Of a stretch of 57,526 nucleotides of DNA, positions 1 through 57,526 are shown piece by piece. The notes beneath the pieces are model-generated. The model had not been told where the DNA came from and did not search any database. It saw nothing but the letters and a program-made list of their open reading frames with translations. Made by a program: the position numbers and the translations under genes. The DNA lies in assembly GCA_038065615.1 (NCBI GenBank), contig JBBTQQ010000002.1, positions 1 to 57,526 on the forward strand. The letters run 5' to 3'. Position 1 is the stretch's first letter. Each line of letters begins with the position of its first letter. This DNA is from Patescibacteria group bacterium. Its GTDB lineage: Bacteria; Patescibacteriota; Doudnabacteria; UBA920; VMFF01.

Positions 1-67
1 CTGTCGGACTTGAACCGACCACCTGCGGTTTACGATACCGCTGCTCTACCAGATGAGCTAAGCCGGC
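1..67 (-). tRNA. tRNA-Thr (anticodon CGU), 3' end cut by window edge
   Basis: Reverse complement reads GCCGGCTTAGCTCATCTGGTAGAGCAGCGGTATCGTAAACCGCAGGTGGTCGGTTCAAGTCCGACAG. It has a D arm GCTC/GAGC, anticodon stem GCGGT/ACCGC with loop AT-CGT-AA, and T arm GTCGG-TTCAAGT-CCGAC. The backbone is nearly identical to the complete tRNA-Thr at 54521-54596. Confidence 0.85.
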
Positions 68-75
68 GTGTTGCT

Positions 76-111
76 CGGGCTCGCGTTGCTTAAAAAGCCA
101 ACGCGAGCCCG
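76..111. other. Strong GC hairpin 8 nt upstream of the tRNA-Thr(CGU) 5' end
   Basis: GGGCTCGCGTTG (77-88) pairs perfectly with CAACGCGAGCCC (99-110) around a 10-nt loop. There is no clear T-run on either side, so a terminator role is uncertain. Confidence 0.6.
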
Positions 112-116
112 TCTTG

Positions 117-410
117 CTACCACCCGAAGGAACTGAAACGCCTGGGCGAAGGATCAACTGGACGGAGCCGTCGCTGATACACCCTCTCAGCGCGAACATG
201 GTTCGCATCCAGACCTTTTGCCTCCTTCCCAGGCTTCGGCACATGGGCCGCGCATTTCACTCGCCACATGAAATCCGAGAAGAACAGAACTCCACCGACC
301 CAAACCATGCTCTCTCCAGGATGCATACGTTTCGCTCCCTTCAGGATCGACTTGCGACGCGCAATGTGTTTCTTGTCGATGTTCCGTTCGGGTTTCTTCG
401 TGTAATACAC
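117..410 (-). CDS. Candidate 97-aa basic protein inside GC-1 (speculative)
   Basis: GTG at 410 is preceded by AAGGGGGA with a 5-nt spacer. The ORF reads YYTKKPERNIDKKHIARRKSILKGAKRMHPGESMVWVGGVLFFSDFMW... and I recognise no family. The opposite strand is equally open, so this call is weak. Confidence 0.2.
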   Translation of the reverse strand: MYYTKKPERNIDKKHIARRKSILKGAKRMHPGESMVWVGGVLFFSDFMWRVKCAAHVPKPGKEAKGLDANHVRAERVYQRRLRPVDPSPRRFSSFGW

Positions 411-462
411 TGCTATCCCCCTTGTCCGTGTGGTCAACCTGAATCCTGCGATTGATGATGGT

Positions 463-491
463 ATGTTAAGGGGAAAATGAAATGAAGTCAA
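463..491 (-). promoter_or_regulatory. Candidate sigma70-like promoter reading into GC-1 and towards tRNA-Thr
   Basis: On the minus strand: TTGACT, 17 nt, TAACAT. Pattern match only. Confidence 0.25.
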
Positions 492-516
492 TAAAACCAC
501 TAGGGTTTGCTAGTGG
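491..516 (-). terminator. Rho-independent terminator of the LD-carboxypeptidase gene
   Basis: Hairpin CCACTAG-GGTTTG-CTAGTGG (497-516), followed on the minus strand by TTTTAT. Confidence 0.6.
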
Positions 517-546
517 CATATGTGCTAATATGTTCAACAATAAAAA

Positions 547-1533
547 CTAATGTTCAAGAATTGTCAGCTCTTTTTTTTCTTTGCTCACGTTCATGGAAAC
601 AATTCCACCAATAGGGAAAGTAATTATTGGACTAGTATGTCCAAAGTCTACATTTCCAACTATTGGAATATTTGCTAATTGTTTTTTTGACTTAATCATT
701 TGTCTGAATAGATCAAGGGTCATATGACTTTCTTTCTGAAATCTACCAATTACAATTCCTTTAACACCTGCAAAACCTGGTTGATGAATTAAAGATTGCA
801 GATCCCTGTCAAAATGATGAGGTTGAGATTCAGAGTCATCTTCAAGGAATAATATTGAATCCTTTAAGTCAGGCATATATTCTGTGCCTTGAAGTAAGTT
901 AAAGGTACAAAGATTAGCTCCTAACAAAACACCTTCAGCACTACCTTCGTTTAATATCCAGAAGCCTTCGTTTTTGAGCAGATTCCTTTCGTCTTGATTT
1001 TTGTACCATTCATCACCACTCCACTCCTTGCTTGGTGTTACTGAATACTTTTCAGAACTCATTAAACATTTCTTAAAAAAATCAAGAGTGTAATCAAAAT
1101 ATAATTTCTGTCCAAAAGTTGAATAATGGGGGCTGGAATATGTTACTAAGCCTGTTTTAGCAAAGATCGCGTTATTCAATGCTGTGATGTCAGAATATCC
1201 GCAAAAAACCTTAGGATTGTTTTTTATGATCTCCCAATCAATTGAGTCTAACAGTTGATTGCTATTAAAACCGCCAACTACTGATATGATGACTTTAACG
1301 TCTTTGTCTAAGAAAGCGCTATGTAAATCAGAAATTCTAGATGCTACAGAGGAAGAGTTGAAATCATTTTTTTCTTCTACGTGTTCCCCAAATGTTAAAG
1401 TCAACCCTATTTCTTCAAAATGGGACTTTGCAATATCTCTAACTTCCTGACTAATAAGCGCAAGCGAACGAGCTGGAGCAATAACTCTGACGATATCGCC
1501 TTTTTTTAATTTTGAAGGATATATCTTTTGCAT
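547..1533 (-). CDS. LD-carboxypeptidase (peptidase S66, LdcA/MccF-like)
   Basis: Family-typical segments GDIVRVIAPA, GGFNSNQLL, nucleophile context GYSDITAL, and C-terminal FGHTSP. ATG at 1533 (MQKIYPS...) is preferred over the track's GTG at 1551, which lies in the upstream hairpin. Confidence 0.8.
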   Translation of the reverse strand: MQKIYPSKLKKGDIVRVIAPARSLALISQEVRDIAKSHFEEIGLTLTFGEHVEEKNDFNSSSVASRISDLHSAFLDKDVKVIISVVGGFNSNQLLDSIDWEIIKNNPKVFCGYSDITALNNAIFAKTGLVTYSSPHYSTFGQKLYFDYTLDFFKKCLMSSEKYSVTPSKEWSGDEWYKNQDERNLLKNEGFWILNEGSAEGVLLGANLCTFNLLQGTEYMPDLKDSILFLEDDSESQPHHFDRDLQSLIHQPGFAGVKGIVIGRFQKESHMTLDLFRQMIKSKKQLANIPIVGNVDFGHTSPIITFPIGGIVSMNVSKEKKELTILEH

Positions 1534-1545
1534 TGTGTACAAACT

Positions 1546-1571
1546 AATCACCCGCTTTTAAAGCGGGTGAT
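1546..1571 (-). terminator. Hairpin terminator after the coiled-coil gene
   Basis: AATCACCCGC (1546-1555) pairs with GCGGGTGATT (1563-1572 region), immediately downstream of the stop at 1576. Confidence 0.5.
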
Positions 1572-1575
1572 TTAA

Positions 1576-2784
1576 TTATCTCTTTCGTTCTATACGTTCT
1601 AGCTCAGATAGAACTGCATGCTCCTTGTCGTGTAAACGATTCCACAAACTGTACATCGTTTTATTTTTTGGCTCTTGAAAAGCATCGTCCCAGCCTTTAT
1701 ATTTACCCACCATTCCTTTGGTCCCTTGTTCATACCTTTCTAAATTCGCAAACTGCTCTACTCGATCTCGGACCCTGGTGTTAATTCCACGCAAATTACC
1801 GATTATAACTGAACTTTCACGTGTTATAACCGCGTTTTCCTTCTCACCTCTTGCAACTTTGGTTACTAACTCTCCACGTGCATAAAATTCGTCAGCTATT
1901 AATACTCCATATTCTGCTTCTAAGGAATCCATTTCTTTTATTAAATCGTCCCTTTCTTTCCTGGCTTTCTCTAAATCAGCTAAAGCTACTTCATTTTGTA
2001 CGACTATTTCTCTGTTCTGAACTATTACATAGTCAATTGCAGCCTTATCTTTGCTAGCAAATAGTCCTAATTTTTTTCTTTTCTCGGCTAAACGTTCAAG
2101 AAACATTGGCTGATCAAACGATTCCAAAACTCTAGTCATATCCTCAACTGTTCTGAATGATCTGCGGGTTTGATCAATAACTTCGCGTAATCTCTCGCGG
2201 GCATGACTCGCCCTTTGCTCAGCTTCTGCTTGTTCTTCTCTTGCCTGCATAGACTTGGGCACAAGCGCTTCCATTCGTAAATAAATAGCGTCAGCCTTTT
2301 TTTCAAGTTCAACGTTTAACTGCTCAACTTCTTTTCTCAACCCTCTTTCTCCATGCTCGACATATGCATCTTTCAAAACTTCATCTTTAACTTCGGGAAT
2401 ACCCATAATTGCATCATATTTCTGTAATGACTCTTCTCTTTGTTGTTGCAAAGATATTATCAACTCTTTTAGCAACCTTAAATCTTCTTGATCTTTAGGG
2501 TCAGTTAGTAATCCGCCCTGTTCTTGGGCTTCAAAAAAAGTTAATGTTTTCTGAGCTTCTGCAAGCATAGAAACCAAACGCCTATCTTCAGCAACCATTG
2601 CTTCACGATCCCCTACCTGCTTTGTTACTTTTGCTGCTTTCTGAGCTTTAATTTCAGCAAAACGTGCTTCTAAATCAACCCTTTGCTGCTTTAAGTCTTC
2701 AACTGTTGGTGTCTCAGGTCTTTGCTCTTGTCCTTCTCCTACATCCTCTGGTCTTGGTCCTCCCTCACCTGGTGGTATAGTCAT
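1576..2784 (-). CDS. Hypothetical coiled-coil protein (402 aa)
   Basis: Long ORF, very E/K/R/Q/L-rich with a heptad-like character. No catalytic motif recognised. Confidence 0.6.
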   Translation of the reverse strand: MTIPPGEGGPRPEDVGEGQEQRPETPTVEDLKQQRVDLEARFAEIKAQKAAKVTKQVGDREAMVAEDRRLVSMLAEAQKTLTFFEAQEQGGLLTDPKDQEDLRLLKELIISLQQQREESLQKYDAIMGIPEVKDEVLKDAYVEHGERGLRKEVEQLNVELEKKADAIYLRMEALVPKSMQAREEQAEAEQRASHARERLREVIDQTRRSFRTVEDMTRVLESFDQPMFLERLAEKRKKLGLFASKDKAAIDYVIVQNREIVVQNEVALADLEKARKERDDLIKEMDSLEAEYGVLIADEFYARGELVTKVARGEKENAVITRESSVIIGNLRGINTRVRDRVEQFANLERYEQGTKGMVGKYKGWDDAFQEPKNKTMYSLWNRLHDKEHAVLSELERIERKR

Positions 2785-2859
2785 AAATGTAAAAATATTA
2801 ATGTTGCTAATCTATATAAATAATACTCTCAGGAACAACGTTATGCAATCTTTAAACTC

Positions 2860-2933
2860 TGGAGCGGGAAACGGGAATCGAACCCGTGTCTCAACCTTGG
2901 GAAGGTCGCGTTCTACCACTGAACCATACCCGC
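2860..2933 (-). tRNA. tRNA-Gly (anticodon CCC)
   Basis: Reverse complement GCGGGTATGGTTCAGTGGTAGAACGCGACCTTCCCAAGGTTGAGACACGGGTTCGATTCCCGTTTCCCGCTCCA. Anticodon stem CGACC/GGTTG with loop TT-CCC-AA, T arm ACGGG-TTCGATT-CCCGT, encoded CCA. There is one U-U mismatch in the acceptor stem. Confidence 0.9.
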
Positions 2934-2951
2934 AAGATTACAAGGTATATT

Positions 2952-3809
2952 TTACCTAACAAGCCTTAAAACAGTATAGCTTGGTTTTTGCGCTATTAGC
3001 CATTGCTCAAAATCAGCCGTCTTTATAAATATCTGCTGAACCTTGTAACGCTTTGAGTCTTTTGGTCCTTTTGAATCACTGGCAAGCACCTTGAATATAT
3101 GAATACCATATCTAGAATATGCGGTATGTACTTTTGTGTCTTTCGCTGATTCAACCTCACTGAAATATTCTGAAATTAAATCTTTGTAACTAACATATCC
3201 CAAATCTCCACCAAGCTGAGCGCTTAGAGCATCTTCACTATATGCTATTGCTACGTCATCTAACCCACTTCCTGAATCCAGCTTGGACATGATTAAGTCA
3301 TATTTTGAAAAAGCATCTTTGTTTAACTTTCTGTTTGAAGCAAGCCAAACAGCAAGCTTTGTTTTAACAACATCTGGATACACAAACCAATCCTTAAACT
3401 GACTTTCCGAGAGTTTGTATTCTTTTGCTAACTCTGATTTTTGTGTTGTCTCTTTAAGCAATGCGTATGCTGAATCTACCTCTTTGCTTGAAACTGTAAT
3501 TCCTTTAGCTGAAAGAAGACTATCTGCAATCTTGTTTAAGACAAGCTGATTTATGAGTAGCCCTTTCTGTTCTGTGCTTAGCTTTGTTTTCTTTACCTCT
3601 TCAGAAACATCAAAACGCGTGAAATATTCTCCAAGTGTTACCACTTTAGAGTTAACAAACATTGCTGGTAGTGGAATATATCTAAAAAGTTTTTTTCCCA
3701 AAACTGAAGAAACTGGCAAGATATATGCTTGTAATATGAAAAGAAGAATTAAACCTAAAATTAAAAACCAGATTCTTTTTTTTGTCTTTGCTTTTATTCT
3801 CTTAGACAT
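2952..3809 (-). CDS. Membrane-anchored peptidyl-prolyl isomerase (parvulin/PpiC type, SurA/PrsA-like)
   Basis: N-terminal TM segment (RIWFLILGLILLFILQAYIL) and a C-terminal parvulin-like stretch GGDLGYVSYKDL...YGIHIFKV. Confidence 0.65.
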   Translation of the reverse strand: MSKRIKAKTKKRIWFLILGLILLFILQAYILPVSSVLGKKLFRYIPLPAMFVNSKVVTLGEYFTRFDVSEEVKKTKLSTEQKGLLINQLVLNKIADSLLSAKGITVSSKEVDSAYALLKETTQKSELAKEYKLSESQFKDWFVYPDVVKTKLAVWLASNRKLNKDAFSKYDLIMSKLDSGSGLDDVAIAYSEDALSAQLGGDLGYVSYKDLISEYFSEVESAKDTKVHTAYSRYGIHIFKVLASDSKGPKDSKRYKVQQIFIKTADFEQWLIAQKPSYTVLRLVR

Positions 3810-3811
3810 GT

Positions 3812-4207
3812 TTAAGGATTACCCCCTCTTAGGAAATATGTCACCCATTTATTAAAATTAGATTGATTTGCATTTTCTTGTTTTGTTGCTTCTTCTTGAT
3901 TAACAATTTCTGTTTGTGGACTTAGGGCTGAGAAAGAATACACAACTTCACCTTCTTTTTTAAGGTTTAACTGTTGTCTTGCTGCTTGTTCTTTGTAACT
4001 ATCTGTTTTCAAATATGCAATGAAGTTCTTAACCTCTTCGTTATTCTTTTGAATCTGGTCTGCTTGTTTAGTTAAAGCATCAATTTCTTTTTGAATGCTA
4101 TGTCTGTTTCTAAACTGACCAAAGCTTACAACTAAAAGAAAAAGCAGGAATATTGATCCGCCTATTACAAACGCCCTGCTCTGGATTATATCTTTAAACT
4201 TAGACAT
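3812..4207 (-). CDS. Septum formation initiator-like protein (FtsB/DivIC family)
   Basis: 131 aa with a single N-terminal TM followed by a coiled coil (IQKEIDALTKQADQIQKNNEEVKNFIAYLK). Typical architecture and cell-division context. Confidence 0.5.
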   Translation of the reverse strand: MSKFKDIIQSRAFVIGGSIFLLFLLVVSFGQFRNRHSIQKEIDALTKQADQIQKNNEEVKNFIAYLKTDSYKEQAARQQLNLKKEGEVVYSFSALSPQTEIVNQEEATKQENANQSNFNKWVTYFLRGGNP

Positions 4208-4210
4208 AGC

Positions 4211-4774
4211 TTAAATACTTCTTTTAGGCTTTATGAAAACCTTAGCAAACTCAGGTTGAGTGTATGCAGTCTTAGTGCTTGAATTTGCACCATACTCTAA
4301 ATGAACTTTCCAGATATAGTCTTTAACCTTTGAAGGATTAGGAATTGCTCTTAAAATTAAAGAATGATCTAACCCAACCACTTCTACTAAAACATCACCA
4401 TAATGAAAGAGGGTTGAGGAAACTCCTGTGGTTCTAAAACTAACATTTAAAATACGATCAAGGGGTGTTTCAATAACTGTTTTTTTAAACAACCCAGTAT
4501 GAACAATGTGTAAAAGTCTTTTTGAAGTAACTATATATACATTAACTGACCAAATGATAAAAGCATGCAACGCAAACATTGCAACAAGAACTGTCCATCC
4601 AATGAAAATCTGAGCGTGGGTGGTTGTTGAAAATATGAAGTCGTACTTTAAACCAAGGAACCAAGGAATGAAAATAAAAAGAAAAATCTGGAAAACTTTA
4701 GGCACAAGTGTAATCTCGTGCTTTCTGTAAACCGCTAAAAGTTGTTCATCACTATGAAGTTGGTGTGAAAACAT
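4211..4774 (-). CDS. Membrane protein with bacterial PH (YdbT-like, bPH_2) domain
   Basis: Two TM helices followed by KRLLHIVHTGLFKKTVIETPLDRILNVSF...GDVLVEVVG, which resembles the membrane-flanked PH fold family. Confidence 0.5.
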   Translation of the reverse strand: MFSHQLHSDEQLLAVYRKHEITLVPKVFQIFLFIFIPWFLGLKYDFIFSTTTHAQIFIGWTVLVAMFALHAFIIWSVNVYIVTSKRLLHIVHTGLFKKTVIETPLDRILNVSFRTTGVSSTLFHYGDVLVEVVGLDHSLILRAIPNPSKVKDYIWKVHLEYGANSSTKTAYTQPEFAKVFIKPKRSI

Positions 4775-4781
4775 TTTTGTT

Positions 4782-4886
4782 TCAATATACTGATGATTGA
4801 GAGAAAAGCATTAAAATCATGGACAAAACAACAAGGAATATGACTATGTTAACTACTATCTGAGCTTTTTTTCTGTTCCTAAACAT
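4782..4886 (-). CDS. Possible 34-aa single-TM micro-protein (below ORF-track cutoff)
   Basis: Hand translation gives MFRNRKKAQIVVNIVIFLVVLSMILMLFSQSSVY. It fills the gap between two genes, but I see no clear SD. Confidence 0.2.
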   Translation of the reverse strand: MFRNRKKAQIVVNIVIFLVVLSMILMLFSQSSVY

Positions 4887-4899
4887 ATATTTAAGTATA

Positions 4900-5460
4900 T
4901 CACAAAGCCTTCATTTTTTTAGCTGCAAGCAAAATACCTACCACAGTGCTAGTGAACGTAATCTTGCTACTTAGAATCATAGAAACAGCTTTTTTCAAAG
5001 GAACAAACTGCATTGAGCTGATTCCTTCTACAAACATATCAGAGCCAGAACCTTGTTTTTTTAAGTCCTGAGCTAAATATATATGGGTTTCTGAATTAGT
5101 ATGGCTTGGCATCGGGTTACAGATACATAACCTTGACCATTTTTTTGCAACCAAACCTGTTTCTTCAAAGAGTTCTTTTTTGGCTGTGAATAAAGGGGTA
5201 TGATTTTTTTCTACTCCGCCTCCTGGTAATTCCAAAAACTTTCTTTTGTAGACATACCTGTACTGTGAAATTAAACAAACTTCTTTTTTGGAATTAAGCG
5301 CAACAATTAAAACACCGTTTGTTAATTTAACGTGGGTGTACTCATGTTTTTTACCGTCTGGCAGATATATTTCATCAAGATAGTAAGTACGGAAAGGATG
5401 TTTATACAAAACTTTCCTAGAAACTCTTTGCCAAGCTTTGAATTTTGGTTTCTTTTTCAT
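4900..5460 (-). CDS. NUDIX hydrolase (ADP-ribose pyrophosphatase-like)
   Basis: Nudix box GGGVEKNHTPLFTAKKELFEETG. Confidence 0.85.
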   Translation of the reverse strand: MKKKPKFKAWQRVSRKVLYKHPFRTYYLDEIYLPDGKKHEYTHVKLTNGVLIVALNSKKEVCLISQYRYVYKRKFLELPGGGVEKNHTPLFTAKKELFEETGLVAKKWSRLCICNPMPSHTNSETHIYLAQDLKKQGSGSDMFVEGISSMQFVPLKKAVSMILSSKITFTSTVVGILLAAKKMKAL

Positions 5461-5462
5461 AG

Positions 5463-7247
5463 CTATTTCTTTAATACTGCAAGAAACGCTTCTTGAGGGA
5501 TTTCTACCCTGCCAACCATTTTCATTCGCTTTTTTCCTTTTTTTTGTTTGTTTAGAAGCTTCATCTTACGAGTAACGTCACCACCATAGAGATATCCAGT
5601 AACATCTTTACGGTATGCTTTGATTGTTTCGCGAGCAATGACCTTACCACCAATTGCTGCTTGTAATGCAATTTCAAACTGTTGTTTAGGAATTAAATCT
5701 TTCAACTTTGCTATTAAATCACGCCCATCTGATTCAGCTGTTGACCTATGAGCAATCATTGATAATGCTTCTACTGGCTCTCCGGAAACAAGAATATCGA
5801 TCTTAGAAAGCTCCCCTGTCCTGCTATCTATGAAATCATAATTTAAAGATGCATAACCAGATGAAACGCTTTTTAGCTTGTCATAGAAATCAACAATAAT
5901 ATTTGCAAGAGGCATTTCAAATTCCATTAAAACCCTGTCTTGTCCTAAATACTTAATGTCCTTGCTTATGGCTCTTCTTTGAATTGAAATATCAAGGATT
6001 GAACCAATGTATTCCGCAGGAGTTAATATTTCAACTTTCATCCAAGGTTCCTGAACACTTCCAATAATCGAAGGATCAGGCCATTCAGCAGGAGTATGAA
6101 TGACTTTTTCCTGTCCATTAGTTAATGTAATGCGATATGCAACGCTTGGCGCTGTTAAAACAAGGTCTAAACCATATTCCCTTGAAAGTCTTTCCTGAAC
6201 AATATCCATGTGCAAAAGACCCAAGAAACCTGTTCTAAAACCAAAACCAATTGAAGGAATGTTCTCTGGTTCAAAAGACAAAGCAGCGTCAGAGAGTTTT
6301 AATTTCTCCATAGCATCTCGCAACTCTGGATAGTCTTCTGCTGAAGTTGGAAAGATTGTTGCGTAAACCATTGGCTTAACCATCTTGTAACCAGGAAGCT
6401 GTTTTACATCTTTAAACTCTTTAAGAGTCACTGTATCTCCTACTCTAGCTTTTGAAACATCACGCAAACCTGTAACAATGTATCCTACTTCCCCAGTTTT
6501 AATTTCTGGTTGAGCTTCAAACTTAGGTCTGAAGAATCCTATCTCCAAAGCTTGTGCTTCAGTGTTTGTTCCAATCATCCTGATGGACTTGTTTTTTGTA
6601 ATACTCCCATCAAATATTCTAATGAAAGAAACAACACCTCTATGATTGTCATAGATTGAATCAAAAATCAAAGCTCTTAAAGGACTATCAGGATTTCCAG
6701 TTGGTGCCGGAACTCTTTCCACAACTGTTTTTAATATCTCATCAACTCCTTCACCGGTTTTTCCAGAAGCATACAAGAGTTCTTCTTCTTTAAATCCAAA
6801 TATCTTAATTATTTCCTCAGCAGTTTTCTTCCTATCAGAGTTTGGTAAATCAATCTTGTTAACCACTGGTATTATTTTCAAGTTATGCTCTAAAGCCAAA
6901 TGAACGTTTGCAAGTGTTTGCGCTTCAATCCCTTGCGTTGAATCAACAACTAAAATAGCCCCTTCGCAACAAGCGAGTGAACGAGAAACCTCATATGTAA
7001 AGTCAACGTGTCCTGGAGTATCAATTAAATTCAAAATATATTCTTTTCCATCCAGTTTGTAATCCATTCTGACAGGCTGCAACTTGATTGTAATCCCGCG
7101 TTCTCTTTCTAGATCCATCTGATCTAAAATCTGATCTTTCATTTCTCTCTTTGAAACAGTATTGGTAAATTCCAAAAGACGGTCTGCTAAAGTAGACTTT
7201 CCGTGGTCAATATGCGCAATAATGCAGAAATTACGTATGTTTTGCAT
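5463..7247 (-). CDS. lepA: Translation elongation factor 4 (LepA)
   Basis: N-terminal GTPase NFCIIAHIDHGKSTLADRLL, DTPGHVDF, NKIDL, and full-length LepA-like C-terminus. Confidence 0.95.
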   Translation of the reverse strand: MQNIRNFCIIAHIDHGKSTLADRLLEFTNTVSKREMKDQILDQMDLERERGITIKLQPVRMDYKLDGKEYILNLIDTPGHVDFTYEVSRSLACCEGAILVVDSTQGIEAQTLANVHLALEHNLKIIPVVNKIDLPNSDRKKTAEEIIKIFGFKEEELLYASGKTGEGVDEILKTVVERVPAPTGNPDSPLRALIFDSIYDNHRGVVSFIRIFDGSITKNKSIRMIGTNTEAQALEIGFFRPKFEAQPEIKTGEVGYIVTGLRDVSKARVGDTVTLKEFKDVKQLPGYKMVKPMVYATIFPTSAEDYPELRDAMEKLKLSDAALSFEPENIPSIGFGFRTGFLGLLHMDIVQERLSREYGLDLVLTAPSVAYRITLTNGQEKVIHTPAEWPDPSIIGSVQEPWMKVEILTPAEYIGSILDISIQRRAISKDIKYLGQDRVLMEFEMPLANIIVDFYDKLKSVSSGYASLNYDFIDSRTGELSKIDILVSGEPVEALSMIAHRSTAESDGRDLIAKLKDLIPKQQFEIALQAAIGGKVIARETIKAYRKDVTGYLYGGDVTRKMKLLNKQKKGKKRMKMVGRVEIPQEAFLAVLKK

Positions 7248-7256
7248 CCCTGAATT

Positions 7257-8816
7257 CTATCTTAAAAACCTTCTACGCACAACACCCAAAGCGCTCTTTG
7301 CTTCCTTAATATCCAAAGCAACAGCAGCTGCAAAATATATTGCTAAACCAGCAATTCCAGCAAGGAAACCTTGAGAGAATATTGTAATGACTGTGTTGTT
7401 ACCAAAATGAGAAGCAAAGACCTGTAAAGAAATATATGTCACAGCAGCAAGCATTGCACTCGCTAGAATAATCTTTGCGCTTGATTTAAAAATGTAATAG
7501 CTATCAAAATCTTTAACCTTGAAAGTTAATAAAAGATACAACAAGAAAGCATTAAGTAAACTGGAAATTGTAAAACCCCAGATAATACCATATGCGCCTA
7601 GAGTTCTTGAAAGAAAAATTGAGAAAAGCACATTCATCCCAAGACTAAACAAACCAACTAAAACCGGGGTTAATGTGTTCTGCCTTGCATAGAAAGCCCT
7701 TGAAAAAAGTGGTGAAAGACCTTGCGCAAAAACACTGACTGCAAATATTCCAAGCATGTTCGCTGTTAACTTGGTTGCTTGCCAATCAAAATTCCCTGAA
7801 CCTAAAACCACACGAACAATCTGAGCACGAAGCAATATTAAAAGAACTGAAATTGGAATTAAGAAAAACAATATATTAACAACTGTTTTACTTAAAGTCT
7901 CTCCGAACTTTTGATGATCCTCTCTTGAGAAATGTTCTGAAAGATCAGGAAAAGCCGCTGTTGCAAAAGAAATACCAAACATCCCAATCGCAACCGCCTG
8001 TATATTATTAGCAAGATTAAAACCAGAAACAGTTCCTGACATCAAAGTTGTTCCAATAATAGACGCGACTAGCAAACTAATCTGCGAGTTATCAATCCCT
8101 AAAATCCTAGGAACAAAAAGCTTCGCGATCTTTCTAACTCCAGGGTTTTTAAAATCCAAATTTGGTTTTAATTTAAACCCTGAAGCAAGAGCACCAAACA
8201 TCTGAATACATAGATGCAACAAGGCTCCAAGGATCACACCATAAGCTAAACCCTTAATTCCATATATTGGATACAGGTATACAACACCAAAAATTATCCC
8301 AAAATTGTATATTATAGGTGCTAAAGAAACTAAAACAAAACGTCTAAGAGCATTTAAAACACTCCCAAAAACACTTGAGATTGTAAAGATAATCGGAGAA
8401 AGCAAGAATATCTTTGTTAGCATTACAGTGTCATCAAACTGCTTGCCACTAAACCCAGGCGCCATTAAATGAGTTATCTGTGGCACAAAGACATACAACA
8501 CCAAACAAACCACAGACATACCAAAAAAAGTAACACTCAAAATTGTATTCGCAATACTGTTTGCTTCTTTTTTGTCTTTAATGAAATAATCTGTAAAAAC
8601 AGGGATGAAAGCAACAGAAAGAGTTCCTAAGATTAGAAGATTAAAAACCAGGTCCGGGAGTCTAAAAGCAACGTAATACGTATCTAGTGTTTCTCCAATG
8701 CTAAACTTTCCTGCAAGCAAGTGGTCTCTGTATAGACCTACTAATCTTGAAAGCAAAGTAAAAAATGCAAGAATAGCTGCTGATTTTAAGATGGTTGTTT
8801 TTTGATTAACGTTCAT
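7257..8816 (-). CDS. murJ: Lipid II flippase MurJ (MviN)
   Basis: 519-aa polytopic membrane protein. N-terminal SRLVGLYRDHLLAGKFSIGETLDTYYVAFRLPD is typical of MurJ. Cell-wall gene context. Confidence 0.85.
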   Translation of the reverse strand: MNVNQKTTILKSAAILAFFTLLSRLVGLYRDHLLAGKFSIGETLDTYYVAFRLPDLVFNLLILGTLSVAFIPVFTDYFIKDKKEANSIANTILSVTFFGMSVVCLVLYVFVPQITHLMAPGFSGKQFDDTVMLTKIFLLSPIIFTISSVFGSVLNALRRFVLVSLAPIIYNFGIIFGVVYLYPIYGIKGLAYGVILGALLHLCIQMFGALASGFKLKPNLDFKNPGVRKIAKLFVPRILGIDNSQISLLVASIIGTTLMSGTVSGFNLANNIQAVAIGMFGISFATAAFPDLSEHFSREDHQKFGETLSKTVVNILFFLIPISVLLILLRAQIVRVVLGSGNFDWQATKLTANMLGIFAVSVFAQGLSPLFSRAFYARQNTLTPVLVGLFSLGMNVLFSIFLSRTLGAYGIIWGFTISSLLNAFLLYLLLTFKVKDFDSYYIFKSSAKIILASAMLAAVTYISLQVFASHFGNNTVITIFSQGFLAGIAGLAIYFAAAVALDIKEAKSALGVVRRRFLR

Positions 8817-10990
8817 TATCTTCCTTCTAATACTAATCCTAAGAATGTGTCCTCTGAAAGACTTGAGTTGTAATTAATCTTTCCTAGGGAGTTTTTCAAA
8901 TTACCAGTGTACCACAAAACCTTAGCATTGGTTTTAAGGGAATAATCAATCTTTAAAGGATTTGCTCCTGGCTGTTTTTGAAGCAAAAGACTATATTTTC
9001 TTGAATCATCTAGATTAAAAGGTAATCTGTATTTTAAGGTCACAACAGCTTCTTCTCCTGGTAAAACCTCAATCCAGTTTGCAAAATATGTTTTCCCTGC
9101 TTCAATCCCCTCTACTGTTCCTGATGTTTGATCTACTACTTTAGAAACTGAATCATATTTTAACAAATCAGAATCTTTTTTAAACTGATTCTTCAAAGCA
9201 TCAATTAAGTTTGCAGTGTATCCACTGCCATCTGACTTGTAATATGGTTTTTTAACAAAACCTTGTGCAGAAACAAATTTGCTCCCTTTTGGAACCAAGA
9301 ATCTGACATAATCAATGTTCTTTGCTTGCTCATACAAATTTAACTGATGTTTTCTTGTGTAAGTTATTGTATTAACAATACTGCCATCTTCTTGCACTTC
9401 AGAATTTAAAACCGCGCTTTGTTGAATACTTAAATCGGTTTTCCTTCCACCAAGATTTGTATTGTAAATTGCTAAATAGTCTCTGTCTGTATCTAAAATT
9501 CTTCCAGCCCAGGAATAGCTTTCAAAAATCTCCTGAACATTTTTGTTTCGATCATAGAACATCAAATTTTTCTTTGACAAAGAACTAAACAAAATACCCA
9601 GTAATTCTGATTTTTGCTCTGGTGTTGCTAAAGATATTTTTTGTAGTAGTAATGGCGCAAAATCAGAAAGTATTTGTTTTGGTTTGTTCTCTTTCTTGTT
9701 ATAACCAATTGAAGTATTTAACTGAACCTGCTCTCTAAAGTTATTAGCATTTAAACTAACATTGTACTTAGGAAGATCAATTGGTCCTAACACAGAAAGC
9801 AAATCAACAAACATATCTGGGGTCATCGCAACAACAGCATCAGGAGTTTGTTTACCTGCCTTTTCATAAAAAGAAATTGCTTTTAGCGCTGACTCCTTAA
9901 AATCAACAAACCAGTTTGAGTCTCTTAAGCCCCAGCTATCTGTTAAATCATGAAAAGGTCCAGGTGGCGCAATCTTTTCTAAAATCTGTCCGTCAAGATC
10001 ATAGACGCTAGATATTTTCTGTGATTCAATCTTCCCATTGTTTAACTTAAAGAAACCATAAGTACCAATGAACCCACCGGTTGCTCTTAACTCATTGTTG
10101 TTTTCAAACAAAACCAACAAAGTCTTAGAACCAGGTCCCAAAAACTGCTGAAAGAGATTAAGGATTGAGGAAATCTGACTTAAAGCAACACTTCCCTGCT
10201 CCAAATTATTTTTGTAATTAACAAACTGATCTCTTAAATCCTCAGGCAAATACTTTGAATCAACCTTGCTTAAGTTTTCTGTTGCTTTCTTAATACCATC
10301 TTCAGCGTCATTCAAATATTTTTTTGTGGCATTAAGTGTTTGATACAAACCATCAGGACTACTAAAGCCATTCTCAGAAACCTGAATTTGCGATGTCATC
10401 GCATAAAAGTTGTTCAAAGCAATACCGCTTGCTGAAAGTTCTGCCCCTGCTTCAAGCAGATTCTGAGCTGCTTGTCCTTCAGGCAAAATCTTGATCGCGC
10501 TTGAAACCAAACCTCCCAAACTACTAATATCTTTTCTTGCTTGCTCAAAATTGTTCTGCGCAAACTCAAGTTGTTTTTGTACTCCAACAAAATCTTTTTC
10601 AGAAGCTAACACCTGCGCTTCTTTTAACTGACTAAGAGCTTGTTTGGCTGTACCAATGACTTGAGAGCGGGTTTGAATTCCCGACGCAACTATTGAAGCG
10701 CTTTTTAAAGAAACAAAACAAAGCAAGGCAAGAACACCAAAAACAAGTGTTTCTTTTTGTATAACAGAGAGCTTTGGATATTTTGCAACAACTTGCTTGT
10801 TTAACAAATTAATATCAGCAGGAAATATTTCAGACTCTAACAAATCCTCTTTGCTTGGAAGTAATATCTTAGGACCTGAAACAATATTTTTAGGTGCAAC
10901 AAAAGACTCTCTCTGAACCACAGGTTTCTCAACCTTCTTCTTCAGAAACTCATCATACCTATTCTTTTTCGGTCTTTTAATTTCTTGCAT
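8816..10990 (-). CDS. Large N-terminally anchored extracytoplasmic protein, DUF4012-like
   Basis: 724 aa with a TM segment near residue 85. The NNELRATGGFIGTYG segment is what I recall as characteristic of DUF4012 (from memory, unverified). Its stop shares position 8816 with the murJ start. Confidence 0.45.
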   Translation of the reverse strand: MQEIKRPKKNRYDEFLKKKVEKPVVQRESFVAPKNIVSGPKILLPSKEDLLESEIFPADINLLNKQVVAKYPKLSVIQKETLVFGVLALLCFVSLKSASIVASGIQTRSQVIGTAKQALSQLKEAQVLASEKDFVGVQKQLEFAQNNFEQARKDISSLGGLVSSAIKILPEGQAAQNLLEAGAELSASGIALNNFYAMTSQIQVSENGFSSPDGLYQTLNATKKYLNDAEDGIKKATENLSKVDSKYLPEDLRDQFVNYKNNLEQGSVALSQISSILNLFQQFLGPGSKTLLVLFENNNELRATGGFIGTYGFFKLNNGKIESQKISSVYDLDGQILEKIAPPGPFHDLTDSWGLRDSNWFVDFKESALKAISFYEKAGKQTPDAVVAMTPDMFVDLLSVLGPIDLPKYNVSLNANNFREQVQLNTSIGYNKKENKPKQILSDFAPLLLQKISLATPEQKSELLGILFSSLSKKNLMFYDRNKNVQEIFESYSWAGRILDTDRDYLAIYNTNLGGRKTDLSIQQSAVLNSEVQEDGSIVNTITYTRKHQLNLYEQAKNIDYVRFLVPKGSKFVSAQGFVKKPYYKSDGSGYTANLIDALKNQFKKDSDLLKYDSVSKVVDQTSGTVEGIEAGKTYFANWIEVLPGEEAVVTLKYRLPFNLDDSRKYSLLLQKQPGANPLKIDYSLKTNAKVLWYTGNLKNSLGKINYNSSLSEDTFLGLVLEGR

Positions 10991-10993
10991 AAC

Positions 10994-12112
10994 TTAAACG
11001 TCCAAATGCTTAGAAATATTCAACAAAACACCAACAGCAGAAAGCAAAACAACCAAGGCTGAGGAGCCAAAAGAAACAAAAGGCAACGGAATGCCCGTTA
11101 AAGGCAAAACTCCGATTATCGCTCCTATATTAATCAAAGCTTGAAAAGAAATCCAAGAGATAATACCGACAGCAAGCATTTTTCCAAATGTATCAGGAGC
11201 GTGATTTGCTATTCTCAACCCCCTAAAAGCAAGGATTAAGAATAGACCGATAATCAATCCAGAACGCAGAAATCCAAGTTCTTCCACTGTTACAGCAAAG
11301 ATTGAATCTCCCATAACCTCAGGAAGATAGTTATACTTTTGTCTTGATTCTGTATATCCTCTACCAAAAAATCCTCCTGACCCAATCGCAACCATTGCTT
11401 GGTTAATCTGATACCCAATCCCTTGTGGGTCTATTCCTGGATTTAAAAACGTAGTTAAACGTTGTAAACGATATGGCTCTAATTTAATCAAAATACCCAT
11501 AGCCACAAGTCCAGCAACAAAAATCCAGAGCAAATGTTTAATCTTTGAACCTCCAACAAAAAGCATTATAAAAGCTGTTACTGTAATAACTAGCATTGTT
11601 CCAATATCAGGTTGTAAGATAATTAAACCCGCGATTGCTCCTATGATTACAAGAGTTGGAATAATGCCATAGTAAAAGTCATCAATCTCTTCCCTCCTTT
11701 TATCAATCCAAGAAGCAATATAGAAAATGAGGGCGAGCTTCGCTATCTCAGCTGGTTGAAAAAACAAAGGTCCAAAATCCAACCAGCGTCTTGCATTACC
11801 AACCTTAAAACCCACACCAGGGACTAAAACTAAAGCAAGCAAAACAATACTAAGAAATATTAAAAGGGGTGCCAGCTTCTGCCATCTGTGATAGTCAATC
11901 TTACTAAAAATATACATACAAAGTAACCCAAGCAAAACTCCTTGAGTTAGCTGATTAAAAAAATAATGGGTGTTATTACCAAACTTTGAAAAAGAAAGAA
12001 CAGTTGACGCAGAATACAAAATAACTAAACCAACGCCAAGCAATATCAAAACAACTGCTGTCAGCTTGTAATCAACTGTTGCTTGTTTAATTCTATTCCT
12101 AACTATTGCCAT
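10994..12112 (-). CDS. ftsW: SEDS-family peptidoglycan polymerase FtsW/RodA
   Basis: About 10 TM helices with family-typical segments QPAEIAKL, LQPDIGT and SRQKYNYLPE. Start moved to MAIVRNR (12112), because the track's 12202 start runs 100 nt into murD. Confidence 0.85.
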   Translation of the reverse strand: MAIVRNRIKQATVDYKLTAVVLILLGVGLVILYSASTVLSFSKFGNNTHYFFNQLTQGVLLGLLCMYIFSKIDYHRWQKLAPLLIFLSIVLLALVLVPGVGFKVGNARRWLDFGPLFFQPAEIAKLALIFYIASWIDKRREEIDDFYYGIIPTLVIIGAIAGLIILQPDIGTMLVITVTAFIMLFVGGSKIKHLLWIFVAGLVAMGILIKLEPYRLQRLTTFLNPGIDPQGIGYQINQAMVAIGSGGFFGRGYTESRQKYNYLPEVMGDSIFAVTVEELGFLRSGLIIGLFLILAFRGLRIANHAPDTFGKMLAVGIISWISFQALINIGAIIGVLPLTGIPLPFVSFGSSALVVLLSAVGVLLNISKHLDV

Positions 12113-13508
12113 ATTTTCTTGCAGCTTCTTTAAATTGATTCCCTCGATCCTTGTAATCTTTAAACATCCCAAAACTTGAAGTCGCGGGCGCAAGCAAAAC
12201 AATATCCCCTTCTAAAGCAATTTCCTTAATCTGCTCAAAAGCTTCAGGCATACTTTTTGCACCAGTATATATTTTTCCAACGAAAAAATTCTTCAAAAGT
12301 GCTTGCTCTAGTATTTCAGATATCTGCCCTATTAAAACAACCCCCTTTATCTGTTTTAACTTAGTTACCTCATATGCAAAAGATTCATAATCAGCACCCT
12401 TGTTAACACCTCCCATTATGACTATTTCTGGTTTACTAAACGCCTTCATAGCTGCAAGCGCGCTTTCAGGAGTTGTTCCAAACGAGTCATCAAAAAACTG
12501 AACACCATTAAATGTTCCAACCTCTTCTAACCTGTGCTCTAAACCTTTGTACTCCCTTATGGTTTGCAATATTACCTGATCAGTAATACCAGGTTCTTCT
12601 TTAGAAACAATCTTTGAAACCATAATTGCAGCACAAACATTCTGAAGATTATGAAAACCAGGCAAAGAAAACTCTTTCGCATCAGCATAAAACTGAGTTT
12701 CTGAATCATTAACAAGATATATATGCTTTTCTAACTCTTCAGCAAATATTCCATCTTTGATCTTTAAAAACTCTTCTGCTTTGTAAATCTTGAAAGGATC
12801 TGCTTTACCAACACTTTCTTCTTGCAATGTCTGAACAAAATATTTCTTCGCGCTTCCCAACTTTCCAATGATCATCGCCTGCTCATAGTCGCTGTTAACA
12901 ATCGCAAAATCATTTTTGGTTTGAAATTTAGTAATGGGACTCTTTGCGTCATAGTATTCTGAAATATCTTTGTGATAGTCAAGGTGCTCTGGAACAACCA
13001 TTAAAACAACCGCAATGTGTGGACTAACATCAACATCAGCTAGTTGAAAACTTGAAAGCTCTAAAACAATGTATGCGTCGTCTTCAGAAAGCAAACTTAA
13101 AACCTCTGAACCAAAGTTACCACCCAAGAAAACTTTTAACCCAGAGTTCTTAAGTATTTCATAAACCAACTTCGCGGTTGTACCCTTTCCTTTTGAACCA
13201 GTAATACCAATTATCTTTGATTTAGTGTTTTGTAGGAAAAACTTCAATTGTGATGTTAAAACAATCCCTTTTTCTCGTGCTTGTAAAAGACTTGGCTCTG
13301 AAAGCTTAATTCCTGGTGATCTAAAAAGAATTTCCCGATCAAAAATCTCTGAGAAATCTTTGGCGTTTGTTTTTACTCTAACCTCTGAATCTTGATCATA
13401 CACTTCAAAAGACAAGCCGTTCTTAGTTAAAAAAGCAGCAACTGCTTGCCCTTCTATACCAAAACCCAAGATACCAATCTTTTTTTCTTGTAAGTCTGTA
13501 ATATTCAT
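12099..13508 (-). CDS. murD: UDP-N-acetylmuramoylalanine--D-glutamate ligase
   Basis: Rossmann-like N-terminus KIGILGFGIEG and Mur ligase P-loop GITGSKGKGTT. Sits between mraY and ftsW, as in dcw clusters. Confidence 0.9.
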   Translation of the reverse strand: MNITDLQEKKIGILGFGIEGQAVAAFLTKNGLSFEVYDQDSEVRVKTNAKDFSEIFDREILFRSPGIKLSEPSLLQAREKGIVLTSQLKFFLQNTKSKIIGITGSKGKGTTAKLVYEILKNSGLKVFLGGNFGSEVLSLLSEDDAYIVLELSSFQLADVDVSPHIAVVLMVVPEHLDYHKDISEYYDAKSPITKFQTKNDFAIVNSDYEQAMIIGKLGSAKKYFVQTLQEESVGKADPFKIYKAEEFLKIKDGIFAEELEKHIYLVNDSETQFYADAKEFSLPGFHNLQNVCAAIMVSKIVSKEEPGITDQVILQTIREYKGLEHRLEEVGTFNGVQFFDDSFGTTPESALAAMKAFSKPEIVIMGGVNKGADYESFAYEVTKLKQIKGVVLIGQISEILEQALLKNFFVGKIYTGAKSMPEAFEQIKEIALEGDIVLLAPATSSFGMFKDYKDRGNQFKEAARKYGNS

Positions 13509-15073
13509 TAGCTATGTTTTCTTAAAACTCTGCCATTTAATTTTTGAGTTAATTCTCCATTAACAAGCGCTTTTCTGCCATTTACTAAAACTAAATCAAT
13601 ACCTGTTGGCTGCTGGAAAGGATTTGAAAAACTTGCCTTAGAATTAACGGATTCATCAAAAACGACAATATCCGCGTAGTTATCAACTGCCAACACCCCC
13701 CTGTGCTTTAACCCTATTTTACTTGCTGGAATTGATGTCATCTTTTGAATCGCCTGTTCAATACTACAAAGCTTTTCTTTCAACACAAGGCTTAAAAACT
13801 TTGGCATTGAACCAAAACATCTTGGATGCACTAAAGAATCTCTTCCTTTAATTGGAAAACCAGCGCCGTCTGTTGCAACAATTCCTAAAGCATGGGAAAG
13901 CAACTCATTTACCTGTTTTTGTTCCAAGTTTCTTTCAAAGACTAAAATCTCACTACCACCGCGCTCAACAATATTTAACAATGCTTCTTCAACATCAACT
14001 CCTTGTCGTTCAGCAATCTCAGCCAATGTTTTTCCATTAACATTTAAAGACATCGTTGTGCTTGCAATGAAGATTGAAGCATAATCAATATTTTTTCCTT
14101 GCAAATATGCTTTAACCTTGTTTCTTTGAATTGGATCCTTAAGATGACGCATCATTGCTTCTCTGCCGCCTTCATAACTCCACTTTGGTAAATATGTATA
14201 AAGAACCTGCCAAACAAAATCATATGGATACACATCAAAATGAACATTGCTTCCTTTTTGATACGCTGTTTCAATGCTATGTAAAGCATCATCAAACAAA
14301 TGCCAATTTTCTTTGTTCCTGACTTTCAAATGCGATATCTTTAAATTAACACCGGTCTTTGAAGCTAAATCAAGCGCTTCATTAATGCTTTCCAAAAGTT
14401 CAGCGCCTTCAGAACGTAAATGCACTGCGAGCATTGCATGATGTTTTTTCAATGTTTCTGAAAGAGTTAAAAGCTCATCTGATGCAATCACAGCTTCATG
14501 AGCATACGACAAACCAGAGGACAAACCAAAAGCTCCTGCTTTCAAACTATGTTCCAAAGCTTTAATTAAAATGACCATTTCCTCTGGTTGAAGAGGACGA
14601 ATCTCATCTTTAACCAATCCTCGACGTAGCGTTGAATATCCAACAAGGCTCCCAATGTTTACCCCAAAGTTTCTTTTGCTTAACTCATTTAAATATTCAT
14701 CAAATGTTAACCAATTAAAATTAACACCTTCTAAATTGTGCCATTTCTGAATTGAAAGAAGAGCGTCTCTTGAAAGCAAAGGCGCTAAAGATGCCCCGCA
14801 ATTACCAATGATTGCTGTTGTAATTCCTTGAGCAACCAAACTATCTAAACTAGGGCTGTCAAAAACAGTCCAATAGACGTCAGAGTGGTTTTGAATATCA
14901 ATGAACCCTGGAGCAATGTATTTCCCGGTTGCGTCATATATTTCCTCTGCATTAGCTTTTTGTAAATTACCGATCTGAACAATTCTGTCCTGTTCAATTG
15001 CAATATCAGCCTTAAACGCAGGCTTCCCTGTTCCGTCAATTATTGTCCCGTTTTTTATGATCTTTGAATACAT
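13508..15073 (-). CDS. Amidohydrolase-superfamily enzyme, N-acyl-D-amino-acid deacylase (D-aminoacylase)-like
   Basis: N-terminal IIDGTGKPAFKADIAIEQDRIVQIG and metal motif GFIDIQNHSD. Length and layout fit the D-aminoacylase family. Its stop shares position 13508 with the murD start. Confidence 0.7.
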   Translation of the reverse strand: MYSKIIKNGTIIDGTGKPAFKADIAIEQDRIVQIGNLQKANAEEIYDATGKYIAPGFIDIQNHSDVYWTVFDSPSLDSLVAQGITTAIIGNCGASLAPLLSRDALLSIQKWHNLEGVNFNWLTFDEYLNELSKRNFGVNIGSLVGYSTLRRGLVKDEIRPLQPEEMVILIKALEHSLKAGAFGLSSGLSYAHEAVIASDELLTLSETLKKHHAMLAVHLRSEGAELLESINEALDLASKTGVNLKISHLKVRNKENWHLFDDALHSIETAYQKGSNVHFDVYPYDFVWQVLYTYLPKWSYEGGREAMMRHLKDPIQRNKVKAYLQGKNIDYASIFIASTTMSLNVNGKTLAEIAERQGVDVEEALLNIVERGGSEILVFERNLEQKQVNELLSHALGIVATDGAGFPIKGRDSLVHPRCFGSMPKFLSLVLKEKLCSIEQAIQKMTSIPASKIGLKHRGVLAVDNYADIVVFDESVNSKASFSNPFQQPTGIDLVLVNGRKALVNGELTQKLNGRVLRKHS

Positions 15074-15095
15074 TTTGTTTTTCCCTCTTTTTTGA

Positions 15096-16142
15096 TTAAG
15101 ACTTTATGCCAACGAAATGAATAATTACACCGAGCATTGCAAAAACCATTGAAATGATCCAAAGCCGCATGGTTACTTTTGCTTCAGGCCAACCAGAAGC
15201 TTCTAGATGATGATGGAGTGGTGATGAAAGCAACAGCTTTCTTCCAAAAACTTTACGCCAAAATATCTGACCAAACAAAGAAAGTGCTTCAATTACAAAA
15301 ACAATTCCAATAATCGGTAAAATTAGTTCACCGTGCAGAAGGAAGGCAATGACAGCTAAAACAGTTCCAAGACCCATTGAACCCGTGTCTCCCATGAAAA
15401 ACATTGCCGGAAAAATATTAAACCAAAGAAAAGCGAGTAAAGCACCTGAAATAACTCCAATGAAAGAAGCTAACTCATAACGTCCTTCTAGATATGCGAT
15501 TAATCCATATGCTAAAAAAGACGTCAACAAAGTTCCACCTGCTAAACCGTCTAAACCATCAGTTTGATTTACAGAAAAACTAGTGCCAACCGCAGCAAGA
15601 ATGAAGAATGGAATGTATAGCCAACCAATATAGAGGTTTCCAAAAAAAGGAACTGAGAGATAGTCAAAGCCGAGTTTGAAATAGAACCAATAAGCACCAA
15701 CTGCTGCTACTAGAGCATAGAAAATTAACTTGTATCTAAAACGAATGCCTCTGTTCTTGTAACCTCTTCCTCTCCAATCTAAATAGTCATCAAACAAACC
15801 AATCAAAGAAGCGCCAAACAAAGCTCCAACAGGAAGTAATGTTTCTTTACGTGTTAAAAAGTTTAATATATGAAAATATTCAATATGTAAAACTCTATCT
15901 AAAAACCAAAACAAAGAGATTAAAAAACATGTTGTTCCCCAAACAAGGATTCCTGCCATAGTTGGTGTTCCCTGCTTCCCAGCATGCATATGACTATACA
16001 CAGGAGTTGAACCATCATTACGGATATTTTTCCCAATTTTGAACTTTAAAAGAAGGTTAGTTAGCAAAGGAGTAGCTGCTAAAGCAACGAAAAAAGAAAT
16101 CCCTGCCAAAATTAAAACTTTTAGGAGATGATAACTGATCAT
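15096..16142 (-). CDS. mraY: Phospho-N-acetylmuramoyl-pentapeptide transferase
   Basis: Polytopic membrane protein with MraY-typical segments GTPTMAG, NQTDGLDGLAGG, MGDTGSMGLG and SSPLHHHLE. Confidence 0.95.
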   Translation of the reverse strand: MISYHLLKVLILAGISFFVALAATPLLTNLLLKFKIGKNIRNDGSTPVYSHMHAGKQGTPTMAGILVWGTTCFLISLFWFLDRVLHIEYFHILNFLTRKETLLPVGALFGASLIGLFDDYLDWRGRGYKNRGIRFRYKLIFYALVAAVGAYWFYFKLGFDYLSVPFFGNLYIGWLYIPFFILAAVGTSFSVNQTDGLDGLAGGTLLTSFLAYGLIAYLEGRYELASFIGVISGALLAFLWFNIFPAMFFMGDTGSMGLGTVLAVIAFLLHGELILPIIGIVFVIEALSLFGQIFWRKVFGRKLLLSSPLHHHLEASGWPEAKVTMRLWIISMVFAMLGVIIHFVGIKS

Positions 16143-16201
16143 AATATGTTTTTACGCTTTTTATTATACCACAAAATGAGTAATATTCTAAATCTAAGCT
16201 C

Positions 16202-16230
16202 TTGCTGATAAAATGTGTTTTCTGTAGAAT
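16202..16230 (+). promoter_or_regulatory. Candidate sigma70-like promoter of the GC-2 cassette
   Basis: TTGCTG (16202-16207), 17-nt spacer, TAGAAT (16225-16230), 26 nt before the ATG at 16257. Confidence 0.4.
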
Positions 16231-16256
16231 ACGAGCACACCTGAATCGGAGGAACC

Positions 16257-16511
16257 ATGGCTGGAGGAAGCATGTCTGTGGAAACGGTGGAAACGAAGCC
16301 AGCGCACATCGAGACTGTGATCGGCGTGGTCGCACTCGTGATTGCAGCGCTCGTTGCAGCTTCGATCCTCGCGATCAACATCAACGCTCATGACGCAATC
16401 AAGGAGGTCGGCTTCTGGACCGGGATGGCCTATCGGGTCATTACCTTCACGTCGTGGCTTCTGGCTGCGGCACTCGCCGGGATCGGCTCACAGCTCGTTC
16501 GTGACGCCTGA
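16257..16511 (+). CDS. 84-aa two-TM small membrane protein, compositionally foreign (GC-2)
   Basis: GGAGG (16248-16252) lies 4 nt before the ATG. Two hydrophobic spans: IETVIGVVALVIAALVAASILAINI and VITFTSWLLAAALAGIGSQLV. Lines 16261-16440 count 55/60/58% G+C. It is the only plus-strand gene in the 547-17616 minus-strand run. No family recognised. Confidence 0.55.
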   Translation: MAGGSMSVETVETKPAHIETVIGVVALVIAALVAASILAININAHDAIKEVGFWTGMAYRVITFTSWLLAAALAGIGSQLVRDA

Positions 16512-16543
16512 GATCAGCAACAGCCCTCCGCAAGAAAGCAAAA

Positions 16544-16604
16544 CCCCGATGACAAAGATGATCATCGGGGTAAGCGTCAATCAAAGCAGTTGCTGCTTTT
16601 TTTT
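16544..16604 (+). terminator. Two hairpins after the GC-2 ORF; the second has a T-run
   Basis: CCCCGATGA/TCATCGGGG (16544-16570), then AGCAG-TTG-CTGCT followed by seven T (16585-16604). The second hairpin abuts the convergent dac gene stop. Confidence 0.55.
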
Positions 16605-17616
16605 AATTCCAGCTGAAATTATCAAACACGTATTTAATCACTTCGAGTGTACTGTCGTTTCTGTCTGGTGTTCCTAAAACAATCGCAATAACTTTATTAC
16701 CGTTATCATTCACTGCTTCAACAATCATGTTGCCCTGAGCTTTTGCTGTATACCCTGTTTTTATGGATTTAATATTTTTGTATTCGAAAACTAAATCATT
16801 ACTGTTTTTAATCTTGTATATTTTACCTAACAACGATTCGAAAGTATAACTTGCTTGCTGACTCCAGATCTGATCATACGGTAATATATCAATCCCATAA
16901 TTAACTAACTTCCTTAAATCCTTTGCTGTTGAATAGTTTGCTTCTGAATCAAAACCAACTGGATTACTGAAATGCGTGTTTTCCATCCCGAGCTCTTTTG
17001 CTTTTGCATTCATCTTTGAAACAAAATCAGCTTTGTTTGGAAAATGGTTGGCAAGAGTTAATGCAGCATCATTTGCGGAACCAAGAAGCATTGCTTTAAG
17101 TAAGTCTTCAGGATAAACTTTGTCTCCTGGAACTAAACCAAGATACGGACTAACTTTCAAAGCGTCCTCTTGAGTTATGGTTATGCTCTCTTTAAAGTTT
17201 GGATCTTCAGAAGCAACGATTGCTGTCATGAATTTTGTTAAAGAAGCAATTGCTACTTGAGCATCTATGTTTTTCTGATACAAAATTGTTTGAACAGCAG
17301 GATCATACACCAAGAAAGCTTTTGCTTTAACATCAGGGACTACCGAGTAATTAGTTTGTTTAACAGCCTGTTCATTATTAACATCGCCTCCCCTTGGCGG
17401 AGTAGCAATAGGTCCTTGAAGTGGGGTAGAAAAATTAAAATCCTGACTTGTATCAGGAGATGTTACGTTAATTGTAGCACCTAAAACCTTTCCAGTCTTT
17501 GCTTGTGGTATTTGCCAATTGAAAGCAAACAACAGCAATGCAACTGCAGGGATTAGGATTGATAGATTTTGCGCTATTTTCCTTGGCACTTTTGTTTTTG
17601 TTTTAAATCCTTGCAA
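16603..17616 (-). CDS. D-alanyl-D-alanine carboxypeptidase (peptidase S11, PBP5-like)
   Basis: SxxK (ASLTKFM), SxN (GSANDAA) and KTG (KTGYT) motifs in the canonical order, plus an N-terminal anchor. Confidence 0.85.
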   Translation of the reverse strand: MQGFKTKTKVPRKIAQNLSILIPAVALLLFAFNWQIPQAKTGKVLGATINVTSPDTSQDFNFSTPLQGPIATPPRGGDVNNEQAVKQTNYSVVPDVKAKAFLVYDPAVQTILYQKNIDAQVAIASLTKFMTAIVASEDPNFKESITITQEDALKVSPYLGLVPGDKVYPEDLLKAMLLGSANDAALTLANHFPNKADFVSKMNAKAKELGMENTHFSNPVGFDSEANYSTAKDLRKLVNYGIDILPYDQIWSQQASYTFESLLGKIYKIKNSNDLVFEYKNIKSIKTGYTAKAQGNMIVEAVNDNGNKVIAIVLGTPDRNDSTLEVIKYVFDNFSWN

Positions 17617-17726
17617 GGATTAATTTATTTTTCTTTGTACTTTCAATATATAGTAGGTTGAGGGCTTTGACAACACCATTTGTTGTGGATAAAATGAAAA
17701 GGTCATTAAAATAATTAGGAAATACA

Positions 17727-18038
17727 ATGGACCTGACAAAAGACAATTTTGACAAAGAAGTGTTACAGACGGAAATGCCTGTAATCGTTGATTTTTGGGC
17801 AGCTTGGTGCGGACCATGCCGCGCAATTAGCCCAATAGTAGAGGAAATTGGCACAGAATACAGTGGCAAAGCAAAAGTCGTTAAAGTAAACGTTGATGAA
17901 GAGGGCGACCTTGCAATGCGCTACGGTGTTATGAGCTTGCCAACCTTAAAATATTTCAAAAATGGACAACAGGTCGGTGAAATAGTTGGAGCTGCTCCTA
18001 AAGCAAGCATTACAGCTGAATTAGACAAACATCTTTAA
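17727..18038 (+). CDS. trxA: Thioredoxin
   Basis: 103 aa with VDFWAAWCGPCR active site. Confidence 0.95.
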   Translation: MDLTKDNFDKEVLQTEMPVIVDFWAAWCGPCRAISPIVEEIGTEYSGKAKVVKVNVDEEGDLAMRYGVMSLPTLKYFKNGQQVGEIVGAAPKASITAELDKHL

Positions 18039-18062
18039 TCAACAAAAAGGAAACAAAAACAA

Positions 18063-18503
18063 ATGAATGATATTAAAAGCTTAAGAAGATCAAAGGAACA
18101 CCGTATTGTTGCCGGAGTTTGCGGAGGAATCGCCGAATATTTTGAAACAGACCCAGTACTAGTTCGTTTAATCTTTCTTGCAATCACTTTAATGGCAGGC
18201 TCTGGTATTGTCCTCTATCTCCTACTCATAGTTGTTATACCTGAACACGGCGACAGAACAAGTATTGTTGAAAAAGAACTTGGTAAATTAAAAGAAGATC
18301 TAAATCGAGAAGAAATGCCAAAGAACAAACACGATCAGCACTACAGTCACACACGAGGCGTCTTTGGTTTCTTTTTGATTATAATTGGTTTGATGGTTTT
18401 GTTGGATAACATGTTCCCAGAACTACACGTTGCTTCTTTCTGGCCAATGATCTTAATCTTCCTTGGTCTTGCAATCATGATGGGAAAACATAGACACCAT
18501 TAA
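18063..18503 (+). CDS. PspC domain-containing membrane protein
   Basis: LRRSKEHRIVAGVCGGIAEYFETDPVLVRLIF is a typical PspC N-terminal domain, followed by TM helices. Confidence 0.8.
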   Translation: MNDIKSLRRSKEHRIVAGVCGGIAEYFETDPVLVRLIFLAITLMAGSGIVLYLLLIVVIPEHGDRTSIVEKELGKLKEDLNREEMPKNKHDQHYSHTRGVFGFFLIIIGLMVLLDNMFPELHVASFWPMILIFLGLAIMMGKHRHH

Positions 18504-18504
18504 A

Positions 18505-18535
18505 AGAAAAAAGCCCCGGCTCGGGGCTTTTTTTA
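18505..18535. terminator. Bidirectional terminator between convergent pspC-like and ybaB genes
   Basis: AAAAAAGCCCCG-GCT-CGGGGCTTTTTTT: a GC stem flanked by an A-run and a T-run. Confidence 0.75.
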
Positions 18536-18811
18536 TTGAAACATACTTCCGTATTTTTCTTGCATCATTTTCTTAAAGTTTTCATTTAAGTCATGCAGCG
18601 CTTCTCTAATATCTTGAGCGATCTTTTTTCTGTCTCCAACAACGCCGTCCATAACTTCAACGCTTTTAATGTCCTGATTCCCATCCATGATTAAACGAAT
18701 CATAGCGTCATTAGACTGTCCTGTAACCTGAACCTGTGCAAGCTGCATTTGCATTTGTTTAGCTTGCTGACGCATTGAATTTAAGTCTTTTAGCTTATCA
18801 AACATTCCCAT
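18533..18811 (-). CDS. ybaB: YbaB/EbfC family nucleoid-associated protein
   Basis: 92 aa. The MQQAKQMQMQLAQVQV...G..VKV-type layout is typical of YbaB. Confidence 0.7.
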   Translation of the reverse strand: MGMFDKLKDLNSMRQQAKQMQMQLAQVQVTGQSNDAMIRLIMDGNQDIKSVEVMDGVVGDRKKIAQDIREALHDLNENFKKMMQEKYGSMFQ

Positions 18812-18849
18812 ATGTGTCCCTTTCTTGATTTAAGGAAATAATATACGAA

Positions 18850-19569
18850 TTAGTGGAAAATCTCAATCTTAACGTCTCGAACGCCCCAGCCCTTTGAAAG
18901 GAGTAATCTTCTTGTATCTTTAATCATTTCAGGAGAACCACAGATATATGCTAAATATCCTGTAAACCTAGAGCTGTTTTCTTCAATATATTTAGTTATT
19001 CTTCCTGTTTCCCCTGTCCAACCTGCTTGTGGTTTCGAAAGCATTGGAATGAAAGTAAAGTTTGGATATTCTTCTGCAAGTTTTGAGAACTCATCGTGGT
19101 AGAAAATATCCTCTTCGTTTCTAACTCCAAAAAATAACGCGATCTTCTTATCAAACCCACTCTTTAACAAATCTGTTATCATTGATCTAAACGGAGCAAT
19201 TCCAGCACCTGTTGCAAGAAACAACAAGTCTCTGGTTTTGTCTGAGACAATGAAACCACCATATGGACCCTCTAGGTTAAACTGAGTACCTGGTTTTGAA
19301 TTAAGCACTAGCTGAGAACCAGGACCCATTGGAGTAACATCAACGCAGAAGCTTAACTCATTACCATGTTCTGGTAATGATGTTAAAGAATACAAACGCT
19401 TTTCTTTGGTTTGAAGATCAGGACCTTCTGTCTCAGGAAGAACGTGGAAACCAACGCACTGCCCTGCTTTAAACTCTAAGTTACTTGAATTAACCAAACG
19501 AACGTTTAATTCATAGATTTTACTGGTCAGCTGTTTTTTAGATACTACTTCTACTTTGTACACTTCCAT
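18850..19569 (-). CDS. FAD/NAD(P)-binding oxidoreductase (ferredoxin-NADP reductase-like fold)
   Basis: FAD motif RLYSLTS and NAD(P) motif LFLATGAGIAPFRS. C-terminal CGSPEM is typical of the FNR family. Confidence 0.8.
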   Translation of the reverse strand: MEVYKVEVVSKKQLTSKIYELNVRLVNSSNLEFKAGQCVGFHVLPETEGPDLQTKEKRLYSLTSLPEHGNELSFCVDVTPMGPGSQLVLNSKPGTQFNLEGPYGGFIVSDKTRDLLFLATGAGIAPFRSMITDLLKSGFDKKIALFFGVRNEEDIFYHDEFSKLAEEYPNFTFIPMLSKPQAGWTGETGRITKYIEENSSRFTGYLAYICGSPEMIKDTRRLLLSKGWGVRDVKIEIFH

Positions 19570-19630
19570 AGTTTGTGTGTTTACACGACTGTTAAGATAT
19601 TATATACTTTTAGGGCTTTTTGATAAACTT

Positions 19631-19705
19631 TGGGGTGTCGCCAAGTGGTAAGGCAGCGGCCTTTGAAGCCGCCATTCGTAGGTTCGAATCCTACCACCCC
19701 AGCCA
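19631..19705 (+). tRNA. tRNA-Gln (anticodon UUG)
   Basis: TGGGGTGTCGCCAAGTGGTAAGGCAGCGGCCTTTGAAGCCGCCATTCGTAGGTTCGAATCCTACCACCCCAGCCA. Anticodon stem GCGGC/GCCGC with loop CT-TTG-AA, T arm GTAGG-TTCGAAT-CCTAC, encoded CCA. Confidence 0.9.
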
Positions 19706-19724
19706 AGTCGTGATAGGTTCGGCT

Positions 19725-19734
19725 TCCGAGGAGG
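19725..19734 (+). repeat. Direct repeat copy 1 (TCCGAGGAGG), 20 nt after tRNA-Gln
   Basis: Exact 10-mer, repeated at 20261-20270. A degenerate copy TCCGAGGTG lies at 20337-20345. Confidence 0.7.
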
Positions 19735-19761
19735 ATTAGTTTTTGATATAATAAATTAAAC

Positions 19762-19989
19762 ATGAACAATAAATATTTATACATCCTATTCCTGTCTATT
19801 ATATTGATTTCGGGACTTTCTTTCTATTGGTTTTCGTGGAGACCAACAGAGATTCGTAAGGATTGTTTTCAGAAAGAGTATAGCTATGTTTATTATCCGA
19901 CATCCGAAAGTGATAGGGCCGTAGGAAATTCGGTAGACTTTAACTATAAATATTTAGAGTGTGTTCGTTTCTACGGATTGCCGGATTGA
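19762..19989 (+). CDS. Hypothetical small protein with N-terminal TM/signal anchor (75 aa)
   Basis: The ORF starts with a hydrophobic segment YLYILFLSIILISGLSFYWF. No family recognised. Confidence 0.4.
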   Translation: MNNKYLYILFLSIILISGLSFYWFSWRPTEIRKDCFQKEYSYVYYPTSESDRAVGNSVDFNYKYLECVRFYGLPD

Positions 19990-20249
19990 TAATCCTTAAT
20001 GGTCTTACCTTGAATACGATTTTTCTTAATATAGTTGGGTTGGTTCTAAATACAATAGCTGCCATTGTTTTATTATTTCCGAATTTGAGGAAAACTAGGA
20101 ATGTTGATGATGACTATATCGTTTCAATGAATAAAGAGACGGGAGAATACGCTCAGAAAAAGCATCTAGTAGAAAAGAGGGTTAGTCTTGTAGGATTGAT
20201 GTTACTAACATTAGGGTTTGCATTACAACTTATTGCGGTCTTATTTTAA
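19959..20249 (+). CDS. Hypothetical small membrane protein (start uncertain)
   Basis: ORF with two hydrophobic spans. It overlaps the previous ORF by 31 nt, so the true start may be internal. Confidence 0.35.
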   Translation: MCSFLRIAGLIILNGLTLNTIFLNIVGLVLNTIAAIVLLFPNLRKTRNVDDDYIVSMNKETGEYAQKKHLVEKRVSLVGLMLLTLGFALQLIAVLF

Positions 20250-20260
20250 AAAGTCTTTTG

Positions 20261-20270
20261 TCCGAGGAGG
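20261..20270 (+). repeat. Direct repeat copy 2 (TCCGAGGAGG)
   Basis: Exact copy of 19725-19734. Together the two copies bracket the small membrane ORFs. Confidence 0.7.
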
Positions 20271-20402
20271 GTCGAAATCAAGATTAAAAATACGCCTCAA
20301 AAACCCTTATGGGGTCTAGCTTTTCAAAAATCCTAGTCCGAGGTGTCCAGCCAAGGTTGGAAGTATCGAGGTGACCTATGTGCCTCGAAAAAATACATTA
20401 TT

Positions 20403-20822
20403 ATGAACACACACTCCCTAAAGCTTAATTATATATGGAATAGAATAATTCCAAATTTTTCTTTTGAATCATGGCGAAGTATTCCAAGTGAATATATGGC
20501 TCCCGGTGTTTATCGCTGGAGTATTACTCGTGCCAACGGAGATACCTCTTACTATATTGGAGAGTCTGTAAATCTAAGGCGTAGAATAAGAAATTATTCA
20601 GTGCCCGGCCCAAACCAGATGACTAGTCTGCGCATCAATAAACTTTTTAAAACCGAGCTTAAGAGAAAAAGTAAAATCTTGCTCGAGCTCATAGATCTTA
20701 AAGAACTGAGAGTTGATAATAAAGTATTTTCTAAAAAAGATTTGAAAAGTTCTTACACACGAAAGCTAATCGAAAATTTAGTCCTAGTTGAGCACAGCGA
20801 TCTCAAAGTTCATAATCTTTAA
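20403..20822 (+). CDS. GIY-YIG domain nuclease-like protein
   Basis: GVYRWSI...YYIGESVNLRRRIRNY matches the GIY-(10-11 aa)-YIG-x-S-x-NL-xx-R pattern. ATG at 20403 (MNTHSLKL) is preferred over the track's GTG at 20343. Confidence 0.65.
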   Translation: MNTHSLKLNYIWNRIIPNFSFESWRSIPSEYMAPGVYRWSITRANGDTSYYIGESVNLRRRIRNYSVPGPNQMTSLRINKLFKTELKRKSKILLELIDLKELRVDNKVFSKKDLKSSYTRKLIENLVLVEHSDLKVHNL

Positions 20823-20877
20823 ACAAATATGTCGGAAATTTATAATCAAAATCCAAAACTTGCCAATTCAAAAAAAT

Positions 20878-21170
20878 ATTATCGCTGTATTTAACTTGCC
20901 CTCCACTTGACGATACACGAGCAAACTACGATTTGGTTGGAGGATTCAAAATCAAATCCGACCTTTCACTTCTCGAAAAAAACTGCAACAATATACATTT
21001 GTTTTTCTCAGCTGATGATGATGTTGTTCCAGTATCTCACGCAAAAAATATTCTAAAAAACTTAAAAACGCAAAAATCACTATATACAAGAGCAAAAACG
21101 GGAATTTCAAAATATCTAAATTCCCGGAGATTATAACAATAATTAAAAAAGATATAAAAGCTATTAAATA
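20878..21170 (+). pseudogene. Remnant of an alpha/beta serine hydrolase (YdeN/RBBP9-like C-terminal half), frameshifted
   Basis: One frame gives ...IHLFFSADDDVVPVSHAKNILKNL.... A +1 shift near 21095 continues as KNGNFKISKFPEIITIIKKDIKAIK*. The N-terminal nucleophile half is absent, and an isolated 21-codon ATG ORF at 20829 precedes it. Confidence 0.4.
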
Positions 21171-21175
21171 AATCA

Positions 21176-21949
21176 ATGAATTTAAACAACAACTTTTTAG
21201 AAATCGCTCTTCAAGCAGCAAAAGAAGCCGGCAATATTTTGATGACATACTACGGGAATACTGAAGAAAAGTTTAAAAACTCAAGCTATGATATTGGATC
21301 TGTAGTTACCGAAGCTGATCTAGCATCTGAAAAGAAAATCGTGGAGATTTTAAAAGCTGCTTTTCCTGACCATGGTTTTCACCTTGAAGAAAATGGAATA
21401 GATAACGAATCTGCAGAATACATTTGGTATATTGATCCTCTAGATGGTACTTCGAACTTTGTTAGAAGCATCCCGTTATTTGGCATATCAATTGGGTTAG
21501 CCCAAAAAGGAGTACCAATACTCGGGGTTCTGTATTTTCCAGCATTAAATCTATTAGTCCACGCAACGAAAGATCAAGGGGCTTTTGCTAACAACAAAAA
21601 GATAGAAGTTTCCAAAAGACCTCTAGAGAAAACCCTCTATTATTCTGGTGGTAAATTTAATGGGAAGATGCTTCTTAACCAAGCGCTAGTCAATAGTGTT
21701 GCGATGATTAAAATAATCGATTCTAGTTCATACGAGTTTGCACAAATAGCTATGGGAAACGCAGAAATATACTCTTTAATAAACATCCCTCATGATGTTG
21801 TTGCTGGTGTATGCATAGTCAGAGAAGCAGGCGGTAAAGTTACTGATGGTAGTGGAAAACCATGGGCTATTCATTCTGATACGATCCTGGCTACAAATGG
21901 GATTGTACACGATCAAGTCTTAAAGTTGATACAGACACAAAAGGATTAA
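21176..21949 (+). CDS. suhB: Inositol monophosphatase family protein
   Basis: Motifs LEENG..., WYIDPLDGTSNF and DSSSYEF... are typical of the IMPase/SuhB family. Confidence 0.85.
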   Translation: MNLNNNFLEIALQAAKEAGNILMTYYGNTEEKFKNSSYDIGSVVTEADLASEKKIVEILKAAFPDHGFHLEENGIDNESAEYIWYIDPLDGTSNFVRSIPLFGISIGLAQKGVPILGVLYFPALNLLVHATKDQGAFANNKKIEVSKRPLEKTLYYSGGKFNGKMLLNQALVNSVAMIKIIDSSSYEFAQIAMGNAEIYSLINIPHDVVAGVCIVREAGGKVTDGSGKPWAIHSDTILATNGIVHDQVLKLIQTQKD

Positions 21950-21968
21950 ACTTAGATTAAACAACAGC

Positions 21969-23216
21969 ATGGATAAAAAGAAACTATTTCTGTGGAGCAT
22001 GTACGATTTCGCTAACTCCATTATTTGGATTATCTTTTTTCTATACTTTTCTCAATGGCTAACAATAGAAAGAGGGGTTTCAGATTTCTGGTACAACTTT
22101 ATCTTCACAGCATCTAGTATTCTACTTGTACTAACTGCTCCTGTCGCTGCTTCTATTGCTGACAAAAAAAGAGTTAAATTGCCTGGTTTAAGAATTACAA
22201 CTGTACTTTCTTTTATATTCTTCTTCTTAACCGGTGTAATAGCCGCTTTCTATCCTGATCACTATGTTCTTGCTTTAGTCTTTGCAACTTTAGCAATGTA
22301 TCTTTATCTTTTCTGTTTTACTTACTACCATCCCCTGCTTTCAGATATAGCCCCTCCTGAAAAACAAGGATTGGCATCTGGTTGGGGAATTTTTGGAAAC
22401 GAGACAGGACAAATATTCGCTCTGTTAGCCAGCATACCTTTGGCGTCTGGAACCATAATATTATTTCACTCATCTTTACGCGCCCAGACCCTTATTCCAG
22501 CGGCAATCCTCTTTTTTGTGTTCTCTCTTCCAATGCTGATTTTCTTTAAAGAAAAAAATACCAAACTCGAAGTCAAAGCAAACCTTAAATCCGAATACAA
22601 AAGCATAGTTAAGTCCACTGTAAAGATGTTCAAACTACCTGGACTAGGACGTTTTTTTCTGGCTTACTTCTTTTTTAATGACGCGATAATCACTGCTTCA
22701 AATAATTTTGCAATCTATTTAGAAAGAGTCTTCAAAGTAAACGATACAACAAAATCCCTGGTGCTAGTAGGCATAATATTCGTAGGTGCTATTGGCGCAC
22801 CAATCAGCGGCTGGATTTCAGATAAATATGGATGGAAGAGAACTCTGATGTGGCTTTTAATCGGGTTCGCGGTAATATTCCCTCTTCTCTCAGTGCTTTC
22901 TAATTTTTATGCTTTCCTTGCAGTCGTTATTATTATGGGTCTTTGGTGGGGTGGCATTTGGTCTGTTACAAGAGCTATAGTCCTAGATTTAACTCCAGAA
23001 CATGACTTAAACCAAGCCTTTACTTTCTACACCCTTATGGAAAGATTTTCAACTTTGATAGGGCCTATCTCATGGGGACTAATCGTTGCTTTTGTAACAC
23101 AAACAAATTCTTTGAATTACAAGATAGCCATAGCTAGCATGACAGTCTTTATCCTAATTGGTTTGTACATAGCTAGAAAATTACCGGATAAAAAGAAGCT
23201 TCTTCCGAACACATAA
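21969..23216 (+). CDS. MFS transporter (UMF1/Atg22-like)
   Basis: About 12 TM helices. The N-terminal WSMYDFANS resembles the hallmark of the UMF1 family. Confidence 0.7.
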   Translation: MDKKKLFLWSMYDFANSIIWIIFFLYFSQWLTIERGVSDFWYNFIFTASSILLVLTAPVAASIADKKRVKLPGLRITTVLSFIFFFLTGVIAAFYPDHYVLALVFATLAMYLYLFCFTYYHPLLSDIAPPEKQGLASGWGIFGNETGQIFALLASIPLASGTIILFHSSLRAQTLIPAAILFFVFSLPMLIFFKEKNTKLEVKANLKSEYKSIVKSTVKMFKLPGLGRFFLAYFFFNDAIITASNNFAIYLERVFKVNDTTKSLVLVGIIFVGAIGAPISGWISDKYGWKRTLMWLLIGFAVIFPLLSVLSNFYAFLAVVIIMGLWWGGIWSVTRAIVLDLTPEHDLNQAFTFYTLMERFSTLIGPISWGLIVAFVTQTNSLNYKIAIASMTVFILIGLYIARKLPDKKKLLPNT

Positions 23217-23252
23217 ATCGCCTGTCTGGCGATTTTTTGTTATGCTTCCATC

Positions 23253-23951
23253 ATGAATCCAGAGAAAACTAAAAACGTCTTCAAGCTTCTCTCTATCCCT
23301 TTGCTCCTCTTAGGGATATATCTTCTCCTTGCCTTGATCTGGAGAATATTCCATCTACCGACAGACAAAGCTTTGTTTGAAGTTCTGAGAGGCTACTTTA
23401 CTGAATACGGTCTTTGGCTTATCTTCTTTGGTGCAATCATTGAAGGTTTTTTGCTCTTAGGGCAGTACTTTCCGGGTGGTTTAATAATCTTTCTAGGAGT
23501 CATTACTGCAGGACAAGATTTAAAAAGAGTTGTCTTAGTTGTTTCCATTGTTTCGTTATCCTTTTTAATCTCATATTCTCTAAACTACATTGTTGGAAAA
23601 TATGGTTGGTACAAACTACTAGTTAAGTTTGGTTTAAGAGAATCACTTGAAGATGCAAAAATAAAACTCATAAAACATGAGTTTAACGCAATCTTCTTAA
23701 GTTACTGGGAACCTAATCTAGCTTCAATTACTGCAACAGCGGCTGGGGTTTTGTTTATGCCTTTTAAACGCTTTTTATTGTATTCCCTGCTTGGAGTTAT
23801 CTTCTGGAATACTTTCTGGGGAACATTAGTAGCTTCTCTTGGTGAGAATGCCATAAAGATTATGGGCATTAAGTATGTCCTTGTAATCTTTGGTGCTTGG
23901 ATTTGTATAATCTTGATAAAAAAGTTTTTCTTCGAAAAGAAAACTACTTAA
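23253..23951 (+). CDS. DedA/VTT-domain family membrane protein
   Basis: 232-aa polytopic protein with LWLIFFGAIIEGFLLLGQYFPGG, similar to the DedA core. Confidence 0.55.
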   Translation: MNPEKTKNVFKLLSIPLLLLGIYLLLALIWRIFHLPTDKALFEVLRGYFTEYGLWLIFFGAIIEGFLLLGQYFPGGLIIFLGVITAGQDLKRVVLVVSIVSLSFLISYSLNYIVGKYGWYKLLVKFGLRESLEDAKIKLIKHEFNAIFLSYWEPNLASITATAAGVLFMPFKRFLLYSLLGVIFWNTFWGTLVASLGENAIKIMGIKYVLVIFGAWICIILIKKFFFEKKTT

Positions 23952-24552
23952 GAAAATCTAAAGGATCAATCCAATTTTTTAGATCGTCTTGTTTCTGAAC
24001 ATATCCTAAGATATTTATGCTATTTCCTTTGTGGATTCCAAGGTGCAAATGTTTTCTTTCACCGTCTGTTTCAGAAGAATACCCTTTTCCTAAAACACCG
24101 ATTACATCTCCTGTTTTAAACGAGCCTTCTGCTTTGACGCTGGAAACCTTTAAATGCCCATATATGACAGTTACAATCTGTTCCTTGATATTACAGGCCT
24201 GAACAACAACTCCACCATAACCTGTGGCGATCTTCTTTAACACCAGATCCCCTTCACAGATTGCTCGAACCTGAATGTCTTTGTTTTGCTCATTTGCAAA
24301 TGTTTCAAAATCAGCTCCTGTGTGATATCCACTAAACTTTTCGGGTTGCACCGGTGAAGTTGCTTTTGATATCTGTATACCAAAAGGTTTTTTAGTTATC
24401 CTCTCTTTCCCATTTTCTAAAGGAATGTTAGAAGCATTCGTTGTCTGTTCTGTAGGAGCAGTTGCTTTATTATTCATTAAAAAGAAAAAACCCACAATTA
24501 ACAAAAAAGCTGAAAAGAACAATATCTTCTTGTTTCGTGGGTGTACAATCAT
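23944..24552 (-). CDS. M23 family metallopeptidase (peptidoglycan endopeptidase)
   Basis: HTGADFE (HxxxD) and HLHLGIH (HxH) motifs with an N-terminal anchor. Confidence 0.8.
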   Translation of the reverse strand: MIVHPRNKKILFFSAFLLIVGFFFLMNNKATAPTEQTTNASNIPLENGKERITKKPFGIQISKATSPVQPEKFSGYHTGADFETFANEQNKDIQVRAICEGDLVLKKIATGYGGVVVQACNIKEQIVTVIYGHLKVSSVKAEGSFKTGDVIGVLGKGYSSETDGERKHLHLGIHKGNSINILGYVQKQDDLKNWIDPLDFLK

Positions 24553-24562
24553 AGGGTTATGA

Positions 24563-25456
24563 TTAAACTTTTAGGTTTTTTATATATTCAGCAAGGTCTG
24601 ATCCGAGCTCTTGATCTTTTAATCCTAACTCAATGTTTGCCTTCATGTATTCAAGCTTGCTGCCACAGTCATAGTATTTACCGTTTTGAATTTCTTTTGC
24701 GTAGAGCTGTTTTCCTTGAGCAAGAAGTTTGTTTACTCCTTCCCAGATAACGAACTCATCTTTTCTTCCAGAGGCATCAAATTCTGTTCTTGCTTCTTGA
24801 AGTGCTTGAAAAAGGTCAGGAGTAAAAATGCCGCTAAAAACAACCGCCATTTGTGAGGTTGTTTTTCCTGGTCCTGGCTTTTCAACGATTTTTGTTACTT
24901 TAATCAAACCTGGTTCTACTTCCTCGCCTTCTACAAAACCATAACGCTTGTAATCATCTGGCTCGTTTTTTCTTTGAGTTGCAATTACTGGAGCATTGTA
25001 TTTTTCATAGACCTCAACCAATTGCTGACAACGTGTTGGAGTTGCTTCAAAAATATCATCTGCTGAAAGCAAAAAAAATGGTTCATCTCCAATCAAATCC
25101 TTTGCATTTAAAACAGGCGTACCATTACCTAATGGTCCACGTTGGCGAAGATAGAAGAAATCAGCAATATCAGCAATCTTTCTGATGCTTTCTAATTCCT
25201 TAGTTTTACCTGCTTCTAAAAGTCTTGTTTCTAATTCAAAAGGGTAATCAAAATGATCTTCTAATGCTTTCTTAAACCAACCTGTGACTATGATTATATC
25301 TTCAGCTCCTGCTGAAACCGCATCCTCAACAATGTATTGGATGACTGGTTTGTCTACTACAGGAAGCATTTCTTTAGGAAGTGCTTTGGTTGCAGGCAAG
25401 AATCTTGTACCATAACCTGCTGCGGGAATTAAAGCTTTTCTTACTTTTTGTGCCAT
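24563..25456 (-). CDS. galU: UTP--glucose-1-phosphate uridylyltransferase
   Basis: KALIPAAGYGTRFLPATKALPKEMLPVVDKPVIQYIVEDA is the canonical GalU N-terminus. Confidence 0.9.
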   Translation of the reverse strand: MAQKVRKALIPAAGYGTRFLPATKALPKEMLPVVDKPVIQYIVEDAVSAGAEDIIIVTGWFKKALEDHFDYPFELETRLLEAGKTKELESIRKIADIADFFYLRQRGPLGNGTPVLNAKDLIGDEPFFLLSADDIFEATPTRCQQLVEVYEKYNAPVIATQRKNEPDDYKRYGFVEGEEVEPGLIKVTKIVEKPGPGKTTSQMAVVFSGIFTPDLFQALQEARTEFDASGRKDEFVIWEGVNKLLAQGKQLYAKEIQNGKYYDCGSKLEYMKANIELGLKDQELGSDLAEYIKNLKV

Positions 25457-25501
25457 AGTTTTAGTTAATTAATCTTTGGAAAGTATATTACAAGGTTTTA
25501 A

Positions 25502-26980
25502 TTAAGACAACTCAGAACCAAACACCTCAAATGCAACAGCAGAAGTATCAACTCCTTGTGCAGTGTCTTTTTTCTGAAGTGTCATTTCCAAGGAAAACTC
25601 CGTTTCAAAGGTATTCCTTAAAATATTAAGCAAAACTTCTTTGTTCTTTGCATTCTCGAGCGCGTCTTTATGGAACTTAAAATCACATTGTAAAACCAGA
25701 TGATTATTCTCAGCAGATTGTAAGTAAACGTTTTTCATGACAGCAAAAAGAGTGCTTGCTTGTTCTTTTAGCTCAAGCAAAATCTTTGGCCAAGCTGCGA
25801 AAACATCAGCTTCTAATACCGCTTTATCTACCAATGGCTTTTTTTTTACTTCTTTCTCTGTTTCTTTAACCGCCTCAGTAACAACTAAAGGTGCTTTTAC
25901 AGCAGTACCCTGCTCTGTTAAACATGCTTCCGCAGCAGCAATCTCAACTGGTAACTCAACGTTTGGACTTATTGCAAAATCTTTGTTAGCTCTTAAGAAC
26001 AACCTTATTACATACATTAAATGTTGTGGTTTTACTTCTTGGGCTTGTCTTGTTAGATTTTCTTTTTGAGTTTGGTCTAGCGCAAAATCCATGTCTGCGC
26101 CAAGGGAAATCATTAAGACCTTTCTTAAGTACTCAAGGAAGTCTTTGTTAAACTGAATTGGATCTACTCCGGAATTAAAGATCTCTGAAAGAAAGTTTAA
26201 AGCATCAGCAGCATTTTTCTTGTTTAATAGGTCTAAAAATTTCTGTGATGCAATTACATTAGTTATACCAAGCAGTGCTTCTGCTTGCGCAAGGTCTATT
26301 TTTTCAAATGTAGAAAGCTTGTCTAATATTGAAAGCGCGTCTCTAACACTTCCTTCTGCTGAATTAACAACAAGCTCTAAGCTCTCTTTATCGATCTTAA
26401 TTTTCTCTTTTTTAGAGACTTCCTCTAAGTATTCTAAAAGTCTTGCGTTATCTATTTTTTTAAAATCAAAACGCTGAGTTCTTGAAATGATGGTTGCAGG
26501 AACTTTGTGAACCTCTGTTGTTGCGAGGATGAAGACTGCGTGTGCTGGAGGCTCTTCTAATGTCTTAAGAAGCGCATTAAAAGCACCCTTAGAAAGCATG
26601 TGAACCTCATCAATGATGAAAACCTTGTACTTAGCGCTTGTTGGACTGAATTTAAGATGTTCCGTAATTTCTCTAATATTTTCAACACCTGTATTTGATG
26701 CTGCGTCTATTTCTACTAAATCTAAACCAGTGCTGTTTAAAAACTGTCTGCAGTTATCACAGTTGTTGCAAGGTTCTCCGTTTTTTTGTTTCACGCAGTT
26801 TATTGCCCTAGCTAATATTCTTGCAACCGATGTCTTACCTGTACCTCTTGTTCCTGTGAACAGATAGGCATGCGCAAAAGAACCTGCTGCAATTGCTTTT
26901 TGCAGGGTTGTCTTTATGTGCTCCTGGTTTATAACCTCGGAAAAAGACTTTGGTCTGTAATCTCTGTATAGGACTGGCAT
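25502..26980 (-). CDS. dnaX: DNA polymerase III subunit gamma/tau
   Basis: Walker A GTRGTGKTS, Zn module CNNCDNC, Walker B IIDEVHMLS, and sensor SRTQRF. Confidence 0.9.
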   Translation of the reverse strand: MPVLYRDYRPKSFSEVINQEHIKTTLQKAIAAGSFAHAYLFTGTRGTGKTSVARILARAINCVKQKNGEPCNNCDNCRQFLNSTGLDLVEIDAASNTGVENIREITEHLKFSPTSAKYKVFIIDEVHMLSKGAFNALLKTLEEPPAHAVFILATTEVHKVPATIISRTQRFDFKKIDNARLLEYLEEVSKKEKIKIDKESLELVVNSAEGSVRDALSILDKLSTFEKIDLAQAEALLGITNVIASQKFLDLLNKKNAADALNFLSEIFNSGVDPIQFNKDFLEYLRKVLMISLGADMDFALDQTQKENLTRQAQEVKPQHLMYVIRLFLRANKDFAISPNVELPVEIAAAEACLTEQGTAVKAPLVVTEAVKETEKEVKKKPLVDKAVLEADVFAAWPKILLELKEQASTLFAVMKNVYLQSAENNHLVLQCDFKFHKDALENAKNKEVLLNILRNTFETEFSLEMTLQKKDTAQGVDTSAVAFEVFGSELS

Positions 26981-27024
26981 GAATAGAGTATATCAAAAAA
27001 CCGGTGGTTCGGCGATTGATATTA

Positions 27025-27687
27025 TTATGATTTTAATACGATCTTTTTAAGGTCTAAAAGGTTGGTTATGATGTAGTCTGGCTTGTGCTTAACAAGTAGT
27101 TTTCTGCTGTGATATCCACCTATAATTGCGGCTGTTTTAGCTTTAATCTCCTTCCCTATCTGTATTTCCTCAACAGTATCACCAACAAGTAAAACTTCTT
27201 TTGCTTTGAAGCCTTTCTTTTTGATGTATGATGCTAGTTTATCTTTTTTGCTTCTTCCGTTGAAAGAACCACCTCTTCCATCATTACCGATTAAAATATC
27301 AAAGTATTCCCCTATCCCCAAACGTTTCATCTGTCTGTCTAGACCATCCAAGCTATGATTGCTAAAAATTATAACGGTTATTTTTTGTTTTTTAAGCCAC
27401 TTCAAAATGTCTCTTGTGCCTGTTCTGGTTCTTGCTTTAACTGCCCAGGCCTCATAGGCATCATGGAAAGCATGAACAATGTAATCAGCATTTTCATCTA
27501 TCTCTTCTTGGGTAAAACCATGCGCTAAAAACATTTTTGAAATAGGGATATCAAAAATCTCTTGATATCCCTTGAAAGGCAAAAATGGTTTGTTTAAGAC
27601 CTCAAAAATGTCGTTGTCTATTTTCCAACAAATAACGGCGTCTGCTAATAATGTTCCGTTCCAGTCAAAAGCTACTAATTTAATCAT
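27025..27687 (-). CDS. HAD-superfamily hydrolase
   Basis: Motif I-like VAFDWNGTL and motif IV LLVGDTVEEI. Size is typical of phosphatase-type HADs. Confidence 0.65.
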   Translation of the reverse strand: MIKLVAFDWNGTLLADAVICWKIDNDIFEVLNKPFLPFKGYQEIFDIPISKMFLAHGFTQEEIDENADYIVHAFHDAYEAWAVKARTRTGTRDILKWLKKQKITVIIFSNHSLDGLDRQMKRLGIGEYFDILIGNDGRGGSFNGRSKKDKLASYIKKKGFKAKEVLLVGDTVEEIQIGKEIKAKTAAIIGGYHSRKLLVKHKPDYIITNLLDLKKIVLKS

Positions 27688-27713
27688 ACGGTTCTTTTAA
27701 TATCCAGAGTATA

Positions 27714-27740
27714 TCAAAAAACCCGACGCTTGTCGGGTTT
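27714..27740 (-). terminator. Rho-independent terminator after gtrA-like gene
   Basis: AACCCGAC-GCTT-GTCGGGTT, with a T-run on the minus strand (plus-strand AAAAAA at 27714-27720). Confidence 0.7.
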
Positions 27741-27753
27741 AAAATGTCTTCAA

Positions 27754-28194
27754 TTATTTTCCTTTTTTCTCGAAAACTATGACCTTGTAACCTATGAAGT
27801 TCCAAACAAGACCAAAGGCTGTTCCGAACAAAGCGCCAATACTTGGCCAGACTGCTGGAGAAACAATGATTGGTGGAATGTAGTTAACAACAAGGCTTGA
27901 AACAGCAACGTTTATAACGAAACCTACTAAACTAACAATGGTGAACTCACTGACTTCTATAACTCTATTGCTTGTTCCTTTGCCTGCAAAGGTCCAGTAC
28001 TTGTTCATGAAGTAGCTGTTTGTTAGAGCAGCAACAAATGATATTGATTTAAAGACCGTGTAGAAGAAGCCTTTTTCTCCTACATGACTTACTGTGATTA
28101 AAAGATTTAATACAACCAAATCAACGCCTGTGTTTATGACACCAACGATTGCAAACCTGATTATTTGTTTAATTAATACTTTGCTAAATTTCAT
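27754..28194 (-). CDS. GtrA family membrane protein
   Basis: 146 aa, 4 TM. The N-terminal IIRFAIVGVINTGVDLVVLNLL is typical of GtrA-like proteins. Confidence 0.75.
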   Translation of the reverse strand: MKFSKVLIKQIIRFAIVGVINTGVDLVVLNLLITVSHVGEKGFFYTVFKSISFVAALTNSYFMNKYWTFAGKGTSNRVIEVSEFTIVSLVGFVINVAVSSLVVNYIPPIIVSPAVWPSIGALFGTAFGLVWNFIGYKVIVFEKKGK

Positions 28195-28811
28195 TAGATT
28201 TCATCCATTTCATGTTCTTCTGCCGGTTTTCCATTTTTAGAAACCGCGCCTACAACTTCATGGTCCTGAGGAACTCCGCCTTTAATGACGTTTTCAACTG
28301 CAGCCCAGGAAGAATCATGGTCTGCAGGAACAACTATTGTAACCTGATCACCATTTTCTGCTTTAAAATAAGTTAATGAAGCAAGCAAAACTCTAAAAGT
28401 CTTGCTATCAGCAATTACTTTGTAATTACCAGTATCATCTTTTGTTAATAATCCGATTATCTTTCTTCTTTCAACTGGTCCTATTTGTTTGTAGATGAAA
28501 GAACCGTCTTCTGAAATTGTTAACTTTAAAACATCCCCTTCTACAAGCTTGCTCTTTGAAGCATAGTTTGCAGGAACAGGATATTGTTTTCCGTCTGGTC
28601 CGATCATGTTTTGACCGTCAAAGACTCCTTCGATTATTTTACCGCCCTCAGTTACTGAAAGCATCTGTGCTTTCTCTGAAAGCTTTGCGCTGTTATCTGT
28701 TATATCTCTACCGCCTAGCATTTCTCTTAGAAGTTGCTTTGCGGATCTGATGTTCTTCTCTGCAGAATCAATCATCTGCATAGCAAGAGCCAAATTTGCT
28801 AATTTGTCCAT
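28194..28811 (-). CDS. Hypothetical protein (205 aa)
   Basis: Clean ORF whose stop shares position 28194 with the gtrA-like start. No motif recognised. Confidence 0.6.
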   Translation of the reverse strand: MDKLANLALAMQMIDSAEKNIRSAKQLLREMLGGRDITDNSAKLSEKAQMLSVTEGGKIIEGVFDGQNMIGPDGKQYPVPANYASKSKLVEGDVLKLTISEDGSFIYKQIGPVERRKIIGLLTKDDTGNYKVIADSKTFRVLLASLTYFKAENGDQVTIVVPADHDSSWAAVENVIKGGVPQDHEVVGAVSKNGKPAEEHEMDEI

Positions 28812-28909
28812 TTTTCCCCTTAACTTTTATTTTTGTATTTAATGACCTTTTGTTTCAATCGAAATTAACTATATATATTATATCACACTATAGTTTTCCC
28901 CTGCTGTGG

Positions 28910-31432
28910 TTAAACGGTTTTCTCTGTATTAAAGCCTGCTTTTGCCATATATTCAGCGACTTGGCTAGCCTCTAGAATTTCTGCTTCAACCTCTTCTCTT
29001 AAACGACCGTACTTGAGTCTTGAAAGCTCCCTTATTGCTGAAGCCGTCTCTCTTTGACCCCCAGGAAGCGGTGGCATGGTCTGCATATTAAAAGGTTTTG
29101 ACCCTGTCCCATTTATCATCAACTTAACGTATGCGCTAAACCTATCAATGTTAACAAGATCAAAATCACTAAATACTGGAGAAAATTCTTTTGCCATAGT
29201 TTCTGCATCTTCAACACCGATTCTAAAACAGATTTCTGTACCAGCGTTTCCAAAGACAGCGTCTCTAATATCTTTGCTGCCAGCGCCTTGCGCGCCTGCT
29301 TGTTGTTCAAGCTGACCTAAGTATTGATGCGCTATGACTAAGTTCAAACGGTATTTTCTTGCTTCTGAAAGAATCGAAGAAAAAGCATCTGTAATGAAGT
29401 TTTGAAACTCATCAACATATAGATAGAAGTCACGACGATCTTGTTCTCTTGGAATGTCTGAACGTGAAAGAGCTGCCATTTGAATCTTAGAAACAAGGAT
29501 TAAACCAAGCAATTTTGAGTTAATCTCCCCTGTTTTTCCTTTTGCAAGATTAACTAACAATATTTTCCCGTTATCCATAATATCTCTAAAATCAAAACCT
29601 GACTTTGCTTGTCCTATGATATTGCGCATTGTTGCGTTTTCAACAAAACGTCCTACTTTAGAAATTAAGTACCCAAGCATTTCTGATTTGTGAAAATCAG
29701 ATGTTTTTGCCATTTCTTTTTCCCAAAAATTTCTAACAACTAAATCTTTAACTTTAGAAACCTTGTACTTTTGAAATTCCGTATCTGTAAAGATTCTTGG
29801 AATATCAACGATTGTTCCCGGATGTTCTTGGTCAGCCATTAAAGTTAGCATGGCATTCCTCATGTTGTGCTCAAACATCGGACCAAGCATTGAAGGGTCA
29901 GTAACAAGTTTGTAAAAAATTGAGATCATTTCCTGAACAGCAAAATCTTTTTGTTCTTCGCTTCTGACCTCTAGGATGTTTAATCCAACAGGTCTGTCTG
30001 TATCAAATGGTTCAAAGAGGATGACATCTTCAGCACGTTCTTTTGGAATGTGTTCAAGAATCCCTTCTACTAAATCACCATGGGGATCAATTAAACACAA
30101 ACCTTCGCCGTTTTTAATGTCCTGTATTGCCATGTTTTTCAAGAGCTCTGATTTACCAGAACCAGTTCGCCCAATCATATACACGTGCCTTCTACGATCA
30201 TCACGAGCAATACGAATGTCTGTAACTACGTTTCTGTAAATATTTTTACCTAAAAGAATTCCTTCGGTTGGAATATTTACAGGTGCTGGAGCTCTCTTAG
30301 ATAACAGCCATTTAATGTTTGGCGTTTCAGTAAATGGAGTTGGTAAATGCCAGATGCTTGCAAGTTCTTCAGTGTTTAAAATGAATCTATTTCCATAATC
30401 ATTGAAAGCTCTAAATATGTAATCTAATAGGATTTTGTTGTCATTTCTTTTCTTGATCTTAAAACCATTAAACGGCAGGATGGTATATTGCATAAATGAT
30501 GCAATGATATTGCGCATGTGCACATCAGCGCTGGTTGCGTCTTTTGCAGAAGTTATGATCCTAACGTTTGCTTTATAACCTGGTCTGCTTGCTTTCTCCT
30601 CTAAACGCTTAACAATCTCTTGTTGCATTGGCGTTAGATTTATAGGGTTATCCAAACCAGAAAGGTCTCTTGAAGAACGGCTTGGATTTTTCTTACCAGC
30701 ATTGCTTCTAAAGATTAAGTCATGAAAAGCACGAGCAATGATTCCCTTTTCAACAACTGCGGGGTTTTTCCCTTGCTGAATATCCAAAGCCATATGTCTT
30801 GGTTTTTTCTGCCAACGATCTCCAGCTGGACTTATGATTAACTGGATTACAGCGCCTTCGTTTTCATCTAGTTTAGACATTGCATTAGTAATCGCATTCA
30901 ACGGATCTGTTTCCATCAATTTGTAAGTTCTGAAAGGATATACGTATTTCTTTTGCAAGATTAATTCAGTTGTTGCTTGAACTGCTCCTTGAACAAAAGG
31001 GTTATATCCAGCTATTTGTTCAATCTGCGCTGTTGGATATTGCGCATGAATTTGTTTTTCAATGATATCTTTTAATGTTGCCGGACAGTTTATATAGAAG
31101 GATATCTTTTTTTCAAAAGCAGCGATTTCAAAAGAAATATAATCGCTTTTACCAAAAAAGGTTTGTTTTGATCCTGCCTCAGAAAGTGTTGTGAAAATCT
31201 GTTCAGCAACAGAGATGAGCTGTTTCTTTTGTTCTAAGTCTTTGTAATTTTCCTGATCAGCTGTTTCTTTAGGAATTTGCAATTCAAAGAAGACCGAGTT
31301 CTTTATTCTCGGAACAACATCTTTAGAATATTTTCTGTTTCTTAGCCAATAATGTAAAAACACAGCTACAAAAGCTGCAACAAGAACAACTAGAACTAAG
31401 TATGATCCTAAAAGTATGTTTTGCCCTGTCAT
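28910..31432 (-). CDS. Membrane-anchored P-loop ATPase resembling type IV secretion coupling proteins (VirD4/TraG/TraD family)
   Basis: N-terminal TM (ILLGSYLVLVVLVAAFVAVFL), Walker A GRTGSGKS, Walker B-like FYLYVDEFQNF. The C-terminal half is laid out like the T4SS DNA-transfer ATPases. Confidence 0.65.
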   Translation of the reverse strand: MTGQNILLGSYLVLVVLVAAFVAVFLHYWLRNRKYSKDVVPRIKNSVFFELQIPKETADQENYKDLEQKKQLISVAEQIFTTLSEAGSKQTFFGKSDYISFEIAAFEKKISFYINCPATLKDIIEKQIHAQYPTAQIEQIAGYNPFVQGAVQATTELILQKKYVYPFRTYKLMETDPLNAITNAMSKLDENEGAVIQLIISPAGDRWQKKPRHMALDIQQGKNPAVVEKGIIARAFHDLIFRSNAGKKNPSRSSRDLSGLDNPINLTPMQQEIVKRLEEKASRPGYKANVRIITSAKDATSADVHMRNIIASFMQYTILPFNGFKIKKRNDNKILLDYIFRAFNDYGNRFILNTEELASIWHLPTPFTETPNIKWLLSKRAPAPVNIPTEGILLGKNIYRNVVTDIRIARDDRRRHVYMIGRTGSGKSELLKNMAIQDIKNGEGLCLIDPHGDLVEGILEHIPKERAEDVILFEPFDTDRPVGLNILEVRSEEQKDFAVQEMISIFYKLVTDPSMLGPMFEHNMRNAMLTLMADQEHPGTIVDIPRIFTDTEFQKYKVSKVKDLVVRNFWEKEMAKTSDFHKSEMLGYLISKVGRFVENATMRNIIGQAKSGFDFRDIMDNGKILLVNLAKGKTGEINSKLLGLILVSKIQMAALSRSDIPREQDRRDFYLYVDEFQNFITDAFSSILSEARKYRLNLVIAHQYLGQLEQQAGAQGAGSKDIRDAVFGNAGTEICFRIGVEDAETMAKEFSPVFSDFDLVNIDRFSAYVKLMINGTGSKPFNMQTMPPLPGGQRETASAIRELSRLKYGRLREEVEAEILEASQVAEYMAKAGFNTEKTV

Positions 31433-31464
31433 TTTGTTTTTATTTTTGTTTCTGGATTAGTTTT

Positions 31465-31800
31465 CTATTCTCTTCTATTTATCAATCCATTTACTAGATC
31501 AGCAGCACTTAATTCACCAGTACTCTTTTTTTCAAGTAATTGTCCTGCTGTTATTTTTCCAGCCAAGAAATCAGGGACTGCTGTGTTTACTCTTACAGAT
31601 TCTTGAGTCGCTTGTATTTGCTCTGGGGTTTGTTCAACAGCATCAGTAACTGAAACATCACCAGTAGTAACTGCTGGCATTTCAGGTATTGGTGCCTGTT
31701 CTGATCCTGGAATCTGTGAAGCGCCCTGTCTTTCGACTGTTTCGAAAGCACTTTCTGCTCTTCTCTCTGGTTCTGGAATTAGTTGTTCTGGTGTGGACAT
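31465..31800 (-). CDS. Hypothetical acidic protein (111 aa)
   Basis: ORF directly upstream of the ATPase gene. Low complexity, E/P/T-rich. Confidence 0.45.
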   Translation of the reverse strand: MSTPEQLIPEPERRAESAFETVERQGASQIPGSEQAPIPEMPAVTTGDVSVTDAVEQTPEQIQATQESVRVNTAVPDFLAGKITAGQLLEKKSTGELSAADLVNGLINRRE

Positions 31801-31935
31801 ATCTTTATATATCTAAATATATCTAAATTATACCATTTATTTGCTATATCGTTAACAAACGATTATAATACAAACACGCAAAAATGTAAAGGAGCTAAGG
31901 AAGGCTCCTGAAACCAAAACAAAGCTAAGACAAAA

Positions 31936-32856
31936 ATGAGCCTTAAAATAATCCACACTAAAAATCTTCGTTGGATTGATGTCGTAAAACCACAAACAGA
32001 GGAAATCAATTACTTAAGAACAAATTTTGATTTCCATCCTCTTGATTATGAGCAAATACAGATTTCTTCTCAGCATGCCAAGATGGAAAGCCATCCAGAA
32101 TACCAGCATATCGTCTTAATATTTCCTATTTTTAACAGAAAAACCAGAGAAATACTTCCTTCTGAAGTAGATTTTTTTGTTGGCAAAGATTTCGTTGTTA
32201 CAGTCCATGATGGATCAATGTACACAATGCTGCACATTTTTGAGAATGTTCACAAGATTGCGACTGAACGGCAAGAATTCATGTCTAAAAACTCTGGATA
32301 TCTTTTGTATCAAATATTAGAATCACTTTTCAGGAGAAGTTTTCCAATTCTTGATCATATAACTAAAGATATGACCGAAATAGAAAAAGATATCTTCGAC
32401 GATCTTAGTTTACCGATGCTTGAAAAGATTTCTTTGATGAAAAGAAACATTATAGATTTCAGAAGAATAATGAAAACTCACCACCTTGTTTTGAAGAAAA
32501 TTATGGTCAAAAAAGAAGCTTACATGGTCTTTCCTGAAAACAAATCATATTACAATGCTCTTTTAGAACACGCTGAAAACATTTGGGATATTCTTTCGAT
32601 CCAAAAAGAAACCATCGAAGCTCTTGCTGAAGCAAACACATCTCTTGCAACAAATCACCTAAACCAAACAACAAAAATTGTCACAGTTCTTTCTGCGCTG
32701 TTTTTACCAGCATCTTTTGTTATGTTCTTCTTTGCGCTTCACCTTCCAGGACGACCTTTTGAAAATACACCTAATGGTTTCTGGATCATCTTTGCAATCG
32801 CTGTAGGTGGATCAATCACTTTGTTTGCATTTTTCAAATCCAAAAAATGGTTTTAA
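31936..32856 (+). CDS. CorA-family divalent cation transporter-like protein lacking the GMN motif
   Basis: CorA-like length and cytoplasmic domain with two C-terminal TM helices. The position of YGMNF reads FALHL. Confidence 0.65.
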   Translation: MSLKIIHTKNLRWIDVVKPQTEEINYLRTNFDFHPLDYEQIQISSQHAKMESHPEYQHIVLIFPIFNRKTREILPSEVDFFVGKDFVVTVHDGSMYTMLHIFENVHKIATERQEFMSKNSGYLLYQILESLFRRSFPILDHITKDMTEIEKDIFDDLSLPMLEKISLMKRNIIDFRRIMKTHHLVLKKIMVKKEAYMVFPENKSYYNALLEHAENIWDILSIQKETIEALAEANTSLATNHLNQTTKIVTVLSALFLPASFVMFFFALHLPGRPFENTPNGFWIIFAIAVGGSITLFAFFKSKKWF

Positions 32857-32895
32857 CCTTTAGATTCTTTAGTAATTGTGTGATAACATAGGGGT

Positions 32896-34323
32896 ATGAA
32901 TTTAAAGATTTACAATACTTTAAAGCACTCTGTAGAAGACTTTAAACCATCAGACAAAAACAAGGTAAAGTTATACACTTGTGGTCCGACCGTGTATAAC
33001 AATGTGCATATCGGAAATCTACGATCATACATCAATGCCGATGTTTTAAAACGCACCCTTGAGTTTAATGGCTATGCTGTTGATTGGGTAATGAACATTA
33101 CGGATGTTGATGACAAAACCATAAACAACACTATAAAAGAGTTTGGCAGTGAGGCAAACACAGAACAATTAAAAACCTTTACCGCCAGGTATTTTGAAGG
33201 TTTTCTTGAGGACTTGGGAAAGATAAACGTCAATCAAAAGGATATTAGTTTTGTTAAGGTTACTGACAAAATTCCTGATATCCAAGACTTCATCCTTGCC
33301 CTCATAAAAAAGGGTTATGCATACAAAGCTGATGATGGTTCAACATATTTCAGTATTGAAAAATATCAAAAAGATTTTGGTGATTACGGAAATCTTGTTG
33401 GAGAAAAGTTTCTAGAAGGTAAAAAGATTGGAGCGAGAGTTAAAGTTGATGAATACGACAAGGAAAATCTTTCTGATTTTGCACTTTGGAAAGCACACGA
33501 GGATGACAACGCTAAGATATTCTGGGAACACAAAGACCTAGGTCCAGGACATCCTGGATGGCACATTGAGTGCAGCTTAATTAACTATCTAAAGTTTCCT
33601 GAAGGCACTGATATTCATACTGGCGGTGTTGATTTAATATTTCCTCACCACACTAATGAAATTGCTCAGGCTCAACCAATCTACAAACCATTTGTAAATT
33701 ACTGGGTTCATTCAGAACACATTATGGTTAATGGTGCGAAGATGGCAAAATCTACTGGTAATTACTTTGTTTTAAAAGATCTTGAAGAAGAGAAAATCGC
33801 TGGTGGTCTTGCTTTGAGATATTTGGTTTTACAATCACACTACAGGAGCAGATTAAATATAACTAAAGAAAGCTTGCTAGCTGCGAAAAATGGATACGAA
33901 AACATTCTTAAGGAAGTTTCTCTTTTAAAAAACAAGCTTCAAGACTTTGATCCAAATGTTGGAACAGTTAATGATATTTACCATGGAAAGTTTAAAGATG
34001 CGCTTAATGATGATATAGACACACCGGCTGCGCTTGCGGTTTTCCATGAGTTACTTAAATCAAAAGTTCCTGACAATGAAAAACTACAAACAATTTACAA
34101 GATGGATGAAGTTTTAGGTCTTAGCTTAGAAAGCGCTTCTAATTCGGAAAAAGAGTTAAAACAAGACCAATTCCCTGCTGACTTAAAGGATCTCTACACA
34201 AAACGCCTTGCTGCAAGAACAAGCAAAGACTTTACGCTCTCTGATCAATTAAGAAAAGATATTGAAAAACTTGGTTACAAAGTCATTGATACAAAAGATA
34301 ACATCAGAATATACGTATGTTAA
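32896..34323 (+). CDS. cysS: Cysteine--tRNA ligase
   Basis: Class I motifs HIGN (VHIGNLRS) and KMSKS variant KMAKS. Zn and anticodon-binding regions are in the typical layout. Confidence 0.9.
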   Translation: MNLKIYNTLKHSVEDFKPSDKNKVKLYTCGPTVYNNVHIGNLRSYINADVLKRTLEFNGYAVDWVMNITDVDDKTINNTIKEFGSEANTEQLKTFTARYFEGFLEDLGKINVNQKDISFVKVTDKIPDIQDFILALIKKGYAYKADDGSTYFSIEKYQKDFGDYGNLVGEKFLEGKKIGARVKVDEYDKENLSDFALWKAHEDDNAKIFWEHKDLGPGHPGWHIECSLINYLKFPEGTDIHTGGVDLIFPHHTNEIAQAQPIYKPFVNYWVHSEHIMVNGAKMAKSTGNYFVLKDLEEEKIAGGLALRYLVLQSHYRSRLNITKESLLAAKNGYENILKEVSLLKNKLQDFDPNVGTVNDIYHGKFKDALNDDIDTPAALAVFHELLKSKVPDNEKLQTIYKMDEVLGLSLESASNSEKELKQDQFPADLKDLYTKRLAARTSKDFTLSDQLRKDIEKLGYKVIDTKDNIRIYVC

Positions 34324-34336
34324 TGTTGGTCCAATA

Positions 34337-34364
34337 ATTTTAGTTAACATATGTTAACTAAAAT
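34337..34364. terminator. Perfect 28-bp AT-rich palindrome after cysS
   Basis: ATTTAGTTAACAT|ATGTTAACTAAAT-type perfect dyad centred between 34350 and 34351. It could act as a terminator or as a protein-binding site. Confidence 0.45.
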
Positions 34365-34382
34365 GTATACGCCACGCTTAAC

Positions 34383-34412
34383 AAAAATATGGCTTACTTA
34401 AGCCATATTTTT
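34383..34412. terminator. Bidirectional hairpin terminator downstream of the 34417-35466 gene
   Basis: 13-bp stem AAAAATATGGCTT / AAGCCATATTTTT with a 4-nt loop. Confidence 0.6.
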
Positions 34413-34416
34413 GATT

Positions 34417-35466
34417 TTAACGTTCAGTTAGCAATCCTCTATTAATCATAGATTCAACCTCTCTGCTAGCATTAGTATATTGAATTGTTACGTCTGGATG
34501 TTCATTTTTATATACTCGGAACACCTCATCAACAAAAGCCTGTCCTACTTCTGAGACTCCTCTAAAATCTAAGATTATTTTCTTAAACTTCTCTAAGCCC
34601 ATAAGAAGCCTTTTTGCTTGCGAACGAGAATTATGTGGATCGTTTGGATCTGCACTCAAAGCAACTGCCACAATTGTCTTACCAAACCCAATCTCCAGAT
34701 CCGAATATTCGTCCATCACCTGTTTTGTTGTTCTTTTCGAATCAAGTGAAAATACCATTTTTATCAAAGTACCTTTCCCAAACGATTCTTGTTTTTCTGA
34801 AGACAAAAACCAATCTTGATTCTTAAATGTATAGTACAAATCATCAGAAAGTATTGAAAACCTATCACAAATCCTTGATGTAAAAAATATTCCCTCTCCA
34901 GAATGATGGGATGGGTCAGTAGTAAATTTACCTTTAGACAAATGTAGCAAGGACTCACGCATTGATGATAATCTCAATGCTTTTTGGATTTTACTAAAAA
35001 TACCAACACCATTATCCATAACTATTATTGTCATATCTTTGTCTCCGATGTCCACTTCAATAAAAATGTCTTTCCCTGTTGAATGATCCTTTGCGTTATT
35101 AACAATTTCAGTGAAAGCGTAATTTGACATACTCCTTATATTTTCAGGAAAACGCAAAACGACAGGTTTAATATATTTCGCCCAAATCTCATATTCATCT
35201 AACTTCTTTTTTACTTTAGGTATTTTTAAACTGAACTCAATATGTTTACCATCAGCAAGAAAATAACGAGTCCATCTCGTGTTCCCTATTTTAACCAAAT
35301 TGCCCTTGCTTACCTCTCTTAATACATAAATATGAGCCCTTTGCCTAGAAAATCCAAATTCCTTAGCTAAAAGAGGAGCTATATCAGCTCCGTGACTTTC
35401 GACATTATCCAATACAAACTGGGTTATTTTACTAGGATCTCTTTTCATAGCTTTATTGTAAACCAT
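34417..35466 (-). CDS. wHTH + GHKL (histidine kinase/RsbW-like) ATPase + STAS-like (DUF4325-like) fusion protein
   Basis: N-terminal HTH-like FGFSRQRAHIYVLREVSKGNLVKIG. ATPase N-box/G-box-like EIVNNAKDHS...IIVMDNGVGIF...GEGIFF. C-terminal ILDFRGVSEVGQAFVDEVFRVY is what I recall for DUF4325 (from memory, unverified). Confidence 0.6.
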   Translation of the reverse strand: MVYNKAMKRDPSKITQFVLDNVESHGADIAPLLAKEFGFSRQRAHIYVLREVSKGNLVKIGNTRWTRYFLADGKHIEFSLKIPKVKKKLDEYEIWAKYIKPVVLRFPENIRSMSNYAFTEIVNNAKDHSTGKDIFIEVDIGDKDMTIIVMDNGVGIFSKIQKALRLSSMRESLLHLSKGKFTTDPSHHSGEGIFFTSRICDRFSILSDDLYYTFKNQDWFLSSEKQESFGKGTLIKMVFSLDSKRTTKQVMDEYSDLEIGFGKTIVAVALSADPNDPHNSRSQAKRLLMGLEKFKKIILDFRGVSEVGQAFVDEVFRVYKNEHPDVTIQYTNASREVESMINRGLLTER

Positions 35467-35512
35467 TGAATAGCTCTTTGTAAACCCCTAAGGTAGTCTT
35501 TGTAAACCCCTA
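35456..35512 (-). promoter_or_regulatory. Three phased direct repeats (operator-like) over the start of the wHTH-ATPase gene
   Basis: TTGTAAACC at 35456-35464, 35478-35486 and 35500-35508, exactly 22 bp apart. The two upstream copies extend to an identical 16-mer TCTTTGTAAACCCCTA (35475-35490, 35497-35512). The proximal copy overlaps the ATG. Confidence 0.6.
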
Positions 35513-35616
35513 CTTATCCTTGGCTACACTTGTTTATTCCTAAAGTATTATCAATTTCAACCTAGTCTAACCACTTCCTTGAAAATACCCTGTTTTTCCG
35601 CTAATATTAACAAGTT

Positions 35617-36594
35617 ATGGATTTTTCCTGGAATCAAATTAAAAAACCAGTAGTAGCACTAGCGCCAATGTCTGGGGTCTCAGACTCCCCTATGCGCCTA
35701 ATGGCCAAAAAACTTGGCTCTGATTTAGAATTTTCAGAGTTCATTTCTGCAGCAAGTCTTTTCTACAAAAAAGAAAACGAAAAAAGCTTTAATCTAGCTC
35801 GTTTTGAAGAAACAGAAAGACCATACATCATTCAGCTCTTTGGTAATGTTCCAGAACACTTTGAAGTAGCAACAAAAATCTTAAACGAACGCTTTAACCC
35901 TGATGGCTTTGATATTAATTTTGGTTGTCCGGCTAGATCAGTTGTAAATTCAGGAGCCGGCTCTGCTTTGTTCTGTGAACCAGAAAAAGCAATAGCAATA
36001 ATCGAAGCTGTAAAAAAAGCGAGCAATGGTAAACCAACGTCCATAAAGATTAGGGCGGCTTTTAAAAATATTTCAGCGCTAGAGTTCATTGAGAGTATAA
36101 AAGGGGCACCTTTTGAAAATGTAACTCTTCACATGCGCACATATGAACAATTACACACCGGTGAACCAAACTGGGAAATTGCAAAACAACTAAAAGAAAA
36201 GCTGAAACCATTGGGTATTCCTTTAATCATCAATGGCGGATTAAACACAGCTGAAAAAGCAAAAGCTGCATTAGAATACACAGGAGCTGATGGAGTTATG
36301 ATTGCCCAAGCTTCTTTAGGGAATCCTTTCATCTTCAGAGAAATCAAAGCAGCTCTAAATAACGAAGCAATTCCAACTGTTACTCTAGAAGAAAGAATTC
36401 AAACAGCACTTGAACATGCAAAACTAATGGTTCAGATAAAAGGCGAACATTATGGAATCCTTGAAATGAGAAAACACCTTGCTTGGTATTTTAAAGGTAT
36501 GCCAAATGTTTCTGAATTAAGAGCTAAGCTTGTTAAGATTGACTCTCTTAAAGAACTTGAGGAAATATTACGTAATATACAATTCCAGACTTAA
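35617..36594 (+). CDS. dus: tRNA-dihydrouridine synthase
   Basis: VALAPMSGVSDSPMR, DINFGCPA and catalytic-region layout are typical of the Dus family. Confidence 0.85.
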   Translation: MDFSWNQIKKPVVALAPMSGVSDSPMRLMAKKLGSDLEFSEFISAASLFYKKENEKSFNLARFEETERPYIIQLFGNVPEHFEVATKILNERFNPDGFDINFGCPARSVVNSGAGSALFCEPEKAIAIIEAVKKASNGKPTSIKIRAAFKNISALEFIESIKGAPFENVTLHMRTYEQLHTGEPNWEIAKQLKEKLKPLGIPLIINGGLNTAEKAKAALEYTGADGVMIAQASLGNPFIFREIKAALNNEAIPTVTLEERIQTALEHAKLMVQIKGEHYGILEMRKHLAWYFKGMPNVSELRAKLVKIDSLKELEEILRNIQFQT

Positions 36595-37280
36595 TCAAAA
36601 AGGTCTGGTGCAAATTCTCGTATACTGGTATATTCATCTGCACAAACAACAATGTGATCAACCAGCTCAATACCCATTAACTTCCCTGCATCATATATCT
36701 GTTTAGTTACTTCAATATCAGGATCACTTGGAGTGCTTGAACCTGATGGATGATTATGCGCAAGCAAAATCTGTGCAGCATGAGCTTTAATTGCTGTTTC
36801 AAAGACCTCTCTTGGATGAATCAAAGAACCAACCAAAGTCCCTATTGAAATGACTTCTGGCTCTGAACAAAGACGCATTCGTGAATCAAGACAAAAGAGC
36901 ATAAGATGCTCTTTCTTTTTATGTCTTAAGTACCCGATGCACAGCCTGTACGCTTCTAGAACATTAAAAATGCTCTTAGAAAGCGGTTTGCTGCTTTCAA
37001 GGTGCAAACGGCTCCCCAGCTCCAACCCCGCCTTTATCTGGGCTGCTTTTGCAAATCCAATACCTTTAATCTGCTGAAGGTCTTTTAAGCTTGCTTGGTG
37101 CAAACTTTCTAGGGTTGGGTACTTAGAAACTAAATCTTGAGCAACAGTTAAAACAGAACTATTACCACTTCCCTTTGCCATAACTATTTCTAATAGCTCC
37201 CTTAAAGACAAAGAAGCACACCCAAGCGCTTCTAAGCGTTCTCTTGGTCTTTCAAACTTCGGTAAATCTTGTATTGTCAT
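36591..37280 (-). CDS. radC: RadC-like JAB domain protein
   Basis: N-terminal PRERL, HhH region IKGIGFAKA, and JAMM motif LAHNHPSG. Confidence 0.85.
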   Translation of the reverse strand: MTIQDLPKFERPRERLEALGCASLSLRELLEIVMAKGSGNSSVLTVAQDLVSKYPTLESLHQASLKDLQQIKGIGFAKAAQIKAGLELGSRLHLESSKPLSKSIFNVLEAYRLCIGYLRHKKKEHLMLFCLDSRMRLCSEPEVISIGTLVGSLIHPREVFETAIKAHAAQILLAHNHPSGSSTPSDPDIEVTKQIYDAGKLMGIELVDHIVVCADEYTSIREFAPDLFD

Positions 37281-37295
37281 ACTCCTCCTAAAACT

Positions 37296-37544
37296 CTAAC
37301 CTTCTGTATACACTTCTTCCAATTTCCACTGCAAACTTTTAGTATTAAAAGCTAATTTGAAAAAATTAGAATCATCAGAAACTGAAAAATAGTGGATAAG
37401 AGAAGAGCCATCATTCGCTTGATGGCGCATATTAATACTCTTAATTTTGTATACTCGCCCATTCCACTTTAAAAGCTTTGGCCAAACTAGGTTCTTTTTA
37501 AAGACAACCACAACGTCTACTAACTCATCTACTTCTGAAAGCAT
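37296..37544 (-). CDS. Hypothetical protein (82 aa) in the lexA-radC operon
   Basis: Clean ORF 15 nt upstream of radC and 4 nt downstream of the 59-aa ORF. No family recognised. Confidence 0.5.
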   Translation of the reverse strand: MLSEVDELVDVVVVFKKNLVWPKLLKWNGRVYKIKSINMRHQANDGSSLIHYFSVSDDSNFFKLAFNTKSLQWKLEEVYTEG

Positions 37545-37548
37545 ATAG

Positions 37549-37728
37549 TTATCTAAAAATTACGCCACGAAATTCATCATTTACAATCAAAGGAACTCCA
37601 CGAATCCCTGATATTTGTTCTGTAATCTTTCGCACTGGACAATCATGTTCAACACCATTAACACAATGTGCGCAAAGCCTTTGAATGTTCTTTATTATTA
37701 TATTTTTTGTTTTTTCTAACTCTGACAT
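37549..37728 (-). CDS. 59-aa Cys-containing small protein (below ORF-track cutoff)
   Basis: Hand translation gives MSELEKTKNIIIKNIQRLCAHCVNGVEHDCPVRKITEQISGIRGVPLIVNDEFRGVIFR. SD AGAGGGA lies 3 nt before the ATG. It sits 17 nt after the lexA stop. Confidence 0.5.
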   Translation of the reverse strand: MSELEKTKNIIIKNIQRLCAHCVNGVEHDCPVRKITEQISGIRGVPLIVNDEFRGVIFR

Positions 37729-37745
37729 ATATCCCTCTTAAATTA

Positions 37746-38360
37746 TTACTCTAAATTACGAATGACTCCGACCACTTTTCCTTGAACAGTCCACTCACTT
37801 TGCGGATAGATGTTCTTGTAACTATCATTCTCTGGTTTTAAATACACTCTGTTCTGTATTTTTATGAACCTTTTAACCGTTGCTTCATCTCTCAACAACG
37901 CCACCACTATGTCGTTATTCTTAACATCCTTTGTTGGCTTAACAATAACAAGATCTCCTTCTAAAATTCCCGCATTCTTCATGCTGTCACCTCTGACTCT
38001 TAGTAAAAACACATCTTGTCTGTTTCTAACTAATGTCTGGGGTAAATTAATCCAGTCTTCAATATGCTCTTCAGCAAGCATTGGCATACCAGCTTGGATA
38101 TTCCCTAAAATCGGAACTGAAAACATTCCTTTCTGAATTGATTTGCCAAGTGTTTCTAAAACCTTAATTCCTCTGGCTTTTCCTGAAATCTGAATATATT
38201 CTTTTTCTTCTAGTTGATCTAACAATTTAGAAACCGCGTTCTTTGACTTAACCTTTAAAAACACTGCCATCTCTGAAATTGAAGGCGGTAAACTATGCTC
38301 CCGTATTTCTGAAATAATGAAGTTTAAGAGACTGGCTTGTTTTTCTGTTAACTGGTCCAT
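37746..38360 (-). CDS. lexA: LexA repressor
   Basis: wHTH N-domain, Ala-Gly cleavage site (NIQAGMP), and S24 catalytic Ser (RGDSM) and Lys (ATVKRF). Start moved to MDQLTEKQ (38360) from the track's 38420. Confidence 0.9.
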   Translation of the reverse strand: MDQLTEKQASLLNFIISEIREHSLPPSISEMAVFLKVKSKNAVSKLLDQLEEKEYIQISGKARGIKVLETLGKSIQKGMFSVPILGNIQAGMPMLAEEHIEDWINLPQTLVRNRQDVFLLRVRGDSMKNAGILEGDLVIVKPTKDVKNNDIVVALLRDEATVKRFIKIQNRVYLKPENDSYKNIYPQSEWTVQGKVVGVIRNLE

Positions 38361-38401
38361 AATTTTTGGTTTGATCCCAGCCGGTTGGCTGGGATACATA
38401 T

Positions 38402-38430
38402 ATAGTAAACGAACGTTCACCTAGTGTCAA
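38402..38430 (-). promoter_or_regulatory. lexA promoter with embedded LexA-box-like dyad
   Basis: Minus strand: TTGACA (38425-38430), 17 nt, TACTAT (38402-38407). The spacer contains GAACGTTCGTTT (38407-38418), which matches GAAC-N4-GTTT against the Gram-positive Cheo-box core GAAC-N4-GTTC. Confidence 0.5.
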
Positions 38431-38483
38431 AATTAAAAATCCCTTTGAAAAACAAAGAGATTTAAAAACCCTGGTTAAGTTAT

Positions 38484-38515
38484 CCACAAAAAGACACTGC
38501 CTAAGCAGTATCTTT
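38484..38515 (-). terminator. Terminator after the zinc-ribbon micro-gene
   Basis: Minus strand AAAGATACTGC-TTAG-GCAGTGTCTTT (one mismatch), followed by TTTTTG. Confidence 0.6.
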
Positions 38516-38522
38516 ACAATAT

Positions 38523-38657
38523 TTAATCAGCCCCTTCGGCTTCCCCAGCGCATTCCTTGCACAATTCCTGCTGGGTTGTCGAACGGTTAGTTGGATTCAG
38601 ATGCCTGCCACATACAGCGCAGGTATCTTCTAAGTCCTCATCTTCGTAATCAACCAT
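38523..38657 (-). CDS. 44-aa zinc-ribbon-like micro-protein in GC-richer patch GC-3 (below ORF-track cutoff)
   Basis: Hand translation gives MVDYEDEDLEDTCAVCGRHLNPTNRSTTQQELCKECAGEAEGAD, with two CxxC pairs. SD AAGGGGG lies 5 nt before the ATG. Lines 38521-38640 count 53% and 48% G+C. Confidence 0.5.
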   Translation of the reverse strand: MVDYEDEDLEDTCAVCGRHLNPTNRSTTQQELCKECAGEAEGAD

Positions 38658-38687
38658 ACTTACCCCCTTGCCCCTCCCGGGTCTTAG

Positions 38688-38930
38688 TTATTTTTTAGAT
38701 AAGAGGAAGTTAATAATGTTAACCACAGACTCCCAGATATTCTTCAAAATCGGTAACGAAGCTGGCAGTAAAACCACCAAAACTATGATATAAACAAACT
38801 CTTTTTGAATTACCTTAATTATTCCGTAAACCAACAGAATAGCCAGTAAAAACGAAACTATTGGATGTAGGCTTGTTGGAAAATAATTAAGAAACTGTGT
38901 GTATATCTTAAATATGCTATCCATACCCAA
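38688..38930 (-). CDS. Hypothetical small membrane protein (80 aa, 2 TM)
   Basis: ORF with two hydrophobic spans. The zinc-ribbon ORF follows 30 nt downstream. Confidence 0.5.
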   Translation of the reverse strand: MGMDSIFKIYTQFLNYFPTSLHPIVSFLLAILLVYGIIKVIQKEFVYIIVLVVLLPASLPILKNIWESVVNIINFLLSKK

Positions 38931-38941
38931 AGTATATCAAA

Positions 38942-39502
38942 TTAAGCTATTTTTTCCAAAATAATAGAATGTCGGTTATCAAACACGTCTTTCATAAAGC
39001 GGTCAAAGATGTTTTTCCTGTACTGGTATTCAGAAGAGTCAAACAAAGCATAATTAACTTCTCCACCAACCATATCCTCAACCTTAGATATCAGATTGTC
39101 TAAGCTTCTTTGAGAAACAGGACCAGCAAGCAACAAATCACATGTAGCATTCAAATCTCCGACAAACAAACCTGACAAAACCGCAACCTTCAGCCCCTTA
39201 ACCTTTAAAATTGCTTTTTCCAATGGATCAGTTATTTGTTTAGTCTTAATTCTCTGCTTTGAAATGATACTTTTAAAATCAGCGATCAAAGAACTCTTAG
39301 AATTCAAGATGTAAAACTTTGAAGACTTCTTAGAAAAGCTTTTTAAAAATCCTACTTTAACAAGATCATTCAAATGCGGACTCAGATTCCTGCTATGAAG
39401 TATCTTTTCTAATTCACGGACATTAAAACCACGTTCTTGATGGTTCAAGAAAAATATAATGGCTTTTGCCTTAACTTTGTTCTCTAAAAAATTGGCTACC
39501 AT
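38942..39502 (-). CDS. Hypothetical protein with N-terminal winged-helix (ArsR-like) region
   Basis: The pattern FNVRELEKILHSRNLSPHLNDLVKVGFL resembles a wHTH. The C-terminal half is unassigned. Confidence 0.4.
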   Translation of the reverse strand: MVANFLENKVKAKAIIFFLNHQERGFNVRELEKILHSRNLSPHLNDLVKVGFLKSFSKKSSKFYILNSKSSLIADFKSIISKQRIKTKQITDPLEKAILKVKGLKVAVLSGLFVGDLNATCDLLLAGPVSQRSLDNLISKVEDMVGGEVNYALFDSSEYQYRKNIFDRFMKDVFDNRHSIILEKIA

Positions 39503-39587
39503 ACTGATCTAAAAATTATATCACAGCCCTGCTCTTAATTGAATTTTAGCACTTTTTGTGCTATTTTTATACAGGTAAGAAAACAGA

Positions 39588-41552
39588 ATGAGCGCTCTAG
39601 AAACACAAGTCGGACAGATATTCATAAGTGATAAAAGGCTTTCAAAAAGCTTTGTTTCTTTGCTGTCAGAAAAAGTTCCAGAAACTAACGCTGAAATATA
39701 CTCCCTAATTGAACTACCAGTGGCAGGAGCTACTGCATGGAACGAATACGAACGACTTTCCAAGCTCATCCAGACAATCCTTAGAAAAAACTTCAGAAGT
39801 GAAAACATCAACTCCTTTGAAAACTCAATAGCACAAATAAACGACGAATTTGCAAAACTAGCTGCATCAGGACAAACATCCTGGGTTGGAAAATTAAACG
39901 CCTGTCTCGCTGTTAGGCAAAACTCTGACCTTTATGTAGCAACCAGCGGTAAAATCCACGCTTTCCTTTTAAGGGAACGACAACTTTCAGACATAGCAGA
40001 TTCCCCTGCTAAACCAAACCCTTTAAAAACCTTTGAAAACTTTGCCTTGGGCAAAGTTATTAAAAAGGATTTTTTAATTTTCAGCACAACCCAGCTATTC
40101 AACTACATCTCCATTGAACGTTTTAAAGACATCATCAGCTCAGCATCACTTGCTGCTGCTTGTCAAACAATCGCGGAAATAATCAAAAACTTAGCTGATG
40201 ACAGCATTGCTTTTGGAACATTCATTCTAGAACTAGGCACTACTAGCGAATTTGGTGGTGAACAAATAATAAACCTTTCTCCAATCCGAGAAAACACTTC
40301 TCTAAAAAAATTCAGTAATGTGACATCAACTAGTTTCATCATGGCTATAAATGGTTCTAAGAAAATCATCTCTAAACTAAGAAGCATTAATTTAAGAGAC
40401 GTTGATCTAAATAACTTTAGACCAGTAAACATCAGAAACAGAGTTTCTGAAAAAGCAAGACAGTTCTCTGAAATGAAAAGAATAAAAGAACTGCCAAGGG
40501 CAAAAAAGTTCTTCCTTTTTTCCTCAATCATCTTTGGCATCATCCTCATAGTCAACATTTTTGTTGCAATCCATGTCCACAACAAAAACAGTGCAAACAC
40601 AAAATATTCTTTAATGCTAGATGACGTTCAAAGCAAACTAAACCAAAGCGCGTTTGCGTATTCTGATCAATCAAAAGCATTAAGTTTACTTGCTGATGCA
40701 AAAACAGAACTAGCATCAATCCCAGACAAGGGTTTCAAAGAACAAAAAGACACACTATCTTCTCAAATCATTGAACTACAAAACAACATTGGTGGATTAA
40801 AAACAATAGATCCAAAGGAACTTACAACATACAAAGAAGCAAACTTTGACCGGATACGATTTAATAACGGAGGTCTTTGGTTAATAAACTCAAGTGGTAA
40901 TTCAATGATCCAGTATGATTTAAAAAACAAAGCTTTTGGTTCTGTGTTTAGTATTTCTAACTCAACCCAAAACGCAAGCGCATCATTTGAACAAAACCTC
41001 TACTATTCAAACAAAGATGGTGATCTTTTCTTAATAGACCAAACAAACAAAGCAAGCGTTCAACAAGCTGGTAGACTAGCATCTAACACAACAGGACTTG
41101 TCCTTTACGGCTCACCTGCTAAAGCATATGCCTTAGACAAAGCAAAAAACGCCATATCCTCTGTCACAGTTGATGCCCAAGCTCCTGCAACAAACTACTT
41201 CAAACAAAGCGTAAACCTCTCTGATGCTCAAGATCTTGCCATAGACGGCTCTGTATACATCTTAACCAAGACAAGCGTCCTAAAGTTCACCAGTGGCCTC
41301 CAAAAGCCATTTAGCGCTTCAGGCTTAAGCTTTAGCGATAACTCAAAGATTCTAGCATCCAAAGCTTGGAACTACATCTATGTGCTTGATTCTGGAAACC
41401 ACAAAGTAATAGTCTACGACAAAACCGGCAAACTAAAAGCACAGTACGACTCTTCAAAGTTTAACGACTTAAAAGACTTTACCATTGATGACTCTGGGAA
41501 AAATGCTTACATCTTAAACAACCAAACAGTCTATCAAATCAGCGTACCATAA
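39588..41552 (+). CDS. Hypothetical single-pass membrane protein; C-terminal beta-propeller-like repeats
   Basis: 654 aa with a TM near residues 305-330 (FFLFSSIIFGIILIVNIFVAI). C-terminal NHL-like repeat YVLDSGNHKVIVYDKTGK. The N-terminal 300 aa is vaguely PP2C/SpoIIE-like (weak). Confidence 0.5.
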   Translation: MSALETQVGQIFISDKRLSKSFVSLLSEKVPETNAEIYSLIELPVAGATAWNEYERLSKLIQTILRKNFRSENINSFENSIAQINDEFAKLAASGQTSWVGKLNACLAVRQNSDLYVATSGKIHAFLLRERQLSDIADSPAKPNPLKTFENFALGKVIKKDFLIFSTTQLFNYISIERFKDIISSASLAAACQTIAEIIKNLADDSIAFGTFILELGTTSEFGGEQIINLSPIRENTSLKKFSNVTSTSFIMAINGSKKIISKLRSINLRDVDLNNFRPVNIRNRVSEKARQFSEMKRIKELPRAKKFFLFSSIIFGIILIVNIFVAIHVHNKNSANTKYSLMLDDVQSKLNQSAFAYSDQSKALSLLADAKTELASIPDKGFKEQKDTLSSQIIELQNNIGGLKTIDPKELTTYKEANFDRIRFNNGGLWLINSSGNSMIQYDLKNKAFGSVFSISNSTQNASASFEQNLYYSNKDGDLFLIDQTNKASVQQAGRLASNTTGLVLYGSPAKAYALDKAKNAISSVTVDAQAPATNYFKQSVNLSDAQDLAIDGSVYILTKTSVLKFTSGLQKPFSASGLSFSDNSKILASKAWNYIYVLDSGNHKVIVYDKTGKLKAQYDSSKFNDLKDFTIDDSGKNAYILNNQTVYQISVP

Positions 41553-42042
41553 CTTCAGCTGACAAATGTTTTAACGCCCGATTAATTCTTTGTTTAACAG
41601 AACTAATCGGCGTTTTTGTTTTCTTTGCAATCTGCTCCGCGCTTAAACCTTGAAAATACACAAATTCTAAAATCTCCCGATCAATATCTTTTAAACTAGC
41701 CAGAGCGCGTTTAATACTCTGGCGCTCAAAAACCAACTCAGGATTCTCTTGGTTGTAATACGCAAATAGCTGTACGTCAGAAACAGCGTTCAAAGGCTCA
41801 AAGAAGTTATACTTCCATCTTTTAGCTGTGTTTATCCCGATCGCAAACAACCAAGCCTTAAAGCTTCTAGTCTGATCAAACTTTTCAAACTTTATATATG
41901 CTTTAACAAAAGTCTCTTGAACAATATCCTCAACATTCTCCTTGTCAAAACTAAAACGAGAAACAAGAAAATTACGCAAAGACTTACTATGCTGACGCAT
42001 TAAAGACTCAAACTGTTTTTCTTTAGATAACATAAAAAGCAC
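41539..42042 (-). CDS. RNA polymerase sigma factor, ECF (sigma-70 group 4) type
   Basis: Region 2 VEDIVQETFVKAY and region 4 HTH LSAEQIAKKTKTPISSVKQRINRALKHL. The exact start among the N-terminal Met codons is uncertain. Confidence 0.8.
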   Translation of the reverse strand: MLFMLSKEKQFESLMRQHSKSLRNFLVSRFSFDKENVEDIVQETFVKAYIKFEKFDQTRSFKAWLFAIGINTAKRWKYNFFEPLNAVSDVQLFAYYNQENPELVFERQSIKRALASLKDIDREILEFVYFQGLSAEQIAKKTKTPISSVKQRINRALKHLSAEVMVR

Positions 42043-42101
42043 TTAATAATCTAAGTGCTCTTTATTCTACTCCTAAGAGATTAAGAAATTCTTAACTTAG
42101 G

Positions 42102-42476
42102 TTATTTCAATGTTACTTTACCACCTGCATCTTCCAATTTCTTCTTCATTTCTTCAGCTTCTGCTTTAGCAACATTTTCCTTAACTGCTTTTGGCGCGCC
42201 ATCTACCAAGTCCTTAGCTTCTTTTAAGCCAACTCCTGTGATTTCGCGAACTACTTTAATGACGCCAATCTTGTTTGCGCCACTTTCAGTTAATTCAACT
42301 GTAAATTCTGACTTTTCTTCTGAAGCTACAACTGCTGCTGGTGCTACTCCACCCATCATTACTGGAGCTGCTGCTGAAACGCCGAACTTCTCTTCTAAAG
42401 CTTTAACAAGCTCTGAAAGTTCTAAGACGCTCAATTTTTCAATTTCGGAGATAATACTTTGAAATTTCTCTGACAT
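42102..42476 (-). CDS. rplL: 50S ribosomal protein L7/L12
   Basis: [23 protein letters not shown], an Ala-rich hinge, and C-terminal [23 protein letters not shown]. Confidence 0.95.
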
Positions 42477-42492
42477 GATTGTCCTTTCTTAA

Positions 42493-43014
42493 TTATTGTT
42501 TACTTACTTGAATTGCATTAACAACATACACAAGCTTGCGTAGATTACCTGCCAAAACATTAACAAAGCCTGAAACAGGAGCATTGATTGTACCAACAAC
42601 CATGCCCAATAATTCATGCTTGCTTGGTAATGCTGCCAAGGCGCCAACTTCTGCTGAGGTGATTACTTTGTTATTCATCACACCCAATAAAATCTGGACA
42701 TTCTTGTTTTCTTTAGCAAAAGCGCTTAAAACGCGAGCTGGACCAACTTCGTCTTCTTTAGATACAGCAATGGCAACTGGTGCCTTAAAATCCATCGCAG
42801 AAATATCAACACCATGCTTTTGCAAAGCTTTCTTAATCAAAGAAATCTTCGCAACCTTAGCAAAAATGTTTTCCTTACGCAATGAACGACGCAACTGCTC
42901 AATTTTCTTAACAGTTGTGCCTCTGTAATCAGCAAAGACAATTGCTTTAGCATTTTCAAACTGATTTTCTAAATCAGTTAAAATCTGCTCTTTTTCTTTT
43001 CTTGTAACAGCCAT
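42493..43014 (-). CDS. rplJ: 50S ribosomal protein L10
   Basis: 173 aa immediately upstream of rplL. N-terminal KEKEQILTDLENQFENAKAIVFADYRGTTV is typical of L10. Confidence 0.9.
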   Translation of the reverse strand: MAVTRKEKEQILTDLENQFENAKAIVFADYRGTTVKKIEQLRRSLRKENIFAKVAKISLIKKALQKHGVDISAMDFKAPVAIAVSKEDEVGPARVLSAFAKENKNVQILLGVMNNKVITSAEVGALAALPSKHELLGMVVGTINAPVSGFVNVLAGNLRKLVYVVNAIQVSKQ

Positions 43015-43200
43015 GAGGTTTTTCCTTTATGACTTATATCTGAATAGACCGACCGGTATTCCTGTTAAAAAATAAATCTCGGTTATTAACCGAGTGAAAT
43101 TAGCACTTAAGATGATCTTGAAATGCTTTTCCTCGGTAGGCTTACTGCTCTCACAGATTATGCCCTAAAAGGGCGCCGACTTTCTTTGGAATATTCTATT
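43015..43200 (-). promoter_or_regulatory. Structured rplJ 5' leader with attenuator-like hairpin (possible L10 leader)
   Basis: About 190-nt untranslated leader. On the minus strand it ends in CTCGGTTAATAACCGAG followed by ATTTATTTTTT (plus 43066-43094), about 50 nt before the rplJ ATG. Assignment to the L10 leader class is by position and analogy only. Confidence 0.4.
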
Positions 43201-43207
43201 CACCAAC

Positions 43208-43236
43208 AATATACCAGAAACAATAAAAACAGTCAA
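43208..43236 (-). promoter_or_regulatory. Candidate sigma70-like promoter for rplJ-rplL
   Basis: Minus strand: TTGACT (43231-43236), 17 nt, TATATT (43208-43213). Confidence 0.45.
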
Positions 43237-43327
43237 CAAAACTGTTTTTAATTCTAATCTGAAGTGCAACCGCCAACCGAACAAGCGATTTTTATCTTTG
43301 TTTGATAAACTTTTTGTTTATCTAAAC

Positions 43328-43792
43328 TTATCTTGCAATTTCTTTTAGTAATCTTGCATTTTGTAAAGCAGCCTCGACTGCCGCACCGCCAACGCTTGTC
43401 CGTGCTTGGGCTTGTTTAATATTGTCGGTCGTAAGTATCCCAAAACCGACTGGAATGCCAAAATTAAGCATAATTTTAAGTATCCCTTCTGAAACTATTT
43501 TAGCCACGTAGTCAAAATGAGGAGTTTCTCCTCGCACTACAGCACCTATAGCAACCAGACAATCATATTGTTTGTTCTCTGCTAAACCTTTTAGAATAAC
43601 CGGAATCTCGACGCAACCTGCGACTCGATAAATTTTAATCAAACTATCTTGGAGCTTGTAAGTCTTAAACATTTTTAGGGCACCCTCTAGTAAACGCTCG
43701 GTAACCTCCCTGTTAAACTGCGATACCACGATGGCGACTCGATAATCGCTAGCATTAAATTTTTCAAACTGGACTTGTTCAGCATTGTGCAT
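43328..43792 (-). CDS. ribH: 6,7-dimethyl-8-ribityllumazine synthase (B. subtilis nomenclature ribH)
   Basis: 154 aa. RVAIVVSQFNREVTERLLEGAL and VAGCVEIPV are typical of lumazine synthase. Confidence 0.9.
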   Translation of the reverse strand: MHNAEQVQFEKFNASDYRVAIVVSQFNREVTERLLEGALKMFKTYKLQDSLIKIYRVAGCVEIPVILKGLAENKQYDCLVAIGAVVRGETPHFDYVAKIVSEGILKIMLNFGIPVGFGILTTDNIKQAQARTSVGGAAVEAALQNARLLKEIAR

Positions 43793-43793
43793 A

Positions 43794-44378
43794 TTATTTT
43801 TTTAAAATTAGTGTTTTTAAATATTTTGCAAGCATATCAAACTCTAAATTAACCATATCCCCCGGCTGTTTACTGCCTAAGGTCGTATGACTTAAGGTAT
43901 AGTCCACCAGTGAGACGCTAAAGCATTGTTTAGAAACCGAGACAATAGTTAGGCTGATCCCGTCCACGGCTATTGAACCTTTCTCCGTAACCAGTTTCCT
44001 AAATTTACGAGGAAAACTAATTTTATAGATTTTCGCACGTCCTGCTGGTTTAACCGTTTCAATTTTTCCAAACGCATCTACGTGGCCAAACACAAAATGC
44101 CCATCCATTCTGTCCGACAAACGTAAGGACTGTTCTAAATTCAACTCTTTAGGAACGATCTTGCTGAAATAAGTTTTTTTTAATGTTTCTGGCATCAATT
44201 CGGTTATATAACTATTTTTATTAACTTTCTTAACGGTCAAACATACGCCATCCGTGGCTATTGAATCACCTGATTTAATTACCCAGTCCTTTGGCGTTGC
44301 AATGGTCAAAAATAAGTTTCCATCCTTACTTTCAACTTTTTTAACTAGGGCTTTGGCTTTAATTATTCCGGTAAACAT
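43794..44378 (-). CDS. ribE: Riboflavin synthase alpha chain (B. subtilis nomenclature ribE)
   Basis: MFTGIIKA N-terminus, and duplicated lumazine-binding halves (GDSIATDGVCLTV / GSIAVDGISLTI). Confidence 0.9.
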   Translation of the reverse strand: MFTGIIKAKALVKKVESKDGNLFLTIATPKDWVIKSGDSIATDGVCLTVKKVNKNSYITELMPETLKKTYFSKIVPKELNLEQSLRLSDRMDGHFVFGHVDAFGKIETVKPAGRAKIYKISFPRKFRKLVTEKGSIAVDGISLTIVSVSKQCFSVSLVDYTLSHTTLGSKQPGDMVNLEFDMLAKYLKTLILKK

Positions 44379-44415
44379 ATGGGTGGTTTAATTGTGTACA
44401 GTTAAACAAACAAAA

Positions 44416-45270
44416 CTATTTCAAATATTTTCGTTTGTTAATATTATGCTCATCCAAAGTTTTGGCATAAACTGCTGTACCGTCTTTCATAGTTAAGAAA
44501 TACAAGTAATCTGTTTTCTTGTAATATATCGCGGCTTTAATTGCAGACAAAGACGGATTAGAAATTGGTCCAGGAGGTAAACCACGATACTTGTAAGTGT
44601 TGTATGGTGAATCAATTAATAAATCAGCAGAACTTGTTTGCGGGTTATTTTTCTTTGTAATATATCCAATCGTAGCATCACTTTGCAAAGCCATGTTAAT
44701 TCTCAAGCGATTCATAAATATCCCGGCAACTGTTTCTCTTTCTTCTTGAAGTGCCTGTAAATCTTCAGAAGAAACCTTTGAAGTATTTCTCCCAACTTCT
44801 TTTTCAATAATTGAAGCTAAAGTTAAAACCTCATAAATACTTCTATCTTGTTTAGCAATATCAACTCGCATCTGTGTTGTCATCTTTCCTTCCAGGTTAT
44901 CCATCATTTTTTTAACAACGCTTGATGCTGTTGGTTTAGAAGCTATGAAATATGTATCAGGAAAAAGATAACCTTCTAAAGAACTAGGCTTTGATTTTAA
45001 ATCTTTAAGCTCTCCAAGAAAATCATAGTCAGTTAAAACAACTTTTAATTCTGCATTAAAATCTTTCTCAGTAACTAAACCGCGTTTATCTAAATCAGAA
45101 GCAATGTCAGAAACAGTCCAACCCTCAACAGCACGCCAAGAGACCTGTGACGCTTTCATATTTGCAAGCTGTTCTCTTCTTGTTTCCCTATCTGACAGCA
45201 ACTTTGCTCCCACCAAAGCCAAACCAATGGCTGAAAGTATAAAGATGGCTCCAAAAATCTTGTATTTCAT
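44416..45270 (-). CDS. mltG: Endolytic murein transglycosylase MltG (YceG-like)
   Basis: N-terminal TM. LASIIEKE and the C-terminal SPYNTYKYRGLPPGPISNP motif are typical of MltG. Confidence 0.85.
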   Translation of the reverse strand: MKYKIFGAIFILSAIGLALVGAKLLSDRETRREQLANMKASQVSWRAVEGWTVSDIASDLDKRGLVTEKDFNAELKVVLTDYDFLGELKDLKSKPSSLEGYLFPDTYFIASKPTASSVVKKMMDNLEGKMTTQMRVDIAKQDRSIYEVLTLASIIEKEVGRNTSKVSSEDLQALQEERETVAGIFMNRLRINMALQSDATIGYITKKNNPQTSSADLLIDSPYNTYKYRGLPPGPISNPSLSAIKAAIYYKKTDYLYFLTMKDGTAVYAKTLDEHNINKRKYLK

Positions 45271-45465
45271 ATATCCATACTTTAACAGACAGCAAAGGTA
45301 TTTACAAAATGCAAAATATCTGATATACTTAGTTTAATAAAGATCGAATTGAAACAAAAACAAAGAAAAACTAAATATACACACTGATTCTCTAGAAAAG
45401 GAATTATTTTTTCTGTCTGATAATGTTAATCCCCTAACCTTAGACAACTAAATATGTAGGCTCCA

Positions 45466-45499
45466 AAACAACAACCCCGCTAAATCGGGGTTGTTGTTT
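45466..45499 (-). terminator. Rho-independent terminator after the 45531-46226 gene
   Basis: 14-bp stem AAACAACAACCCCG / CGGGGTTGTTGTTT with a 6-nt loop. Confidence 0.7.
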
Positions 45500-45530
45500 A
45501 ATATTCCCACCAAAGGGATTTTTGTTTTAG

Positions 45531-46226
45531 TTATCTATCGCTGGTTAAGTCTCTCTCAAGAGAGTCCAAAACCTTTTTTGCATGATCCCTACCACCCAAA
45601 CCAAAGGCTAAGCCTCCAGCTAGAGCAAGCATGGCAACGACTGCTGTAAACAAGCTCTGGATGAATTGAGTATTTACTTTCAACTGATCCAATGCTGTTA
45701 AGAAAGCTAAAATCAAAATTGACCAGCGTGTTATAGCGCCTAGTGCATCTGCGCCGTGCAATTGACCTGCTGCAACTACTCCTTTAACAAGAGCTGACAA
45801 GAAGTTTGCTGCAATCATACCGATCAACAAAATTGCACAAGCAACAATTACGTTTCCAAAATATGGAAATACTGTTGTGTACAAAAACTGACTGACTTGG
45901 TTTAATCCCAAAATGTCAGCTGCCGCGATAAATGAACCGATCAGGAAGAACCATTTTACTAACCATTCACCGAAATTGGAAATGCTTAGATTCCTACCTG
46001 TTCGGTGTGACAAATGATCAAGACCCAAACGATTTGCTAGCGTATCAATTTTTACTGCAAGCAAAACTTTCTGGACAATCTTGCCCAAGAAAATAGCTAC
46101 CATCCAACCTAAAATTAAGAAGATGATTGCTGCTAAAATATTTGGCAAGTAGCCAACTACTTTAAACCAAAGATTCTGCATGGAGTCTAAAAGACTTGCC
46201 TGATATGTTCCATTGTAATAATTCAT
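45531..46226 (-). CDS. Membrane protein with repeated conserved-TM-helix motifs (MscS N-terminal-like)
   Basis: Polytopic, with repeats such as LPNILAAIIFLILGWMVAIFLGKIV. Start set to MNYYNG (46226, AAGGAAA upstream) rather than the track's 46271. Confidence 0.45.
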   Translation of the reverse strand: MNYYNGTYQASLLDSMQNLWFKVVGYLPNILAAIIFLILGWMVAIFLGKIVQKVLLAVKIDTLANRLGLDHLSHRTGRNLSISNFGEWLVKWFFLIGSFIAAADILGLNQVSQFLYTTVFPYFGNVIVACAILLIGMIAANFLSALVKGVVAAGQLHGADALGAITRWSILILAFLTALDQLKVNTQFIQSLFTAVVAMLALAGGLAFGLGGRDHAKKVLDSLERDLTSDR

Positions 46227-46337
46227 ATGTGTTTCCTTGTTTAGTTCTTTCGAACTATATATTAAATCCAAATCGACCAGTTGGATCTTTTAAATTAATT
46301 AACAAGCTAAATTAATATAGATGTGCGAAAAAATAAA

Positions 46338-46378
46338 GCGAACCTCTCAACTCCCAAAGATTTTGGGTTTAGGTTCGC
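46338..46378 (-). terminator. Terminator after the DoxX-like gene
   Basis: GCGAACCT...AGGTTCGC outer stem with an inner CCCAAA/TTTGGG stem, followed by a T-run on the minus strand. Confidence 0.6.
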
Positions 46379-46443
46379 GAATCAATTATTATTTCTGTGT
46401 AATTAGTTATACACATCTTAAACCTATTATATCAAATCCCCTC

Positions 46444-46797
46444 CTAAACCGCAAAGAATAACGCAATAGCAGCCAAACCAAGCCCAATATCCCTGAAAGT
46501 TATATCCAACACCCCTAAACCAGGAGCCAAAGCAATGACAAACAACAAAACAGCGGCTACCAGAGAAAAGAACTTAACCTTAACATTACCTAAAAATAAA
46601 AGACCAAGAGCAATATCAAGCAAAGCATGGGCAAAGAGCGCGTTCTCCCTTGTAAAACCAAAATTAGAAACCCACATAGGAACAAAACCAACCCAATCAT
46701 TTGGATTAATCAAAGACCTAACCCCAGCATAGATAAAGACAAAGGCTAGAGATATTCTTAACAACAAGACGGTTTTTTGAACCTGTTCTGCTCTCAT
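46444..46797 (-). CDS. Small DoxX-like membrane protein
   Basis: 117 aa, 4 hydrophobic spans. The N-terminal LLLRISLAFVFIYAGVRSL resembles the DoxX family. Confidence 0.45.
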   Translation of the reverse strand: MRAEQVQKTVLLLRISLAFVFIYAGVRSLINPNDWVGFVPMWVSNFGFTRENALFAHALLDIALGLLFLGNVKVKFFSLVAAVLLFVIALAPGLGVLDITFRDIGLGLAAIALFFAV

Positions 46798-46815
46798 CCC
46801 CTAAATTATACACCA

Positions 46816-46844
46816 TTGCAGACTCATTTTCGCAGTGCTACGAT
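46816..46844 (+). promoter_or_regulatory. Candidate promoter of the GC-4 cassette
   Basis: TTGCAG (46816-46821), 17 nt, TACGAT (46839-46844). The roughly 75-nt leader that follows contains the small hairpins CCTGG-AAAGC-CCAGG and CCACC-CAGGC-GGTGG. Confidence 0.3.
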
Positions 46845-46918
46845 GAACTTACCTGGAAAGCCCAGGAGACTTCCACCCAGGCGGTGGGGCAACATCCTTT
46901 TGAAAGGGAGAGTCTACT

Positions 46919-47281
46919 ATGGGGCCGAAGATCGTCGCACGCCAGTATGTCTGCATTAGAGCAATCGAAGCGCTGCTCCTGCAGATCACTCAGAGGTTCA
47001 CTCCCGGGGTAGCTTACAGGGTCTCGTCTATGGACATTCCCAGCTCAGCTAGCTCAACAGCGGAAAGGATCAAAGGAAAGGTCCTGAAGTTCTCCACTGT
47101 GAAGGACACTAACGGGAAGTTTGAGGTAAGCTTCTCCTGCACACTGCAGCTGTACAGGATACTGGGACTCTGGAACCCAGCGTCCTTCAAGCTTTCCCTG
47201 AATGGCGAGGACTATGAAGGGAGTTTTGGTGCTTCAAGCACCTACAACATCCTGGTCCAGGACGTGATCAAGAAGAGCTAG
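46919..47281 (+). CDS. 120-aa protein of unknown function, compositionally foreign (GC-4)
   Basis: It is the only 60-aa-or-longer ORF the track lists over the body of this patch (just a short upstream ORF, 46777-46959, clips its 5' end). GGGAGAG lies 7 nt before the ATG. Line 46921-46980 counts 58% G+C. Codon usage differs from the host: Lys 8 AAG to 1 AAA; Arg 4 AGG, 1 AGA, 1 CGC. It is plus-strand inside the 41539-47772 minus-strand run. Confidence 0.55.
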   Translation: MGPKIVARQYVCIRAIEALLLQITQRFTPGVAYRVSSMDIPSSASSTAERIKGKVLKFSTVKDTNGKFEVSFSCTLQLYRILGLWNPASFKLSLNGEDYEGSFGASSTYNILVQDVIKKS

Positions 47282-47311
47282 CACCAAGGAGGCACAACTG
47301 AAAAAAAGCAA

Positions 47312-47341
47312 AAGCCAATGGCAAAGCTTGACCATTGGCTT
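47312..47341. other. Hairpin 1 of a triple-hairpin cluster
   Basis: AAGCCAATGG / CCATTGGCTT, 10-bp stem, 10-nt loop. The T-run is on the minus-strand side only. Confidence 0.6.
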
Positions 47342-47343
47342 GA

Positions 47344-47376
47344 GACGTCAACAGAAATGTTGATGTCTTTTGATTT
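47344..47376 (+). terminator. Likely terminator of the GC-4 ORF
   Basis: GACGTCAACA-GAAA-TGTTGATGTC (one G-U pair), followed by TTTTGATTT. Confidence 0.6.
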
Positions 47377-47391
47377 CTGAGGGATATATAA

Positions 47392-47415
47392 AACCTCCTG
47401 GCATATCAGGAGGTT
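47392..47415 (-). terminator. Likely terminator of hup
   Basis: AACCTCCTG-GCATAT-CAGGAGGTT, followed on the minus strand by TTATATAT. It is the first hairpin downstream of the hup stop. Confidence 0.55.
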
Positions 47416-47487
47416 GTATATATTTCTTTAAACACAGAAAACAGTTTGCACCCGTTTGCTATGTTCTTTTGTTTCGCTAGAAGCTAG

Positions 47488-47772
47488 TTAAAGAATTGAA
47501 TCCTTAGCTGCTTTTGCGACTCTAAACTTAACTACTGTTTTGGCAGGAATTGAGATTTGGGCGCCGGTTGCAGGATTTCGGCCCATGCGAGCTGCACGAT
47601 CCTTTTTCTGCAATTTACCCAAGCCAGGGATGGTGAATTCACCATTTCTCTTAGCTTCGCTGTATGCGGTGCTTACGAGAATTTCTAGCATTTCTGCCAC
47701 TTCTTTACGGCTCTTGCCTGTCTTTTCTGCTAATGCTTGTAGCAGTTGAGACTTGTTCATTGGTTTTGCCAT
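47488..47772 (-). CDS. hup: HU family DNA-binding protein
   Basis: MNKSQLLQALAEKTGKSRKEVAEMLE...GRNPATGAQISIPAKTVVKFRVAKAAKD is the canonical HU/IHF fold signature. Confidence 0.9.
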   Translation of the reverse strand: MAKPMNKSQLLQALAEKTGKSRKEVAEMLEILVSTAYSEAKRNGEFTIPGLGKLQKKDRAARMGRNPATGAQISIPAKTVVKFRVAKAAKDSIL

Positions 47773-47987
47773 AAGTATTTGTTAATTATCTTTCTTGAGA
47801 TAGTATAGCACAGGGATTAAAAAAAGCTAGTAAAATCAAGGGTTTTGTCAATGGTCTAAGATACAGGGGCAAAAAAGGCTTAAACTACACCCTAATATAT
47901 CTGTTAAAAAATCAATACTTTTTAATCATTGCTCCCCTTGTTTTCCAAGAGTATACTTCAATATGGTGTGCAATTAAACGCAAAAAT

Positions 47988-49469
47988 ATGCAGACAACCC
48001 TAACCCCAAAAGAACAACAACAAGTAAACGCATACTTAAAAAGCAAAGGATTACCTGTTGATTTCGCGGTTACTTTCTCAGATGTAACTTTACCCGAGAA
48101 ATACTCAGAAATACGTTCTAGAAGCGAAATACACGACTTTAAGACCCGTGTGGTTTCAAACATACACTTAGATATCCCCATCTGTAGCGCGAACATGGAA
48201 TCAGTTACTGGGGCTGAAATGGTGATTGCACTTGAACGTGAAGGCGGTATGGGTTTCATCCCTCAAACAATTCCAATAGAAGAAAGGTTGGATATGATTC
48301 AGAAAATCAAAAGAACTGATTCAGCGTACATAGATAACCCATTAACAGTATCCCCTGCTCAAACACTGAAACAAGCAAAAGAGATCATGGATAAGTATAA
48401 AATATATTCTCTTGTTGTTGTAGACAAAAACAAAAAACCAGTTGGTATTCTTTCAACACGCGATTGGCTCTATGAAACCAATGAAAACAAAAAGATCAAA
48501 GACTTAATGGGCGGAAAAAACAAGGTTGTCGTTGCTCCTGCAAATACTAGCTTTGAAGACGCGGAAAAAATACTTAGAGAAAATAAAATAGAGAAACTTC
48601 CACTTGTTAACAAAGCTGGTCATTTAGCTGGACTCATAACAGCGCATGGGCTGTTCTACAAAAACCATAATCCTAGAGCAACCAGAAACAGCAAAGGAAA
48701 CTTTCTGATAGCTGGATCAATTGGTGTTGGAAAAGAATTCACCACAAAACACATGCGTGAAGTAGAACTGCAGGTCAAAACAGGAATAGACATTCTAATG
48801 ATTGATACGGCCAGAGCTTTTTCCATAAACACAAAAGAAGCTCTAAAAGCAGTTAAAAAGAAATACCCAAAACTTCCAGTGATTGTTGGTAATGTTTCAA
48901 CACCAGAAGGCGCTAAATTCCTTTTTGAAAACGGAGCTGATGGAGTCAAAGTAAACCAAGGACGCGGTCATGTTTGTAGAACATCTGAGGTTGGAATTGG
49001 AATCCCTCAACTAACAGCAATCGCAAAAGCCTCCGCTATAGCAAAAAACTACAATGGTACAGTCTTTGCTGATGGTGGCATGAAAAACGCTGGAGATATG
49101 GTTAAAGCAATAGCAGCAGGTGCTGACATTGTTTTTACGGGTTACCTCTTAATTGGTTCTAAAGAATCAGCAGCACAACTTTACTTCAACAAAAAAGGAC
49201 TCCCTGTTAAAAACTACGAGGGTTCTGCTTCAATCGCATCGCAATCAAAAAGAATCGCCAAAGGAAATCTTGATCGAATGCGCAGACCAGAAGGAGTTAC
49301 AGAGGAGGTTGTTGTTACTGGAACAGTTGCAGAAATCGTTAATGACCTTTTAGATGGTTTTAAATCAGCAATGAGCTATCAAGGTGTTCGAACCCTAAAA
49401 GAACTTCGTGAAAAGACAAAGTTCCAGTTACAAACAAGCGCAGGATCTTTTGAGGGTTTAAAGAAATAG
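47988..49469 (+). CDS. guaB: IMP dehydrogenase family protein (with CBS pair)
   Basis: SANMESVTG, a CBS region, catalytic-loop Cys in NQGRGHVCRTSEVGIGIPQ, and ADGGMKNAGDMVKAIAAGAD. The catalytic loop diverges from the usual GIGPGSICTTR. Confidence 0.8.
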   Translation: MQTTLTPKEQQQVNAYLKSKGLPVDFAVTFSDVTLPEKYSEIRSRSEIHDFKTRVVSNIHLDIPICSANMESVTGAEMVIALEREGGMGFIPQTIPIEERLDMIQKIKRTDSAYIDNPLTVSPAQTLKQAKEIMDKYKIYSLVVVDKNKKPVGILSTRDWLYETNENKKIKDLMGGKNKVVVAPANTSFEDAEKILRENKIEKLPLVNKAGHLAGLITAHGLFYKNHNPRATRNSKGNFLIAGSIGVGKEFTTKHMREVELQVKTGIDILMIDTARAFSINTKEALKAVKKKYPKLPVIVGNVSTPEGAKFLFENGADGVKVNQGRGHVCRTSEVGIGIPQLTAIAKASAIAKNYNGTVFADGGMKNAGDMVKAIAAGADIVFTGYLLIGSKESAAQLYFNKKGLPVKNYEGSASIASQSKRIAKGNLDRMRRPEGVTEEVVVTGTVAEIVNDLLDGFKSAMSYQGVRTLKELREKTKFQLQTSAGSFEGLKK

Positions 49470-50171
49470 CTAAAAAAGCTTAAACACAAAGTCCCCGCTT
49501 CTATCAATCAAGCTATTTCTAAAATAGTACGCATTGCCCTGATGAACAAAGGCAACAGATTTTGCATACCTTAAATTTTGAAAAGTAATTACTTGTGTTG
49601 AAAACATATTATTCTCAACAACCAAACTATTCTCAGGGTTTGCAAACATCTCTTGCTTCAATGATTCATAACTTTGATTAGTACCTAGAAAAACTTCAAT
49701 ACTACCAATTTCTATTGAATCTAAATAAAAGACAAGAGCATTACCATTTCTTTCCTCAAGACTGCATGTCCAAGCAACAGGAACTGAAATACTAAAACGC
49801 AACTCAGAAACCCCACAAGCTTTAAAGCCTGGGATTTCTTTTATTTCTGAAGTCAAAGGATTAGTTGTGCTAGGACCCTTGGGTTGTTCTGTAATCTTGT
49901 TTGTTTCAACACCAACAACAGTTGCAACTGGAGGCGGTGGGGTTATTATATCCGCTTTTTTCTCAGGAGGAAATGATGTTCCTAGAAGTGGAAAAACACC
50001 TTCTCCAGAAGGAAACTGTTGGGTTACAGTCTGTTGTTTTGGTTTTGTCTTTAACTTTGAAATGAAATACATACCAGCAACAACAATGATTGTAAGCAGC
50101 AAAATTAAAATTATTGCTCTTTTCATATATCTATTCAGTATACCACTTTTAACCTTTTCATTTGAAAACAA
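49470..50171 (-). CDS. Hypothetical N-terminally anchored protein (233 aa)
   Basis: ORF with a TM (AIILILLLTIIVVAGMYFI) followed by a Pro/Thr-rich linker. No family recognised. Confidence 0.5.
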   Translation of the reverse strand: MFSNEKVKSGILNRYMKRAIILILLLTIIVVAGMYFISKLKTKPKQQTVTQQFPSGEGVFPLLGTSFPPEKKADIITPPPPVATVVGVETNKITEQPKGPSTTNPLTSEIKEIPGFKACGVSELRFSISVPVAWTCSLEERNGNALVFYLDSIEIGSIEVFLGTNQSYESLKQEMFANPENSLVVENNMFSTQVITFQNLRYAKSVAFVHQGNAYYFRNSLIDRSGDFVFKLF

Positions 50172-50213
50172 AGCAACCCCATCCTACCAAGGAGGGCTAC
50201 CTCAATTTAACAA

Positions 50214-51446
50214 CTATTCTTCAATATATTCCGGAGAAGTTTTGTTCCTAATTGATTTACTAACATAAAAGAAACAAATCCCTGCTAAAAAAACAAAAAT
50301 TGTTACAAACTCCAAACCATGACGAAGTCCTCCGTCCCCACCAAACCTTGATTGACTTAAATCAGAAATTCTTCCTACAACTGCCGGAGCAGCTGTGTCT
50401 CCAAACAAATGGATTATTAATACATAAAAAGCAAAAGCAGTAGCGCGCATATGCTTAGGAACAACATCATGAATAACGGCGGTGGCAGGAGAGTGATATG
50501 CGCTTAAAAACATTGAACCCAAAAAAAACAACAAAAGAAAATACTTTCCATGTGCTTGTAAGCCCAAAAACATCAAAGGCGCGGCAATCAACAAAGACCA
50601 TGCGATTGTATCACTTCTACCCCAAGCAAACTTTTTATGCAATCTATCAGCAACATAACCCCCGATGAAAACACCTAACACACCAGCAATCATCATAGTA
50701 AGCCCAAGGATTATTGAAGCTTCCTGAATATTATACCCCTTGTACCTTCTAACAAACTCAACACCCCAGGCAATATATCCCCCACCTGCAAAAGCAGTTA
50801 AAGTTCCACCAACAATTGCCCATAGCAAGGCCGGATTCTTAAGAAGTTGTTTGAAAGGAATTTTAGGATGAACGCTCTTCTCTGTTTTGTCATACAAACG
50901 ACTACTTAAAAAAGCCAACAAAAATCCTGGAGCAGAAACAAAAAAGAAAGCATAACGCCAATTAAAATGATAAGCAATAATACCGCCTAAAGCAGCACCA
51001 AGCGTTCCACCTATAAACATACCAGCATTAAAATACCCCTGAGCCATGGCTCTTTCTTCTTGCGGAAAATTATCTGAAATCATGGCCGTTGCAGCAGGAG
51101 CATAACTTGCCTCCCCTATACCAACCAAAGATCTAATTCCAAGCAAAGCTTTAAAGCTTGTAGCCATTCCTGAAAAGAAAGAAGCAAAACTCCAAAACGT
51201 AACCCCCGCAGTTATCAAGAGCTTTCTTGAATACTTGTCAGCAAGCATTCCCAAAGGAACGCTGGCTAAAGAATGAACCAACATAAAAACACTGCCTAAC
51301 AACCCAAGCTGCGTATCTGACACGCCAAACTCTGCTTGAATGTTATGAAACAGCGGGAAAATTACTTGTCTATCTACGTAATTAAAAAAATTAATCAAGG
51401 CCAGAACCCAAACGATTTGTGTCTGTTCTCTAGTAAACTTATGCAT
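50214..51446 (-). CDS. MFS transporter
   Basis: 410 aa, about 12 TM. The MFS loop motif GMLADKYSRK lies between TM2 and TM3. Confidence 0.75.
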   Translation of the reverse strand: MHKFTREQTQIVWVLALINFFNYVDRQVIFPLFHNIQAEFGVSDTQLGLLGSVFMLVHSLASVPLGMLADKYSRKLLITAGVTFWSFASFFSGMATSFKALLGIRSLVGIGEASYAPAATAMISDNFPQEERAMAQGYFNAGMFIGGTLGAALGGIIAYHFNWRYAFFFVSAPGFLLAFLSSRLYDKTEKSVHPKIPFKQLLKNPALLWAIVGGTLTAFAGGGYIAWGVEFVRRYKGYNIQEASIILGLTMMIAGVLGVFIGGYVADRLHKKFAWGRSDTIAWSLLIAAPLMFLGLQAHGKYFLLLFFLGSMFLSAYHSPATAVIHDVVPKHMRATAFAFYVLIIHLFGDTAAPAVVGRISDLSQSRFGGDGGLRHGLEFVTIFVFLAGICFFYVSKSIRNKTSPEYIEE

Positions 51447-51838
51447 TATTCTACCAAACCTCCCTGGATACCTTTAATCGCTTCAACAATTTCACTCCTA
51501 ACGCGTTCCTCGATCATACCTACTCCATTAGAAGATTCTTCGCCGTCTCTAATTAGCTGTTCTAAATGCTCAAGCGTTTCCTTAGAAGCAATGCCTGGGT
51601 CTGAAGCATGAGCGCTCCAGATCATCTTTAAAACATGCATTGCATAATATATCCATTCTCTATCAGACATACCTAAGGACTCATCCAATCCATTTTGATG
51701 CGATAAAAAATCAATATAATCAAGTAATGACCTTGAAAGATTCGCTCTTAACTCTGGGTTTGGAAGAATTTCAACCTGTTCTTGCTTCCAAGCATCAGGA
51801 TCTTGTGACTCCCAAGGATTTGTTTCAGAATCAGTCAT
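51446..51838 (-). CDS. Hypothetical acidic protein (130 aa)
   Basis: Clean ORF whose stop shares position 51446 with the downstream MFS start. Confidence 0.5.
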   Translation of the reverse strand: MTDSETNPWESQDPDAWKQEQVEILPNPELRANLSRSLLDYIDFLSHQNGLDESLGMSDREWIYYAMHVLKMIWSAHASDPGIASKETLEHLEQLIRDGEESSNGVGMIEERVRSEIVEAIKGIQGGLVE

Positions 51839-51859
51839 AGATATATGATATCACACTGT

Positions 51860-53119
51860 TTAAATATGCCTATGCATTTTTTTGTGCAAGACATCTGTTG
51901 CAACAACTTTACTAAAATCAAACTTTGATTTTAACGTGTACGCTATTCCAACCAAAATAATCATCAGGACTGACATAACAACATACGCAAACTTAATTCC
52001 TTGTGAGTCTATAATCACACCAACAATCAAAGGACCAACCAAGGCTCCAATATCATAGATAAGGGACATCATACTGCCTACCCTGCCAAAGTGTTCAGGC
52101 TGTGCGCATACTGTAATAAGCTCGTTATTTCCAACAGAAATTAACTCTAAAACAAGCCCAACACAGAAAGCAACAAGAGCCTGCCACCAGAAGGACCCAA
52201 TGAAGACTAAAGAAATAACCAATAATGCCATTGCAACAAGCCCATACGCGAAAGTCTTCAATCCCTGGTTATCAAACCACTTTCCAAGCCACCAACCAAA
52301 AATATATGGCAGAGCAAACATCACACCAATCAAAATTGCTTTACTTAAACCAGCGCCTTCTGTATATGCTTGAATTGGAAGAAAAAACGCCAACACTGAA
52401 CTAACCAAAGCAATGAAAAAATTAAACATTGCGACAGCTTTTAACTTCCAATCCCAACGGATGAGATCCCTAAAAGCTAAACCATAGACCTGATTAAAAT
52501 TCTCAGGTTCTCCACTTTGTTTAAATACCTCTGGAGTCTTCTGAAAATACCAGATGATGAAAAACGCAATCAAAGATGTTGGTGTAATAAGGAACAGGAG
52601 TTGATGGATAGAAAAATATTGAATAAGCCACATACCAGACAAAGCAGCAACAACCCACCAGAAATTAGCAATCGTATCAAAATACCCAAAAATCGTTGCC
52701 AGCTTACCATCAGAAGCATTTCTTCTGAAATATGTTCCCCTACCAACAGAATCCATTGCAAAAGTAATACCATTTAAGAAACGCCCCAACACAACAAACA
52801 CAACCATTCCTGTAACTCCAGCAAGAAAATATGATGCCCCAATAAAGGTGTACAACAAAAGCCCAACCAGAATTATACTGGTTGCTTTAAAACGATCAGC
52901 AGCCATCCCTATTATAGGGAGCGCAAGAATGAAAGAAACATCATAAGCAGCACGGATTAAACCAGCTTCAGCATAGTTTCTGGAAAAAGAAAAGATAAAC
53001 ACGGGGAGCAAAGATTCAGCAAATCCCCAACCAGCCCAACGAACAGCAGTTGCAAACGTAACAATTCTAATCCCTAATGGAGCTGAAAACTCAGAGAAAC
53101 CAAAAAGCCTTTTAATCAT
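51860..53119 (-). CDS. MFS transporter
   Basis: 419 aa, about 12 TM, with MFS-like GMAADRFK after TM2. Confidence 0.7.
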   Translation of the reverse strand: MIKRLFGFSEFSAPLGIRIVTFATAVRWAGWGFAESLLPVFIFSFSRNYAEAGLIRAAYDVSFILALPIIGMAADRFKATSIILVGLLLYTFIGASYFLAGVTGMVVFVVLGRFLNGITFAMDSVGRGTYFRRNASDGKLATIFGYFDTIANFWWVVAALSGMWLIQYFSIHQLLFLITPTSLIAFFIIWYFQKTPEVFKQSGEPENFNQVYGLAFRDLIRWDWKLKAVAMFNFFIALVSSVLAFFLPIQAYTEGAGLSKAILIGVMFALPYIFGWWLGKWFDNQGLKTFAYGLVAMALLVISLVFIGSFWWQALVAFCVGLVLELISVGNNELITVCAQPEHFGRVGSMMSLIYDIGALVGPLIVGVIIDSQGIKFAYVVMSVLMIILVGIAYTLKSKFDFSKVVATDVLHKKMHRHI

Positions 53120-53134
53120 ATTTTAGCAAAAAAA

Positions 53135-54100
53135 TTATTTCAAAACTCTAATTTTTTCAAAATTCTTACCGGTTAACCCTTTAATAGAAACGTTTACCCA
53201 TTCGTATTCTGAATTTGCTAACTGAGACGGTGAGAGTACATATTCTACGTATCCATCTTCCTTTTGTTTTAAAGCCCCTACCCCAACCCAAAATTTAGCC
53301 ACAGAAGTCTTTGTGGTTCCCACTGGAATACAGTTTCCTATCTGTGTGCTAAATACCAAAACCTTATCCCTATCTCTAGTGTATGGTCTTCTACGGCTCA
53401 CAGTATAGTAAGCTTGATGCATTAATTCTGTTTTTTCACGCCACAAAGGATCGCTATCTTGACCTGGTTTTAATCGGACATTCATCTCAACCATCCTTTT
53501 GCGTCTTTCATCTAAAGTTGGCAAACCACCCAACTGTTTTTCCATTAAACTAATTTTGTCTTTCAAATCTTCATCAAATTCTTCGGGTGTATAATGCGAA
53601 CCAACTGGGGTCAATGTAAACTTCATGTTTCCTGGCAAATAGCCACTAAGGGAACCAAGAAGTTCTCTAAAACCATTAGTATAACTTTCAGTCTCCGCCT
53701 TAGAAATATTATTCATTCTTTCAACGATTACATCATCAGAGCTAAAATCAAAAACCAACCCCGACTTATACACCTCCGCAATTGGCTTTAACCATTTTGC
53801 ATAGTACATCAGTGTAAATAGCTCTGCCCAGTCAACATCTGGAGATTCATCTAAACGCCATAACTTGTAACCACCAAAAACAAAAACGAATTGGATAGGT
53901 TCATTTTTACTAACGCTCCTATCTATCGCCTCTCTTACTTGTTTTTGGTACTCATCTGAAACACTAAACTTTCTGAACTTTTTAGACATGATTGTCTTAA
54001 AAATAAACTCAGAAAGCTGATCTTGTGATGAAAAACTCATTTCTAATTTTTCAGGTTTCAGCTGTTGTAATCTTTTCTCAATAAATTCTTGTGGTGTCAT
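53135..54100 (-). CDS. Hypothetical protein (321 aa); weak resemblance to Dit1/PvcA-type enzymes
   Basis: Clean ORF. The segment PIQFVFVFGGYKLWRLDESPDVDWAELFTLMYY...VYKSGLVFDFSSDD loosely recalls the Dit1/PvcA core pattern (from memory, unverified). Confidence 0.5.
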   Translation of the reverse strand: MTPQEFIEKRLQQLKPEKLEMSFSSQDQLSEFIFKTIMSKKFRKFSVSDEYQKQVREAIDRSVSKNEPIQFVFVFGGYKLWRLDESPDVDWAELFTLMYYAKWLKPIAEVYKSGLVFDFSSDDVIVERMNNISKAETESYTNGFRELLGSLSGYLPGNMKFTLTPVGSHYTPEEFDEDLKDKISLMEKQLGGLPTLDERRKRMVEMNVRLKPGQDSDPLWREKTELMHQAYYTVSRRRPYTRDRDKVLVFSTQIGNCIPVGTTKTSVAKFWVGVGALKQKEDGYVEYVLSPSQLANSEYEWVNVSIKGLTGKNFEKIRVLK

Positions 54101-54105
54101 GATTT

Positions 54106-54179
54106 TGGAGATGTGGGCAGGATTTAAACCTACCTATTCCACCTTGCGGGTAGACGCCTAGACACTCGGCCACCACATC
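54106..54179 (-). tRNA. tRNA-Cys (anticodon GCA), non-canonical loops
   Basis: Reverse complement GATGTGGTGGCCGAGTGTCTAGGCGTCTACCCGCAAGGTGGAATAGGTAGGTTTAAATCCTGCCCACATCTCCA. Anticodon stem TCTAC/GTGGA with loop CC-GCA-AG, discriminator U73 as expected for tRNA-Cys, and encoded CCA. Oddities: C at position 33, no GG in the D loop, and T loop TTTAAAT. Confidence 0.7.
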
Positions 54180-54224
54180 AGAATAAGCATAACAAAAAAC
54201 ACTAGCTATCGCTAATGTTCTTTG

Positions 54225-54298
54225 TGGCAGGGGTGCTAGGAGTTGGACCCAGTCTAAATCTTTTGGAGAGATTTGTGCGACCGTTACACTACACCCCC
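54225..54298 (-). tRNA. tRNA-Trp (anticodon CCA)
   Basis: Reverse complement GGGGGTGTAGTGTAACGGTCGCACAAATCTCTCCAAAAGATTTAGACTGGGTCCAACTCCTAGCACCCCTGCCA. Anticodon stem AATCT/AGATT with loop CT-CCA-AA and encoded CCA. The T loop reads TCCAACT, which is unusual at position 55. Confidence 0.8.
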
Positions 54299-54299
54299 A

Positions 54300-54338
54300 A
54301 GAAAAACAGCTCATAAGCCCAAGGCTTACAAGCTGTTT
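54300..54338 (-). terminator. Terminator after rpmG
   Basis: Long hairpin AAACAGCT..TAAGCC-CAA-GGCTTA..AGCTGTTT, followed on the minus strand by TTTTTC. Confidence 0.65.
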
Positions 54339-54341
54339 GAA

Positions 54342-54497
54342 CTACTTGGTTTCCTTGTGCATTGTCATCTTCTTGCAATGCTTACAAAACTTCTTAAGTT
54401 CCAAGCGCTTCGGTGTTAACTTCTTGTTTTTTCTGGAATGATAGTTTAAGTTCTTGCACTCTGTGCATTCCAGTTTAATCAAATTATCTTGAGACAT
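54342..54497 (-). CDS. rpmG: 50S ribosomal protein L33 (below ORF-track cutoff)
   Basis: Hand translation gives [51 protein letters not shown], a CxxC...CxxC zinc-ribbon L33 signature. It lies within a tRNA cluster, as in many bacteria. Confidence 0.9.
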
Positions 54498-54520
54498 TGA
54501 TATTATCCTTTATGCGATTA

Positions 54521-54596
54521 TGGAGCCGGCTGTCGGACTCGAACCGACCACCTACGGTTTACAAAACCGTTGCTCTACCGGATGAGCTAAGCCGGC
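54521..54596 (-). tRNA. tRNA-Thr (anticodon UGU)
   Basis: Reverse complement GCCGGCTTAGCTCATCCGGTAGAGCAACGGTTTTGTAAACCGTAGGTGGTCGGTTCGAGTCCGACAGCCGGCTCCA. Anticodon stem ACGGT/ACCGT with loop TT-TGT-AA, T arm GTCGG-TTCGAGT-CCGAC, encoded CCA. Confidence 0.92.
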
Positions 54597-54664
54597 AAGA
54601 GATAAAATTAACTATTAAAATTTAACATAAAGACCGTAAAAAGTAAAGGGCCTTGGGTTGCTAG

Positions 54665-54950
54665 ATATGAATCCAGCGCGCCAAGGCACCTTTGCTTGTA
54701 TGGTTCTTGCGTTTCTTCATCAATGTTCTGATGGTATACGCAAAACCAGATATCTTTCCTCCTGTTTTAACTACCGTTGAAACTGTGCGAATCGAGCGCC
54801 CTGCGACGCACAACCACACGGGTGCGCTCGTGCATGATCAGTGTACGCTCGTTGTACCCCTGGATATCGTGTACAGCGCTGTACTCGAACCCAGGGTGCT
54901 GCAGGAGCGACGAATCAGGCTCGACGCGGTAATGACTGACCGGCTAACCC
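54665..54950. other. GC-rich patch GC-5 (gene-fragment-like, no complete ORF)
   Basis: Line 54781-54840 counts 62% G+C. The minus strand has a 58-codon stop-free frame (54767-54943) with no start codon, ending ...HERTRVVVRRRALDSHSFNGS*. An orphan AGGAGG (54758-54763) follows that stop. There is a perfect 14-bp palindrome GTACAGCGCTGTAC (54871-54884) and a 7-bp stem CGAGCGC/GCGCTCG (54792-54830). Confidence 0.6.
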
Positions 54951-57526
54951 AACTTCAATTACAGAACTAAGATTAACGCCTGATAAAACATACTCCGCTA
55001 TCTTATTTGTCGGTGCGCTTAAAATACCATCCCAACCTGAATCACCAGTTATAACTAAACCAGCAGGTAAAGTAACATTAACGTCTCCACTATCACCAGT
55101 TGAAGAATTGATAGTTAATTCTGCTGATGTTGTTACAGTCTTGTTATCTCCAGAAGTTTCTAACAAAGCAGCAAAGTTAATCGTTGGTTCTGTAACACTT
55201 TCAGGAATCGTAATAGTGGCATCTTCTGAGTTATCTCCAACAACAACTTCAGTGTGAGAACTGTCTAAATCAGTATCAGCGTCTAGAATAACTTGCTGTG
55301 CTTCAAGAGGAAAGACATGAACTAATCTAGTTACCCTCGCCGCTAGTCCTGCTGCATTAGTAACGTCATATGTTACGGTAGAGTCACCTGGGTCATCTGT
55401 GTTATCAATGTTATTAGTAACCATTGAAGTAGTTAAATCACCATCCACAGGATCAGATGCTGTTGCACCTAAATCTGTGTATACACTACCCACATAAATA
55501 ATTAATTCACTTGGACCATTCATTGTGATTACTGGAGTTGAGCTGGTAATTGCGTTGCTATAATCTACTGTTTCTCCTGAAATGACAGAGGTGAAATCTG
55601 GACTTACACTACCCCACCAATTATTTTGTGCATCGATTGAAATACTGGATACTCCTGTCCAATTACCATAACCTGTACCACTTGGTGTTCCATTCGTTCC
55701 ACCTATAGCAATAGCTTTGCCTGTGACGTTAAAGGAATTGTAATTAATATTAAAGGTTCCGCTAGACATACGATCAAAAATAAAACCATCTGATGTATTT
55801 GTGATTGTGTTATGTTGACCTGTTAAAACAAGTGGTAAGTTCTGAGAAGTAAGAGCCGCGTAAAACTTGTTTCTAATTTTGTTATTATTAAAAACCAAAT
55901 TTGAAGTTCGGTTAGACGAACCGATCAACTGCGAGCCGTGTCCTCGGTCACTTCTACTTGCTAAACCATCTGTATCAACTGTGTTGTTAGTAAAGTTTAC
56001 ATCGCCAGCATCCCAAGCATTTAAACCCCAACCATATGCGCCATAAATAGTGTTACCTGAAGCTGTACCGTTTGCACCAAAGAAATAATAGATTCCATAG
56101 AACAAGCTGTTCCAAAAAGTACCAGCAATAGGTCTAGTTGTAGTACCAGCATAAATAATGTTATTAGTAACATCTACATTTGGATGATACGTACCGGTTG
56201 GTAATATTCTGTCTAAACCAAGAATATGTACACCAAAAGCAGATCCGTTCAAACGAAGAGTATTACCGCTTACTGTCACTGTAGCCTGCCCTATAATCTT
56301 AATTGCACTAAGTGCATCTAGGGTATTTTCCCCATCAACAAGGTTATTACTTATTAATATGCCTGTAAGCGCAACAGGAGTCGCACCGCCTACATGATCT
56401 ACTAAGATTCCTACTCCAGAGTACGGCGATGAAAAAGACGCTAATATCTGATTATTAGCTGTCACATGAAAATTCTGAAAAGTGACATTTGAAGCAGTAA
56501 TTCGCACAATTGCCTTATTTTTGCCACGAGTTGAACTACTCCCTGCTAAATATACTGATTGGTCTGAGACTGTCATCAAACTTGGGTCAGGAGCTTGGAT
56601 TGTTGTTGAACTAGTACCTGAACCTGTAACCGTCAACTCCTTATCAATATTAACTTGTTCAATATATGTCCCTGTTCCGACTTTAATAGTATCTCCAGCC
56701 GTGGCACGAGTAATGCTTTCCTGAATATCAGTTCCTATCATTCGAAGATAAACTTCTTTCAAAGGATAGTTAATGGATTCATATGTAAGATCATTAACCC
56801 AACCCAATCGTTCAAAAGCATTCATGCGTGCATCATTGTCAGGGGTAAGAGTTAATACAGCTTTATCAAATGTATTGTTAGCAAGGAAACCTGTCCAATA
56901 ACCAGCAGGGTTAGCATAATCACTACCACGAGCAATAATTTGAAAAGCATTATCATTAAAAGTATTGCCAGAAATAGTAACATCACCGATTGGTTGTGTT
57001 GTCCAACCAGAACCAGTCATGCCCATCAAGCTTACAGCACCCCAGTCAGTTATATGTTCAATTAAGTTGCCGGTAATATTTCTTCCTGAAGCTGGACCAG
57101 TCTGTCCAACACCATTAGTTATAGTGATCTCACCGTAGAGAAATTGGTTGTTCTGAATCGAAAAATTATTAACATGCACACCGCCACGCTCGTCACTTAA
57201 ATAGAGACCAGAATATCCGAGTTCTATATTGTCTACAACAGAGTTTTTTAAAGTAAAGTTTTCCCCTGTAGCAAAAACATTTTTATTTCCACCAACCGGT
57301 AAATTAGCTAATTCAAACCTCAAACCGCTAATAGTAACATTGTCACCTGTGATGACAGTGTCTCCTAATGATGCATCACGTTGTATTGCTTTAACAGTCG
57401 CAACAACACTTGCACGATTAGTTATTGGGTTACCAGAACCATCTACGCCTTGAATTGTCAATCCGTTTTTAAGTAAGTTCAACAAGTAAGCGCAACACCG
57501 TAAGGGTAAACTTAGAACATGAAGCA
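54915..57526 (-). CDS. Large secreted/surface protein with right-handed parallel beta-helix repeats and a C-terminal Ig-like domain; N-terminus outside window
   Basis: Repeated N/G/T-rich beta-helix-type turns (NNxF..NxI...GxxI). An Ig-like segment PVITMNGPSELIIYVGSVYTDLGATASDPVDGDLT resembles DUF5011-type domains. The frame stays open from the track's TTG (57485) to the window edge. The last roughly 10 codons and the TGA lie in GC-5. Confidence 0.75.
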   Translation of the reverse strand, partial: LHVLSLPLRCCAYLLNLLKNGLTIQGVDGSGNPITNRASVVATVKAIQRDASLGDTVITGDNVTISGLRFELANLPVGGNKNVFATGENFTLKNSVVDNIELGYSGLYLSDERGGVHVNNFSIQNNQFLYGEITITNGVGQTGPASGRNITGNLIEHITDWGAVSLMGMTGSGWTTQPIGDVTISGNTFNDNAFQIIARGSDYANPAGYWTGFLANNTFDKAVLTLTPDNDARMNAFERLGWVNDLTYESINYPLKEVYLRMIGTDIQESITRATAGDTIKVGTGTYIEQVNIDKELTVTGSGTSSTTIQAPDPSLMTVSDQSVYLAGSSSTRGKNKAIVRITASNVTFQNFHVTANNQILASFSSPYSGVGILVDHVGGATPVALTGILISNNLVDGENTLDALSAIKIIGQATVTVSGNTLRLNGSAFGVHILGLDRILPTGTYHPNVDVTNNIIYAGTTTRPIAGTFWNSLFYGIYYFFGANGTASGNTIYGAYGWGLNAWDAGDVNFTNNTVDTDGLASRSDRGHGSQLIGSSNRTSNLVFNNNKIRNKFYAALTSQNLPLVLTGQHNTITNTSDGFIFDRMSSGTFNINYNSFNVTGKAIAIGGTNGTPSGTGYGNWTGVSSISIDAQNNWWGSVSPDFTSVISGETVDYSNAITSSTPVITMNGPSELIIYVGSVYTDLGATASDPVDGDLTTSMVTNNIDNTDDPGDSTVTYDVTNAAGLAARVTRLVHVFPLEAQQVILDADTDLDSSHTEVVVGDNSEDATITIPESVTEPTINFAALLETSGDNKTVTTSAELTINSSTGDSGDVNVTLPAGLVITGDSGWDGILSAPTNKIAEYVLSGVNLSSVIEVGLAGQSLPRRA

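Follow-up and report, generated by a model that had tools for sequence, protein, structure and literature searches.

How a GC-rich block came to lie on the 5′ side of a tRNA-Thr gene, and to form the end of the reading frame of a large surface protein, is the question raised by this locus of a Doudnabacteria genome. The window (the whole stretch of DNA that was analyzed, 57,526 nucleotides) is the complete contig C2 of the MAG G000, which has 13 contigs, 724,694 bp, 37% G+C and a completeness of 100% by markers. The block, named GC-5, has a G+C content of 58.2% over 54767-54943 and 61.7% over 54781-54840, against 37% over 54951-55250 and 37.1% in the whole window. A first-pass annotation had read it as a junction left by insertion or illegitimate recombination of foreign DNA, possibly by a route that targets tRNA-Thr genes. 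Here we compared the locus with that of its relatives, and we conclude with a probability of about 0.86 that GC-5 is a deletion scar, in which the tail of a gene (gene C) is fused to a surface-protein gene truncated by about 238 residues, and not newly inserted DNA.

All features listed in that annotation were found in place. The tRNA-Thr(UGU) gene (54521-54596, minus strand) was identified by ARAGORN and by the Rfam tRNA model (67.8 bits) and does not vary among six genomes; the window opens with a partial tRNA (1-67), tRNA-Thr(CGU), which is 91% identical to it. The beta-helix/Ig-like surface-protein gene (54915-57526, minus strand; Pfam Beta_helix and Bact_surface_Ig-like) has its 5′ end off the contig and reads as truncated at its 3′ end; its ORF (54915-57524/57485) ends in ...SSVIEVGLAGQSLPRRA, also given as ...VIEVGLAGQSLPRRA, before the stop. 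Another minus-strand frame, 54767-54943, is open for 58 codons without a start (PVSHYRVEPDSS...SHSFNGS and stop), and its sole ATG is internal and yields a 22-aa ORF. The 19-codon ATG ORF that had been noted further downstream is the tail of a listed ORF at 54661-54819.

The origin of the start-less frame was traced through a DNA search of 40 relatives. The stretch 54225-54922/54930 was matched at 83-97% nucleotide identity in all four same-genus genomes (G001-G004), each match adjoining the same rpmG and tRNA-Thr(UGU) genes, and the block is present at 92% identity in a further MAG, GCA_054640895.1. In each of the five congeners examined, the DNA immediately upstream of tRNA-Thr(UGU) is occupied by a GC-rich operon, A-B-C, which encodes proteins of 95 aa (A), 98 aa (B) and 82-90 aa (C). 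It is organized with three Shine-Dalgarno sites, an ATGA stop/start overlap, a downstream terminator and a structured 3′UTR, and in the relatives it has its own terminator and promoter region upstream. The start-less frame of the window corresponds to the C-terminal part (approximately 56 codons) of gene C. Its earlier interpretation as the 3′ end of a truncated gene is therefore borne out by the intact gene C found at the same place in the five relatives. The remnant (54767-54930, minus strand) comprises the last 54-56 or so codons and the stop, has neither start nor RBS, aligns with the C-terminus of protein C and is recognized by the protein C HMM at E = 7e-35.

Gene C is taken as a real gene because pN/pS is 0.22-0.37 among its intact copies, with near-saturated synonymous divergence; the alignment of protein C from five relatives contains 28 invariant columns. 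Between the remnant and the copy of G003 there are seven nonsynonymous and three synonymous changes (pN/pS 0.70, from counts too small for significance). The claim that the DNA is compositionally foreign also holds, as GC3 is 0.69 in the remnant and 0.24-0.31 in the neighbouring genes; it is 0.53 in A, 0.59 in B and 0.65 in C, and the GC-richness is a property of the genus-confined A-B-C operon. None of the three proteins had a match in Pfam, PHROG or PADLOC (PADLOC-DB: none at E <= 1). AlphaFold predicts protein C to be a helical hairpin (pLDDT 84), and a fold search of the PDB gave no match at E <= 0.001; the model of protein A (pLDDT 59) was too poor for such a search. C and A each form five clusters among 5.8 billion proteins, all of them from close Doudnabacteria-type relatives; a profile search of 1.84 billion representatives gave two matches, and homologues of A or C were found in none of the 141 other genomes of the class. 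Judged by these sequence searches, A and C are orphans confined to this genus. Searching the literature for GC-rich cassettes or tRNA-Thr slots in Doudnabacteria returned nothing.

The operon is itself internally deleted in two of the five congener copies. In G002 (locus L016) an independent deletion of 130 nt runs from the end of A into the start of B, and in G001 (locus L013) independent deletions of 194 and 124 nt have removed B.

The other side of the junction was resolved with the three relatives in which the beta-helix gene precedes A-B-C, namely G001, G004 and GCA_054640895.1. Over its last 127 native residues, the surface protein aligns at 73% identity with residues 670-796 of the G004 protein (1034 aa), which runs 238 residues beyond the aligned part. 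In the relatives the protein reads ...IEVGLT(D/N)QSL, then TFNKAVRLLFAGK... (GLT(D/N)QSLTFNKAV...), and continues for 238 more residues up to the end ...SVYP(T/I)GEVIN. Since the GLAGQSL of the window aligns with this GLT(D/N)QSL and the relatives run on for 238 residues, LAGQSL is native and only P-R-R-A-stop (54915-54929, minus strand) is new, an out-of-frame reading of the gene C remnant. The orthologues accordingly do not share the LAGQSLPRRA tail. The boundary had been drawn as G|LAGQSLPRRA, about 10 codons from the stop; the homology switch lies at 54928-54930, only 3-4 codons from it, so that the block does give the protein its stop and P-R-R-A, but not some ten codons.

Homology to gene C of G003 (97% identity) stops at 54930, and from approximately 54930-54931 onward the sequence matches the surface-protein gene of G001, G004 and GCA_054640895.1. 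As seen in the relatives, both parental sides share GGT and an imperfect GGTnAAG, and the junction at 54928-54930 (GGT on the plus strand, ACC on the coding strand) would represent a 3-nt microhomology. The sharing of GGT or GGTnAAG fits illegitimate recombination or replication slippage at microhomology, as far as the compared sequences can tell, and this part of the earlier interpretation, an illegitimate-recombination junction, agrees with the clean switch of homology at 54928-54931.

The direction of the event is given by the amount of DNA. Between the points that are adjacent in the window, the relatives with the same two genes have 1217 bp (G001), 1552 bp (G004) and 1554 bp (GCA_054640895.1); G000 has 1217-1554 bp less, and the event is therefore a deletion. 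Gene A, which is present in all four congeners with whole genomes and in the contig of GCA_054640895.1, is absent from the whole of G000, and the missing middle of the C-terminal module of the surface protein has no copy elsewhere in G000, so the DNA was lost and not moved. An intact homologue thus stands at the orthologous position in relatives, and about 35 N-terminal codons of C, its start and RBS, and genes A and B are gone from G000. The undeleted ancestor is represented by relatives of 73-97% identity, from which the deletion size and the microhomology are estimated. In G003, the genome closest to G000 in the block, no beta-helix gene occupies this place, and the history therefore also includes gain or loss of that gene.

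The cut lies within a conserved C-terminal module of the surface protein, with the loss of a Gly/Pro linker and a terminal domain of about 110 aa. This lost C-terminal domain has no Pfam match, and its PDB sequence matches are not significant (lamin tail, E about 0.7). Distant relatives of the terminal domain (approximately 30% identity) are found in two other large secreted proteins of G000 (C5:63271-63609 and C3:24992-25282), near the N-terminus in one and near the C-terminus in the other. The ORF of the surface protein is open for 869 codons, and the gene may still function rather than be dying; attachment or function of the truncated protein would probably be altered.

The rest of the block, between the stop of gene C and the tRNA, was analyzed for structure and conservation. 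Conservation over 54641-54766 exceeds that of the coding part. A long hairpin in this stretch (54641-54697, minus strand; 21 pairs, 98-100% paired in six genomes) is followed by UUUUUA and, with the hairpin and U-run of an intrinsic (Rho-independent) terminator, is the predicted terminator of the A-B-C operon; a simple terminator scan missed it owing to its loop and bulges. A second conserved 3′UTR hairpin (GGUUUUGCGU...CAUCA/UGAUG...ACGCAAGAACC; 54702-54747, minus strand) was found from folding and the six-genome comparison. The 143-nt stretch 54628-54770, terminator hairpin included, folds at -47.5 kcal/mol (z = -5.1 relative to shuffles), and the 3′UTR structure is 96% paired over the six genomes. 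In Rfam the conserved 3′UTR had no match (best PrrB_RsmZ, 13.8 bits against a gathering score of 44, E = 0.66).

Next to the terminator lies a putative tRNA-Thr(UGU) promoter (54619-54647, minus strand), assigned from its sequence, with the -35 element TTTACT (54642-54647), a 17-nt spacer, and TGn with the -10 element TAAATT (54619-54624). It was not listed by a simple consensus promoter scan and is invariant within the genus, where its -35 overlaps the 3′ arm of the terminator. Family-wide homology with other genera starts at the -35 of this promoter, as TTGACA...TGTTAAAT, under the pattern TT(G/T)AC(A/T)-17-TGnTAAAT. The AGGAGG (54758-54763, minus strand), which had appeared to be an orphan, is kept in all six genomes and belongs to the conserved structured 3′UTR, which with its terminator abuts the tRNA promoter. 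The codon after it is ATG in G001 and G004 and ATA in G000 and three others; a small ORF starting there was rejected, as ATG is present in only two of six genomes and a 1-nt indel shifts the frames. The perfect 14-nt palindrome GTACAGCGCTGTAC is indeed present at 54871-54884, common only to G003 and G000, within the gene C codons (E)YSAV(H), and any special meaning given to it is not upheld, seven such palindromes occurring in the window against about 3.5 expected under uniform composition.

These data bear on the possibility that the block is still functional, i.e. that a short protein is made from the remnant frame or from a 92-aa plus-strand ORF, or a small RNA from the 3′UTR. We regard this as very unlikely, even though the higher conservation of 54641-54766, a fold far better than that of shuffled sequences and two compensatory changes speak for it. 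The remnant frame lacks both a start codon and a Shine-Dalgarno site, the plus-strand ORF (54692-54970) was rejected as coding because it is simply the antisense of gene C, the frame of the small ORF behind AGGAGG is not conserved, and the 3′UTR did not reach the Rfam gathering score. The covariation support for the 54702-54747 hairpin is weak, consisting of two compensatory pair changes in its inner 5-bp stem among six sequences; 20 of 500 shuffles score equally well. A role of the 3′UTR as terminator or insulator belongs to the explanation by deletion and does not count for the rival.

A recent insertion or recombination of foreign DNA at the 5′ flank of tRNA-Thr, by a mechanism that targets the 5′ sides of such genes, is slightly less credible again, and a recent insertion is already largely refuted. 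The contrast of composition described above speaks for it, as does the GC-rich block on the 5′ side of both tRNA-Thr loci visible in the contig. However, all five congeners have the orthologous block at this same position (83-97% identity), and G000 has less DNA here than its relatives, not more, so the proposed insertion in G000 has to be given up. The second block, GC-1 (window 68-500), is likewise an old resident, kept at 68-91% identity beside tRNA-Thr(CGU) in all four congeners, which counts against targeting; G003 has an extra 1.28 kb or so between GC-1 and the next gene. With both blocks resident in the congeners, any acquisition predates the genus. Syntenic homologues of A-B-C in sister genera were found in none of the 141 genomes.

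The targeting of tRNA-Thr 5′ flanks also fails on gene order. In G003-like contigs the order is tRNA-Thr(GGU), A-B-C, tRNA-Thr(UGU), and in G004 it is tRNA-Tyr, tRNA-Thr(GGU), surface-protein gene, A-B-C, tRNA-Thr(UGU); in both, the slot begins directly 3′ of tRNA-Thr(GGU), and it is the 3′ flank of that gene as much as the 5′ flank of tRNA-Thr(UGU). Apart from A, B and C, the slot contains at most the beta-helix gene, and no integrase or recombinase. No att-like direct repeat was seen, and the repeats located in a search of the intact G003-like slot were limited to the pair of complete tRNA-Thr genes, which are 71% alike, and to short repeats at chance level. Of the approximately 40 GC-rich islands of G000, one or two lie within 250 bp of a tRNA, where random placement gives 2.2, and across the genome GC-rich blocks are thus not enriched near tRNAs.

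What remains of the targeting idea is that the spacer between tRNA-Thr(GGU) and tRNA-Thr(UGU) is a variable slot across the family, with some GC-rich fillings. Across the family, and in a single genome of a sister family, its length ranges from 23 nt to 4.8 kb: 23 nt in G005, 346 nt in G008, 704 nt with a GC-rich 101-aa ORF in G009, 1.2 kb in G003-like contigs, 4.4 kb in G004 and 4.8 kb in G007, and, measured from tRNA-Tyr to tRNA-Thr(UGU), 561 nt and GC-rich in G006 and 848 nt in G010 (the sister family). In the sister genus represented by G007 (locus L029, 2958-7755) the slot has several GC-rich ORFs (G+C 0.51-0.60) beside AT-rich ones, all unrelated to A and C. The tRNA-Tyr and tRNA-Thr(GGU) genes, which lie just upstream of the slot in relatives, are missing from the G000 assembly despite its 100% marker completeness, and they probably lie in the gap past the contig end.

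The islands of G000 (about 40, each of at least 220 bp and at least 53% G+C, 24.9 kb in total) are spread over all contigs, and most have long open frames. They are mutually unrelated except for a tandem pair, C6:3301-4332 and 4500-5609, which is 74% identical, and GC-5 as a repeated mobile element was rejected after all-against-all blastn and tblastx showed none of them to be similar to GC-5. Near the block, the strains of SRR32696708 and SRR32696707 (loci L046 and L049) are 100% identical to the window over 53001-54230, and at their positions 78-823 (window 54222-54230) they carry a self-contained GC-rich cassette of 745 bp between tRNA-Trp and tRNA-Cys, with a GAAGGAGG RBS, a 109-aa helical ORF and a hairpin on each side. 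This cassette is absent at the G000 locus and has no copy elsewhere in G000.

That the junction is an assembly artefact, a chimeric join or collapsed repeat in a MAG of 13 contigs whose ends lie within repeats (55-mer overlaps), is hardly conceivable, since it is internal to the contig, its parental sides share only about 3 nt, far under the 55-nt overlaps of the contig ends, and it recurs identically in three independent assemblies of different samples. Among the matches listed, three contigs that were assembled separately from different Hainich groundwater samples and wells, ERZ1292624 (325 kb, coverage 71), ERZ1292628 and ERZ1292636, match the window at 100% identity over 4526 bp, the junction 61-mer included, and the deleted form is the only one seen in the assemblies of this strain that reach the site (wells H41 and H32). 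As for the ends themselves, the end of C8 and the start of C2 share an identical 55-mer inside tRNA-Thr(CGU) (window 1-55), which makes these contigs neighbours. C7 and C10 both start with a 55-mer that is identical in the reverse complement of the C2 end (57472-57526); the 5′ end of the beta-helix gene thus holds a three-way repeat, where every assembly breaks at the same base.

Under the deletion explanation, the following history may be proposed. The ancestral order on the minus strand, as shown by the relatives, would be tRNA-Tyr, tRNA-Thr(GGU), beta-helix gene, A-B-C, tRNA-Thr(UGU) and rpmG. In the lineage of G000 a single deletion of approximately 1.2-1.55 kb, which probably originated by illegitimate recombination or replication slippage at the 3-nt (imperfectly about 8-nt) microhomology, would have removed the last 238 or so codons of the surface protein, the intergenic promoter, A, B and the first 35 or so codons of C. 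What would be left over is about 56 codons of C as an untranslated pseudogene fragment, followed by the 3′UTR hairpin and terminator of the operon. The frame of the surface protein would then enter the remnant out of frame, read four codons (P-R-R-A) and stop, and its mRNA presumably has the remnant as 3′UTR and the old operon terminator as its end. The overlap of the terminator's 3′ arm and T-run with the -35 of the tRNA-Thr(UGU) promoter is the probable reason why this end has been kept. Seen over the genus, A-B-C would have been gained before the genus arose and eroded independently three times since (in G000, G001 and G002).

In annotation, 54767-54930 should be given as a gene remnant, and the beta-helix gene as C-terminally truncated by about 238 residues with four out-of-frame end codons, not as a gene "rewritten" by foreign DNA. 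In a natural groundwater population, an accessory operon has been lost and a large surface protein reshaped through a deletion, and a dated example is added to the unexplained set of GC-rich orphan cassettes in an AT-rich Patescibacteria lineage. A wider idea, which we put forward as doubtful, is that the inter-tRNA-Thr spacer is a standing hotspot of gene gain and loss in Doudnabacteria, where self-contained GC-rich orphan cassettes, all equipped with a promoter, Shine-Dalgarno sites, a structured 3′UTR and a terminator of their own, arrive, persist without compositional amelioration and erode by small deletions, with no recognisable integrase. If true, GC-5 would be one erosion stage of such a cassette, and ultra-small bacteria would acquire genes, or give rise to new ones, by a route not yet described, while some force would keep these genes GC-rich, e.g. 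selection or GC-biased conversion at recombination hotspots.

Among known systems, the A-B-C operon resembles phage 'morons' in being a small unit with its own promoter, Shine-Dalgarno sites and terminator, of atypical composition, placed between unrelated genes; it differs from them in having no phage context and no PHROG match and in consisting of three overlapping genes instead of one. The slot resembles tRNA-associated genomic islands and integrative elements in being variable, atypical DNA beside tRNA genes, which in the relatives starts right after the 3′ end of a tRNA, tRNA-Thr(GGU). Unlike them, it has no integrase and no duplicated tRNA 3′ segment or att repeat, its cargo is only about 1 kb and is bounded by the promoter of a second tRNA gene, and its contents change from one genus to another and, within the genus, are inherited stably.

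Gene remnants (pseudogene fragments) from microhomology-mediated deletion have been described in reduced bacterial genomes. Like these, GC-5 is the 3′ part of a gene, without its start, whose intact form is found in relatives, with a clean breakpoint of few shared bases and a neighbouring gene fused to an out-of-frame stop. The feature is in this sense real but ordinary, a gene remnant with a retained terminator and a truncated surface protein. It is unlike the typical deletion remnant in that the lost gene came from a compositionally foreign, genus-only orphan operon and in that the same event also cut short a large surface protein, the rest of whose frame is still open.
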